In this document: piece by piece, positions 1 through 64,000 of the stretch
How positions within the stretch are numbered: the first letter of the stretch is position 1
How the letters are laid out: every line of letters starts with the position of its first letter
Source: Octopus sinensis
Taxonomy: Eukaryota
Assembly (NCBI RefSeq): GCF_006345805.1
Contig: NC_043026.1
Span: 11,697,579-11,761,578, forward strand
Length of the DNA: 64,000 nucleotides
Direction of reading: 5' to 3'
Program-made: the position numbers and the translations under genes
The notes under the pieces: model-generated
What the model was told of the DNA's origin: nothing
What the model saw: only the letters and a program-made list of their open reading frames with translations
The model's database searches: none

Positions 1-590
1 TTGCAATTTCTACTTTTCTCTTTTCAAAAGAGTTTGCTTTTATTTCTGCATTCATATTTTTTAGTAACTTTCTTAACAAAAAAATGAACACTTTAATTTC
101 ACATGAAAGGGATAGGACATAATGTAATAAAATATATCCCTAAATATCCATGAAAAGACTGGATGAAAGAATGCTTGGCCGGCCATGAGTCTTTTTTTTA
201 ACATTGCACCTCCTTGAAAAGTGTATTTTACGAATTCTTACGTTTTAGATGTCAGAGGTGGCAAATGCGAAATTTTTTTCAAATTTCACTCCTTAATTTA
301 AAATGTTGGCTTTGTTTACCTTAGATCCCTGGATCTACATCATATTAACGATAAAGACAAAGTTAAATATTAGGCGATCTAAAGAATGTCTAAATATTCC
401 ATTCGGTAGTACGATGAGAAAAAATATTTTTAGTGTTGACATCACACTTCTGTAAATGAGAGACTATCTTAGAAACAATGTGTATTGTTTCTTGTGAATT
501 AATCTCTTCGGAAGAAATAAAAGCTTGTACAGTTTTGGATTCGAAACGACATCCGAACTAATTTATAGTTGGTGATTTGTTCTCTAAACT

Positions 591-1810
591 GGCGGGATGA
601 TCTGTATGTGGTCTTCTCGCTGTGCTGATAACAGCCAAATCAAGAGCGAACCAAATTATACCTACATGAAAGGGAAAGGACACAATATAATATAAAATAT
701 ATCCTTAGATATCCATGAAAAGACTGGATGTGACAGTGCTTGGCCATGAGTTTGCTCGATCCGGTTTGACTAGGAGTAGGGGAACATTCACAACCAGCTG
801 GAAGGACATTACTGCAGTTTTTGTAATAATTACAATCTGCTGTAAAGCTTTATGCTGTCTATTGATTGTGTTAATCCGTTAATGTTTTATAACAGAACAA
901 GACCTCAAATTCGTGAAATTATCAAATAAGACAAAATATTTTTGATATTCGCTAAAATGTCAGCCAGTTTACGTCCGAGTTATCTCCCTTCCGCCGTTAT
1001 CGAGACAGCAATAAAATCTGATTTCATGATTAATATATAACGAAATGGTTACGTTTGCTTATTACCCCTAAGGGTTTACATGGATGGGGACAATACGATG
1101 ATTTGGGGGTCATGTGGATGAAATGGAACTATTTACAGTGAAATCAAATGGATTATTTACAATGAAAAATGAAATTGAACAAGAACAAACAAACAAAAAA
1201 GGGACAAATGAAGTCAAAAGAACAGGGTAGCCGACCCCACGAGCCCTGTTATTTTAACTGAAACCTTTTGGTAAGGGATCACGGCGTGTTCATGCAAGGC
1301 CTTTCACACCTAGCATCCATCTCTTTTTGAATACAGACACCTTTTCTCTTGCCCCACCTTCCTTTTTAGATGGAACCTGAAAAAGTTCGTTAGGGCGGTG
1401 ACAGAGATCATGGTGTCTGACAGACATTATACCTTTCACTCTAGTCTTCCATATAACCCCTTTCGCAACTGCTACCGTCACGAGAAAGCAATGCTTACCT
1501 TCGTTCGTCATGAAACCAGGCGGGTCAATTTTTAAGATTGACTCAGACGACAGCTGAACTCTTCTTCCGTCTGACAACAGGTGTACGGCATAAACCCACA
1601 CGTCCGAAATGGTTACGTTTGCCTTGCCATCACCAAGTCCCGGGTTCGGTCCCATTGCGTGGCATCGCTGGTAAGTGCCACACGTCAGCCGATCGCGCAT
1701 TGAATCTAGAACCACGGTTGCGAAATAAGCTTTTTATTGCACAGCTATGGATACCCTCACATCCTGAAAATATATTTATGACTTTAAATAGTCTAATATA
1801 CCTTCAGCTC
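591..1810 (+). repeat. Left copy of a direct repeat flanking the histone quartet (interrupted by a LINE insertion at 1059-1604)
   Basis: 591-1058 plus 1623-1810 align collinearly with 11561-12224 (e.g. GGGATG.TCTGTATGTGGTC...GCCATCACCAAGTCCCGGGTTCGG...ACCTTCA); offset about 10,970 bp. Confidence 0.9.
1059..1604 (-). mobile_element. 5'-truncated non-LTR retrotransposon (Tx1/L1-like ORF2 C-terminus plus 3' UTR)
   Basis: 18-bp TSD CGAAATGGTTACGTTTGC at 1041-1058 and 1605-1622; empty site at 12016-12033; minus-strand peptide ...VAVAKGVIWKTR...FKKRWM resembles Tx1-type ORF2 ends; 3' end ...CCCTTAGGGGTAATAA. Confidence 0.75.
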
Positions 1811-2859
1811 GGGGGAATGGCTTCGGAAATTTCACATCTTCAGTCCACGGCCTTTAAACTAACAAAAAATAGTGTAATTGGTGTAAAACTACTTGTTCTA
1901 AACGAGTATCAAGAACACACACTCACACATGAATCATAAACTCCGTATTTTTGTACATATTTCGCAAAAAAAAAATAATAAAGAGAAGAAATGCGAGTGC
2001 GCATTTTTTTTGTCATATTCGTTTAGAGCAAGTTGTTTTACACATATTACACTTTTTTTTTTGTTTTGGTGCCCGGGTCAGCCCCTCAGACGCTTTCGGA
2101 AATTCCCGATGTGAATTTTCCGAGGCCCCCCCCCTTTCGCGTGCGGGCATTTTTTTTTCATATTCGTTCATAGGAAGTTGTTTTACACCTATTACACACA
2201 TTTTTTTTTTTGATTTTCTGAAAGGCGTAACGCTTTAGTTTAACCGTTTAATTAGCTTTAATCTTCAATTTGCCATTTTATTTTAAATTTCGGATTTTAA
2301 TTTAATCCTTGGATGCTGAAAATATTTCCGAGTTTCTCCGTGGTATTAACTAAGAACAGCAAACATGGCGGTGCCCCAGCATGGCCACAGCTCATGAGCT
2401 GAAACTAGAATCAATCAATCAATCATACGTAGGTACTTTGTCATTGAAATATATATTGAGTTGGTAAAATGTATAACGCAAATGAGTTTAATATTTCGAG
2501 GGTTGATATTATTATTATTATTATTATTTCTTGGCACGATGCACTTATAAACCATGGGAGAAACCTAGACGAAAAGGTGATTTAAGGGAGATTTGGCTGT
2601 TATTTCTAGCACTTCCCATGACTACCTTCCTTGTTTCATTGATACAAACATGTATTTCAATATCAGGACAATGTTTACTTTAACTCCCGGTGACTAAAAA
2701 CAAAAAAAAACTAGTCTAATGGGTATTTAAAAATGTGTAGAAAACGAATGTAAAAAATTAGCGTACACGAACGAGGGTGGGGATAGGGGACTTTCGGAAA
2801 ATTCACACGATCCGACTTTTCCCTCGTGACTTTCAGGAAAATGAAAGTTTATATAAATG

Positions 2860-3186
2860 GATCCGGGTTCAGTCCCACTGCAAGTGTCTTCTACTATAGC
2901 CTAGGGCCGACCAAAGCCTTGTGAGCGAATTTGGTAGACGGAAATTGAAAGAAGCTCATCGTGTATATGTATATATATATATATATATGTGTGTTTGTCC
3001 CCCTCCCACGTCGCTTGACGACCGATGCTGGTTTGTTTACGTCCCCGTCACTTAGCGGTTCAGCAAAAGAAACCGATAAAATAAATACTAGGCTTACAAA
3101 GAATAAGTCCCGGGGTCGATATGATCGACTAAAGGTGGTGCTCCAGCATGGCCACAGTCAAATGACTGAAACAAGTAAAAGAGTAG
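2860..3186 (+). mobile_element. 5'-truncated octopus-type tRNA-derived SINE (family A)
   Basis: CCGGGTTCAGTCCCACTG B-box region, internal (TA)n, conserved tail ...GGTGCTCCAGCATGGCC.CAGTCAAATGACTGAAACAAGTAAAAGAG. Confidence 0.85.
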
Positions 3187-3504
3187 AGAGTAAATGTTTT
3201 TTTTTTTTTTCAAACGGAATAGATTACGATTATAAAGAAATTTGTGGGAGGAACTTTTTTCCAAGGCGAGTGGGGAGAAGTGTTTCGGATGAAGAAGACC
3301 ACATAAGTTGGAATTTCTCCATTTGACGGGGATTTTCCAGTTGGTTTTCACCACAACCTTCGAAATGACGAGGGGGGCATCCTTTTGTGATTCTTTTCCC
3401 ACCATCCTTAATGATACCAATGGACCATACGCTTGCTCCATTGGTGAGATGTAAGCGGCAACAAAAGAAGGCCATGTTTGTGTTTAAGAGAAAAAACACT
3501 GCCG

Positions 3505-3925
3505 ATCTTTCGTCTCTAGTAGACCTTTCCGTCGATTTCCGTAAAAAAATTCTTTTTTTGTTACATATGGGCTTGCGGGAACTTTTGAAGTAATATACAT
3601 ACATATACACATACACCGAGTAAAAAATTTCAGTTATCTCTCTCTTTCACACATTACTCTCTCTGTCTCTTCACACACACTAACAGAAGCACTTCACTTA
3701 CACAACATGCTGTCTGTCTCCCACACCCCATCAAACACACACACACACACATGTACATCAGTGCTTCCCATGCACGGTAACTTCAAAAGAACTTCCCTCG
3801 TCATACAATCGCTTTCTCTTAGTCTCTTTCGCTCTCATTACTTCAAAAGTTCCCTCAAGCCCATATGTAAAAAAAAAAAAAAATTTTTTTACGGAAATCG
3901 GAAAGGTCTACTAGAGACGAAAGAT
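3505..3925. repeat. Inverted repeat with ~90-bp arms (3505-3594 / 3837-3925); same family at 26840-26970 and 27460-27680
   Basis: ATCTTTCGTCTCTAGTAGACCTTTCC...ACTTTTGAAGTAAT is the reverse complement of ATTACTTCAAAAGTTCC...GGTCTACTAGAGACGAAAGAT. Confidence 0.8.
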
Positions 3926-4060
3926 TGCCAAAACATTTTCTAACAGAAATTATGCTATTTAAAATTAATCTCTTACCTATTTCTTTTTTAAAAATCAGTG
4001 GATGAATGCCAGAAATGACCTCAGTCTCTCCAATATTTTAAATTACAAACAGAAACAATA

Positions 4061-4470
4061 GGCGCAGGAGTGGCTGTGCGGTAAGTAGCTTGCTAACCAA
4101 CCACATGGTTCCGGGTTCAGTCCCACTGCGTGGCATCTTGGGCAAGTGTCTTCTGCTATAGCCCCAGGCCGACCAATGCCTTGTGAGTGGATTTGGTAGA
4201 CGGAAACTGGAAGAAGCCCGTCGTATATATGTATATATATATATATATATATGTATGCATGTATGTGTGTGTGTTTGTGTTTGACCCCCTAGCATTGCTT
4301 GACAACCGATGCTGGTTTGTTTACGTCCCCGTCACTTAGCGGTTCAGCAAAAGAAACCGATAGAATAAGTACTGGGCTTACAAAGAATAAGCCCCGGGGT
4401 TGATTTGCTCGACTAAAGGCGGTGCTCCAGCATGGCCGCAGTCAAATGACTGAAACGAGTAAAAGAGTAA
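4061..4470 (+). mobile_element. Full-length tRNA-derived SINE family A
   Basis: GGCGCAGGAGTGGCTGTG.GGTAAG (A box), GGTTCAGTCCC (B box), (TA)n(TG)n middle, tail ending GTAAAAGAGTAA; many near-identical copies in the window. Confidence 0.9.
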
Positions 4471-5366
4471 TCAGAGGCTGACAGAAAATCACAAATGTTG
4501 AATATTTCTCTTTATAGCATAAATGTGTTCATGGGGAGAAGAATATTGGGAAACATCAATACATGCGTGAACGAGAAAGTAACAACGAGGGTAGCTCTGG
4601 AATGTGCTAGAAAGAATAGCCAAATCTCCGTCAAATTACACTTTTTCCTTTCTTTACAATCTTTTTTTTTTTTTCTATCGAAAAGTCTCCTCATATGGAC
4701 TTTTAAGAACAAAAATCGGTCTGGAGGGTGTGAAATTAAATTAACTATGTAGTCTTTGTGATCAGAAACTTCTTCCCTGTACACCGAGAAAAAAGTTTTC
4801 CTCAAATTCCTACGCTGTTTGAAAAGGTATTTGTATAAACTTTCATTAAAAGATATCCCTTCTCCTGAAAGTTGAGGGAAAAATCGGATCGTGTGAATTT
4901 CCCGAAAACCACCTCCCTCATTCTTTTACCCAAATTCGTTTTAGATCTTTCCACACCAAGTAAAAAAAAAACAAGTAGCCTTGTTCTTTTTTCTTTGATG
5001 ACCGGGAACTTAAAGCAATATTAAACCAATATTTTTCGGTAAATTTCGAAACTTTCAGTATTAAAATTTACCTTATTTTCTCCCAGCCACAGTTAAAAAC
5101 ATTTTGAAAATCCGTAATCTTAGAATATTGGCGAGGTCATCACTTGGAACTATCCGACAGCGATTCATAAGAGTTAAGTAAAAACATCAAATAGCTAGAG
5201 AGGCTGAATCAAAAGAATACAATAGCTTTAAACAGATAAGATGAATACGAAGCACTAACTCGAGCTGATGCCCATAAACTGTATCTATGGAATGACGGTT
5301 CGTGATGTGTTATGAAGAATCGGATCGCAAAATAAACGGTAAGTAGACTAAAATTATGATGTAGTG

Positions 5367-5382
5367 GGCCCTGAAAAGGGCC
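5367..5382 (-). terminator. Histone 3' stem-loop of H2A
   Basis: Minus strand GGCCCTTTTCAGGGCC, 33 nt after the H2A stop. Confidence 0.95.
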
Positions 5383-5415
5383 GTTGATGCTGAAGGTAGA
5401 CTCCACAGAAAGCGC

Positions 5416-5793
5416 TTACTTGGAAGCCTTCTGGGTCTTCTTGGGGAGAAGAACAGCTTGGATGTTGGGAAGAACACCACCTTGGGCGATGGTCACTCCG
5501 GACAAAAGTTTGTTCAACTCCTCGTCGTTACGGATGGCCAACTGCAAATGACGGGGAATAATTCTGGATTTCTTGTTGTCTCTGGCAGCATTTCCTGCCA
5601 ATTCCAACACTTCGGCAGCCAAATATTCCATCACAGCAGCCAAGTAGACTGGAGCTCCGGCACCAACACGTTGGGCATAGTTTCCCTTGCGGAGAAGACG
5701 GTGGATACGACCGACAGGGAACTGAAGTCCAGCACGGGATGAACGGGTCTTGCTCTTTCCCTTCACTTTACCTCCTTTACCACGTCCAGACAT
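5416..5793 (-). CDS. H2A: Histone H2A (canonical, replication-dependent)
   Basis: [50 protein letters not shown]...[12 protein letters not shown]; ATG at 5793; intronless; stem-loop downstream. Confidence 0.99.
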
Positions 5794-6044
5794 TTTCAAA
5801 GTTCGATACTAGTTTGTAACAGGCGAATTAAAAATTATATAGAGGTTTTCGCCTTTAAATACTGCTTAATCGGCTCCAGCAGTCGAGAAGCAGATGAAAA
5901 ATAAGCGGGCTTTTGTCACGTGACATAGTTGTCAAATTCAACCAATGAAAATGAACGGCGCCGATTTGCAAAAACTGTTCATCTGCTGAGCCTACTTGAC
6001 AGCTATAAATAGGGTAGCTGCAGAGTTAACAGAAGAGTGACATC
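5794..6044. promoter_or_regulatory. Bidirectional H2A/H2B promoter
   Basis: TATA-like TATTTAAA (minus, ~5854) and TATAAATA (~6005); palindrome TGTCACGTGACA 5914-5925; CCAAT ~5942; ATTTGCAA ~5964; dyad AGCAGATGAA 5889-5898 / TTCATCTGCT 5978-5987. Confidence 0.8.
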
Positions 6045-6422
6045 ATGCCACCAGCACCAGCTACCGCTTCGAAAGGAGCCAAGAAGGCTTCCAAGGCTAA
6101 AACTTCACGTCCCGCAGGAGACAAGAAGCGCAAGAAGAAGAGGAAGGAAAGTTATTCCATCTACATCTACAAAGTAATGAAACAAGTCCACCCCGACACT
6201 GGTATTTCCAGCAAAGCTATGTCCATCATGAACAGTTTCGTCAACGATTTGTTCGAAAGAATAGCTTCTGAATCCAGCCGTTTGGCCCACTACAACAAAC
6301 GTTCAACCATCAGTAGCCGTGAGGTGCAGACTGCTGTCCGTCTGCTTCTCCCTGGGGAGTTGGCCAAGCACGCCGTCTCTGAAGGTACCAAGGCTGTTAC
6401 CAAATACACCAGCAGCAAGTAA
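6045..6422 (+). CDS. H2B: Histone H2B (canonical)
   Basis: [14 protein letters not shown]...[33 protein letters not shown]...[10 protein letters not shown]. Confidence 0.99.
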
Positions 6423-6443
6423 ATCTTGGTCTCTCGAAAAAAC

Positions 6444-6459
6444 GGTCCTTTTAAGGGCC
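6444..6459 (+). terminator. Histone 3' stem-loop of H2B
   Basis: GGTCCTTTTAAGGGCC preceded by AAAAC. Confidence 0.93.
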
Positions 6460-8682
6460 ATCTATATTTTCGTGATTGTAAACTATCGATTTTCTATAGA
6501 TCTGCGATTTTAGTTCGTTATTCACCATGTACGAGTCTATAAATGTCACCATTCTATTCTGATCGTGTGTGGTGTGAACAGCAAGCCATCTCGCCTCTTC
6601 AATATGCTTCATCCAAAATGCTTGAATTTCAGCTTCCTTTTTAAGAAATTTTTTTTATCCCTTTCCGTGAGCCTCTCGGCTCTTTGCGTAAGGCATATCT
6701 TAATTTTAGGTCGCAATATCTGACATGGATGAGACAGAATCAAGCTCGTCGGGCGAGATGTTTTAAAGGGTCGTGGGTACGCGTAAGTGCTACCTCGGTT
6801 TCGCACAGGACAACATTTATGTTAGAGGTAGCTGCAAAATAAATTTGAATGTTTATTTTTAATCTCCGTATTTTTCCCACGTAGATTGGAAAAAGGTTCG
6901 AAAACAGTTTCTATAAAGGTTTGAGACAGTTTCCACTTTAATTTAATATGAATTACTTTGTCAAATTACTGAGGGGCATCTTAGCTGAAAGGTGACTAGA
7001 TTGGTTAGATATTTCCGGTGTATTAGCCGCTATTTGTTTCTATCTTCATGTTTTTGATAATGTTATTAAATCTGATAGACTAATATTGAAGCCATTTCGA
7101 AGCAACAACAAAAGAGCTAGCTGCGAACTCTTAGCTCTATAGGGACACATACAAGAACAAGCACGCACCACGCACACAATCCCATTAGCTTCTTCCATTT
7201 CAACAACTGTCACCAAGAGATCCGGAGTGAATTGTGGAGTTGTCATGGAAATTAGTCGTGTTTGTTTTGGTTTTACTCTTACATGTTGCAGTCATTTATG
7301 ATGGAGCACCGCCTTTATTCGAGCAAATCGACCCCAGGACTTATTTGTAAACCTACTTATTGCCGAACCATGGCACCTGTTCTTTCAACTTCATTTGTCT
7401 CTTTTTGTTTGTTCTTATTCAATTTCACTTTCATTATAACTCCATTGTAAATAACCCATCCGATTTCATTGTAAAAAGTTCCATTTTTTTTACCCCAAAT
7501 CATTGTATTGTCCCCATCTGTGTTAATCCTTATGGATAATAAAGAAATACGATATAACTCGACAAGGCCAAAATAAACACTCGGCTGTTTCTGTGACAAC
7601 TCGACAATTCGCTTTGGATATCTTCGTGACCTGTGTGCGTGCGTGCTTGTCTGTTTGTGTTTTCGATTCTGTTTCCTGCTTGGAAATTTTCGGGTTTCAC
7701 ATACATGAAGCAGGTAAGGACAAATATGCAAGGCTTTTTGCTGGCATAGTTTCGTTATATCTATTTCACAACACATTACATAAATACAGAACAAGGTCAC
7801 AGCGGGTGTCACGAAGATATCCGAAATGAATTGTCGAGTTGTCATGGAAACAGGTGAGTGTTTGTTTTGGGCCCGAACCGCTAAGTTACAGGGACGTAAA
7901 CACACCAGTATCGGTTGCTAAGGCTATGTTGGGGCAAACATACATATATGCGACTGCGGAGATTCCGAATTGGCAGAAAAATATCAGCATTTCATAATTT
8001 TAATCCTCACCTCCCAATTTTACACATTTTTTCAGAATTTTCTTTGCGGAATGCGTGGAAAGATACGGAGATTATTCTTCAAAAATGAAATTTGGTAACA
8101 TTTCAAAAAGACAATATCCATCCCCTCCTTAAAATGGACGTGAAAAGTATCTAAAACTCGACATGCTAGAAACAGCAGCTAAACAACGAATCACGTCTTT
8201 AAAATTTTAATTAACCCCGCTCCCATGTTTTTGTGGAAAGGGGGAAAAATTAAAATTTGAAAACGTTTTGGAGGTTATCAGAATCTTAAATTTTTATGTA
8301 TGCTCCAAACGACGAGCTAGAAACAACAGCCAAATCGAAGATCCACTTACTAAATACAAATTTCCAAAAACGAAAAAAATTAAAATGTCATTTTGTGTGT
8401 GCAATGTAAAAGTTAGACTTTTTGAAAAGTCTAACTTTTACATCTTAATTCCAAAACACCCACAACCACATGTTCACTTTTTGTCACTGAAACTTTTTTA
8501 CAAACATATCCTACGTATTTCGCCAAAAAATAAAAGTTCCAGTGGAAAATTAGGGTGGGGAAATTAAAATTTTGGAATGGCGACCCTTTTGCAGATTCGG
8601 AATGTCTGCAGTCGAAAAGGAATTAGTATAAAGATCTTAACGCTGAGTGTTAACTGTGTGCAGAACAATTTCTTTCGCTTTA

Positions 8683-9058
8683 TTACTCTTTTACTTGTTT
8701 CAGTCATTTGACTGCGGCCATGCTGGAGCACCGCCTTTTAGTCGAGCAAATCGACCCCGGGACTTATTCTTTGTAAGCCCCAGTACTTATTCTATCGTTC
8801 TCTTTTGCCGAATCGCTAAGTGACGGGGACGTAAACACACCAGCATCGGTTGTCAAGCAATGCTAGGGGGACAAACAGACATATATATGTGTATACGACA
8901 GTCTTCTTTCAGTTTACGTCTACCAAATCCACTCACAAGGCATTGGTCGGCCCGGGACTATAGCAGGAGACACTTGCCCAAGATGCCACGCAGTGGAACT
9001 GAACCCGGAACCAAGTGGTTGTTTAGCAAGCTACTTACCACACAGCCACTCCGGCGCC
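8683..9058 (-). mobile_element. SINE family A
   Basis: Reverse complement of the 4061-4470 element. Confidence 0.9.
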
Positions 9059-9264
9059 TGTTTATAACTAATTTCGACTTGCATGATCTCTTAAGGTAAA
9101 CAATGCCAAAATTTTAAATTCAAGTGGGAAAGGGGTGAAATTTGAAGTGCTGTTTTCCTTTCTGCATATTCGTAATCTCCGACATCTAAAACGTAAGTAT
9201 CCGAAAAATACACTTTTCAAGGAGGTGCGATATTAAAAAGAAAATGTCCGGTGTACACAAAGTA

Positions 9265-9340
9265 ACTTTGGAAACAAACTTCGAGGCCCTGAATAGGGCT
9301 AGTGGCTTCATTAATTTCATTTAAGCTCTCACCGCGAATG
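9265..9340 (-). pseudogene. Relic of a histone H3 3' end (last codons, stop and degenerate stem-loop)
   Basis: Minus strand ATTCGCGGTGAGAGCTTAA (IRGERA* with a 2-nt loss), then AGCCCTATTCAGGGCC at 9285-9300; parallels 9890-9980. Confidence 0.7.
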
Positions 9341-9907
9341 GCTAAGAATATTTATTGTTCCTAAATGAGCGAGCAGTCCGCCATAAAATAAAATATTTTT
9401 AAATGGGTTTTCTACAAATAAAAACCATTCAGATCGGATGTGGAAGCGCACACATCACAATTTAGTCTATTTTGCAGACGTTATGCACCAGTCAACTTGT
9501 TTTCCTTAAACTACGAAGAGAGATGGAACCTAATCAAACGGACAATTCGTTCCGAAATCTAAATATCATAAGACTGAAACAAACGATCATCGCGGTTTAT
9601 TTGTGCTGCAAGTTCCGTATAGATACAAATACAAAAAACAAACGAGCATCGGGAAAACAAAACCGTGCCGGACATACTATCACCGAAATTGCCGAGCCTT
9701 ATTTAAAATTACACTCAGAGGAATGAATAAGTTTAATTTAGAATTACACTTGGCGGAACGAATAAGTCCAATGCTTAAATCGCCATCCCCAGCCTCAGGA
9801 AAAGAACAATATATCGATCTTATTTCGAATAAACAATTCACGATATACGAGAACACGAAACATACCACTATCTTAAGGGTTAGCAAAACTTTACGAAAAA
9901 ATTTAGA

Positions 9908-9923
9908 GGCCCTGAAAAGGGCC
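9908..9923 (-). terminator. Histone 3' stem-loop of H3
   Basis: Minus strand GGCCCTTTTCAGGGCC. Confidence 0.95.
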
Positions 9924-9957
9924 GTTGGGATAAAGCATTAGCTTCATTATTTTCAAC

Positions 9958-10933
<976 letters not shown>

Positions 10934-10981
10934 ACTGGTGAAGTTTTTCTAACTTCGAGGTCGTGAGTAGCGACTAAACCC

Positions 10982-10997
10982 GGCCCTTTTCAGGGCC
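10982..10997 (+). terminator. Histone 3' stem-loop of H4
   Basis: GGCCCTTTTCAGGGCC. Confidence 0.95.
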
Positions 10998-11203
10998 ACT
11001 CATATCTTAGTGTAAGCCAACTCGCCTCTTCAATATGCTTCATCCAAAATGTTTAAATTTCGGCTTACTTTTTATCCCTTTCAGTGAGCCTCTCGGCTCA
11101 TTACGTAAGGCATTGTATTGTCCCCATCTATGTGAACCCTTTTTGTTCTTGTTCAATTTCATTGTGAATAATCCATTCTATTTCATTGTAAGTATTTCCA
11201 TTT

Positions 11204-11344
11204 CGGATTCGGAGGTTAAACTGGTGAAGTTTTTGTAACTTCGAGGTCGTGAGTAGCGACAAAACCCGGCCCTCTCCTGGGCCACTTGATGTGAGCCACC
11301 TCGCCTCTTCAATATGCTTAAACCAAAATGTTTAAATTTCAGCT
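11204..11344 (+). pseudogene. Duplicated H4 3' end (GFGG*, 3' UTR and mutated stem-loop)
   Basis: CGGATTCGGAGGTTAAACTGGTGAAG... copies 10918-11065; stem-loop degraded to GGCCCTCTCCTGGGCC at 11268-11283. Confidence 0.85.
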
Positions 11345-11560
11345 GCACATAAGCACCTCCCTTTCACTCATACCCCGCCATTAACATATACACACGTCCC
11401 TGTCATTCTCTCTCTCTCTTTCACTTTATGCTGACATCAAATGAAACGTACTTTTCCAGTCAAAAACAACGAATAGAATATTCATGGAATTTACCAAACG
11501 CTGTACTTTAATAACAGAGAGGTCATTGACAACTCTGCGACTCGAGTACAAAACGCCGTT

Positions 11561-12224
11561 GGAGGGATGGTCTGTATGTGGTCTACTCGCTGTGCTGATA
11601 ACAGCCGAATCAACAGCGAACCACATTATACCTCCATGGAAGGCAAAAGATATATAATGAAATATATCCGTAGATATCCATGAAAAGACTGGATGTGACA
11701 GTGCTTGGCCATGAGTTTGCTCGATCCGGTTTGACTAGGAGTAGGGGAACATTTACAACCAGCCCGAGGAAGGACATTATTACTGCAGTTTTTGTAATAA
11801 TTACAATCTGCTGTAAAGCTTTATGCTGTCTATTGATTGTGTTAATCGATCAATGTTTTATAACAGAACAAGACCTCAAATTCATGAAATTATCAAAGCA
11901 GACACAAATATTTTTGATATTCGCTAAAATGTTGTCAGCCAGTTTACGTCCGAGTTATCTCCCTTCCGCCGTTATCGAGACAGCAATAAAATCTGATTTC
12001 ATGATTAATATATAACGAAATGGTTACGTTTGCTTTGCCATCACCAAGTCCCGGGTTCGGTCCCATTGCGTGGCATCGCTGGTAAGCGCCACACGTCAGC
12101 CTATCGAGCATTGAATCTAGAACCACGGTTGCGAAATAAGCTTTTTATTGCACAGCTTAGTGCAATACCCTCACACCCTGAACATATATTTATGACTTTA
12201 AATAGTCTGATGTACCTTCAACTC
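11561..12224 (+). repeat. Right copy of the histone-flanking direct repeat (empty LINE site)
   Basis: Collinear with 591-1810 without the 1059-1604 insertion. Confidence 0.9.
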
Positions 12225-12244
12225 ATTTGTTTAATTGGCTTTAA

Positions 12245-12634
12245 GGATCTTTTCCGTTTGAACGGCAGTTTTTTTAAATGATTTCCACGTAACTAAACAC
12301 TTTTAAACTTCGTATACTGGTAGAATGTGTTTATAAAACATCTTTTTCTCTTGGCTTTATTGAGAAAATTCTATGATTTGTAAGATTTTTTTTCTGCAAT
12401 TTCAACCAATCAATGACGTCTATTGCGGTGAAAACATTCTGTGCTGTGTGAACATGTCCCTCGTTTAAAAAACAGATTGGGTTTATTTACATTTCTGAAG
12501 AAAAAAGATACCCTTCCCCCCACGTCTAACCCTAAAACAGATTGTAATGCATTAGATCGATACTAGGGTCATAATTATGGGTGACAATTTCATATGACAC
12601 CTAGGAAAAACTGCCGTTCAAACCGAAAAGATCC
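12245..12634. mobile_element. Non-autonomous DNA transposon (MITE) with ~30-bp TIRs
   Basis: GGATCTTTTCCGTTTGAACGGCAGTTT ... AAACTGCCGTTCAAACCGAAAAGATCC; second copy at 59074-60070. Confidence 0.85.
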
Positions 12635-13632
12635 AAACGGGCTGTTTTATATATATAAATGAGGTACAGAAGCGGGCTGTTATAAAAGAAATAAATTTAT
12701 GCATACACCCTACCATTAACCAGTTTTCCTATTCACAATCAAATTATTGGAGCTAAGGCGTTATTTTCCACTGACATTACGTAATCTGTTTATGACAAAT
12801 TGCAAAATTTGGAGATAATCTCAACCAATTCACCTGAGAACTTGTAATCTCATTGTGAAATATACTTTTAAGTGTGTAGAATTGTTGAAAAATGTGGCGA
12901 TCCTTCAGTTTAACTCAATAAAACAACCTTTCTCCCACCCCTAACCCTAAATATAAAAAAAAAACCACTTTCTTGAAATGTATCCAGTACCTATACCGAA
13001 ATTACGCCTATTTACTTAATTAAAAAAAAAATTTTACTTTGTTCGAAAAATATTTAATTTTCTTTGATATGTATTCAGCCTTGATATACAAACATACGCG
13101 GTAGTCATTGTAGGATCGGCTAATTACGGCTAGCTAGCGCGAGTGCGCGCACCGGGTCCATAGTTTGTTAGTAGTACCTTATATTGGGGTACTTAAAACA
13201 GAATTCTGCTGATTAACTGACCGAAGGATCGCCTATTATGCGTAACTTCGGTATAAGTACCGAATACATTTCAAGAAAGTGTTTTTTTTTATATATGGGG
13301 GGGTTAGGATTAAATTTCTTTATTATCCATAAGGATTAACACAGATGGGGACAATACAATGATGGGGGTTAGGATTAGGGAACTCAGACAGATTATGGGG
13401 TACCACATTGTAGTTTGCCTGGTGGCAAAATATTTATGACGTCGTTCCAATATTACCTTTAATTCAAATATCAGTGAGTGGGTGGGGGGCCGGTGCGCAT
13501 TGATGCCGTCGAGAGGTAGGCCCGAAACGGCGCGCATTCTCTCCTGATGACCCCCATACACTTGCTAGCTTCCGGTATACGGAGCTTTTAACTGGTAGCA
13601 CTTGCGTGTGTGCAAGTTGTTTGCGAGACATA

Positions 13633-13835
13633 CGCATGCGCACTGAAATGTATTCCCGTTAATTGATCGCTTCAAAGTTTTTCATTGTTTAATGAATTCC
13701 TTTTAATCAAGCACCTTTCACAGTTATTAAACAATTCTCGTCCACCACAAACACTTATAATACCTTTTATCAACAATTCTACTCACTTAAAGTATATTTC
13801 ACAACTACCACACACAGAGTTATAACAACATTTCT
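13633..13835 (+). promoter_or_regulatory. Putative promoter (NRF1-like CGCATGCGCA) and non-coding exon 1 of ZF gene 1
   Basis: CGCATGCGCA 13633-13642; donor TTTCT|GTAAGT at 13836; matching acceptor TTATTTCAG ending 15278; same block recurs before other ZF paralogs. Confidence 0.65.
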
Positions 13836-14030
13836 GTAAGTATAATTAAACAATGAAAATATTTCGTCTTTTAATATTGTAGTCATTTGTGTTTGACGAA
13901 TTGATTCTTTGTGTCTGTCCTACATTTTATACATGAAATTTGCCTACTTTCTGCGTGATTTGGCTGCTATTTCTGGCTACGAAGCCTATTTTGTTGCCTG
14001 TCCATCGTTGCAACGTTAGTTTGTTGTATA

Positions 14031-14235
14031 CTCTTTTACTCTTTTACTTGTTTCAGTCATCTGACTGTGGACATGCTGGAGCACTGCCTTTAATCGAGCA
14101 ACTCGACCCCGGGACTTATTCTTTTGTAAGCCCAGTACTTATTCTATCGGTCTCTTTTGCCGAACCACTAAGTAATGGCGACATAAACACACCAGCATCG
14201 GTTTTCAAGCGATGCTAGGGGAACAGACACATACA

Positions 14236-14293
<58 letters not shown>

Positions 14294-14456
14294 CGACGGG
14301 CTTCTTTCAGTTTCCGTCTACCAAATCCACTCACAAGGCTTTGGTCAGCCCGAGGCTATAGTAGAAGACACTTGCCCAAGGTGCCACGCAGTAGGACTGA
14401 ACCCGGAACCATGTGGTTGGTAAACCAGCTACTTACCACACAGCCACTCCTGCGCC
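14031..14456 (-). mobile_element. SINE family A in the ZF1 intron
   Basis: Full reverse-complement match to family A. Confidence 0.9.
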
Positions 14457-15666
14457 TGGTTTAGTTTGAGAAATATTTTGTATTACACTAGACTCGGTCT
14501 ATTATAATTTGGTTTCAAATTTTCTGACAATGCCAGCAATTTAGCTGGTGAATAAGTCGATTACATCGATTCCTGTGCTTGGCGATCTTTCCTTTTAACT
14601 CGAAATAATGTAAACACTGAATCGGTATTTCCGTGACCACATGTTGTCTTATCAATTGTCAATTGGGAAGACAAAGCCAATGGGTTGTGCGTGCGTGCTT
14701 GTTGCTCTGTGTGTTATTTCTACAAATGCTGGTGCCATGACAAAAGCACCGCGTGCTGGTGCCGCATAAAGAGCACTTGTAATGGTGCCACATAAAGGGC
14801 ACTTTTGCTGGCACTTAGTACACTCTATAAGGTGACTGGCATAAGGAAGGACATCAAACCATAGAAACCATGCCATAAGAGGCAAATTAAAACAAATCGT
14901 TCAACAATTGTCAATGTGTTCTATGGTGGTGATGACGATGTTTTTGGAGAGAATGCTTTGAATCATGTTTGTCCAGTCAAAGCTGACCTGGGGCTGAATA
15001 ACCATGTCCAATTATAATTTTGGAGAGAGAGAGTGTTATCGTCTACTATTTTATAGTTTAATACATTTTAGCACAATGTGAAGGTGTAGCTCTTGTTTAC
15101 AAATGTATATGCTTCTGTTATGTAAATTTTAGTAAATTAAAATGTTCAGTCGTTAAAGTAAATATTTCTTTCTGCAATTAATCTCTATAGAAATGGTATA
15201 AGTTTTCCGCTATTAAATCTCTGCTTTTCAAGTAGCCTCCATATTTTAAACTGATTTTTTTTTTTTTCATTATTTCAGAATAACAGATGACATTGGCATA
15301 ACAGAAGAGGCACCTTCAAACCATTCTATCTTTTAAAGACTGAATGTAAATGCTATATGGAAGAGACAGCTAGCATTATTTCTATGAATTCATTGTAAAA
15401 TTCCAATGACATTTTGCTCTGAACTGAGATTATTAGCAAAATTTCTGTGTCATAATCTGGAGTGTATACAAAGTGAGTTTGTGTGCTAATAAAACTTGGA
15501 TAAATTTTCAGAAGTTTTTAGATAAAAGGAAAATTGGACAGAAATACAGCAGCTGAAAAAATAGCAAAGATTAAAGAATAGGAACAAAAAATATATAGAA
15601 ATATAGACATATTATTATTTCAGAAATAAATATTGCAAAAACTAGAGGAATTTTTCTGTTGGAGAC

Positions 15667-18123
15667 ATGCCTAAAGACAGAGGAAAGCCATCATGTGAAT
15701 TTAATATCTGTGAAAAGTCATTCTCTGAAAATGGTAACCTAACAAAACGTAAGTGCAATAATACAAGGAAGAAGCAATTTTGCTGCAATATCTGTGGGAA
15801 ATCATTCTCTTTACGTAGTAGTTTAACATTTCACCAACGAGTTCATACGGAAGAGAAGCCATATGGATGTGATATCTGTGGGAAATCATTCTCTGTACGT
15901 GGCAACTTAACATCTCACCGTCGAGTTCATACGGGAGAAAAGCCATATAGATGTGATATCTGTGGGAAATCCTTCTCTCAGAATGGAAACCTAACTTCAC
16001 ACAAACGTACTCATACAGGAGAGAAACCATATCACTGTGGTGCTTGTGGTAAATCGTTCTCTGGAGGGAGTGCTTTATATTTCCACAAGCGAATTCATAC
16101 AGGAGAGAATCCGTATTGCTGTGATATCTTTGGTAAATCATTCTCTGTACATACCAACTTAATATCTCACCGCCGTGTTCATACAGGAGAAAAGCCGTAT
16201 CAATGTAACATCTGTGGCAAGTCGTTCTGTCAGAATGCAAGCCTAACTACACACAAACGTATTCATACAGGTGAGACACCAAATCACTGTGGTATTCGTG
16301 GTAAATCATTCTCTCAAGGTAATGATTTAACTAAACATAAGCGAATTCATACAGGACAGAAGCCGTATCACTGTGATATCTGTGGTAAATCATTCTCTGC
16401 AAGTGGTGTGTTAAAATCTCACCAACGTACTCATACAGGAGAGAAGCCGTATCACTGTGGTATTTGTGGTAAATCATTCTCTCAAAGTGGTACTTTCATA
16501 TCTCACAAGCGAATTCATACAGGAGAGAAGCCATATCCCTGTAATATCTGTGGTAAATCATTCTCTACGAATGGAGGCCTAACTGCACATAAACGTATTC
16601 ATACAGGAGAGAGACCATTTCATTGTGACATTTGTGGTAAATCTTTCATCAGAAATAATTCTTTAACATCTCACCAACGTATTCATACAGGAGAGAAGCC
16701 ATATCAGTGTGATATCTGTAGTAAATCATTCTCTGCAAGGGGTGTGTTAACATCTCACCAACGTACTCATGCAGAAGAGAAGCCATATCACTGTGATATT
16801 TGTGGTAAATCATTCTCTAAAAGCGATGCTCTGAAGTCTCACAAGCGAATTCATACAGGGGAGAAACCATATTGCTGTAATATCTGTGGTAAATCATTCG
16901 CTCAAGGTTTTGACTTAACTAAACACAAACGAACTCATACAGGAGAGAAGCCGTATCACTGTGATGTCTGCGGTAAATCATTCTCTTTGTCATCAAGCCT
17001 AACTACACACAAACGTATTCATACAGGAGAGAAACCATATAAGTGTGGCACCTGTGGTAAATCTTTCGCCCGAAATTATACGTTAACTTCTCACAAACGG
17101 ATTCATACGAGAGACAAGCCATATCAGTGTGATATATGCGGTAAATCATTCTTTAAAAGTAATGCTTTAAAAGTACATAAATCTATTCATACAGGAGAGA
17201 AGCCATATAACTGTGATATCTGTGGTAAATCATTCTGTCAAAAGGTTGATTTAAATAAACATAGGCGTATTCACACAGGTGAGAAGCCATACAGTTGTGA
17301 TATCTGTGGTAAATCATTTCCTCAAAATATTCACTTAACTAAACACAAGCGTATTCATACAGGAGAGAAGCCATATCAGTGTAATATCTGTGGTAAATCA
17401 TTCTCTGAAAGCAGTACTTTGAATTCTCACAAACGTATTCATACAGGAGAGAAGCCATACCAGTGTGATATCTGCAATAAATATTTTTCGCACAATAACA
17501 ATTTGACTATTCACAAACGTATTCATACAGGAGAGAAACCATTTCAGTGTGATATTTGTAAAAAGTCATTCTCTGACAGAACTAGATTAAGAACACACAA
17601 GTATATTCACACAGAAAAGAAGCCATACCAGTGTGATATTTGTGGGAAGTCATTCTCTCAAAGTAGTAATTTGATGTCACACAGGCGTAGTCACACAGGG
17701 GAGAAGCCATATCGGTGTAATATCTGCGGTAAATCATTCTCTGTAAGTTCTAGCTTAACAGTTCATAAACGTATTCATACAGGAGAGAAACCCTATCAGT
17801 GCGATATCTGCAGTAAATCATTCGCTGTAAGTTCTGGCTTAACAATACACAAGCGTACTCATACAGGAAAGAAGCCATATAAGTGTGATATTTGTAAGAA
17901 GTCATTCTCTGACAGTAGTAGTTTAAGAGCACACAAGCGTAGTCACACTGGTGAGAAGCCATATCAGTGTGATATCTGTGGTAAATCATTCGCTAGAAGT
18001 AGGAACTTAACAAAACATAAACGTACTCATACAGGGGAGAAGCCTTATAAATGTGATATTTGTAGCAGATCATTTTCTCAACTTAGTAATTTAAGATTAC
18101 ACAAATGTCCTCATACAGGATAG
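15667..18123 (+). CDS. Poly-C2H2 zinc-finger protein ZF1 (818 aa, ~28 fingers, no KRAB/SCAN/BTB/ZAD domain visible)
   Basis: Tandem CxxC-x12-HxxxH repeats with TGEKPY linkers; degenerate N-terminal finger; AATAAA at 18981. Confidence 0.93.
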   Translation: MPKDRGKPSCEFNICEKSFSENGNLTKRKCNNTRKKQFCCNICGKSFSLRSSLTFHQRVHTEEKPYGCDICGKSFSVRGNLTSHRRVHTGEKPYRCDICGKSFSQNGNLTSHKRTHTGEKPYHCGACGKSFSGGSALYFHKRIHTGENPYCCDIFGKSFSVHTNLISHRRVHTGEKPYQCNICGKSFCQNASLTTHKRIHTGETPNHCGIRGKSFSQGNDLTKHKRIHTGQKPYHCDICGKSFSASGVLKSHQRTHTGEKPYHCGICGKSFSQSGTFISHKRIHTGEKPYPCNICGKSFSTNGGLTAHKRIHTGERPFHCDICGKSFIRNNSLTSHQRIHTGEKPYQCDICSKSFSARGVLTSHQRTHAEEKPYHCDICGKSFSKSDALKSHKRIHTGEKPYCCNICGKSFAQGFDLTKHKRTHTGEKPYHCDVCGKSFSLSSSLTTHKRIHTGEKPYKCGTCGKSFARNYTLTSHKRIHTRDKPYQCDICGKSFFKSNALKVHKSIHTGEKPYNCDICGKSFCQKVDLNKHRRIHTGEKPYSCDICGKSFPQNIHLTKHKRIHTGEKPYQCNICGKSFSESSTLNSHKRIHTGEKPYQCDICNKYFSHNNNLTIHKRIHTGEKPFQCDICKKSFSDRTRLRTHKYIHTEKKPYQCDICGKSFSQSSNLMSHRRSHTGEKPYRCNICGKSFSVSSSLTVHKRIHTGEKPYQCDICSKSFAVSSGLTIHKRTHTGKKPYKCDICKKSFSDSSSLRAHKRSHTGEKPYQCDICGKSFARSRNLTKHKRTHTGEKPYKCDICSRSFSQLSNLRLHKCPHTG

Positions 18124-18437
18124 AAGCCACATCACTGATATTTGTGGTAAATCATTCTCTCAAAGTCATGGCTTAACTGGACACAGATGTATCTAGATGA
18201 AAGTGTAACTGTATCAACAAACATTTGAGTTCCTGCTGAAATGAGGTGGGCTTAGCTTTGTGAACTTTACCCATGACAACAACCAAGCCACCCATCATTG
18301 GCTCTCTTTCTGAGGTTGTCTTTTACAGCTGTTTGAACTTTTAATGATGCCAACCTTTTTTATTTTCTGCTTGAAGGAATATGGTTTAGTGTCAAATTTC
18401 TTTCTTTCTATTTTAAATTTAAAAACAAACACCGTCT

Positions 18438-18850
18438 TCATCATCATCATCATCTTCGTTTAGTGTCCGCTTTCCATGCTAGCATGGGTTGGACGGTTCA
18501 ACTGGGGTCTGTGAAGCCAAAAAGCTTCATCAGGCCCAGTCAGATCTGGCAGAGTTTCTACAGCTGGATGCCCTTCCTAATGCCAACCACTCCGTGAGTG
18601 TAGTGGGTGCTTTTTACGTGCCACCCGCACATGTGCCAGACAGAGCTGGCAAACGGCCACGAACGGATGGTGCTTTTTATGTGCCACCGGCACGGGGCCA
18701 GGCAAGGCTGGCAACGGACACGAACGGATGGTGCTTTTTACGTGCCACCGGAACGAGGCCAGTTGGGGCGGTGCTGGCAACGGTCGCGAAACGGATGGAT
18801 CTCTTACATGCCACCGGCATTGGTAACATATCTGCAATTTCCATTGATCA
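18438..18850 (-). mobile_element. RTE-associated SINE-like element (family C, (GAT)n tail) in the ZF1 3' UTR
   Basis: (ATC)n then CCGCTTTCCATGCTAGCATGGG...GGATGCCCTTCCTAA; empty site in the ZF3 UTR at ~33428 (CCGTCTTCTATAATT). Confidence 0.8.
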
Positions 18851-19674
18851 ATTTCTATAATTAAATGTATGTACATTGGAAAAGAAATATAACAGTGTGT
18901 GATAAGAGCCTTCCCACACTCTATGTTTTATATTAACTCAACTTACCTCTGTTGAGATGACTTACCTCTGTAATAGTTTTAATAAAAGCAATTTCCTCCA
19001 GATTTTGAATTTGTTTTGAGTGTGTTGAAACCAATATTGTTATATTTGGGAAGAATCAATTGGTAAAGTCTATAAACCAGGCATGTGTTAACAGTAATTA
19101 CTCAGGGTCGACAGTAGGTGATGCTAATGTTGTAAAACAAAGAAAAATAAGGCGTGCAACCATGTTGGAGGCAGATTTAATTCTACCTATATAGTATGTA
19201 AGGAAAACAATGTTGGAGGAATGTACATAGCATATGTATGGCTTTAATGCTGCAATTGAAAGGTAGGGGCAAATTATGGCCACCTGATCTACAAAAAAAT
19301 TAACTATTTTGTATTTTATGCATAGTAATCAGAGTAACCCTCTTGATTTTATTGAATTTGGTGCATGTTTTGCCATAAAAGGAAACTATTATTATCGATC
19401 TATTTTCTCCAGGGTAGACACTGCCTACCCAGGCGGCACATCCCTGCCATAAACACATTCACCTCTTTCTTGTTTCAGTCATTTGACTGTGAAAATGCTT
19501 AAACACCAACTTAGGTTTTAGTCGAACAAATTGACCCCCAGGATTTATTCTTTGTAAGCCTTGTAATTGTTTTATTAGTCTGTTTTGCTGAACCACTAAG
19601 TTACGGAGATGTAAGCATACCACCGCTTGTCAGGCAATGGTGGTAGGGATAAACATATGTATATATATATACAC

Positions 19675-20087
19675 GTGATATCAGTGCCAGTGGCACATAA
19701 GAGAACCATCCGAATGTGGCCATAGCCAGTGCCGGTGGCACGTGAGAGAACCATCCGAACGTGGCCGTAGCCAGCACCAGATCGACTGGCCTCCGTGCCG
19801 GTGGCACATAACAAACACCATCCGATTGTGGCCGTTGCAAGCCTCGTCCAGTCTCCGTGCCAGTGGCACGTAAAAACCACCATCCATGCGTGGCTGTTCG
19901 CCAGCCCTGTCAGGCACGTAAAAAGTACCAACTACACTCACGGAGTGGTTGGCATTAGGAAGGGCATCCAGCTGTAGAAATACTGCCAGATCTGACTGGC
20001 CTGGTGCAGCCTTCGGGCTTCCCAGACCCCAGTTGAACCGTCCAACCCATGCTAGCATGGAAAGCGGGCGTTAAACGATGATGATGA
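19675..20087 (+). mobile_element. SINE-like family C with internal GTGCC.GTGGCAC tandem units
   Basis: Ends CATGCTAGCATGGAAAGCGGGCGTTAAACGATGATGATG; paralogous copy at 34255-34679. Confidence 0.8.
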
Positions 20088-20659
20088 CATACATGCGCAC
20101 ACATATATATATATATCAATTAAAAAAAAAACACCTATCAATTCAATAATGAAAAATTAATTTACACAATCTAGAAAATTGCATATTATAGAAAGATTAA
20201 ATATAAGAAAAACATATAACGATGATTAAGTAAAGTGCAAAATAATAAATAAAACGTAAATGCATGGGTGACTGCTGGTCTTCCATAAACAACCTTGCTT
20301 GGACTTGTACCTGAGAGGGTAACTTTCTAGGTGCAATCATTCGGTCAGTCATGACCGAAGGGGGTCTCAGCATCTATGGCTTACTACTACAATGAGAACG
20401 TGTACACACTTACTCAAGAAGAAATTAACTCTCTCAACCTCGTATGCTTTTCCATTTACTAATTGTACATATCAACCCATTGTGGTTTTGACTACATACT
20501 AAGTTACGATGAATAAATTTTTGTTTACAATTTCGATCAATGTTCTTCTGTCATCTTACTCATCTGCAACATCAACACCCGTTGCAATCGCTAACTGCCG
20601 ACTCCAACAATCACCACAAATTACCGTTACAATTGGTAATCACTGACTCCACCTAACAA

Positions 20660-20895
20660 TACCTATTTCTTTATTACCCACAAGGGCCTAAACACAGAGG
20701 GGACAAACAAGGACAGACATAGGTATTAAGTCGATTATATCGACTCCAGTGCGTAACTGGTACTTAATTTATCGACCCCGAAAGGATGAAAGGCAAAGTC
20801 GACCTCGGCGGAATTTGAACTCAGAACGTAACGGCAGACGAAATACGGCTACGCATTTCACCCGGCGCGCTAACGTTTCTGCCAGCTCGCCGCGT
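20660..20895 (-). mobile_element. tRNA-derived SINE family B (Meta-domain-like)
   Basis: Minus strand GAGTTCAAATTCCGCCGAGGTCGACTTTGCCTTTCATCCTTTCGGGGTCGATAAATTAAGTACC, resembling the MetaSINE central domain; tail TGTGGGTAATAAAGAAATAG. Confidence 0.8.
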
Positions 20896-20899
20896 TAAG

Positions 20900-21470
20900 A
20901 TGGCAAAATATATCTGACATCGTTTCAATAGCACTGAGAGGAAAAGGGGCTCAAATGGGGGTCAGCTTCTATCGCACTGCCATACAACAGACGCATGCGC
21001 ACTAAGATTGCTTCCGTTTATTTCTTCACTTCCCAATTTTTGCCTCCTTAATGAATTCCTTTTAATCAAGCACCATGCACAGTAATTAAGCATTTATCGT
21101 CCACTGCACACGCTTTTATAATACATTTTTCAGCAATTCTATTCACAACTACCATACACACACACGCAGTTATAACAACACTGTCCTTTATAAAACATCT
21201 CCATAAGTATTCAACAATGAAAATATTTCATCTTTAGTCATTTGTTGGCATTCTTTCGATATAACTCGACAAAACCAAAACCTTTCACTTCGGGTGTTTC
21301 CGTGGGTTGTGGAGTATAGATATAACGAAATTATGCCAGCAAGGCGATCCTTCGAAACGTTTCACTTCGGGTGTTTCCGTGGGTTGTGGAGTATAGATAT
21401 AAAGAAATTATGCCAGCAATGTCTCGTTTTAAACTTGAAGAAAAAGAAGCCTCGCCTATTTGTTCTTACC
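20900..21470 (+). promoter_or_regulatory. Orphan duplicate of the ZF3 promoter and exon 1 with a mutated donor
   Basis: Near-identical to 27810-28310; CGCATGCGCA 20992-21001; donor reads ATAAGT (21203) instead of GTAAGT (28116); no plus-strand ZF ORF follows. Confidence 0.65.
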
Positions 21471-22583
21471 AGGGTAAGTGTCTTCTAGTATAGCCACGGT
21501 CCAGCTGAAGCCTTGTAAGTGGATTTGAATGACGGAAACTGTAAGAAGCCCGTTGTATATAGATATATAGTTTTTTAAGGTCTACCCCTAAATTTGGTAA
21601 TGAAACCTACAGTAACACCTGGACTGAACGCCACTGCATCGTACCAAACACCTTCTACTTTCCATCTTGGGTAAGAATCCAATACTGCAATGGTTTAGGG
21701 TTTCCAGGGCCCACAGCTTTTCAATATCTCGACACAAAACCAGAAAGATTTATTAAGCGTAGGGTTGGATGTGCTCTAACGATGTATTCAACTTTTTATC
21801 TGAGATACTAAACGAACCCACAGCCCAGAGAAACACAAAGAAGAGCAGCTTGGTTCATCTAATTGCTTCATCAGAAGCAAATTGACACAGAGGAATAAGA
21901 AGCAAGCTGAAATAAACAAGCAAACAAAGATCAAAGACCTTGGATGCAATTAATAAACGAGAAGCAATCAAACATACATATTTAGGTACATATAAAAACC
22001 AAGTCAGCAAGTTTCAGTGTTGAATACATATTTATTTAACCACGTCACCTCCACACGATTTCACAATCTTCTTCATGGAGTATATATTTTCAGAATGCAA
22101 GAAATTGTGTCTTCCTAAAAACCCAGTTACTCTAGAAGATGTTCACCTGGATTTCTCCACCATCTGCTCTCATGATGCTGCACTGCCTCACACGTTTCTC
22201 CTCTTTTAGATTTCAGCTTTAATATCAACGGGCCTCTCGTGTCTGCTACATTCTGCTACACACACAACTATATTTATCTGCACATCACTGTTTCCACTCC
22301 TCACAATTGTCTAATCTAGTGGTTCCTAAAGTGGGAATATTTATGGTTATACAAATTATTTTCTACACAGAATTCTAACAAATACCTGTGCCCAGCAAAA
22401 CTATGTGTGTCCCAGGTAAGTGCTTACGAAAAGGGTTGGCATCATTAACAATACCTCAAAAAGGAACCCTGATGATTATGAATGTTACCAAGGGTTCATC
22501 ATTTACTGACAATGCCCACAAGGAGAAAGGCTTTTAAAATGTCCCTTACTGTGTGCTGCAAAGACATTTCATAAATAATACAG

Positions 22584-23951
22584 TCAAATTCTTGTATGGA
22601 TACATACGTGTGCAGTTAAGGAACGTTTCTCAGAGAATGATTTACCACAGACATCACAGTGATATGGTTTCTCTCCTGTATGAACACGTTTGTGAGATGT
22701 TAAACTATCACTTCGAGAAAATGATTTACCACAGACATCACATTGATATGGTTTCTCTCCTGTGTGAATACGTTTGTGTACAATTAAGTTACTTCCGTCA
22801 GAGAATGATTTACCACAGATATCACAGCAAAATGGCTTCTCACCTGTATGAATACGTTTGTGAGAAGTTAATTGACAGCTTTGAAAGAATGATTTACCAC
22901 AGATATCACAGTGATATGGTGTCTCCCCTGTATGAATACGTTTGTGAGAAGTCAATCGACAATTTTGAGAGAATGATTTACCACAGATATCACAGCAAAA
23001 TGGCCACTCTCCTGTATGAATACGTTTGTGAGATGTTAATTGACAGTTTTGAGAGAATGATTTACCACAGATATCACAGTGAAATGGTTTCTCTCCAGTG
23101 TGAATACGTCTGTGTCTATTGAAGCGACTGTTTGTAGGGAATGATTTACCACAGATATCACAAGGAAATGGCTTATCTCCTGTGTGATTACGTTTGTGAT
23201 TCATTAAGGCACTTCTATCAGAGTATGATTTCCCACAGACATCACACTCATATGGCTTCTCACCTGTATGAATACGTATGTGTCTAGTTAAGTGATTGCT
23301 TAGAGAGAATGATTTACCACAGATATCACAGTGATACGGCTTTTCTCCTGTATGACTTCGTTTGTGTCCAACTAAACTACTGCTTACAGAGAAAGATTCA
23401 CCACAGATATCACAGTGAAATGGTTTTTCCCCTGTGTGAATGCGTTTGTGCGTAGTTAGGTTACTGTTTTCAGAGAATGATTTACCACAGACATCACAAT
23501 AAAATAGCTTCTCTCCTGTATGAATATGTCTGTGGCTAGTTAGGTAATTGCTGCTAGAGAATGATTTGCCACAGGTATCACAGTGAAATAGTTTCTCTCT
23601 TGTATAAAAACATCGGTGTTTAGCTAAGCAACTGCTTTGAGAGAATGATTCACCACAGATATTACAGTGATATGGTGTCTGCCCTGTATGAACACGTCTG
23701 TGTACAATTAAGGCACTTCCGTTAGAGAATGATTTACCACAGATATCACAGTGAACTTGCTTCTCTCCTGTATGAATACGCTTGTGAGTAGTTAACACAC
23801 TATTTTGAGAGAATGATTTCCCACAGACATCACACTGGAACGGTTTTTCTCCTGTGTGAGTACGCTTGTGTCTATCTAAGGCAGCACTTCTAGTGGTTGA
23901 CTTACCACAGATATCACAACGATACAATGGTTTTCGCATATTTTTCAGCAT
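22584..23951 (-). CDS. Poly-C2H2 zinc-finger protein ZF2 (455 aa, ~16 fingers; divergent paralog)
   Basis: Tandem C2H2 fingers with TGEKP linkers; upstream acceptor at 24333-24332 followed by a leader homologous to ZF1. Confidence 0.9.
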
Positions 23952-25883
23952 TTCTTTGAAGAATCAAAATAGATCCAATCCTTGGCCTTTCTCACCACAT
24001 TAAAGTTTTACCCCTATATTTATCCTTCTTTTTATAGTTTATTCCTTACAAAAATTTTCAATGCAAACTTCACTGATATCTAAAGATGCTACAAATTTAG
24101 AAAGTCATCAAAGAGTAACGAGAATGCAAAGCATCAGCTAATGAAATAGAAAAATGTTGCTATTAATCTCAGTTCAGAGCAAACATTTCATAGAATTTCT
24201 AACAAAGATTTATAGAAATAGGCTTCGATGCGTTCTGTGTAAACTTTTCCGCAAGACTTTAAAAGATGAAAAATGTTGAAGATGTATTATTATAAAAGAA
24301 AATTTCTTTGATGCCAATGTCATCTGTAAATCTGAAATAATAAAGAAACAGAATTAGATAGAGAGGAAAGATCAAAAGAGAAATGTTACAATATTTCTTT
24401 ATTAATTAACAGATGACATCATATAACATTGGGTGAAATGGAAAAATTTGTAAACTACAACTACTCTTTAACATTGTGTAACATTACTCATGCACGCACA
24501 TATATACATATCTATATCTATCTACCTATATAAATTTATATGTGATGAGTTCAGGTTAGGCAGGGAATAATATTTTGATTTTTGGGGGCTTCATTTTTGA
24601 GAACTCCCTGAAAAGATGTGGTTAGGGTCACAGAACAATGATATAAACATTTTTGCAATTTCAATTCTGGTAACTCCCCAAACAGAAAGAATCCCGCATT
24701 TCTGTAGTTATGCCCTAAATTTACTGACAAAATATACATTATTAAACGATTAAAGGACTCAAAAGAAAATTACACAAATCGGGTGTCGAAAGGGGAAATA
24801 TCGTTTACCAAAAGGAAACCCGTTGTGAGGGAGGTCTTCCTGCTTGTCTTCAGGAATACTTAAAAAGCTGACAAATGTCTGTAGATACAGACTAACCTCC
24901 TATGGTTCAGTTTCTTGTCTTAGATATCACAGACCTCCGTTAACAAGTGTGCAACAAATGCTATGTAGATATATTTTTTGACTTACCATTAGAATACTTG
25001 TTGTTCACCAGGATCCTTTCTTGAAATCCAGTTTGTTTTTCCCACCATGGATAGTAGAAATGCGCACAATATTTGCTACAACAGGCATACAAACAATTCG
25101 TGCTTTCGATCTAAGGTCCAAATGAAATATGAAGAAGGGCGAGCAAAGTTCCTCGATTGAAAGCTTTTTCCCCCCTTTCCTGTAAAATAGGGATCAACCA
25201 ACTAAAGCTGTGATCAAGAGAAATATTAAATCACAAATCATGTAAGTCGCTTCGTGTTATTCATAGAGATCAACGTTCACCTGAACACGAGGTATTACTA
25301 CATCTGATATAATTAGATTCGTCTTAATTAGAAGCACGTGTAGAAGCTGTTGATAATTATTCCCGCGTTTGAACGACACCGGTGTCATATATTAAAAGTC
25401 CCCAATATAACACGAAGAGACGTTAAAATTATATTAATTCACACCTTTAATTGCATCTCACCCAAGGTAAATGATAAAAACCTCATCCAGCTAAATAGTA
25501 ATTACGTCTCAACAAGAGTGTCTTCGCATGGTCACTGAACCTGCTAAAAATAGCAGCCAAATATTTCTGACATAATTACATCTTAGCATTAGAATGCATA
25601 TATAATCGTATGTTTGTTCATTAAACGGACATATGATTAGAAACACAGCAGGTGGTGTTCCCAACCATTTATCAGGGGTCGCCAAACTTTTTCGACCATC
25701 GACCCTCAACCATAGCGAAGATCTAAACGGAGTCTTTCCCGGCTTTGAAATTTCTTTTTGTTTTTTTTCTCCGGAATCCCATGTTTTTAGGCCATGGAAA
25801 TTTCGATTCTGGAAAAGATTTTTTCAACAATCCCAACATCAAAATTTCAGTCCCATATCCCTTTCCTTCGTTTTTTTACTTTA

Positions 25884-27580
<1,697 letters not shown>

Positions 27581-27902
27581 GGTATGACGAGGGAAGTTCT
27601 TTTGAAGTTACCGTGCATGGGAAGCATTGATGTACATGTGTGTGTGTATGTGTGTTTGATGGGGTGTGGGAGACAGAAAGTATCGACCCCGAAAGGATGA
27701 AAGACAAAGTCGACCTCGGCGGAATTTGAACTCAGAACGTAACGGTAGACGAAATACGGCTACGCATTTCGCCCGGCGCGCTAATGCTTCTGCCAGCTCG
27801 CAGCGTTAAGATAGCAAAATATATCTGACGTCGTTTCAATAGCACTGAGAGGAAAAGGGGCTCAAATAGGGGTCAGCTTCTATCGCACTGCCATACAACA
27901 TA

Positions 27903-28115
27903 CGCATGCGCACTAAGATTGCTTCCGTTTATTTCTTCACTTCCCAATTTTTGCCTCCTTAATGAATTCCTTTTAATCAAGCACCATGCACAGTAATTAA
28001 GCATTTCTCGTCCACTGCACACGCTTTTATAATACATTTTTCAGCAATTCTATTCACAACTACCATACACACACACACGCAGTTATAACAACACTGTCCT
28101 TTATAAAACATTTCC
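27903..28115 (+). promoter_or_regulatory. Putative promoter and non-coding exon 1 of ZF3
   Basis: CGCATGCGCA 27903-27912; donor CC|GTAAGT at 28116; acceptor ATTTCAG ending 30447. Confidence 0.65.
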
Positions 28116-29069
28116 GTAAGTATTCAACAATGAAAATATTTCATCTTTAGTCATTTGTTGGCATTCTTTCGATATAACTCGACAAAACCAAAACCTTTCA
28201 CTTCGGGTGTTTCCGTGGGTTGTGGAGTTTAGATATAACGAAATTATGCCAGCAATGTCTCGTTTTAAACTTGAAGAAAAAAAAAAGCCACGCATATTTG
28301 GTTCTTATCTGTTTCATGGGTGGATGTAAATTCCGCAAATTTCCAAGCAGAAAACAGGATCGGACTGTCATTTGCTTCCACGGAAATATCCGAAGTGAAG
28401 TGCTTTGATTTTGTCGAGTTATATCGAAGGAATGCCCATTTGTTTTTGACGAATCGATTCTTTGTGTCTGTCGTACCCTTTATACATGAAACTTGGCTGA
28501 TTTGAGCGTGATTTGGCTGCTGTTTCTGGCTACGAAACCTATTTTGTTGACCGTCAATCGTTGCCGCGTTTTTTTGTTTTTGATTTAGTTTGAGAAATAT
28601 TTTGTATTACACTTCAGTCACCCTATTTTAATTTGGTTTCGACCCGAGCAAAAAAAAAATAATAAAATAGTGCAAAAGGTATATAACAATATATAGTAAA
28701 CGAATATTTAAAAAAATCCGCACTGGCGAACGGGGGTCGGAGGGGAGGACTTGGAAAATTCACATCGAGAATGTTCCGAGTCCTCTCACCACTTCACCGT
28801 CTGTCGTCGAAATTTTTTTCATCATATTCGTTTAATACACTTTGTTTTACACCAAGTAGACTAATTTTGGGGTTTTTTTCTTCAATTTTTGTGACAGGGG
28901 GTTGGTGGGGTGCGGACTCGAATAATTTACACGATCCAGTGACTCTGGTCGAACACTGGAGTTTAAAGGTCAACGTCTGAATTTTCCGAGTCCTCTCCCC
29001 CGCCCCACCCCCGTTCGCAAGCTCGCATTGTTTGTCTGTTTGTTTTTTTTTTTGTTTTTTTCATATTCG

Positions 29070-29248
29070 GGCGATCCTTCGGTATAGGTACCGTACGTAC
29101 CGGAAGTGGCTTTCTTTACATTTCTGAAGATAACAGAAACCCTTTTCTCCTACCCCTAACCCTAACACAAACCCTAACCCCCCATATATATATAAAAAAT
29201 GTCATGAAATGTATCCAGTACTTCCGGTACCTATACCGAAGTTACGCC
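29070..29248. mobile_element. Small MITE with imperfect TIRs and an 8-bp TSD
   Basis: GGCGATCCTTCGGTATAGGTAC ... GTACCTATACCGAAGTTACGCC flanked by CATATTCG on both sides; related pieces at 12896-13008, 13220-13310 and 35810-35875. Confidence 0.7.
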
Positions 29249-29752
29249 CATATTCGTTTACTACCTGTTGTGTTACACCTATTACACTATTTCTTTTCTC
29301 ATTTTCGTGACCAGGTGGGGTTACTGGATCGTGTGAATTATCTGAGTCTCGCACCCCACCCCCAGCACAATTTTTTTCTTTTGAAATAAGTGCACTAGGT
29401 GTAAAATAAACATCTAATAACCAAATATGAAGCAAAAAAAGAAAAATTCGCCGACGGACGGAGAAGTGGTGAGAGGACTCGGAACATCCCCGATGTGAAT
29501 TTTCCAAGTCAAACCGTTCAACAGTTACCAGCATGGAAAATGTGTTCTATCATGGTGATGATGACATTTTTGGATAGAGTGTCTTCAATCATGTTTGTCC
29601 AGTCAAAGCTGACCTGGGGCTGAATAACCATGTCCAATTATATTTCTGGAAAGAGAAATTTATTGTTGACTGTTTTGTAGTTTAATATATATATATATAT
29701 ATATATATATCTATATATATATATATATAATATATGTATATATATATGTATA

Positions 29753-30072
29753 TAATTTACAAGATAAGGCAAAAGAAAAATTCTAATGCCGAAAAAAAGA
29801 CAATAATTGTCAATAAATCATTATAATTTATGTGTCTCGAAACAAACCGATAGAAATCTCTAAAAAATTTCAGCGTATTTGCCGCTGAAGAGGGGAAAAT
29901 TTCTTACGAGTTAACCCCGAAATTGGACCAATACGGTAATAACAAATCTTTTTGAGATTTCAATCGGTTTGTTTCAAGACGCATAAATTATAATGGTTTA
30001 TTGACAATTATTGTCTTTTTTTTCGGCATATTTGGCATTAGAATTTTTCTTTTGCCCTTATCTTGTAAATTA
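29753..30072 (+). mobile_element. Penelope-like or retrozyme-like inverted-repeat element inserted in (TA)n
   Basis: Arms 29753-29870 and 29944-30072 are reverse complements; hammerhead in the loop; (TA)n on both sides. Confidence 0.7.
29879..29939 (+). ncRNA. Minimal type I hammerhead ribozyme
   Basis: TTGCCG-CTGAAGA-GGGG..CCCC-GAAA-TTGG A CCAA-TA-CGGTAA: all core nucleotides and stems I-III present; predicted cleavage after A29933. Confidence 0.8.
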
Positions 30073-30168
30073 TTTATAAATTTAACCTTTAAAGGTATTT
30101 TTTGATATGCTGGCCATTGATAAAATTTTTTTCCAGAAAAAAAAAAATTTTATCCTATTTAGTTATAA

Positions 30169-30241
<73 letters not shown>

Positions 30242-30859
30242 TATAATGTTAACACAATGTAAAGGTGTAGTTTACAAATGTGTATGCTTCTGTTATGTAG
30301 ATTTTAGTAAATTAAAATGTTCAGTCGTTAAAGTAAATATTTGTTCCTGCAATTAATCTCTATAGAAATGTTATCAATTTTCTACTATTAAATCTCTGAT
30401 TTTCAATTAACTCTGTATTTTAATCTGATGTTTCTTCATTATTTCAGAATAACAGATGACATTGGCATAACAGAAGAGGAACCTTCAAACCATTCTATCT
30501 TTTAAAGACTGAATGTAAATGTTATATGGAAGAGACAGCTACCACTGTTTCTATGAATTCATTGTAAAATTCCAAAGACATTTTGCTCTGAACTGAGATT
30601 ATCAACAAAATTTCTGCCGTAATCTGGAGTGTATACAAAGTGAGTTTGTGTGCTCTAATTAAACTTGGAGAAATTTTCATAAGAGATTGTAGATAAAGGT
30701 AACATTGAACAGAAATGCAGCAGCAGAAAAAGTTGTAAAGAATAAACAATAGAAATAGAATCAACAAGAAATATATAGAAATATAGAAATATTTTGATTT
30801 GCGAAGGGAAAAGTATTGCAAAAACGTCAAAAACTTAAAATTGATTTTTTCTTGAAGAC

Positions 30860-32713
30860 ATGCCTAAAGATGGAGGAAAACCATCGTGTGAAAAGTCATT
30901 CTCCCAGAAAGGTAACCAGTTTAAACACAAGCGTATTCATACAGGGAAGAAACAATATGGATGTGATATCTGTGGGAAATCATTCTCTCAGGATGGATAC
31001 CTAACTAAACACAAACGTACTCATACAGGGGAGAAGCCATATCACTGTGATATCTGTGGCAAATCATTCTCTCAGAAAGGAAACCTAACTAAACACAAAC
31101 GTACTCATACAGGAGAGAAACCATATCACTGTGATATCTGTGGTAAATCACTCTGTGAAAGTGATAAGTTAACTGAACACAAACGTATTCACACAGGAGA
31201 GAAACCATATCACTGTGATATCTGTGGCAAATCCTTCTCTCGGAATGGAAGCCTAACTACACACAGACGTACTCATACAGGAGAGAAGCCATATCACTGT
31301 GATATCTGTGGTAAATCATTCTCTGAAGGCAGTGCTCTGAATTCTCACAAGCGAATTCATACAGGGGAGAAACCATATTGCTGTAATATCTGTGGTAAAT
31401 CATTCACTCAATGTTTTGACTTAACTAAACACAAACGAATTCATACAGGAGAGAAGCCGTATCACTGTGATGTCTGCGGTAAATCATTCTCTTTGACATC
31501 AACCCTAACTACACACAAACGTATTCATACAGGAGAGAAACCATATAAGTGTGGCACCTGTGGTAAATCTTTCACCCGAAATAATACGTTAACTGCTCAC
31601 AAACGGATTCATACGGGAGAGAAGCCATATCAGTGTGATATCTGTAGTAAATCATTTTCTCGATATGAATGCTTCACTATACACAAGCGTCTACATACAG
31701 GAGAAAAACCATATCAGTGTAATATCTGTGGTAAAACATTCCCTTCAACTTCTCAGTTACGATCACACAAACGTATTCATACAGGAGAGAGGCCTTATCA
31801 CTGTGATAAATGCGGTAAATCATTCCATAAAAGTAATGCTTTAAAAGTACATAAATCTATTCATACAGGAGAGAAGCCATATAACTGTGATATCTGTGGT
31901 AAATCATTCTGTCAAAAGGTTGATTTAAATAAACATAGGCGTATTCACACAGGTGAGAAGCCATACAGTTGTGATATCTGTGGTAAATCATTTTCTCAAA
32001 ATATTCACTTAACATCTCACCAACGTATTCATACAGGAGAGAAGCCATATCAGTGTAATATCTGTGGTAAATCATTCTCTGGAAGCAGTGCTTTGAATTC
32101 TCACAAACGTATTCATACAGGAGAGAAGCCATACCAGTGTGATATCTGCAATAAATATTTTTTGCGCTCTGACTATTTGACTATTCACAAACGTATTCAT
32201 ACAGGAGAGAAACCATTTCAATGTGATGTCTGTAAGAAGTCATTCTCTGACAGAACTAGATTAAGAACACACAAGTATATTCATACAGGAAAGAAGCCAT
32301 ATAAGTGTGATATTTGTGGGAAGTCATTCTCTCAAAGTAGTAATTTGATGACACACAAGCGTAGTCACACAGGGGAGAAGCCATATCGGTGTAATATCTG
32401 CAGTAAATCATTCTCTGTAAGTTCTAGCTTAACAATACATAGACGTATTCATACAGGAGAGAAACCATATCAGTGTGATATTTGTAAGAAGTTATTCTCT
32501 GACAGTAGTAGTTTAAAAGCACACAAGTATAGTCACACTGGTGAGAAGCCATATCAGTGTGATATCTGTGGTAAATCATTCTCTGTAAGTAGTAGCTTAA
32601 CAATACATAAACGTACTCATACAGGGGAGAAGCCTTATAAATGTGATATTTGTAGCAGATCATTTTCTCAACTTAGTAATTTAAGAGTACACAAATGTTC
32701 TCATACAGGATAG
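30860..32713 (+). CDS. Poly-C2H2 zinc-finger protein ZF3 (617 aa, ~21 fingers)
   Basis: Tandem C2H2 fingers; C-terminal array nearly identical to ZF1 ([22 protein letters not shown]); AATAAA at 33560. Confidence 0.93.
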
Positions 32714-32820
32714 AAGCCACATCACTGATATTTGTGGTAAATCATTCTCTCAAAGTCATGGCTTATCTAGACACATATGTATCCAGGTGAAAGTGTAACT
32801 GTATCAATGTGGAACTTCTT

Positions 32821-33179
32821 TATTTCATATAATTTGCCAAAAGGGCATCACACAGATGGAAGCTTCGCGGGCTGGACACGGACATTGATGGTATGAATGA
32901 TGGTGGTACAAAAATGATGATGATGGGAGAAGACGAAAAGCGCCCGCTGACTTTTGCTTCTCTAAAACAATGTTCTTTTTTCCCTTTTCCCCAAAGACAC
33001 AATGAGGCATTAAACCTCTTACTTAACACAATGTTCAGAATTCTTTTTTCTTTGTTTAAAACACACAAAAAGTCACATTTTCTAGACTCGTTCAGGTTAT
33101 CCGGCCGACCAGTATCCTTGCTTCATTGAAGCATGCACCCAGTTCCAGGCCGGACCACACAGGTATATATTTATAGGAG
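32821..33179 (-). mobile_element. 5'-truncated retroposed insertion in the ZF3 3' UTR
   Basis: 16-bp TSD CAATGTGGAA(C/T)TTCTT at 32805-32820 and 33180-33195; empty site at ~42657; minus strand ends ...ATGAAATA(AAG). Confidence 0.75.
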
Positions 33180-34254
33180 CAATGTGGAATTTCTTAACAA
33201 CCAAAAAACATTTAAGTACCCACCTGAAATGAGGTGGGCTTAGCTTTGTGAACTTTACCCATGACAACAACCAAGCCACTCATCATTGGCTCTCTTTCTA
33301 AGGTTGTCTTTTACAGCTCTTTGAACTTTTAATGATGCCAACCTTTTTTATTTTCTGCTTACCACATGAAGGAATATGGTTTAGTGTCAAATTTCTTTCT
33401 TTCTATGAAAATTTAAAACAACAACACCGTCTTCTATAATTAAATGTATGTACATTGGAAAAGAAATATAACAGTGTGTGATAAGAGCCTTCCCACACTC
33501 TATGTTTTATATTAACTCAACTAAACACTGTTGAGATAACTTACCTCTGTAATAGTTTTAATAAAAGCAATTTCCTCCAGATTTTGAATTTGTTTTGAGT
33601 GTGTTGAAACCAATATTGTTATATTTGGGAAGAATCAATTGGTAAAGTCTATAAACCAGGCATGTGTTAACAGTAATTACTCAGGGTCGGCAGTAGGTGA
33701 TGTTAATGTTGTAAAACAAAGAAAAATAAGGCATGCAACCATGTTGGAGGCAGATTTAATTCTACCTATATAGTATGTAAGGAAAACAATGTTGGAGGAA
33801 TGTACATAGCATATGTATGGCTTTAATGCTGCAATTGAAAGGTAGGGGCAAATTATGGCCACCTGATCTACAAAAAAATTAATTATATTGACTTTTATGC
33901 ATAGTAATCAGAGTAACCCTCTTGATTTTATTGAATTTGGTGCATGTTTTTCCATAAAAGGAAACTATTATTATCGATCTATTTTATTCAGGGTAGACAC
34001 TGCCTACCCAGGCGGCACATCCCTGCCATAAACACATTCACCTCTTTCTTGTTTCAGTCATTTGACTGTGAAAATGCTTAAACACCAACTTAGGTTTTAG
34101 TCAAACACATCGACCCCAGGGTTTATTCTTTGTAAGCCTGGTAATTGTTTTATTAGTCTGTTTTGCTGAACCATTAAGTTACGGAGATGTAAGCATACCA
34201 CCGCTTGTCAGGCAATGGTGGTAGGGATAAACATATATATATATATATACACGT

Positions 34255-34679
34255 GATATCAGTGCCAGTGGCACATAAGAGAACCATCCGAATGTGGCCA
34301 TAGCCAGTGCCGGTGGCACGTGAGAGAACCATCCGAACGTGGCCGTAGCCAGTGTCAGATCAACTGGCCTCCGTGCCGGTGGCACGTAAAAACCATCCAT
34401 GTGTGGCCGTTCGCCAACCTCGTCTGGCACCTGTGTCGGTGGCATGTAAAAAGCACCATCCAAGCGTGGCCGTTCGCCAGCCTCGTCTGGCACATGTGTC
34501 GGTGGCACGTAAAAAGTACCCACTACACTCACGGAGTGGTTGGCATTAGGAAGGGCATCCAGCTGTAGAAACACTGCCAGATCTGACTGGCCTGGTGCAG
34601 CCTTCGGGCTTCCTAGACCCCAGTTGAACCGTCCAACCCATGCTAGCATGGAAAGCGGGCGTTAAACGATGATGATGAC
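34255..34679 (+). mobile_element. SINE-like family C
   Basis: Paralog of 19675-20087 within the duplicated ZF1/ZF3 3' flank. Confidence 0.8.
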
Positions 34680-35261
34680 ATACATGCGCACACACACACA
34701 CACACACACATATATATCAATTAGAAAAAAAAACACCTATCAATTCAATAATGAAAAATTAATTTGCACAATCTAGAAAATTGCATATTATAGAAAGATT
34801 AAATATAAGAAAAACATATAACGATGATTAAGTAAAGTGCAAAATAATAAATAAAACGTAAATGCATGGGCGACTGCTGGTCTTCCATAAACAACCTTGC
34901 TTGGACTTGTACCTGAGAGGGTAACTTTCTAGGTGCAATCATGACCGAAGGGGGTCTCAGCATCTATGGCTTACTACTACAATGAGAACGTGTACACACT
35001 TACTCAACAAGAAATTAACTCTCTTAACCTCGTATGCTTTTCCATTTACTAATTGTACAAATGAACCCATTATGGTTTTGACTACATACTAAGTTACGAT
35101 GAATTAATTTTTCTTTACAATTTCGATCAATGTTCTTCTGTCATCTTACTCATCTGCAACATCAACACCCGTTGCAATCGCTAACTGCCGACTCCAACAA
35201 TCACCACAAATTACCGTTACAATCTTACAATTGGTAATCATTGACTCCACCTAACAATACC

Positions 35262-35765
35262 AATTTCTTTATTACCCTCAAGGGGCTAAACATAGAGGGG
35301 ACTGACAAACGGGTTAAGTCGATTACATCGACCCCAGTGCGAAACTGGTACTTAATTTATGCTATTGAAACGATGTAATATATATTTTGCCATCTTAAGG
35401 TGGAGAGCTGGTAGAAAGGTTAGCACATCGGGCGAAATCCTTAGCGGTATTTCGTCTGCCGTTACGTTGTGAGTTCAAATTCCGCCGAATTCGACTTTAC
35501 CTTTCATCCTTTCGGGGTCGATAAATTAAGTACCAGTTACGCACTGGAGTCGATGTAATCGACTTAATACCTATGTCTGTCCTTGTTTGTCCCTTCTATG
35601 TTTAGCCCCTTGTGGGTAATAAAGAAATAGGTACTTAATTTATCGACCCCGAAAGGATGAAAGGTAATTTCGACCTCGGCGGAATTTCAACTCAGAACGT
35701 AACGGCAGACGAAATACGGCTACGCATTTCACCCGGCGTGCTAACGATTCTGCCAGCTCGCCGCC
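35262..35765. mobile_element. Nested family B SINEs (plus copy inside a minus copy)
   Basis: Minus tail 35262-35360, plus copy ~35397-35630, minus head 35630-35765; GGTACTTAATTTAT duplicated at both junctions. Confidence 0.75.
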
Positions 35766-36106
35766 TCCCAGATGGCAAAATATATCTGACATCGTTTCAA
35801 TAGCACCCCCCCCCCCATATGTAAAAAAAAACACTTTCTTGAAATGTATCCGGTACTTATACCGAAGTTACGCCACTATTAATATATGGCATAGAAAATT
35901 CCCCAAAATAAAATAGTCATAAAGCCATGGGGTACTTAAATCGGAACTCCATCGATTAACTGATTTATTATTTAACTCAGACAGATTATGGGGTACCACA
36001 TTGTAGTTTGCCTGGAGGAAAAAATATTTGTGACATCTTTTCAAAAGGAATGAGAGAAAAAGAACTGAAGCAAGAGTGAGCGGCTGGAAAGCGGTAATAC
36101 GACATA

Positions 36107-36311
36107 CGCATGCGCACTGAAATGTATTCCCTTTAATTGATCGCGTCAAAGTTTTTCACTGTTTAATGAATTCTTTTTAAAGAAGCAACATTCACAGTTA
36201 TTAAACATTTCTCGTCCACCACAACACACTGTTATAATACATTTCCCAACAATTCTACACACTTAAAGTATATTTCACAACTACCACACACAGAGTTATA
36301 ACAACATTTCT
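36107..36311 (+). promoter_or_regulatory. Putative promoter and non-coding exon 1 of ZF4
   Basis: CGCATGCGCA 36107-36116; donor GTAAGT at 36312; acceptor GTTTCAG ending 39429. Confidence 0.65.
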
Positions 36312-37083
36312 GTAAGTATAATTAAACAATGAAAATATTTCGTCTTTTAATATTGTAGTCATTTGTTTTTGACGACTCGGTTCTTTGTGTCTGTCCTACA
36401 TTTTATACATGAAATTTGCCTACTTTGTGCGTGATTTGGCTGCTATTTCTGGCTACGAAACCTATTTTGTTGACTGTCCATCGTTGCCAACATTGTTCTG
36501 TGATTTATTGGTCGAATTAATCTTCCCTGCACGCCTTCCTACATCTTAGCACCACTACTATCTATCCCACTACTATAACAGCTCAAAATATTTGAACTAA
36601 TTTGTTTATCATATTTCATATGGTTGTCCATTGTGATTTCCATCAAACTATTACATTTTTTTTTTTCGTTTTTGGATTTGGTTTGCAAGATTCTTTATAT
36701 GAGTTGGTGTGTTGAAGCATATTCTGTTGTGTCTGGGGAGAGTCATTTTCTTTTTGTGCCTTATAATATAACACACTCACCGGGAAAATTTCCACTTTTC
36801 TTTCTTATTTTGATCTCCTGGGGCTAAAAGCATCAGTAACACCCCACCCCCAGTGGCTAGCTACATTCAGATGGCTAGTACACTTTACGTTGTCGAGCGG
36901 TTACTGTTTATATCTCGTTCAGAGATTTATTAATGCTTTCTTATTTTTATTTTCCTAAAATTTTCGTTGCGTCTTGCAACCTTTTCAAATATTTTGACTC
37001 TGTCCGTTATTTACGATGCGTTCCTGTTTGTTTGTTTGTGTGTGTGTGTGCCTATGCATGTACGTATGTATGTATGTGTGTGA

Positions 37084-37319
37084 GTCCAGTTTGCTGGACA
37101 TTGTTGCAGAGCTGAAAAAGAAGTAATTTCTACTCTTCTTCTCTGGAAGCCATCTACTCGCAATACCAGAGGGCGCACACTCTCCTACCCTGATGTAATC
37201 TCCAGGGATACAGGCATCCAGCAACAGGACCTCCGTAATGCCATGATGGACCGTGAAGTCTGGCGTAGCATAGTAAATTCCATTGTCTCGACCACGGTCG
37301 AACAATGATGATGATGATG
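37084..37319 (+). mobile_element. RTE-clade LINE 3' end
   Basis: Translates VQFAGHCCRAEKEVISTLLLWKPSTRNTRGRTLSYPDVISRDTG...AMMDREVWRSIV...EQ*, directly followed by a (TGA)n tail. Confidence 0.85.
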
Positions 37320-37320
37320 C

Positions 37321-37662
37321 TTCATCTGAAAGGGAAGATGGGGCTAGAGAAAATGTGTCAGTCAGAGTCTGTGTTCAAAAAAAGATGGATGCGTGTTGCA
37401 CGGATGCTATGTGTGAAAGGCCTTGCATGATCCCTTACCAAAAGGTTTCAGTTAAAATAACAGGGCTCGTGGGGTCGGCTACCCTCTTCTTTTCACTTCA
37501 TATGTCCCTTTTTGTTCGTGTGTTCTTGTAACTCATTCAATTTCATTTTCATTGTAAATAATCCATTCGATTTCACTGTAAATAGTTCCATTTCATCCAC
37601 ATGACCCCCAAATCATTTTATTGTCCCCGTCTATGTAAACCCTTAGGGGTAATAAAGAAATA
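37321..37662 (+). mobile_element. 3' end of the same Tx1-like LINE as 1059-1604
   Basis: ...GTGAAAGGCCTTGCATGA...GGGCTCGTGGGGTCGGCTACCC...CCCTTAGGGGTAATAAAGAAATAG. Confidence 0.75.
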
Positions 37663-37734
37663 GCATCTGTATGTATCCTGCATATTTATGTGTTTGCCTG
37701 TCCGTGTTTGTGTATTTTCTATGTATACTCTCTT

Positions 37735-37923
37735 TCTTACTCTTTTACTTGTTTCAGTCATTTGACTGCGGCCATGCTGGAGCACCGCCTTTAGTCGAGC
37801 AAATCGACCCCGGGACTTATTCTTTGTAAGCCCAGTACTTATTCTATCGGTCTCTTTTGCCGAACCGCTAAGTGACGGGGGTGTAAACACACCAGCATCG
37901 GTTGTCAAGCAATGCTAGGGGGA

Positions 37924-38008
<85 letters not shown>

Positions 38009-38170
38009 GACAGGCTTCTTTCAGTTTCCGTCTACCAAATCCACTCACAAGGCATTGGTCGGCCCGGGGCTATAGCAGAAGACACTTGCCCAAGGTGCCA
38101 CGCAGTGGGACTGAACCCGGAACCATGTGGTTGGTTAGCAAGCTACTTACCACACAGCCACTCCTGCGCC
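37735..38170 (-). mobile_element. SINE family A
   Basis: Full reverse-complement match. Confidence 0.9.
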
Positions 38171-38553
38171 TGTGTTTTATTCTAATGTTTAAACAAAATT
38201 AAAATAATTCTGTATTTTGTTGAATTTAGCTGTTGATTAATTAAAAAGCTACAATTATATGAAATGAGTGTAAATTCATGAGTTTTCAAATTTAATTGAA
38301 ACACCGTAAAATGTTAGCAATCTTTGTAACAAAAGTGTTAAAAATGGGGTCTTTGTTGTGTAACATAGTCCTAGATATAATGCTACTGAGAAAGATAGGA
38401 TGTGTTATGCCACAAATGCTGGTGCCACATAAAGAACCCTTGTACTTGCACCACATAAAGAGCACTTGTGCTGACCTGGGGCTGAATAACCATGTCCAAT
38501 TATAATTTTGGAGAGACGGAGTGTTATCGTCCACTATTTTGTAGTTTAATATA

Positions 38554-39211
38554 CCATCTAACACCCGTGGACACATTTACAAAGTCAGAAAACAGCACAG
38601 CTCCCATGACTTCAGGAAACATTTTTTCACGCTGAGAGTTGCTGAAGTATGGAACAAACTGCCGGCATCGGTTGTTAGTTGTCGGAGCACTGCATCCTTC
38701 AAAACTTCCATGCTTCCTGAGATTCGCCAACACTACACTTGATTTTCTCCCCTCCATACACACACAAGCATGTATCTGACTCATACACTGTTCACTTCCC
38801 AGACATTTGTACATTACTGCATATGCAGACACCCATGAAATTATTAACCATCTTACAAACAATAACTCTGAGCCCCTTTTCAAACTCCACCCATCTAACA
38901 CCTGTGGACATATTTACAAAGTCAGAAAACAGCACAGCTCCCATGACTTCAGGAAACATTTTTTCACGCTGAGAGTTGCTGAAGCATGGAACAAACTGCC
39001 GGCATCGGTTGTTAGTTGTCGGAGCACTGCATCCTTCAAAACTTCCATGCTTCCTGAGATTCGCCAACACTACACCTGATTTTCTCCCCTCCATACACAC
39101 ACAAGCATGTTCACTTTCCAGACATTTCTACATTACTGCATGTACTTTATACGCACTTTCTGACAAGTTGTGGTGCACCTGAGCACTGTATACAATAATT
39201 TCATTATTATA
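38554..39211 (+). mobile_element. Two tandem CR1-clade LINE 3' fragments in the ZF4 intron
   Basis: HPSNT.GHIYKVRKQHSSHDFRKHFFTLRVAEAWNKLP; (ATT)n tail; possible TSD TTAATATA; site empty in ZF1 and ZF5. Confidence 0.85.
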
Positions 39212-39779
39212 TTAATATATATTTTAGCACAATGTGAAGGTGTAGCTCTAGTTTACAAATGTGTATGCTTCTGTTACGTAAATTTTAGTAAATTAAAATG
39301 TTCAGTCGTTAAAGTAAATATTTGTTCCTGCGATTAATCTCTATAGAAATGTTATCAATTTTCTACTATTAAATCTCTGATTTTCAATTAGCCTCTGTAT
39401 TTTAATCTGATGTTTCTTCATTGTTTCAGAATCATAGATGATATTGGACTAACAGAAGATGTACCTTCAAAGCATACCATCATTTAAAGACTGAATGTAA
39501 ATGTTATATGGAAGAGCACCGTTTCTATGAATTCATTGTAAAATTCCAAAGACATTTTGCTCTGAACTGAGATTATTAGCAAAATTTCTGTGTCATAATC
39601 TGGAGTTAATACAAAGTGAGTTTGTGTGCTCTAATTAAACTTGGAGAAATTTTCATAAGTTTTTAGATAAAGGTAATGTTGGACAGTAATACCGTAGCTG
39701 AAAAAATGGCAAAGAATAAATAATAGGAACGGAATCAACAAGAAATATATAGAAATATTTTGATTTGAGGAGAAAAATA

Positions 39780-42278
<2,499 letters not shown>

Positions 42279-42292
42279 AAGCCACATCACTG

Positions 42293-42580
42293 ATCATCGT
42301 CATCGTTTAACGTCTGCTTTCCATGCTAGCATGGGTTGGACGATTTTGATTGAAGGCTGGCGGACCAGATGGCTGCACCAGGCCCCAATCTGATCTGGCA
42401 GCGTTTCTACAGCTGGATACCCTTCCTAACGCCAACCACTCTGAGAGTGTAGTGGTTGCTTTTTAGGTGCCACTGGCGGGCAATCACCTCACTCAAATCT
42501 TTTTACACGTGCCAGTGAAGCGACGTTGGTAACGATCACGCTCGAATGGTTCCCTTTTACATGCCACGGGTACGGAAGCT
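42293..42580 (-). mobile_element. SINE-like family C inserted just after the ancestral ZF stop; shared with ZF6 (55258-55552)
   Basis: CACTGAT|CATCGTCATCGTTTAACG...; the flanking ZF relic resumes at TTTGTAGTAAATC. Confidence 0.8.
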
Positions 42581-43474
42581 AATTTGTAGTAAATCGTTCT
42601 CTCAGCATCATGACTTAAGCGATTGTATATGTATCCAGATAAAAGTGTAACTGTATCAATGTGGAACTTCTTAACAACAAACATTTTAAGTACCCACCTG
42701 AAGTGAGGTGGGCTTAGCTTTGTGAACTTTACCCATGACAACAACCAAGCCACCCATCATTGGCTCTCTTTCTGAGGTTGTCTTTTACAGCTCTTTGAAC
42801 TTTTAATGATGCCAACCTTTTTTTATTTTCTGCTTACCACATGAAGGAATATGGTTTAGTGTCAAATTTCTTTCTTCCTATGAAAATTTAAAAACAAACA
42901 CCGTCTTCTATAATTAAATGTATGTACATTGGAAAAGAAATATAACAGTGTGTGATAAGAGCCTTCCCACACTCTATGTTTTATATTAACTCAACTAAAC
43001 ACTGTTGAGATAACTTACCTCTGTAATAAATAGTTTTAATAAAAGCAATTTCCTCCAGATTTTGAATTTGTTTTGAGTGTGTGGAAACCAATATTGTTAT
43101 ATTTGGGAAGAATCAATTGGTAAAGTCTATAAAGCAGGCATGTGTTAACAGTAATTACCGTGGGTAGTCAGTTGGTGACGTTTATGTTGTAAAACAAAAA
43201 CAAAAAAATAAAGCGACTGAGTTGGAGACTAATTTACTTCTACCATTATAGTACGGTTAGGGTTAGGTTTGTAGGAATGTGTGCAGGACGTGTACTGCAG
43301 CAATACTATGTATAGCTTTAATACTGTGATTGAAAGCAGTTTTTGATGTTGAACAAAATCCTTGCAAAAGATAGGAATCTTTTGCATACAAATATAACGC
43401 ATTATATCATATTTGTATAATAAATTTTCACAATGCAAGGTTGGAAGTTTAAGGTGTTTTAGATTGTAAGATGT

Positions 43475-43700
43475 ACACAGTGAACGCTATGGACACATAA
43501 GAGGTGCAGCAACATCAAAGGAAGATTAACCAGGAAGATAGGTTTCACGCACCGTAGATGCACAGGGGCAATAAACACCACATGCTCAGAAAACAGACTC
43601 CATCACATGCCAGGGTAGAAAAACTAGAAGTAGTTGATAATTTCTGCTACCTAGGTGACCAAGTCTGTAATGGGGGTGGATGTACTGCGGATGGACAAGG
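43475..43700 (+). mobile_element. RTE reverse-transcriptase fragment (inverted copy at ~54130-54370)
   Basis: EKLEVVDNFCYLGDQVCNGGGC motif. Confidence 0.7.
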
Positions 43701-44139
43701 AGAGACCTGGCAAATAAAGTGAGTCCTCAGCTGTAACCTACACCAGTGTGTATAATAAATATTGTATAATAAATTTTCACAATGCAAAGTTGGAAGTTTT
43801 ACCCTTTAGTGTTCAGATTATTCTGTCAGATGTGATGTTTGTTTATTTTAAATGGTTTGAATTAATCCTGCATTATCTTGTAGTTTAGAGATTGCAGTGA
43901 TGTGATTTTTTAGTTTTAGAATGACATTGTAGGGCTGAGGTGAGAGACGAGATCTGGTCAGTTTCAATATAAAACGGGTTAAATATTTTGGCCGGATACG
44001 GCTGGTTTGAACGCTAAAGGGTTAAGGTGTTTTAGATGGAGGTTAGGACAAAACAACAATAACAATAACAATAGCGGTGTTGATGACAACAAGAATAGCG
44101 TGGAGGCGCAATGGCCCAGTGGTTAAATCATGCAGTTCT

Positions 44140-45200
44140 CTGGTTATAGATCAGAAAGATAGGGTTCGAGTATACAGGGGTGCTAGAAAGAAATTAGATA
44201 ACATTATATGTAATGATACCAGTGGTACCTGCCTTAAATATAGAAACAAAGACTGGAATAGGATACAAAGAACTTGTGACAAAGCAAATAGGGCAAACAC
44301 ATGGTATAAAACTGACCAATATCAAGGAGTGATGTTTGTAGAGGCCACAGCCCATGGAGAACTAGCTCGTAGATTTAGAAAATCCCTGAAGGAGACCAAA
44401 TTCAACATTAAGATTGTTGAAAAACCGGGGAACTCCGTCAGATCACAACTATTATTTCTTTACTACCCACAAGGGGCTGAACACAGAGGGAACAAACAAG
44501 GACAGACAGACGGATTAAGTCGATTACATCGACCCCAGTGCACAACTGGTAATTAATTTATCTTTAAGGCGGCGAGCTGGCAGAAACGTTAGCACGCTGG
44601 GCAAAATGCGTAGCCGTATTTCGTCTGCCGTTACGTTCCGAGTTCAAATTCCGCCGAGGTCGACTTTGCCTTTCATCCTTTCGGGGTCGATAAATTAAGT
44701 ACCAGTTATGCACTGGGGTCGATGTAATCGACTTAATCTGTTTGTCCCCTCTGTGTTTAGCCCCTTGTTGGTAGTAAAGAAATAGGTACTTAATTTATCA
44801 ACCCCGAAAGGATGAAAGGCAAAGTCGACCTCAGATCACAACTATGTAGGATGCACCCCTTTCAGAATACCATATGCACCAATGATAACTGCATGGTATG
44901 TAGGGTTAGCCCTGGCATTAACTGTGGAACTCGAAATGTAGTTTACAGCATAAGATGCATAGAAGGTGCTTGTAGAGACATGAACATGACGTATATAGGG
45001 GAGACATCTAGGAGCATTGCGGAACAACCAAATGAACATCGGAGACAATATGACGACAAAAAGCAGTCCTCCATACTCTACCAACATGGAGGCAACTTGG
45101 GTCAACTTGACATCCGCATCTTATCCAAGCACTCAGACAAATATGGAAGTATGTCCTTATAAATGAAACTTCTCCAATACTAAATAGGAAATATAGGTAG
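44140..45200 (+). mobile_element. Penelope-like element remnant (RT thumb/linker plus GIY-YIG endonuclease), Naiad-like
   Basis: WYK...VMFVEATAHGELARRFRK...KIVEKPGNSVRSQL|CRMHPF..CTNDNCMVC...NVVYSIRC...C...YIGETSRS....EH...S.LYQH; shifted C-terminus INETSPILNRK; split by a SINE. Confidence 0.8.
44453..44830. mobile_element. Nested family B SINEs inserted in the Penelope-like ORF
   Basis: 15-bp TSD TCAGATCACAACTAT at 44438-44452 and 44831-44845; inner plus copy flanked by GGTA(A/C)TTAATTTATC. Confidence 0.85.
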
Positions 45201-45279
45201 TAGATATTATACCCACAGTTTACACAGGTAAGAGTAGAATAGTTGGTGGGCTGTTATGTAGACAGATGTATACTCTTTA

Positions 45280-45498
45280 TTCTCTCTTTTACTTGTTTCA
45301 GTCATGTGGCTGTGGCCATGCTGGAGCACCGCCTTTAGTCGATCAAATCGACCCCGGGACTTATTCTTTGTAAGCCCAGTACTTATTTTATCGGTCTCAT
45401 TTTTGCCGAACCGCTAAGTGATGGGAACATAAACACGCCAGCACCGGTTGTCAAGCAATGCTAGGGGGACAAACACAGACACACAAACACGCACATAC

Positions 45499-45539
<41 letters not shown>

Positions 45540-45704
45540 TACGAAGGGCTTCTTTCAGTTTCCGTCTACCAAATCCACTCACAAGGCTTTGTTTGGCCTG
45601 AGGCTATAGTAGAGGACACTTGCCCAAGGTGCCACAAAGTGGGACTGAACCCGGAACCATGTGGTTCGTAAGCAAGCTACTTACCACACAGCCACTCCTG
45701 CGCC
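45280..45704 (-). mobile_element. SINE family A
   Basis: Full reverse-complement match. Confidence 0.9.
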
Positions 45705-46771
45705 ATATGTATGTGGGTGTATGTATATATATATGTATGTAAGCATATGGATATGAAAGTAAACAGGTTGTAGAACGACCGTTTGGAAGGAGTGGTGACG
45801 ATGAATGGCTCTTTTAATACACCAAACGGTCGATTACAATAAAATACGAAAAGTATGAATGTGTATGAGAAAGATTTTATTCACGTGTTAACATGAGTGT
45901 GCGTCATAAGTACATATATCATAACAATAGACAGGTCATCATGAATACATAATGTGTATGTATGTGCATTGAATACAGAACATTGAAAGAGTCTATAACA
46001 GGGCGTTAGATGAATGTTCAGACACAATGAAGATAAATACCAGTTCGTGGTAAGGTACACAATACTTGAAGTGGTGTAACAAGAAGTTGTGGCGAAGAAG
46101 CAGAGCCGGTTGAAGCTCATGTCGTGTAAGAAGTTGTGGCTACTATGCCGCTGCCGGTTACTTGATGCAGGAAGATCTCGCAGGTTGTACTTGCTGTTAA
46201 CCGTGGTGAAGTAATTCACAAACAATGTTGAGATAGAAACATGGGTGTACGTAGAGAAATGTTGTGGACATTAAGACAGAGGTAGCAGAGATGGAGGTCC
46301 TGATGCTGCTGGACGAAGTGTTGATGTTTCTCCATGTGGCTGCTGGTGTTGCTGCTGGAACTGGCTGTGTGCTCTGTGGTCAGACCTTAGAAGGTCTAGA
46401 ACCAAAAGACCTTGACTCGATGAATCGCTGAAGTTTTATAGCAAGCTATCGGCGCAAACGGCGATTTAGAAAAGACCATATCAGATGGCTGAGATTGGCT
46501 GGGTTGCACACTGTGCATAATAGAGCAGGAGACAAACTGCACCAATACTAACCAATCAGAGTAGTGAACACAACAGGGTCCTAGTTGCCGAAGGCTAGCT
46601 GTTATCTACTACGTCCGTTACACTGCTCTGGATATGTATGTGTCCAGTTAAGCCATGACTGAGAGAGTGATTTACCACAAAATATCAGTGATGTGGCTTC
46701 TATCCTGTATGAATAAGTTTGTGTACTCTTAAATCACGATGTTGAGAAAAGGATTTGTCACAAATATCACA

Positions 46772-48904
46772 TTAATTTGGCTTCTCGCTTGTATGAATAC
46801 ATTTATGTGATGTTAAGCTACTTCTTACAGCGAATGATTTACTGCAGATATTGCACTGATATGGTTTCTCTCCTGTATGAATACGTCTATGTATTGTTAA
46901 GCTAGAACTTACAGAGAATGATTTACCGCAGATATCACACCGATATGGCTTCTCACCTGTGTGACTACGCTTGTGTGTCATTAAACTAGTACTTTGCGAG
47001 AATGACTTGCCACAAACATCACACTGAAATGGCTTCTTTCCTGTGTGAATACGCTTGTGTATTATTAAAATACTACTGTCAGAGAATGACTTCTTACAAA
47101 CATCACACTGAAATGGCTTCTCTCCTGTATGAGTACGCTTATGAGTAGTCAAATTGCTTTTTCGAGAGAAAGATTTATTGCAGATATCACATTTATGTGG
47201 CTTCTCTCCTGTATGAGTACGTTTGTGTGTACTTAATGCACTACTTCTAGAGAATGATCTACCACAGGTATTACAGTGATATGGCTTCTCTCCTGTATGA
47301 ATACGTTTGTGTAATGCTACATCAAGAAGTTGAGAAAATGATCTGCTACAAATATCACATTTATATGGCTTCTCTCCTGAATGAGTACGTTTGTGTTTTA
47401 CTAAGCTACTACTTACAGAGAATGATTTGCTGCAGATATCACACTGATATGGTTTCTCTCCTGTATGAATATGCTTATGTGATTTTAAGCTACAATTTAC
47501 CGAGAATGATTTACCGCAGATATCACACCGATATGGCTTCTCACCTGTGTGACTACGCCGGTGTATCATCAAATTACTATTTTGAGAGTATGACTTCCCA
47601 CAAATATCACACTGGTATGGCTTCTTTCCTGTATGAATATGCTTGTGAATTATTAAACTACGACTGTCAGAGAATGACTTCTTACAAACATCACACTTAA
47701 ATGGCTTCTCTCCTGTACGATTACATTTGTGTACTCTTAAACCACTGCTCTGAGAGAAAGATTTATTGCAGATATCACACTGGTATGGCTTCTCCCCTGT
47801 ATGAGTACGTTTGTGCGCACTTAAACCATTACTTCCAGCAAATGATTTACCGCAGATATTACAGCGATATGGCTTCTCACCTGTATGAATACGTTTGTGC
47901 CTAGTTAAATGCATATTTTGAAGAAATGATTTACCACAAATATCACAAATGTATGGCCTCTCCCCTGTGTGAACACGCTCATGTTTATTTAAGGTATACT
48001 TTCGATAGAATGATTTACCACATTTATCACAGTGATAAAGTTTCTCTCCTGTATGAATACATTTGTGTGTTCGTAAGTTAGAACCTGCAGTGAATGTTTT
48101 ACCACAGATATTACACTGATATGGTTTTTCTCCTGTATGTGAACGCTTGTGTATAGTTAAGTATTCATTTCGAGAAAATGATTTACTACAGACATCACAC
48201 TGATATGGCTTCTCTCCCGTATGAATCCGTTTGTGAGATTTTAAAGAATAATTTTTTGCGTAAGATTTACCACAAATGTCACAATGAAATGGTCTCTCTC
48301 CTGTATGACTACGTTTATGTACAGTTAGGCATCCATTCTCAATGAATGATTTACCACAGACATCACAATGATATGGTCTTTCTCCTGTATGAGTCCGCTT
48401 GTGTTTAGTTAAATCATTATTTTGAGGGAATGATTTACCACAGATATTACAGCAATAAGGTTTCTCCCCTGCATGAACTCGCTTGTGATATGTGAAAGCA
48501 TCACATCGAGAGAATGATTTACCACAAATATCACAGTGATATGGCTTCTCTCCTGTATGTATACGTCGGTGATTTGTAAATGCACTATTGCCAGAGAATG
48601 ATTTACCACAGATATCACAATGATATGGCTTCTCTCCTGTATGAATACGATTGTGTTTAGTTAGGTGTCCACTCTGAGTGAATGATTTGCCACAGATATC
48701 ACATCTATATGGCTTCTCTCCTGTATGAAGTCGTCGGTGAGATTTTAAACTACTACGTACAGAGAATGATTTCCCACAGATATTGCAGCAAATTTGCTTC
48801 TTCCTTGCATCAATACGCTTATGTTCTATTAGGTTACCATTCTTAGAGAATGGCTTTTCACAGATATTGAATTCAGATGATGGTTTTCCTGTATCTTTAG
48901 ACAT
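46772..48904 (-). CDS. Poly-C2H2 zinc-finger protein ZF5 (710 aa, ~24 fingers)
   Basis: [19 protein letters not shown] then tandem C2H2 fingers; an in-frame TAA removes the last ancestral finger; acceptor at 49295-49294. Confidence 0.92.
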   Translation of the reverse strand: MSKDTGKPSSEFNICEKPFSKNGNLIEHKRIDARKKQICCNICGKSFSVRSSLKSHRRLHTGEKPYRCDICGKSFTQSGHLTKHNRIHTGEKPYHCDICGKSFSGNSAFTNHRRIHTGEKPYHCDICGKSFSRCDAFTYHKRVHAGEKPYCCNICGKSFPQNNDLTKHKRTHTGERPYHCDVCGKSFIENGCLTVHKRSHTGERPFHCDICGKSYAKNYSLKSHKRIHTGEKPYQCDVCSKSFSRNEYLTIHKRSHTGEKPYQCNICGKTFTAGSNLRTHKCIHTGEKLYHCDKCGKSFYRKYTLNKHERVHTGERPYICDICGKSFLQNMHLTRHKRIHTGEKPYRCNICGKSFAGSNGLSAHKRTHTGEKPYQCDICNKSFSQSSGLRVHKCNRTGEKPFKCDVCKKSFSDSRSLIIHKHIHTGKKPYQCDICGKSYSQNSNLMIHRRSHTGEKPYRCDICGKSFSVNCSLKSHKHIHTGEKPYQCDICSKSFSVSSSLVKHKRTHSGEKPYKCDICSRSFSQLLDVALHKRIHTGEKPYHCNTCGRSFSRSSALSTHKRTHTGEKPHKCDICNKSFSRKSNLTTHKRTHTGEKPFQCDVCKKSFSDSSILIIHKRIHTGKKPFQCDVCGKSFSQSTSLMTHKRSHTGEKPYRCDICGKSFSVSSSLTIHRRIHTGEKPYQCNICSKSFAVRSSLTSHKCIHTSEKPN

Positions 48905-50211
48905 GTCTTCAAGAAAAAAATCAATTTCTCAAGTTTTTGCATTATTTTTCTCCTCAAATCAAAATATTTCTATATATTTCTTGTTGATTCCGTTCCTATT
49001 ATTTATTCTTTGCCATTTTTTCAGCTACGGTATTACTGTCCAACGTTACCTTTATCTAAAAACTTATGAAAATTTATCCCAAGTTTAATTAGAGCACACA
49101 AAATCACTTTGTATACACTCCAGATTATGACACAGAAATTTTGCTAATAATCTCAGTTCAGAGCAAAATGTCATTGGAATTTTACAATGAATTCATAGAA
49201 ACGGTGCTCTTCCATATAACATTTACATTCAGTCTTTAAATGATGGTATGCTTTGAAGGTACATCTTCTGTTAGTCCAATATCATCTATGATTCTGAAAC
49301 AATGAAGAAACATCAGATTAAAATACAGAGGCTAATTGAAAATCAGAGATTTAATAGTAGAAAATTTATACCATTTCTATAGAGATTAATCGCAGGAACA
49401 AATATTTACTTTAACGACTGAACATTTTAATTTACTAAAAATTTACGTAACAGAAGCATACACATTTGTAAACTAGAGCTACACCTTCACATTGTGCTAA
49501 AATATTATATATATTAAACTATAAAATAGTGGACGATAACACTCCGTCTCTCCAAAATTATAAGTGGACATGGTTATTCAGCCCCAGGTCAGCACAAGTG
49601 CTCTTTATGTATATATATATATAGGAGCAAAACGTCCCCCATCCTATGGACGGTGCTGAGTTGTCAAACATTTCATCCTAACGTTCACAAAGCAACATGT
49701 CTGACCGTCCCATAGGCCTCCTCTTTGAGAAACAGATTTAACCTAAATTTGAGACACCTGCAAAAGAGGAGATAAAGATAGACCCTTTTTTTTTCTTAGT
49801 GAAAATCGTGCGGGTGTTAATCTGTAATTTTACCGACGTTTTTTCTATTCCAAAGAAAAACGATTTTATTCACACAAATACGCAACCGAATAGTTTAAAG
49901 TAACCAGTAATGATAAGGCTGTTGACTGGGAGAACAGAAAATTACAAAAGACTGAGTCTAGTGTAATACAAAATATTTCTCAAACTAAACCATACAACAA
50001 ACTAACGTTGCAACGATGGACAGGCAACAAAATAGGCTTCGTAGATACAATAATTTCATTATATTATATATTATAAATAGCAGCCAAATCACGCACAAAG
50101 TAGGCAAATTTCATGTATAAAATGTAGGACAGACACAAAGAATCAATTCGTCAAACACAAATGACTACAATATTAAAAGACGAAATATTTTCATTGTTTA
50201 ATTATACTTAC

Positions 50212-50450
50212 AGAAATGTTGTTATAACTCTGTGTGTGGTAGTTGTGAAATATACTTTAAGTGAGTAGAACTGTTGATAAAAGGTATTATAACAGTGTTT
50301 GTGGTGGACAAGAAATGTTCAAATAAAAGTGCGTGGTGCTTGATTAAAAGGAATTCATTAAACAATGAAAAACTTTGAAGCGATCAATTAACGGGAATGC
50401 AGTTCAGTGCGCATGCGTATGTTGTATTACGTCATCCAGCGCGCATGCGT
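50212..50450 (-). promoter_or_regulatory. Putative promoter and non-coding exon 1 of ZF5 (duplicated NRF1-like motif)
   Basis: TGCGCATGCG 50408-50417 and GCGCATGCG 50441-50449; minus-strand donor GTAAGT at 50211. Confidence 0.65.
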
Positions 50451-50536
50451 ATGTTGTATTAACGCTTTCCAGCCGCTGACTGAAGCTTACTTCAGCTCTT
50501 TTCTCTCCCTGGTATTAAAACGATCTCAGAGATATT

Positions 50537-51135
50537 GTTACGTTCTGAGTTCAAATTCCACCGAAATCGACTTTGCCTTTCATCCTTTCGGGTTCGATAA
50601 ATTAAGTACCTATTTCTTTATTACCCACAAGGGGTTGAACACAGAGGCGACAAACAAGGACAGACATAGGTATTAAGTCGATTACATCGACTCCAGTGCG
50701 TAACTGGTACTTTAATTTATCGACCCCGAAAGGATGAAAGGTAAATTCGACCTCGGCGGAATTTGAACTCTCAATGTAATGGCAGACGAAATACCTATTT
50801 CTTTATGACCCACAAGGGGCTAAACATAGAGGGGACAAACATGGACAGACATAGGTATTAAGTCGATTACATCGCCCTCAGTGCGTAACTGGTACTTAAT
50901 TTATCGACCCCGAAAGGATGAAAGGCAAAGTCGACCTCGGCGGAATTTGAACTCAGAACGTAACGGCAGACGACATATCGCTAAGCATTTCGCCCGGCGT
51001 GCGAACGTTTCTGCTAGCTCGCCGATAAATTAAGTACCAGTTACGCACTGGAGTCGATGTGATCGACTTAAAACCTTTGTCTGTCCTTGTTTGTCCCCTC
51101 TATGTTTAGCCTTTCGTGGGCAATAAAGATATAAG
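50537..51135. mobile_element. Cluster of nested family B SINEs
   Basis: Plus copy split at GATAAATTAAGTACC (~50596-50610 and ~51024-51038) by two minus copies. Confidence 0.8.
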
Positions 51136-51468
51136 ATATATTTTGCCATCAGGCAGACGACAATGTGTTACCCCATATGTTACCCCATAATCTGTCGAAG
51201 TTAAATAATAAATCAGTTCATCAGCGGAATTCTGATTTAAGTACCCAATTTAATGCTTTATGACGATAGTGTTACTGGAATTTTCACGAAATTTTCTATG
51301 GCAAAAAAAAAAGTTTTACTTTTTACAGCCTACCCCAATAAATACTAAAATTTTCACTCTTTCTCGAATTTCATTTTCAAAATCAGTGTCTAAAATGCGG
51401 ACAGTCCGAATCTTATCACCCGTTTCTGTTTATAATTGAAAAATAATTTTTAAAATCCAAATTTTTTA

Positions 51469-52076
51469 GGCGTAGGAGTGGCTGTGTGGTAAGTAGCTTG
51501 TTTACCAACCACATGGTCCCGGGTTCAGTCCCACTGCCTGGCACCTTGGGCAAGTGTCTTCTACTATAGCCTCGGGCCGACCAAAGCCTTGTGAGTGGAT
51601 TTGGTAGACGGAAACTGAAAGAAGCCTGTCGTGTATATATATATATATATACTACAAAATTAGAAAATGGAGAAACATACTTAAATCAATAAAACATCAA
51701 CCATCAGATGATACCCAATCAATACTTTATTACACCATTACATAACAGTAAAGGCATTATATAAAATATATTGTAAATATAAATAGACAAGGAAATAGAA
51801 ATATAAAATATAAAATATAATATGTAATTATATCATATCTGACAGCTGTTTCGGCAGTAAGGGCAATCATGCCTCATTTAACCTATAAGCCATAAAGGCA
51901 GGTATAAATGAGACATTAACAAGGATGCCCCACGGCCTCTTCAGAGAATTTAATTTATTATAATTGTGAAAAAATTTTTTTATCCATATACATATAAATA
52001 TAAAAATATAAAAATGTAAAATATAAAAACTTGTGCATAAACTCCATATTGCTACACACACACACACACATACACA

Positions 52077-52161
<85 letters not shown>

Positions 52162-52205
52162 TGTGTGTGTTTGTCCCCCTAGCATTGCTTGACAACCGAT
52201 GCTGG
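51469..52205 (+). mobile_element. SINE family A with a ~400-bp Penelope-like insert in its (TA)n
   Basis: Head 51469-51632, foreign AT-rich block ~51651-52053, tail resumes at ~52160. Confidence 0.8.
51838..51947 (-). ncRNA. Minimal type I hammerhead ribozyme with a long stem II
   Basis: Minus strand TCT-CTGAAGA-GGC...(GTGGGGCA/TGCCCTTAC, TGTCTCATTTA/TAAATGAGGCA)...GCC-GAA-ACAGCTGT-C-AGA; palindromic stem III; GUC cleavage site. Confidence 0.75.
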
Positions 52206-52467
52206 TATACTAGCCATCTCAATATGGCTAACCACTAAGGGTGGGTGTTACTGTAGCTTTTAGCCCCAGGAGATCATCGTCTCCAGCTGGCTTTGGCCCT
52301 TACGGTATTTACAAAGGGAGGTCATACCTCTCTCGTCAACCTAAGTGATACGCACGGACTGCACAGAAAGTGTGCCTAAAGCCAGCTGGAGACGATGATC
52401 TCCTCGGGCTAAAAGCTACAGTAACACCCACCCTTAGTGGTTAGCCATATTGAGATGGCTAGTATAC
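52205..52467. repeat. Near-perfect inverted repeat with 90-bp arms at the 5' side of a retroposon 3' end
   Basis: 52205-52294 versus 52378-52467; continues to a GAGATTTATTAC tail; related copy at 36812-36932. Confidence 0.85.
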
Positions 52468-52700
52468 TTTACGTTGTCGAGCAGTTACTGTTTACATCTC
52501 GTTCAGAGATTTATTACTACTTAATAAAGTGTACTCACAGAAATATTACCAAGAAACCAACATACGGTCCACAATGGGGCAAGTCTTAGTCCAGCGGTCT
52601 CTACAATTGGTCAGTTATAATTTGAACAGCGGTCACAAGTTAAAACCGTTACAATGGATATGTCAATGAAAATTTAAAAAAATAAAGGATCCGAGGAATG

Positions 52701-53088
52701 GATGGAAGCACTCCGTCGGTTACGACGACGAGGGTTCCGGTTGATCCGAATCAACGGAACAGCCTGCTCGTGAAATTAACGTGTAAGTGGCTGAGCACTC
52801 CACAGACACGTGCACACTTAACGCAGTTCTCGGGGATATTCAGCGTGACACAGAGAGTGACAAGGTCGGCCCCTTGAAATACAGGTACGACAGAAACAGG
52901 AAGTAAGAGTGAGAGAAAGTTGTGGTGAAAGAGTACAGCAGGGATCACCACCACCCCCTGCCGGAGCCTCGTGGAGCTTTTAGGTGTTTTCGCTCAATAA
53001 ACACTCACAACGCCCGGTCCGGGAATCGAAACCGCGATCCTATGACCGCGAGTCCCCTGCCCTAACCACTGGGCCATTGCGCCTCCAC
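52701..53088 (-). mobile_element. tRNA-Arg-derived SINE (octopus OR-type, family D)
   Basis: Minus strand GTGGAGGCGCAATGGCCCAGTGGTTAGGGC...GACTCGCGGTC...GGTTTCGATTCCC; 15-bp TSD AGGATCCG(A/G)GGAATG at 52686-52700 and 53089-53103. Confidence 0.85.
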
Positions 53089-53280
53089 AGGATCCGGGGA
53101 ATGCAATGAAATATGTGGAGGGGGGCCACATATGTCCTTCAGCAGCTTAACATTATAATATTCATGGGAGGACGGTCAAGAGTAAGTTATAGTTAAGGGG
53201 AGGTAACTAGTACAGGTAATTCAGCGACTCTTTAAGGCTGCTTGGAGAGGAATCTGGACTTAACCTCGTACATAGCAAAT

Positions 53281-53830
53281 TCATCATCATCGTTTAACGT
53301 CCGTTTTCCATGCTGGCATGGATTGGACGGTTCGACTGGGGGGGGGGTCTGAGAATCCAGGAGGCTGCACCAGGCTCCAATTTGATCTGGCAGTGTTTCT
53401 ACAGCTGGATGCCTTTCCTGACACCAACCACTCCGAGAGTGTAGTGGATGCTTTATACATATATATACATCATCATCATCATCATCGTTTAACGTCCGTT
53501 TTCCATGCTGGCATGGATTGGACGGTTCGACTGGGGTCTGGGAATCCAGGAGGCTGCACCAGGCCCCAATCTGATCTGGCAGTGTTTCTACAGCTGGATG
53601 CCTTTCCTAACGCCAACAACTCCGAGAGTGTAGTGGGAGCTTTTTACGTTCCACCGGCACAGGGGCCAGAGGAGCTTGCATCGATGGATGATCGGATGGT
53701 GTTTTTTGCGTGCCACCGACACGGAAGCTAGTCAAAGCGGCACTGGCATTAGCCACATTCGGATGGTGCTTTTTACGTGCTGCTGGCACGGGTTTCACTA
53801 CTACATTTTCCATTTGATTTGATTCTGATA
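53281..53830 (-). mobile_element. Two tandem family C SINE-like copies
   Basis: (ATC)n GTTTAACGTCCGTTTTCCATGC at 53281 and 53470. Confidence 0.8.
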
Positions 53831-55568
53831 TTGCTGTTGATGTACTTGACTCAATAGGTCTCCTCAAGCACAGAATGTCACCCTACGATTCAAGGTACTT
53901 TTGAGTGGGCTGGTTATGCAACACCGGTGTAGGTTACAGCTGAGGACGCACTTTATTTGCCGGGTCTTCTCAGTCACAGCATAACGCCAGAAGTCTCGGC
54001 CTTTTGTCATTGACTCTTTGAGGCCCAACGTTCAAAGTTCATGCTTCACCACCTCATCAAATTTTTGTCTTCCTGGGTCTCCCTCTACCCCGAATTTCTT
54101 CCGCTATTTGGGAGTGGCACTTCTTCACACAGCTCTCCTTGTCCATCCGCAGTACCTCCACCCCCATTACAGACTTGGTCACCTATGTAGCAGAAATTAT
54201 CAACTACTTCTAGTTTTTCTACCCTGGCATGTGATGGAGTCTGTTTTCTGAGCATGTGGTGTTTATTGCCCCTGTGCATCTACTGCACGTGAAACCTATC
54301 TTCCTGGTTAATCTTCCTTTGATGTTGCTGCACCTCTTATGTGTCCATAGCGTTCACTGTGTACATCTTACAATCTAAAACACCTTAAACTTCCAACCTT
54401 GCATTGTGAAAATTTATTATACAAATATGATATAATGCGTCATATTTGTATGCAAAAGATTCCTATCTTTTGCAAGGATTTTGTTCAACATCAAAAACTG
54501 CTTTCAATCACAGTATTAAAGCTATACATAGTATTGCTGCAGTACACGTCCTGCACACATTCCTACAAACCTAACCCTAACCGTACTATAAAGGTAGAAG
54601 TAAATCAGTCTCCAACTCAGTCACTTTATTTTTTCTTTGTTTTGCAACATTAACATCACCTACTGCCGACCCTGAGTAATTACTGTTAACACATGCCTGG
54701 TTTATAGACTTTACCAATTGATTCTTCCCAAATATAACAATATTGGTTTCAACACACTCAAAACAAATTCAAAATCTGAAGGAAATTGCTTTTATTAAAA
54801 CTATTACAGAGGTAAGTTATCTCAACAGTGTTTAGTTGAGTTAATATAAAACATAGAGTGTGGGAAGGCTCTTATCACACACTGTTATATTTCTTTTCCA
54901 ATGTACATACATTTAATTATAGAAGACGGTGTTTGTTTTTAAATTTTCATAGGAAGAAAGAAATTTGACACTAAACCATATTCCTTCATGTGGTAAGCAG
55001 AAAATAAAAAAAGGTTGGCATCATTAAAAGTTCAAAGAGCTGTAAAAGACAACCTCAGAAAGAGAGCCAATGATGGGTGGCTTGGTTGTTGTCATGGGTA
55101 AAGTTCACAAAGCTAAGCCCACCTCACTTCAGGTGGGTACTTAAATGTTTTTTGGTTGTTAAGAAGTTCCACACTGATACAGTTACACTTTTATCTGGAT
55201 ACATATACAATCGCTTAAGTCATGATGCTGAGAGAACGATTTACCACAAATTAGCTTCCATACCCGTGGCATGTAAAAGGGAACCATTCGAGCATGATCG
55301 TTACCAACGTCGCTTCACTGGCACGTGTAAAAAGATTTGAGTGAGGTGATTGCCCCCCTCCCCCCTGCCAGTGGCACCTAAAAAGCACCCACTACACTCT
55401 CAGAGTGGTTGGCGTTAGGAAGGGCATCCAGCTGTAGAAACGCTGCCAGATCAGATTGGGGCCTGGTGCAGCCATCTGGTCCGCCAGCCTTCAATCAATA
55501 TCGTCCAACCCATGCTAGCATGGAAAGCAGACGTTAAACGATGACGATGATCAGTGATGTGGCTTCTA

Positions 55569-55667
<99 letters not shown>

Positions 55668-55694
55668 TTATTGCAGATATCACTGATATGGTTC

Positions 55695-57584
55695 TCACCG
55701 ACTACGCCTGTGTACTACTACAGAGAATGACTTCTTACAAATATCACACTTATATGGCTTCTTTCCTGTATGAATATACTTGTGTGTTTTTAAACTACTA
55801 ACTTGAGAGAATGATTTACCACAAATATCACACTGGTATGGCTTCTCTCCTGTATGAATACGTTTATGAGCAGTCAAACTTCCATTCTGAGAGAAAGATT
55901 TATTGCAGATGTCACACTGGTATGGCTTCTCTCCTGTATGAATACGTTTGTGTGTAGTTAATGCACCACTTCCAGCGAATGATTTACCACAGATATTACA
56001 GTGATATGGTTTCTCTCCTGTGTGAATACGTTTGTGTGTAGTTAACGCACCACTTACAGCGAATGATTTACCACAGATATTACAGTGATATGGTTTCTCT
56101 CCTGTGTGAATACGTTTGTGTACTCTTAAATCATGATGTTGAGAAAATGATCTGCTACGAATATCACATTTATATGGTTTCTCTCCTGAATGAATACGTT
56201 TATGTGATGTTAAGCTACAACGTACGGAGAATGATTTACCACAAATATCACACCGATATGGTTTCTCTCCTGTATGAATACGTTTATGCACCGCTAAGTT
56301 ACTACTTAAAGAGAATGATTTACCACAGATATCACACCGATATGGCTTCTCACCTGTGTGACTACGCTTGTGTGTCATTACACTACTACTGTTAAAAAAT
56401 GACTTCTTACAAATATCACACTGAAACGGCTTCTTTCCTGTATGAATACGCTTGTGTGCACTTAAACTACTAATTTGAGAGAATGACTTCTTACAAATAT
56501 CACACTGGTATGGCTTCTCTCCTGTATGAATACGTTTGTGTATACTTAATGCACTACTTGCAGTGAATGATTTACCACAGATAATACACTGATATGGCTT
56601 CTCTCCTGTATGAATATATTTATGTACTTTTAAGGCATTATTTCCACAGAATGATTTACCACAGATATCACAGTTATATGGCTTCTCTCTTGTGTAAATA
56701 CATTTATGTACTTTTAAGGAATTACTTCCACAGAATGATTTACCACAGATATTACAGTGATATGGTTTCTCTCCTGTATGAATACATTTGTGTTTTCGTA
56801 AGTTAGAACCTGCAGTGAATGTTTTACCACAGATATTACACTGATATGGTTTTTCTCCTGTATGTAGACGTTTGTGTATAGTGAAGCATTCAAGTCGAGA
56901 AAATGATTTACTACAGACATCACACTGATATGGCTTCTCTCCTGTATGAATCAGTTTGTGTTTAGTTAAAGAATTATTTCTGGTGAAAGATATACCACAA
57001 ATGTCACAATGAAATGGTTTCTCTCCTGTATGAATACGTTTATGTACAGTTAGGCTTCCATTCGCAGAGAATGATTTACCACAGATATTACAGTGATATG
57101 GCTTCTCACCTGTATGTATACGTTGGTGAGATTTAAATGGAGTGATGCCAGAGTATGATTTACCACAGATATTACAGCAATACGGAATCTCTCCTGTATG
57201 AATTCGCTTGTGGAAATATAAAGCACTCCCTCCAGAGAATGATTTACCACAGATATCACAATGATATGGCTTCTCTCCTGTATGAGTACGTCTGTGTGTA
57301 GTTAGGTTTCCATTCTGAGAGAAGGATTTGCCACAGATATCACATCTATATGGCTTCTCTCCCGTATGAACTCGTTGGTGAGATGTTAAGTTAGCACGTA
57401 TAGAGAATGATTTCCCACAGATATTGCAGCAATATTGTTTCTTCCCTGTATGACTACGCCTATGTTTAATCAGGTTACGTTTCTGGGAGAACAACTTTTC
57501 ACAGCTATTAAATTCACTTGATGGTTTTCCTGTATTTTTAGGCATGTCTTTTCTCAATCTCGCGAGTTTTTGACGTTTTTGCAT
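55695..57584 (-). CDS. Poly-C2H2 zinc-finger protein ZF6 (~630 aa, ~20 fingers), C-terminus disrupted by deletions
   Basis: ATG at 57584 (MQKRQKL; MPKN at 57545); tandem C2H2 fingers; scrambled finger remnants at 55565-55720; acceptor at 57622-57621. Confidence 0.85.
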
Positions 57585-57837
57585 TATTTTTCTTCTCAAA
57601 AAAAAAAACAACAAAATATTCTGAAATAATGAAGAAACATCAGATTAAAATACAGAGGTTAATTGAAAATCAGAGATTTAATAGTTGAAAATTTATAACA
57701 TTTCTATAGAAATGAATTGCACGAACAAATATTTACTTTAACGACTGAACATTTTAATTTACTAAAATTTACGTAACAGAAGCATACACATTTGTAAACT
57801 AGAGCTACACCTTCACATTGTGCTAAAATATATATTA

Positions 57838-58158
57838 ATATAATAATGAAATTATTGTATACAGTGCTCAGGTGCACCACAACTTGTCAGAAAGTGCGTA
57901 TAAAGTACATGCAGTAATGTAGAAATGTCTGGAGAGCGAACATGCTTGTGTGTGTATGGAAGGGAGAAAATCAAGTGTAGTGTTGGCGAATCTCAGGAAG
58001 CATGGAAGTTTTGAAGGATGCAGTGCTCCGACAACTAACAACCGATGCCGGCAGTTTGTTCCATGCTTCAGCAACTCTCAGCGTGAAAAAATGTTTCCTG
58101 AAGTCATGGGAGCTGTGCTGTTTTCTGACTTTGTAAATGTGTCCACGGGTGTTAGATG
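57838..58158 (-). mobile_element. CR1 3' fragment at the same intronic site as in ZF4
   Basis: Reverse complement of the 38554/39211 insertion with matching junctions. Confidence 0.85.
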
Positions 58159-58329
58159 GTATATTAAGCTACAAAATAGTGGACGATAACACTCTCTCTC
58201 CAAAATTATAATTGGACATGGTTATTCAGCCCGAGGTCAGCACAAGTGCTCTTTATGTGGTGCAAGTACAAGGGTTCTTTATGTGGCACCAGCATTTGTG
58301 GCATAACACTCTGTCATGTATTACACATC

Positions 58330-58975
58330 CAGTGGATCATGCTAGCTTCATTTCTTTCAAGCCTACGCATGTTCTCAGCATTCCTGGCCCATGTTTCACT
58401 GCCATGTAGCATGTCAGTTCACACACATGCATCATACATATTTCTTTATTACCCACAAGGGGCTAAACATAGAGGGGGACAAACAAGGACAGACATAGGT
58501 ATTAAGTCGATCACATCGACCCCAGTGCGTAACTGGTACTTTAATTTATCGACCCCGAAAGGATGAAAGGCAAAGTCGACCTCGGCGGAATTTGAACTCA
58601 CAACGTAACGGCAGACGAAATACCGCAAAGCATTTCGCCCGGCGTGCTAACGTTTCTGCCAGCTCGCCGCCTTGCATCATACAGTCTACCTTTCACCCTG
58701 AGCGAGAGGCCTTTAGTTACCAGCAGAGGTATGAGCTCCCTGAACTTTGCCCAAGCTATTCTCAACCCTAGTCGCTACACTCTCAGAGCAACCACCCCTA
58801 CTACAGATTTGGTTGCCTAGGTAGCAGAAGCTATTAACTACTTCTTTGTTTCTTCCCCTGGCATGTGATGGAATCTGTTTTCTGTACATCTTCAGCGTAT
58901 CTGCCACACACAAAAAACTATTTTCCCGGGTAACCTTCCTTTGATATTGCTGCACCTTTTATGTGTCCATAGCTT
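58330..58975 (-). mobile_element. RTE RT fragment split by a family B SINE (58439-58672)
   Basis: EVVNSFCYLGNQI..GGCSES; 11-bp TSD TGCATCATACA at 58428-58438 and 58673-58683. Confidence 0.8.
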
Positions 58976-59073
58976 ACACCGGGTACATCAGTTTTTAAAT
59001 TTTATTCTGCAATCTGGGATTATTGCATGTATTATATCCAGTGGGTTTATGATGTAGGAAAAAGATATTTTTT

Positions 59074-60070
59074 GGATCTTTTCGGTTTGAACGGCAGTTT
59101 GTAACACAATTTCTAGGCAACTAAAAAATTTTAAACTTCGTATACTGGTAGAATGTATAGCTATGGTAAGACCTCACCTGGAATTTGCATCACCGGTCTG
59201 GAACCCCTATCTTGCCCAGGACATCAATCGTCTGGAAGCTGTTCAGCGACGTGCAACCAAAAGAATACCCTCCATCAGGCATTTGCCATATCCTGAACGC
59301 CTTACTTCCCTGGGCATGGACACATTGAAACTCCGACGTCTGGCAGCTGACTTGGCAGACACCCATAAAATTATCAACCATCGCACAAACAATAACTCTG
59401 AGCATCTTTTCAAACTCCACCCGTCTAACACCCGTGGACATATTTACAAAGTCAGAAAACAGCACAGCTCCCATGACTTTCAGAAACATTTTTTCACGCT
59501 GAGAGTTGCTGAAGCATGGAACAAACTGCCGGCATCAGTTGTTAGTTGTCGGAGCACTGCATCCTTCAAAACTTCCATGCTTCCTGAGATTCGCCAACAC
59601 TACACCTGATTTTCTCCCCTCCATACACACACAAACATGTTCACTTTCCAGACATTTCTACATTACTGCATGTACTTTATATGCACTTTCTGACAAGTTG
59701 TGGTGCACCTGAGCACTGTATACAATAATTTCATTATTATTATAAAACATCTTTTTCTCTTGGCTTTCTTGAGAAAATTCTATAGTTTGTAAGATATTTG
59801 GTCTTTAATTTCTTGCATTTCGGCAATTTCAACCAATCAATGACCGTCTATTGAGATGAAAACATTCTGTGCCGCATGAATATGTCCCTCGTTTAAGAAA
59901 CAGATCGGGTTTATTTACATTTGTGAAGAAAAAAAAAGATATCCTCCCCACCCCACCCCTAATCCTAAAACAGATTGAAATGCAATAGATCGATACTAGG
60001 GTCATAATTATGGGTGACAATTTCATTTTGACACCGCTAGAAAAAACTGCCGTTCAAACCGAAAAGATCC
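59074..60070. mobile_element. MITE (same family as 12245-12634) carrying a nested CR1 fragment
   Basis: TIRs GGATCTTTTCGGTTTGAACGGCAGTTT / AAACTGCCGTTCAAACCGAAAAGATCC. Confidence 0.85.
59157..59741 (+). mobile_element. CR1-clade LINE 3' fragment (RT thumb region)
   Basis: VRPHLEFASPVWNPYLAQDINRLEAVQRRATKRIP...YPERLTSLGMDTLKLRR...FFTLRVAEAWNKLP; (ATT)n tail. Confidence 0.9.
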
Positions 60071-60118
60071 TATTTTTGTTTTAATATTATACTTTTACTT
60101 CGTTTCACACATACAATA

Positions 60119-60280
60119 GGCGCAGGAGTGGCTGTGTGGTAAGTAGCTTGCTAACCAACCACATGGTTCCGGGTTCAGTCCCACTGCGTGGCATCTTGGG
60201 CAAGTGTCTTCTGCTATAGCCCCGGGCCGACCAATACCTTGTAAGTGGATTTGGTAGGCAGAAACTGAAAGAAGCCTGTC

Positions 60281-60351
<71 letters not shown>

Positions 60352-60573
60352 CATGTGTGTGTTTGTGTGTCTGTGTTTGTTCCCCTAGCATTGCTTGACA
60401 ACCGATGCTGGTGTGTTTACGTCCCCGTCACTTAGCGGTTCGGCAAAAGAGACCGATAGAATAAGTACTGGGCTTACAAAAAGAATAAGTCCCGGGGTCC
60501 AGTTGCTCGACTAAAGGCGGTGCTCCAGCATGGCCGCAGTCAAATGACTGAAACAAGTAAAAGAGTAAAAGAG
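60119..60573 (+). mobile_element. SINE family A
   Basis: Full-length match. Confidence 0.9.
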
Positions 60574-60849
60574 TATATTAGGAGGTTACGCAAAAGAAAT
60601 CCTAGTTTTTTTTTTTCTCTTAGTGAAAATCGTGCGGGTGGAAGAATCAAATAACACCACGTATATTGTAGTGTCTGGGGAGAGTCATTTTCATTTTGTG
60701 CCTTATAATTTAACACACACACACACCAGTAAAATTTCCACTTCTTATTATTTTATTCTCCTAAAATTTTCGTTGCGTCTTGCAACCTTTTCAAGTCTTG
60801 ACTCTGTCCGTTATTCACACTGCGTTCCTTTTTGTTTGTTTGTGCGTGT

Positions 60850-62070
60850 GTGTGTATGTACGTATGTACGTGTGTATGTATGTATGTATGTATGTATGTA
60901 TGTATGTATGTATGTATGTATGTATGTATGTATGTATGTGTGTATGTATGTATGTACGTATGTATGTATGTATGTATGTATGTATGTATGTATGTTTGTA
61001 TGTATGTATGTATGTATGTATGTTTGTATGTATGTATGTATGTACGTACGTACGTACGTATGTATGTATGCATGTATGTATGTATTTATGTATGTTTGTA
61101 TGTATGTATGTACGTACGTACGTACGTATGTATGTATGCATGTATGTATGTATGTATGTATGTATGTGTGTATGTATGTATGTATGTATGTATGTATGTA
61201 TGTATGTATGTATATATGTATGTGTGTATGTATGTATGTATGTATATATGTATGTATGTATGTATATATGTATGTGTGTATGTATGTATGTATGTATGTA
61301 TGTATGTATGTATGTGTGTATGTATGCATGTATGTATGTATGTATATATGTTTGTATGTATGTATGTATGCATGTATGTATGTATGTATGTATGTATGTA
61401 TGTATGTATGCGTGTATGTATGTATGCACGTATGTATGTATGTATGTATGTATGTATGTATGTATGTATGTATGTGTGTATGTATGTATGTATTTAAGTA
61501 TGCATGTATGTATGTATGTATGTATGTATGTATGTGTGTATGTATGTATGTATGTATGTATGTATGTATGTATGTTATGTATGTATGTATGTATGCATGT
61601 ATGTGTGTATGTATGTATGTATATATGTTTGTATGTATGTGTGTATGCATGTATGTATGTATATATGTTTGTATGTATGTATGTATGTATGTATGTAAGT
61701 ATGTATGTATGTATGCATGTATGTATGCATGTATGTATGTATGTATGTATGTATATATGTTTGTTTGTATGTATGTATGTATGTATGTATGCGTGTATGT
61801 ATGTATGCATGTATGTATGCATGTATGTATGTATGTATGTATGTATGCGTGTATGTATGTATGCACGTATGTATGTATGTATGTATGTATGTATGTATGT
61901 ATGTATGTATGTATGCGTGTATGTATGTATGCATGTATGTATGTATGTATGTATGTATGTATGTATGTATGTATGTATATGTGTCTGTATGTATGTATGT
62001 GTGTGTACGTATATATATGTGTGTATGCATATGTATATATGTATGTATGTGTGTGCATCTGTATGTATGT
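60850..62070. repeat. ~1.2-kb degenerate (TATG)n microsatellite
   Basis: Direct inspection. Confidence 0.98.
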
Positions 62071-62483
62071 ATTCTGCATTTTCATGTGCTTGCGTGTCCG
62101 TGTTTGTGTATTTTCTAAGTATGGTACATAGTTGCATAACACACACACACACACACACACAGACATGCACACACAAGGAGAGAGAGGTGCATACATATAC
62201 AAACACACGTTCACCCACACCCATTTTCTATAAATAGAAAATTCACAAACACGGACATGCAAGGGATCTTTTCCTTTTGATGGCCATAATTCAACACAAT
62301 TTCTAGTTAACTAAACACTTTTGAAACTTCGTATACTGGTAGAATGTGTCAAAAGAAAACATTATTTTCACTTGGCTTTTTTGATAAATTTGTAATTCGT
62401 TTGTTTAACGTAGTTTAATTTTTCGAATTTTAACCAATCCTATCGCCTCTATTGAGCTGAAATCATTTGCTGTTTTATCGATA

Positions 62484-62981
62484 TCTTTATATATAAAAGT
62501 CAAGTTGTCTGTCTGTCTCCTACGATTTAGATTCCTAACTACTCCCACATTTTGCGGTGCAGTTTAACCAAAACCGGGTATCTTATAGTCGTGATTCATA
62601 TCGAGCCCTTCTGGGTATTAGCGCGCGTCTACGATGAGTCTACGATTAAAAAAAAAATTTACCATCATTTTTTTTCCATTTTAATGCATTTTTCGCTATT
62701 ATATAAGGGAAGTAACTCTCTAAAAATGTCTACGATGAGTCTACGATTTAAAAAAAAATTTACCATAATTTTTTTCCATTTTAATGCATTTTTTCGCTAT
62801 TATATAAGGGAAGTAACTCTCTAAAAATATCTACGATGAGTCAACGATTTAAAAAAAAATTTAAAATCATTTTTTTTCCATTTTTAATGCATTTTTTGCT
62901 ACATTTTGGCTATAACTCTCAAAAAATGCTTATATAGTTATTTCCCTTACAAACCCGAGCAACGCCGGGCGATACTGCTAG
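62484..62981 (+). mobile_element. Non-autonomous Helitron with three ~100-bp internal tandem repeats
   Basis: A|TCTTTATATATAAAAG 5' end; 3' hairpin CCCGAGCAACGCCGGG then CTAG|T; repeats starting ~62628, ~62729 and ~62830. Confidence 0.8.
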
Positions 62982-63208
62982 TTGATAAACAAACGAGGAA
63001 AAGATCCGATGCAAGCAGATAAATATGCAGGATACATACAGATGCACACACATACATACGTACATGCATGCATGTATAGGCACACACACACACACACACA
63101 AACAAAAAAGGAACGCAGTGTAAATAACGGTCAGTCAAGACTTTAAAAGGTTGCAAGACGCAACGAAAATTTTAGGAGAATAAAATAATAAGAAGTGGAA
63201 ATTTTACC

Positions 63209-63751
63209 GGCGCAGGAGTGGCTGTGTGGTAAGTAGCTTGTTTACCAACCACATGGTTCCGGGTTCAGTCCCACTGCGTGGTACCTTGGGCAAGTGTTTT
63301 CTACTATTGCCTCGGGCCGACCAAAGCCTTGCGAGTGGATTTGGTAGACGGAAACTGAAAGATGCCCGTCGCATATATATATATATAAATATATATAGGC
63401 GCAGGAGTGGCTGTGTGGTAAGTAGCTTGTTTATCAACCACATGGTTCCGGGTTCAGTCCCACTGCGTGGTACCTTGGGCAAGTGTTTTCTACTATTGCC
63501 TCGGGCCGACCAAAGCCTTGCGAGTGGATTTGGTAGACGGAAACTGAAAGATGCCCGTCGCATATATATATATATAAATATATATAGGCGCAGGAGTGGC
63601 TGTGTGGTAAGTAGCTTGTTTACCAACCACATGGTTCCGGGTTCAGTCCCACTGCGTGGTACCTTGGACAAGTGTCTTCTACTATAGCCTCGGGCCGACC
63701 AAAGCCTTGCGAGTGGATTTGGTAGACGGAAACTGAAAGAAGCCCTTCGTA

Positions 63752-63800
<49 letters not shown>

Positions 63801-64000
63801 TTGTGCGTCTGTGTTTGTCCCCCTAGCATTGCTTGACAACCGATGCTGGTGTGTTTATGTCCCCGTTACTTAGCGGTTCAGCAAAATAGACCGATAGAAT
63901 AAGTACTGGGCTTACAAAAGAATAAGTCCCGGGGTCGAGTTGCTCGATTAAAGGCGGTGCTCCAGCATGGTCGCAGTCAAATGACTGAAACAAGTAAAAG
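63209..64000 (+). mobile_element. SINE family A with a triplicated head (189-bp period)
   Basis: Heads start at 63209, 63398 and 63587, followed by a single tail. Confidence 0.9.

Follow-up and report, generated by a model that had tools for sequence, protein, structure and literature searches.

The hammerhead-bearing element of the window, the whole 64,000-nucleotide stretch of Octopus sinensis DNA analysed here, is very probably a truncated copy of a 470-base non-coding tandem family, likely a non-LTR retrozyme put into (TA)n by the enzymes of Penelope-like elements (PLEs), and its hairpin is likely a by-product of insertion. Judged by sequence comparison, the window copy is a truncated derivative of the retrozyme monomer, not a tandem. 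A previous sequence-only reading of this DNA had proposed a multicopy, non-autonomous retroelement of the PLE/retrozyme kind, a proposal that holds in view of the 470-nt unit without an ORF, its tandems and the covariation of its ribozyme. The features of the locus are the following (positions count from the first letter of the window).

28116..30447, + strand: putative intron in the 5'-UTR of the zinc-finger host gene, 2332 nt, GTAAGT ... TTTCAG (splice sites conserved in the window paralogues)
29685..29754, no strand: left (TA)n target or flank (direct reading)
29752..30167, + strand: whole insertion, made of an inverted truncated copy, a junction and a direct truncated copy of the 470-nt monomer (blastn to L016:1321-1790; paralogous empty sites)
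29752..29869, - strand: inverted arm, monomer ~253-380, ending at the 'short' 3' end, with a 9-10 nt deletion (88% identity to the monomer)
29869..29889, + strand: junction hairpin TTCAGCG/CGCTGAA (sequence; folding predicts that it masks the core together with the 5' strand of stem I)
29873..30167, + strand: direct arm, monomer 181-470, up to the 'long' 3' end (94% identical to the monomer)
29879..29939, + strand: type I hammerhead motif with an AUA triplet and a predicted cut after 29933 (direct reading, descriptor scan, covariation across subfamilies)
30075..30167, + strand: optional 'tail' of ~90 nt, monomer 381-470, lying between both 3' ends of the family (end classes)
30171..30245, no strand: right (TA)n target or flank (direct reading)
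30860..32713, + strand: C2H2 zinc-finger ORF of the host gene (open reading frame)

The hammerhead motif can be read directly from the sequence. Stem I is formed by TTGCCG (29879-84, 5' strand) and CGGTAA (29934-39, 3' strand), the core by CTGAAGA (29885-91) and GAAA (29919-22), stem II by GGGG (29892-95) and CCCC (29915-18), which enclose an inner 5-bp hairpin, and stem III by A-TTGG-A-CCAA-T (29922-32), followed by the AUA triplet. The sequence, a descriptor scan and shuffles agree on the elements that define a hammerhead (CUGANGA, GAAA and NUH, with three stems), and every part of the complete core named in the sequence-only reading was found. The motif was the sole hammerhead-like match on both strands of the window; at 5/4/3 bp none of 200 shuffled windows matched the descriptor, and 13 of 200 did so at the loosest thresholds. 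The Rfam hammerhead search suggested as a check returned no match for the motif, either at the gathering threshold or at E<=10.

The available text of PMC4209133 describes minimal hammerheads as having a stem I of 4-5 bp, a stem II of 7-8 bp with a 5' unpaired base and little or no stem III. The motif of the window, which had been taken for one of this minimal type found in PLEs, is of canonical size by that description, its stem I being 6 bp long, its stem II base 4 bp without a bulge and its stem III a real one of 4-5 bp. Its assignment to type I stands, and its palindromic stem III is predicted to favour dimers: two copies are predicted to co-fold into a double hammerhead at -34.9 kcal/mol, versus -22.2 for two monomers, as expected from a stem III with a 1-nt loop.

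The family unit is a 470-nt monomer (reference L016:1321-1790), found at the mapped loci as head-to-tail tandems, 5'-truncated single copies and head-to-head pairs. Head-to-tail arrays of 470-nt units with the hammerhead occur, for example, at L005, L044, L047 and L088. The longest stop-free frame in the doubled monomer has 75 codons, and its GC content is 32%. A genome search for the family gave 1799 candidates, the best 40 of which were scored; the exact ribozyme 25-mer occurs at least 305 times in the genome and a degenerate ribozyme pattern at least 931 times, with no match to the reversed control in either case. The genome-wide search that had been proposed therefore finds a multicopy and tandem family. 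At L016/L017 (G000:C4:41041051-41042129), a whole inverted-plus-direct insertion has itself been tandemly duplicated, with a period of 589 bp.

Three subfamilies make up the family. Among 38 copies selected through their upstream part, conservation at the individual core positions is 87-100%, and in 34 full young copies the mean conservation of the core exceeds the overall value by a small margin (96.6% versus 94.6%). One subfamily, ~77% identical, is more telling on selection than these young copies. The covariation alignment held 53 of the 111 distinct ribozyme rows; not included were rows from loci L061-L140, which the 25-mer had selected, eight that contained indels or were cut at an end, and the matches from outside the family. 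Stem cells were paired in 94.2% of cases versus 90.2% in shuffles, none of 500 being as high, and slid controls gave 25-48%. Compensatory changes on both sides were observed in stems I, II and III between subfamilies ~77% identical; the number of pairs with such changes, 8 versus 5.5 in shuffles, is less striking (25 of 500 shuffles). The main changes have been passed on by common descent and represent about five inherited events rather than 82 independent cells. The invariance of the core in this alignment arises by construction, because rows were chosen by the core pattern, and core position 7 varies freely. Core conservation and changes in three helices, on which the sequence-only reading had staked its interpretation, are thus both present.

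In the window, the insertion lies inside (TA)n, as had been noted, and blastn to the monomer places its end at 30167, ~95 nt beyond the end at 30072 given previously. The tail contains a short palindrome at ~30119-30154. The long hairpin of inverted arms described in the sequence-only reading is real: it folds at -166 kcal/mol (z -23; 0/100 shuffles as good), and 116 of its pairs enclose the hammerhead site. The two arms differ by five uncompensated substitutions in 110 sites and by one deletion. The junction hairpin between them is likely a product of snap-back synthesis during end joining.

The generality of this layout was assessed in two samples. The ribozyme-keyed sample took in 80 loci out of the first 100 ribozyme matches listed, with close matches merged and the already sampled loci and the last three left out; for the 3'-keyed sample, 40 loci were drawn from among the first 100 of the 254 matches to the 3' 24-mer, with ~26 mostly ribozyme-bearing loci, nearly all of them sampled before, and the last six left out. 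The head-to-head inverted layout was found at 80 of the 120 sampled loci (53/80 ribozyme-keyed and 27/40 3'-keyed). The length of the arms varies widely, with inner breakpoints spread across monomer positions 1-437, and many junctions carry either an overlap of 1-5 nt or a short insert copied from a local template, which is consistent with microhomology-mediated joining. Truncations do not pile up at the cleavage site, as only 5 of 160 inner ends fall at monomer 239-244.

The position of the ribozyme in these inverted pairs is not fixed. Among the 27 inverted loci of the 3'-keyed sample, it is present in neither arm at 16, in one arm at nine and in both at two, a ribozyme-less share that is inflated because ribozyme-bearing loci were left out of this sample; inverted hairpins without any ribozyme clearly exist. 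Both arms carry the ribozyme in 22 of the 53 ribozyme-keyed inverted loci and in 24 loci across both samples, and there the ribozyme is fully base-paired. The unit is therefore the 470-nt tandem monomer and not, as had been supposed, a fold-back with the ribozyme in its loop. The arms decay independently: over 70 arm pairs, their divergence is 3.7% of sites, and 316 rare variants are unshared versus 23 shared, with nothing in the sequences to suggest upkeep of the hairpin. In a comparison meant to show whether both arms were copied from the same molecule, the arms were closer to each other (3.7%) than to the median other copy (7.6%) but no closer than to the best other copy (2.6%).

Copies end at one of two places, monomer ~380 (..GTAAATTAT) or 470 (..GTTATA/ATTATA), and both of these 3' ends share 3-5 nt with the (TA)n that follows. 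Direct-only copies have 21 long, 15 short and three other 3' ends. Of the 80 inverted loci, 57 have both ends classed and 23 have at least one unclassed end; one end at 380 and the other at 470 were found in 54 of the 57 (p=4e-13 versus 50:50), which offers a useful clue to the mechanism.

PLEs are known to insert in a similar manner. The available text of Craig et al. (PMC8557442) reports a PLE tail of 30-40 bp, often at one end only, together with inverted 5' copies. According to that of Frangieh et al. (PMC11167929), a PLE protein for which a dimeric form is predicted nicks both strands, extends them and starts at two internal sites bounding the tail, with no strand difference in the start site in vitro. 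The two-end, inverted pattern is therefore already known qualitatively; the 90-nt tail length and the near-strict pairing of the ends are new in the retrozyme family. Like the EN+ PLEs Neptune and Poseidon, as portrayed in the accessible portions of PMC8557442, PMC11167929 and PMC4209133, the family has an optional 3' tail between two fixed ends, an inverted 5'-truncated copy, partial tandems, AT-rich or (TA)n targets and a hammerhead in the repeat. Unlike them, it has no RT-EN ORF, and its ribozyme is full-sized rather than minimal. The tail is ~90 nt long here, compared with the 30-40 bp reported in the text of PMC8557442, and the ends share 3-5 nt with (TA)n, whereas the anole PLE described in PMC11167929 began at non-homologous sites in vitro.

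The retrozyme family shows the complete PLE insertion signature of tail, inverted 5' copy, partial tandems and microsatellite target when it is compared with a Neptune-type family of the same genome. This Neptune family, of the type found at L033, has a 38-bp tail, (TA)n flanks and a divergence similar to that of the retrozyme, and four of its loci with an adjacent inverted copy show long and short ends.

In the cycle that we propose, tandem copies would be transcribed, and two ribozymes, dimerising via the palindromic stem III, would release monomers that may then be circularised. A PLE endonuclease/RT would nick both strands of a (TA)n run, and cDNA would be primed at each nick by a TA homology of 3-5 nt, the start lying at monomer 470 on one strand and at 380 on the other. 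Microhomology or snap-back repair would then join the two partial cDNAs into an inverted pair of variable length. A more speculative step, put forward only tentatively, is that the paired 380/470 ends might record a single Penelope RT dimer that holds one tandem or circular retrozyme RNA at both tail borders and copies it onto both nicked strands at once. If true, such copying would account at once for the tails and the inversions of PLEs and would link retrozymes to them by mechanism.

Potential partners are abundant in the genome. GIY-YIG PLE copies accounted for 147 matches among the best 150 scored of 5029 candidates, and some of their open frames span ~780-880 codons with RT and GIY-YIG domains. 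Monomer-like sequence was found in none of the 20 GIY-YIG loci examined out of thousands of candidates, and in 30 Neptune loci, again out of thousands, it was present only in one chimera and in one nearby separate copy. The linkage to a PLE ORF that the sequence-only reading had proposed to look for was thus limited to that chimera, and the autonomous partner is postulated, as no PLE sharing the monomer sequence was found in these loci. PLE fragments lie near at least about 9 of 210 family loci, among the matches listed, which is most simply explained if both target (TA)n.

The chimera lies on the minus strand at L033:700-1838 (G000:C30:11885387-11886525), where a retrozyme arranged as [314-470][1-380] runs, at its 380 end, directly into the GIY-YIG motif of a 5'-truncated PLE; we take this PLE to be Neptune-type from its linker cysteine motif, a criterion in line with PMC8557442. 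A LINE-like RT fragment is located upstream. The chimera may have arisen by template switch or nested insertion and is regarded as a lead only. A 13-nt AT-rich resemblance between the Neptune pLTR and the retrozyme tail, seen by eye, was treated as chance. Hammerhead-like motifs with U3-A8 or otherwise altered cores and a 4-nt palindromic stem III were also seen by eye at the ends of Neptune-type PLEs (L148:2360-2460, L157, L159:2060-2100 and the 3' end of L033). The U3-A8 core variant is described in the available text of PMC4209133.

The monomer could instead be no more than the pLTR, the terminal repeat of an autonomous PLE, with the copies being its 5'-truncated insertions and not an independent retrozyme. 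The tail, the inverted 5' copy and the (TA)n targeting are PLE traits, and a preprint (bioRxiv 10.64898/2026.07.22.740005) derives, in its accessible part, vertebrate retrozymes from pLTRs. However, full 470-nt units adjoin further units head-to-tail and not an ORF, the unit has no long ORF of its own, and 79 upstream flanks showed no common continuation except in duplicate loci and two unrelated pairs. We therefore consider this origin improbable, and the retrozyme reading is retained in what follows.

At the locus itself, the donor GTAAGT at 28116 and the acceptor AG at 30446-47 are both conserved in the window paralogues, and a contig from run X12 (presumed RNA) starts fitting at 30448, its loose 5' letters being the end of the paralogue's upstream exon. 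The conserved splice sites and the joining of the paralogue's exon to 30448 in this contig support by homology an intron around the insertion. Three of the four sequencing runs compared with the acceptor region gave matches, none with coverage at 30250-30410, a gap taken as uninformative. The insertion had been placed in sense orientation in the first intron of the zinc-finger gene ZF3; the orientation and, by homology, the intron stand, and its rank as the first is putative. The paralogous zinc-finger genes at ~15066 and 49505 have an empty site with a few TA units only.

Several other features of this region were noted. The TA site upstream of the conserved acceptor is empty at two paralogues and seems to hold a different insertion at two others (~15066, 39215, 49505 and 57835), suggesting an insertion hotspot. 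The same putative intron contains an imperfect inverted-repeat element at 28740-29510, with arms of ~127 nt that are 80% complementary. Segment 27046-27580 is a 96.5% copy of 26434-26972, and 27681-28255 is a 97% copy of 20770-21342, in which the donor reads ATAAGT and not GTAAGT. Two different 189-nt tandem repeats of dispersed repeat sequence lie at 53281-53647 and 63209-63775; the descriptor scan detected no hammerhead motif in either.

Folding of the locus had been suggested as a check, and it gave the very stable hairpin but not stem I, which fails to form in the predicted fold because 29869-75 pairs with 29883-89 (7 bp) and hides the core. The predicted probability of stem I is ~0 in the window copy, with a penalty of 4.3-5.3 kcal/mol, compared with ~0.5 and 0-1 kcal/mol in the intact monomer. 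As a probability below 0.05 is predicted for 50 of 73 copies, the block is frequent rather than particular to the window copy, and may be exaggerated by the predictions. Cleavage of the host RNA in cis, which the sequence-only reading had considered when it proposed that the ribozyme could cut the zinc-finger pre-mRNA, is unlikely, since the junction hairpin is predicted to block the core and the window has no second copy. Likewise, the release of a circular RNA from the locus, also proposed, needs two tandem ribozymes, and the window has one.

These predictions bear on a second alternative, in which the fold-back would be the functional unit, either as a selected rod-like RNA with the ribozyme in its loop or as a structure co-opted to cut or regulate the zinc-finger pre-mRNA. 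The great stability of the hairpin and its sense orientation in the putative intron would fit such a role, as would the prediction that, for the 81-nt loop alone, a free family ribozyme pairs with the cut site in trans (-40.0 versus -30.7 kcal/mol). However, in the 430-nt context the best predicted co-fold is not the cleaving dimer (in the full hairpin the trans-cleaving dimer is a pseudoknot, a fold outside this scoring), and the core is predicted to be blocked. Against it also stand the widely varying arm lengths, the ribozyme-free inverted loci (with their share inflated by sampling), the loci where a ribozyme in both arms is fully base-paired, the uncompensated substitutions and deletion in the arms of the window, and the paralogous genes that do without the insertion. 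A function of this kind is very improbable. A search for an ADAR imprint in the genomic copies of the family showed no A>G excess (A>G 7.5 versus T>C 6.5 per 1000 sites, p=0.31). The window copy is probably a passive, decaying intronic passenger with a core predicted to be blocked.

Miniature inverted-repeat transposable elements (MITEs) and fold-back DNA elements are short and non-coding, with inverted arms in a TA context, and the window element resembles them in all of these respects. A MITE-like DNA transposon with terminal inverted repeats at TA that had captured a hammerhead is nevertheless largely refuted and scarcely credible, because the outer ends differ in nearly all classed loci with no fixed symmetric termini, the inner breakpoints and arms vary, and many copies are direct-only, 5'-truncated or tandem, all of which argues for retrotransposition.

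Among known systems, the family most resembles the metazoan non-LTR retrozymes of coral, mussel and axolotl, as far as these are covered in the available texts of PMC7229834 and bioRxiv 10.64898/2026.07.22.740005. It shares with them non-coding tandem units with one type I hammerhead each, a GC content under the 50% criterion, dispersed monomers with short tandems, and co-occurring PLEs. As in those metazoan retrozymes, the 470-nt circle is predicted to be strongly self-paired (z -5.4, 40 shuffles), and as in the axolotl retrozyme, the palindromic stem III is predicted to act as a dimer. The unit of 470 nt exceeds the 150-450 bp given in the text of PMC7229834 and lies inside the 51-972 bp range of the preprint. 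The family departs from the retrozymes those sources describe in that most of its sampled copies are truncated and lie in head-to-head inverted pairs, with the 3' ends at two fixed sites, and in that it is known here from genomic DNA; the words 'inverted' and 'microsatellite' are absent from the main text of PMC7229834. In Xenopus, according to the accessible part of the preprint, one of nine tested retrozyme dimers cleaved in vitro, which counts against the reading adopted here, as do the missing Rfam match, the small margin of core conservation in young copies, the small number of independent compensatory events, the lack of a truncation peak at the cleavage site and the failure to find an autonomous PLE with monomer sequence in the loci examined. 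A literature search found no earlier description of the 470-nt family, which could be listed in Repbase/Dfam or in supplements.

Ordinary PLE-type insertion accounts for the striking appearance of the locus, which in itself is probably inert and carried along passively; the family is of more use. With the full PLE insertion signature on a non-coding retrozyme, insertion anatomy now backs a link that has hitherto been argued from co-occurrence and trees. As a short template with two fixed, mutually exclusive start sites, the family offers a compact substrate for studying how PLE tails and inversions form. Extrapolated from the 80 of 120 sampled loci with the inverted layout, it would have seeded hundreds of long hairpins in the genome, which could be ADAR substrates when transcribed.

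Follow-up and report, generated by a model that had tools for sequence, protein, structure and literature searches.

An insert within a SINE of Octopus sinensis is probably the 5'-truncated 3' end (pseudo-LTR) of a Penelope-like element (PLE) that targets (TA)n and resembles the Hydra clade. Within it lies a complete type I hammerhead core, for which cleavage is predicted only in the dimer. Hammerheads in PLEs, palindromic stems III and (TA)n targeting have all been published already, which makes the element type ordinary; the new part is the 33-bp stem II of the ribozyme. The insert lies in a 64,000-nt stretch of DNA (the window) in which histone genes and a C2H2 zinc-finger cluster are interspersed with many repeats. 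The SINE and this cluster are in keeping with an octopus genome. The features at this locus, in window coordinates, are the following.

51470–51632, plus strand: 5' half of the host SINE, 90–96% identical to nine other copies in the window
51634–51651, either strand: (TA)9, target remnant at the inferred 3' end of the insert, read from the sequence
51652–51840, minus strand: U-rich 189-nt segment after the predicted cut, holding an AATAAA at 51731
51838–51840, minus strand: 3' strand of stem I, AGA, read from the sequence
51841, minus strand: C17 of the GUC site, with the predicted cut between 51841 and 51840, from sequence and numbering
51842–51849, minus strand: stem III, the perfect 8-nt palindrome ACAGCUGU, 0.0 kcal/mol alone and −11.1 kcal/mol as a duplex
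51850–51852, minus strand: core G12-A13-A14, read from the sequence
51853–51937, minus strand: stem II, 85 nt with 33 pairs predicted by folding (29 Watson-Crick, 4 G-U), closed by G10.1-C11.1
51938–51944, minus strand: core C3 to A9, CUGAAGA, read from the sequence
51945–51947, minus strand: 5' strand of stem I, UCU, read from the sequence
51945–52053, minus strand: U-rich 109-nt segment before the core, with a weak, low-complexity likeness to the post-cut segment
52054–52119, minus strand: (TG)33 on the ribozyme strand, which is (CA)33 on the plus strand; inferred 5' junction, read from the sequence
52120–52157, either strand: (TA)19, target remnant at the inferred 5' end, read from the sequence
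52158–52206, plus strand: the host SINE resumes and then breaks off, by comparison within the window
52205–52467, either strand: inverted-repeat (MITE-like) element that ends the SINE, with a partial relative at 36811–36938

Read on the minus strand, UCU-CUGAAGA-[85 nt, GGC...GCC]-GAA-ACAGCUGU-C-AGA forms a full type I hammerhead core, with C3 at 51944, G12 at 51852 and C17 at 51841 in the established numbering of hammerhead positions. All of the core elements are present (C3-U4-G5-A6-N7-G8-A9, G12-A13-A14, A15.1-U16.1 and H17), three helices meet at the junction, and the open ends lie in stem I, which is the type I layout. The helices are predicted to contain 3 bp in stem I, 33 bp in stem II and, in stem III, 2 bp in a single molecule or 8 bp in a dimer. 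Cleavage is predicted after GUC, between 51841 and 51840. A preliminary description of this DNA had reported the same minus-strand motif (CUGAAGA-GGC...GCC-GAA-palindrome-C), and both its cut site and its stem I of about 3 bp match the positions that we read.

A descriptor allowing a stem II of up to 200 nt found exactly two motifs in the window, the core at 51944 on the minus strand and another at 29885 on the plus strand. The descriptor was composed after the motif had been seen, but the margin over chance is nonetheless wide: 20,000 dinucleotide shuffles of the insert, searched on both strands, gave no motif with a palindrome of at least 8 nt and two relaxed motifs. Simulated windows (n = 150) yielded 32 relaxed matches, one of them with a palindrome of at least 6 nt and none with a dense long stem II, against two matches in the one real window. 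We concluded that the hammerhead motif is far beyond chance. No hammerhead family was found among the 89 Rfam matches in the window or the six in a narrow scan of the motif; this test is insensitive, because the narrow scan also missed the short-stem hammerhead at 29885.

The palindrome ACAGCUGU has no stable fold alone and is predicted to form an 8-bp duplex between two molecules. Folding energies, which exclude core tertiary contacts and concentration, placed the active monomer at −37.6 kcal/mol in a 161-nt context, compared with −44.8 kcal/mol for the best monomer fold, so that the active shape made up ~3e-6 of the ensemble. A strand-swapped active dimer reached −91.1 kcal/mol, lower than two active monomers (−75.2) or two best monomers (−89.6), and lay 8 kcal/mol above the best dimer fold (−99.3). 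In these models a register-shifted helix, UCUGA/UCAGA, can sequester the core, and a small hairpin in the segment 51652–51840 competes with a longer stem I. The active shape is thus predicted to be far better as a dimer than as a monomer, with cleavage only when two copies pair. Dimer-type cleavage had been anticipated in the preliminary description, and it is supported both by these energies and by what is reported of PLE hammerheads, which cleave weakly in vitro and need dimers (PMC4209133; review PMC6765202). The hammerhead of an Anolis PLE required the element's protein in vitro; insertion in vitro did not depend on cleavage, and none of the reads had its end at the site (PMC11167929). Our modelled energies agree with the available literature on low activity, a need for dimers and assistance by protein.

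The insert comprises 402 nt of unique sequence (51652–52053) and the (CA)33 tract (52054–52119). An AT-rich insert of ~400 bp in a SINE (TA)n had been described before; this stands, with the correction that the (CA)33 tract comes in addition. The SINE lies on the plus strand, and the ribozyme is antisense to it; at 158 of 163 positions (97%) the SINE agrees with the majority of eight siblings, so we regard the insertion as young. The (CA)33 tract runs opposite to the SINE's own TG run, and because CA in this orientation is absent from the ten other SINE junctions listed in the window, the tract was probably brought in by the insertion. Its source could be the element itself, the TG run of the target, copied in inverted orientation at the 5' junction, or the flank of a donor locus. 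BLAST found no second copy of the insert in the window. Neither terminal inverted repeats nor an inverted 5' copy emerged from alignment of this insert or, microsatellite arms apart, from the 25 longest of 81 inverted pairs. From the cut to the inferred 3' end the distance is 189 nt. The AATAAA reported downstream of the core is present (51731), but another stands just upstream of the core (51959) and the flanks are very AT-rich, so the signal is little informative. As a lone copy at this locus, the hammerhead is probably an inert passenger.

Three other observations concern the insert and the SINEs. The 3' end of the insert (51652–51680, minus strand) resembles a splice acceptor, with a pyrimidine run, CUAAU and UUUUGUAG before the TA run; PLEs retain introns, and the likeness may be due to chance. 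The inverted-repeat element at 52205–52467 (263 bp) replaces the 3' half of the SINE, and its relative at 36811–36938 is shorter. Elsewhere, at 63209–63775, three SINE 5' halves (189 bp, 97% alike) lie in tandem, joined at TA runs.

The insert works like the 3' end of a PLE and likely is one; its best match by anatomy is the Hydra clade, although the clade is not fixed. The hammerhead sits in what would be the 3' pseudo-LTR, on the sense strand (an orientation taken from the ribozyme itself), between U-rich and AU-rich flanks. The PLE consensus likewise has a U-rich 5' flank, a 3-nt stem I, a palindromic stem III and an AU-rich 3' flank (PMC4209133 Fig. S3). In that study (Cervera and de la Pena 2014, PMC4209133), the minimal or small-palindrome hammerheads of metazoan PLEs share with the insert the CUGANGA/GAAA core, G10.1-C11.1, the 3-bp stem I, the palindromic helix III and the dimer logic; in most cases their motif stands alone in a truncated copy. 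Between A9 and G10.1 these hammerheads usually carry one unpaired nucleotide, which the insert lacks. Because no ORF and no second copy were found, we only infer PLE membership; the missing ORF is compatible with it, since a 5'-truncated copy would lack one.

Resemblance to the Hydra clade extends to the target, the palindromic stem III, the short stem I and the position near the 3' end. The insert is flanked by (TA)9 and (TA)19, and (TA)n is the target in 26 of 27 Hydra families, including Hydra-1_Obim of Octopus bimaculoides (PMC8557442 File S1), although Naiad and Neptune elements share this trait. In members such as Penelope-1_NV, Penelope-2_SK, Hydra-1_Amil and Hydra-1_Obim, a type I hammerhead likewise stands near the 3' end, with palindromic stem III arms of 4 bp, a short stem I and AT-rich flanks. 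Arms of ACAG/CUGU occur in 4 of 25 tabulated Hydra families, stem I starts from 3 bp, and several cores in the same table have no extra nucleotide after A9 (PMC8557442 File S2), as is the case for the hammerhead at 51944. The distance of 189 nt from cut to end falls within a range of ~35–350 nt that we derived by hand for about a dozen families from the tables of PMC8557442, and it exceeds most of the Hydra values. In contrast, the Hydra stem II measures 3–7 bp with loops of 3–10 nt in the 26 rows compared, whereas that of the insert spans 85 nt and 33 bp. The Hydra stem III has 9–10 nt versus a loopless 8 nt here, the insert has no attached ORF, and comparison by eye showed no sequence likeness between it and Hydra-1_Obim.

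Other PLEs match less well. The Octopus elements Naiad_Ovul and Naiad_Obim share the (TA)n target, but their 3' ends, compared by eye, show no likeness to the insert, and Naiads are described as long inactive in cephalopods (PMC8557442), unlike the young insertion at our locus. Naiad_Ovul is flagged there as 'HHR_half_core', meaning that its core halves are further apart than the descriptors permit. In the supplement of the same paper, the 3' ends of both Naiads combine a changed first half of the core with a paired stem and GAAAC, ~35 nt apart; this hammerhead-like arrangement is possibly the half core of those authors. The longest stem II regions among the tabulated PLE rows belong to PLE-X1_sMoe and PLE-X1_sTam of spike mosses (~53 nt in sMoe), yet these are long unpaired loops on a stem of at most 9 bp, in elements with an rDNA target and a plant host, compared with a 33-bp rod in the insert. 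An 8-nt loopless palindrome also occurs in PLE-X1_cBra, which is not a Hydra element (PMC8557442). Because of that palindrome, and because Naiad and Neptune also favour microsatellites, the clade is not fixed. In O. vulgaris, 190 PLE families together make up 6.83% of the assembly (PMC13282606), and fragments of them are therefore expected by chance in a 64-kb octopus window.

The preliminary description had proposed that a second PLE or retrozyme family targets (TA)n. The PLE origin and the (TA)n target are upheld, together with the match to Hydra anatomy (PMC8557442), and the tandem retrozyme is not. Nor is the targeting novel, as it has been published for Hydra and Naiad elements with Octopus families included (PMC8557442).

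The other hammerhead in the window belongs to a second, independent insert of the same plan at 29755–30170 on the plus strand. It has C3 at 29885, a 6-bp stem I, a 4-bp stem II, the 11-nt palindrome AUUGG-A-CCAAU and an AUA site, with a predicted cut after 29933, 237 nt from the 3' end. Its odd palindrome, with one central base, matches the Hydra pattern, and the insert carries an inverted 5' copy (29792–29870 vs 29944–30022, 92%) of a kind typical of PLEs. The two inserts had been called unrelated; their alignment scores are indeed at shuffle level. This insert occupies a TA run in a zinc-finger gene (at 30845), within its inferred first intron; the hammerhead lies on the sense strand and so would be transcribed, unlike the one at 51944. 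This location bears on the earlier suggestion that the SINEs supply the target, which holds for one of the two hammerhead inserts; the other is in a short intronic TA run, and TA runs of any origin therefore serve as targets. Only 1 of the 11 listed SINE TA runs carries a hammerhead insert, and the paralogue of the intronic TA run (~49503–49517) is short and empty.

We found no homologue of the insert in the window, in bacterial and archaeal genomes, in phage and plasmid sequences or in translated searches, and consequently there is neither covariation nor a link to a reverse transcriptase or GIY-YIG ORF to draw on. BLAST of 51830–51960 against phage and plasmid sequences gave no match. A pattern scan of bacterial and archaeal genomes returned four loci, none with a similar stem II sequence, and all were rejected; two appear, from their signature, to be ABC-transporter coding sequence, and the two from Pseudomonas have a 2-bp stem I. 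Chance reading frames of the insert used as translated queries gave no candidate homologue; two matches were rejected because their scores were summed from 4–5 tandem weak stretches of 14–17 residues each. Pfam detected no reverse transcriptase or GIY-YIG domain in the 50 ORFs scanned out of 79 long ones (the five zinc-finger ORFs, their overlapping frames and repeat-borne frames were omitted), and no such ORF exists in the insert; the matches in those 50 were to histones, zinc fingers and two weak sub-cutoff entries. Short motif words were absent from the supplement of PMC8557442, which gave only unrelated partial matches, and from those of PMC13282606 and PMC4209133 (file 2). ARAGORN reported no tRNA, and a scan for bacterial promoters and terminators, which is irrelevant to animal DNA, stayed at chance level.

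An unlikely alternative to a truncated PLE end is a non-autonomous, retrozyme-like element, in which a 213-nt unit bounded by self-cleavage was copied into (TA)n by a PLE reverse transcriptase over slightly less than two units. The 109 nt before the core align best with the post-cut sequence on the diagonal (best of 260) that places the 5' end of the insert at the cleavage site, and 3–5 of 500 shuffles reached the local alignment score of these two segments. A length of 213 nt also falls within the 150–450 bp of retrozyme units (PMC7229834), and animal retrozymes have been proposed to be PLE derivatives, often monomers (bioRxiv 10.64898/2026.07.22.740005). However, the two segments are only 57% identical over 70 nt, whereas the host SINE is 97% identical to the majority of its siblings, which rules out that they are units of a single, recent rolling-circle copy. 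The place where the next unit would carry a core has none, and plain (TA)n tracts score equally well (38–41). We thus set the 213-nt register aside: its shuffle p of ~0.002–0.09, depending on the null, is suggestive, but plain (TA)n tracts match too. The in-register likeness of 51945–52053 to 51770–51840 (minus strand) is weak and of low complexity.

Non-LTR retrozymes (Cervera and de la Pena 2020, PMC7229834) are, as described there, short, non-coding, AT-rich elements of invertebrates with a type I hammerhead, and in some families a weak stem III needs dimers, all of which recalls the insert. They differ from it in having tandem units of 150–450 bp with a hammerhead in each, compared with one core and flanks 57% alike. 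The insert has a 3-bp stem I, no evident loop I–loop II geometry, and a microsatellite target instead of a visible target-site duplication. Retrozyme hammerheads of coral and axolotl combine loop contacts with short helices of the canonical kind, although most of the contact nucleotides are missing from those of mussel. The units of a recent tandem copy would resemble each other about as closely as the SINE copies do, and the copy would hold a second core; since an insert younger than its SINE has neither a second core nor a near-identical repeat unit, the tandem retrozyme is unsupported.

We return to the PLE reading and to its one unusual part, stem II. This stem had been given as ~90 nt; it is indeed long, and measures 85 nt (51853–51937). 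It folds as a single rod at −36.4 kcal/mol, with closing pairs at P > 0.97, and none of 2,000 shuffles reached that energy (mean −20.5, SD 3.1), while 8 of 7,209 sampled 85-nt windows folded at −36.4 kcal/mol or lower. The plus strand of the same region reaches only −28.8 kcal/mol. A better predicted fold on the ribozyme strand and the four G-U pairs are as expected of RNA structure. The rod is tiered, with a lower part of ~11–13 bp, an irregular zone, and an upper hairpin of 12+4+3 bp. Loop II is predicted to lie ~33 bp from the core, and its complements to the stem I side are only 5-nt A/U stretches. A 37-codon frame that crosses the cleavage site (51756–51869, minus strand) starts at an AUG within the 3' arm of stem II. 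This frame is short and of low complexity; the ORF of the Anolis PLE likewise begins in stem II.

Published stems II are far shorter in the sources compared. Helix II ranges from 3 to 8 bp in 44 rows of PMC4209133 Fig. S3. The 34 rows compared from PMC8557442 File S2 include none above 9 bp, and their core halves are spaced by no more than ~53 nt; the 33-bp stem is four times the longest helix II (at most 9 bp) among these 78 rows. A 2026 paper counts 6–8 bp as long and 4–5 bp as typical (PMC13725137), and Perreault et al. emphasise short hammerhead stems II (PMC3088659). The descriptor of Craig et al. takes a core-half spacing of 7–17 nt, with half cores flagged at 35–50 nt (PMC8557442), and the 85-nt spacing lies outside both ranges. 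Because stem II is so long, standard descriptors and Rfam miss the motif. Literature on long or extended hammerhead stems II, of which our coverage was partial, contained no natural example of this size, and novelty is unproven.

The rod could instead be incidental. An ordinary PLE hammerhead may have had its loop II lengthened by a small palindromic insertion or fold-back, which may have silenced the ribozyme. We find this account rather improbable. The shortness of published stems II and the tiered structure, with its upper hairpin at the irregular zone, are what it would lead one to see. But we saw no target-site duplication around the upper hairpin, which has no relative in the window, and the lower part alone exceeds every published stem II compared. 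The G-U pairs and strand asymmetry point to shaping at the RNA level, and in so young an insertion there has been little time for a rearrangement confined to this copy.

With its 85 nt, 33 bp and single-stranded flanks, the hairpin matches a Microprocessor substrate in size. It is very improbable that the hairpin is a microRNA or siRNA precursor surrounded by coincidental hammerhead letters, because a core, a palindrome, a cleavage triplet and a stem I are very unlikely to meet by chance precisely at its base; moreover, no Rfam miRNA match covers it, and its words are absent from four supplementary files of PMC9699675, which may omit precursor sequences.

The hammerhead lies between the zinc-finger genes ZF6 (55695–57644) and ZF5 (46772–48928), both on the minus strand, and the preliminary description was correct in placing it on their sense strand ahead of the promoter-like region of ZF5. 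The ZF6 stop lies ~3.8 kb upstream of it, and ~1.4 kb downstream of it is a promoter-like block (~50405–50450) that is common to the paralogues. That the host has co-opted it as an insulator, cutting ZF6 read-through RNA before the ZF5 promoter, nevertheless seems to us highly unlikely, and the proposed read-through function is not sustained: seven AATAAA signals precede the motif after the ZF6 stop, the active monomer is a minute part of the ensemble of this single copy, no other zinc-finger unit in the window has a counterpart of the insert, and the insert sits in a young, broken SINE. The hammerhead probably matters little for the zinc-finger cluster.

Further observations concern the genes and repeats of the window. 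The zinc-finger genes share a plan (49293–50450, minus strand), in which a promoter-like block with a doubled GCGCATGCG and TGACGT, motifs known as NRF1 and CRE, precedes a short first exon without coding sequence; its donor lies near 50211, and the intron runs to an acceptor before 49293, after which comes a single coding exon. In a search with zinc-finger sequence, the best 120 of 7,718 matches were at most 61% identical, and none of these 120 bore a cephalopod name. Just upstream of the ZF5 block, 50537–51134 holds nested direct and inverted copies of a second repeat family, also present near 20660, 27681, 35260–35720, 44450–44830 and 58435. The histone genes H2A, H2B, H3 and H4 lie at 5342–11022, with 3' stem-loop matches of 26–30 bits against an Rfam gathering score of 34.

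If the insert is a PLE end, its history and function can be sketched as follows. The GIY-YIG nuclease of the parent element would have nicked the TA run of the SINE, and its reverse transcriptase would have copied the RNA from the 3' end and stopped at the (TG)n tract, leaving ~470 bp. In tandem transcripts of the parent, the long stem II would fold first and hold CUGAAGA beside GAAA in an otherwise U/A-rich RNA. Two hammerheads would then swap strands to form the 8-bp stem III and two 3-bp stems I, and dimeric cleavage, probably assisted by the element's own protein, would split the tandem RNA into units. Because loop II appears too distant from stem I for the usual contact and offers only 5-nt A/U complements, we infer that stem II pre-organises the junction; it would stand in for the loop I–loop II contact, which this geometry would probably not permit.

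The young insertion and the G-U pairs, as seen in one copy, favour a rod that is family-wide. We suggest, tentatively and with more doubt than confidence, that the insert comes from a recently active PLE family in which all copies have the 33-bp rod, grown under selection, replacing the tertiary contact and offering a handle to the element's protein or to enzymes acting on double-stranded RNA (ADAR, Dicer); since such a rod falls outside published descriptors and Rfam, some PLE lineages scored as ribozyme-less would hide working ribozymes. If the whole family has the rod, genome scans that fix the limits of stem II count too few PLE ribozymes, and the claim that some PLE clades are ribozyme-less is open to direct retest. 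The long-armed hammerhead is also a natural construct with which to ask if, in dimeric hammerheads, loop-loop contacts can be replaced by a long helix II.
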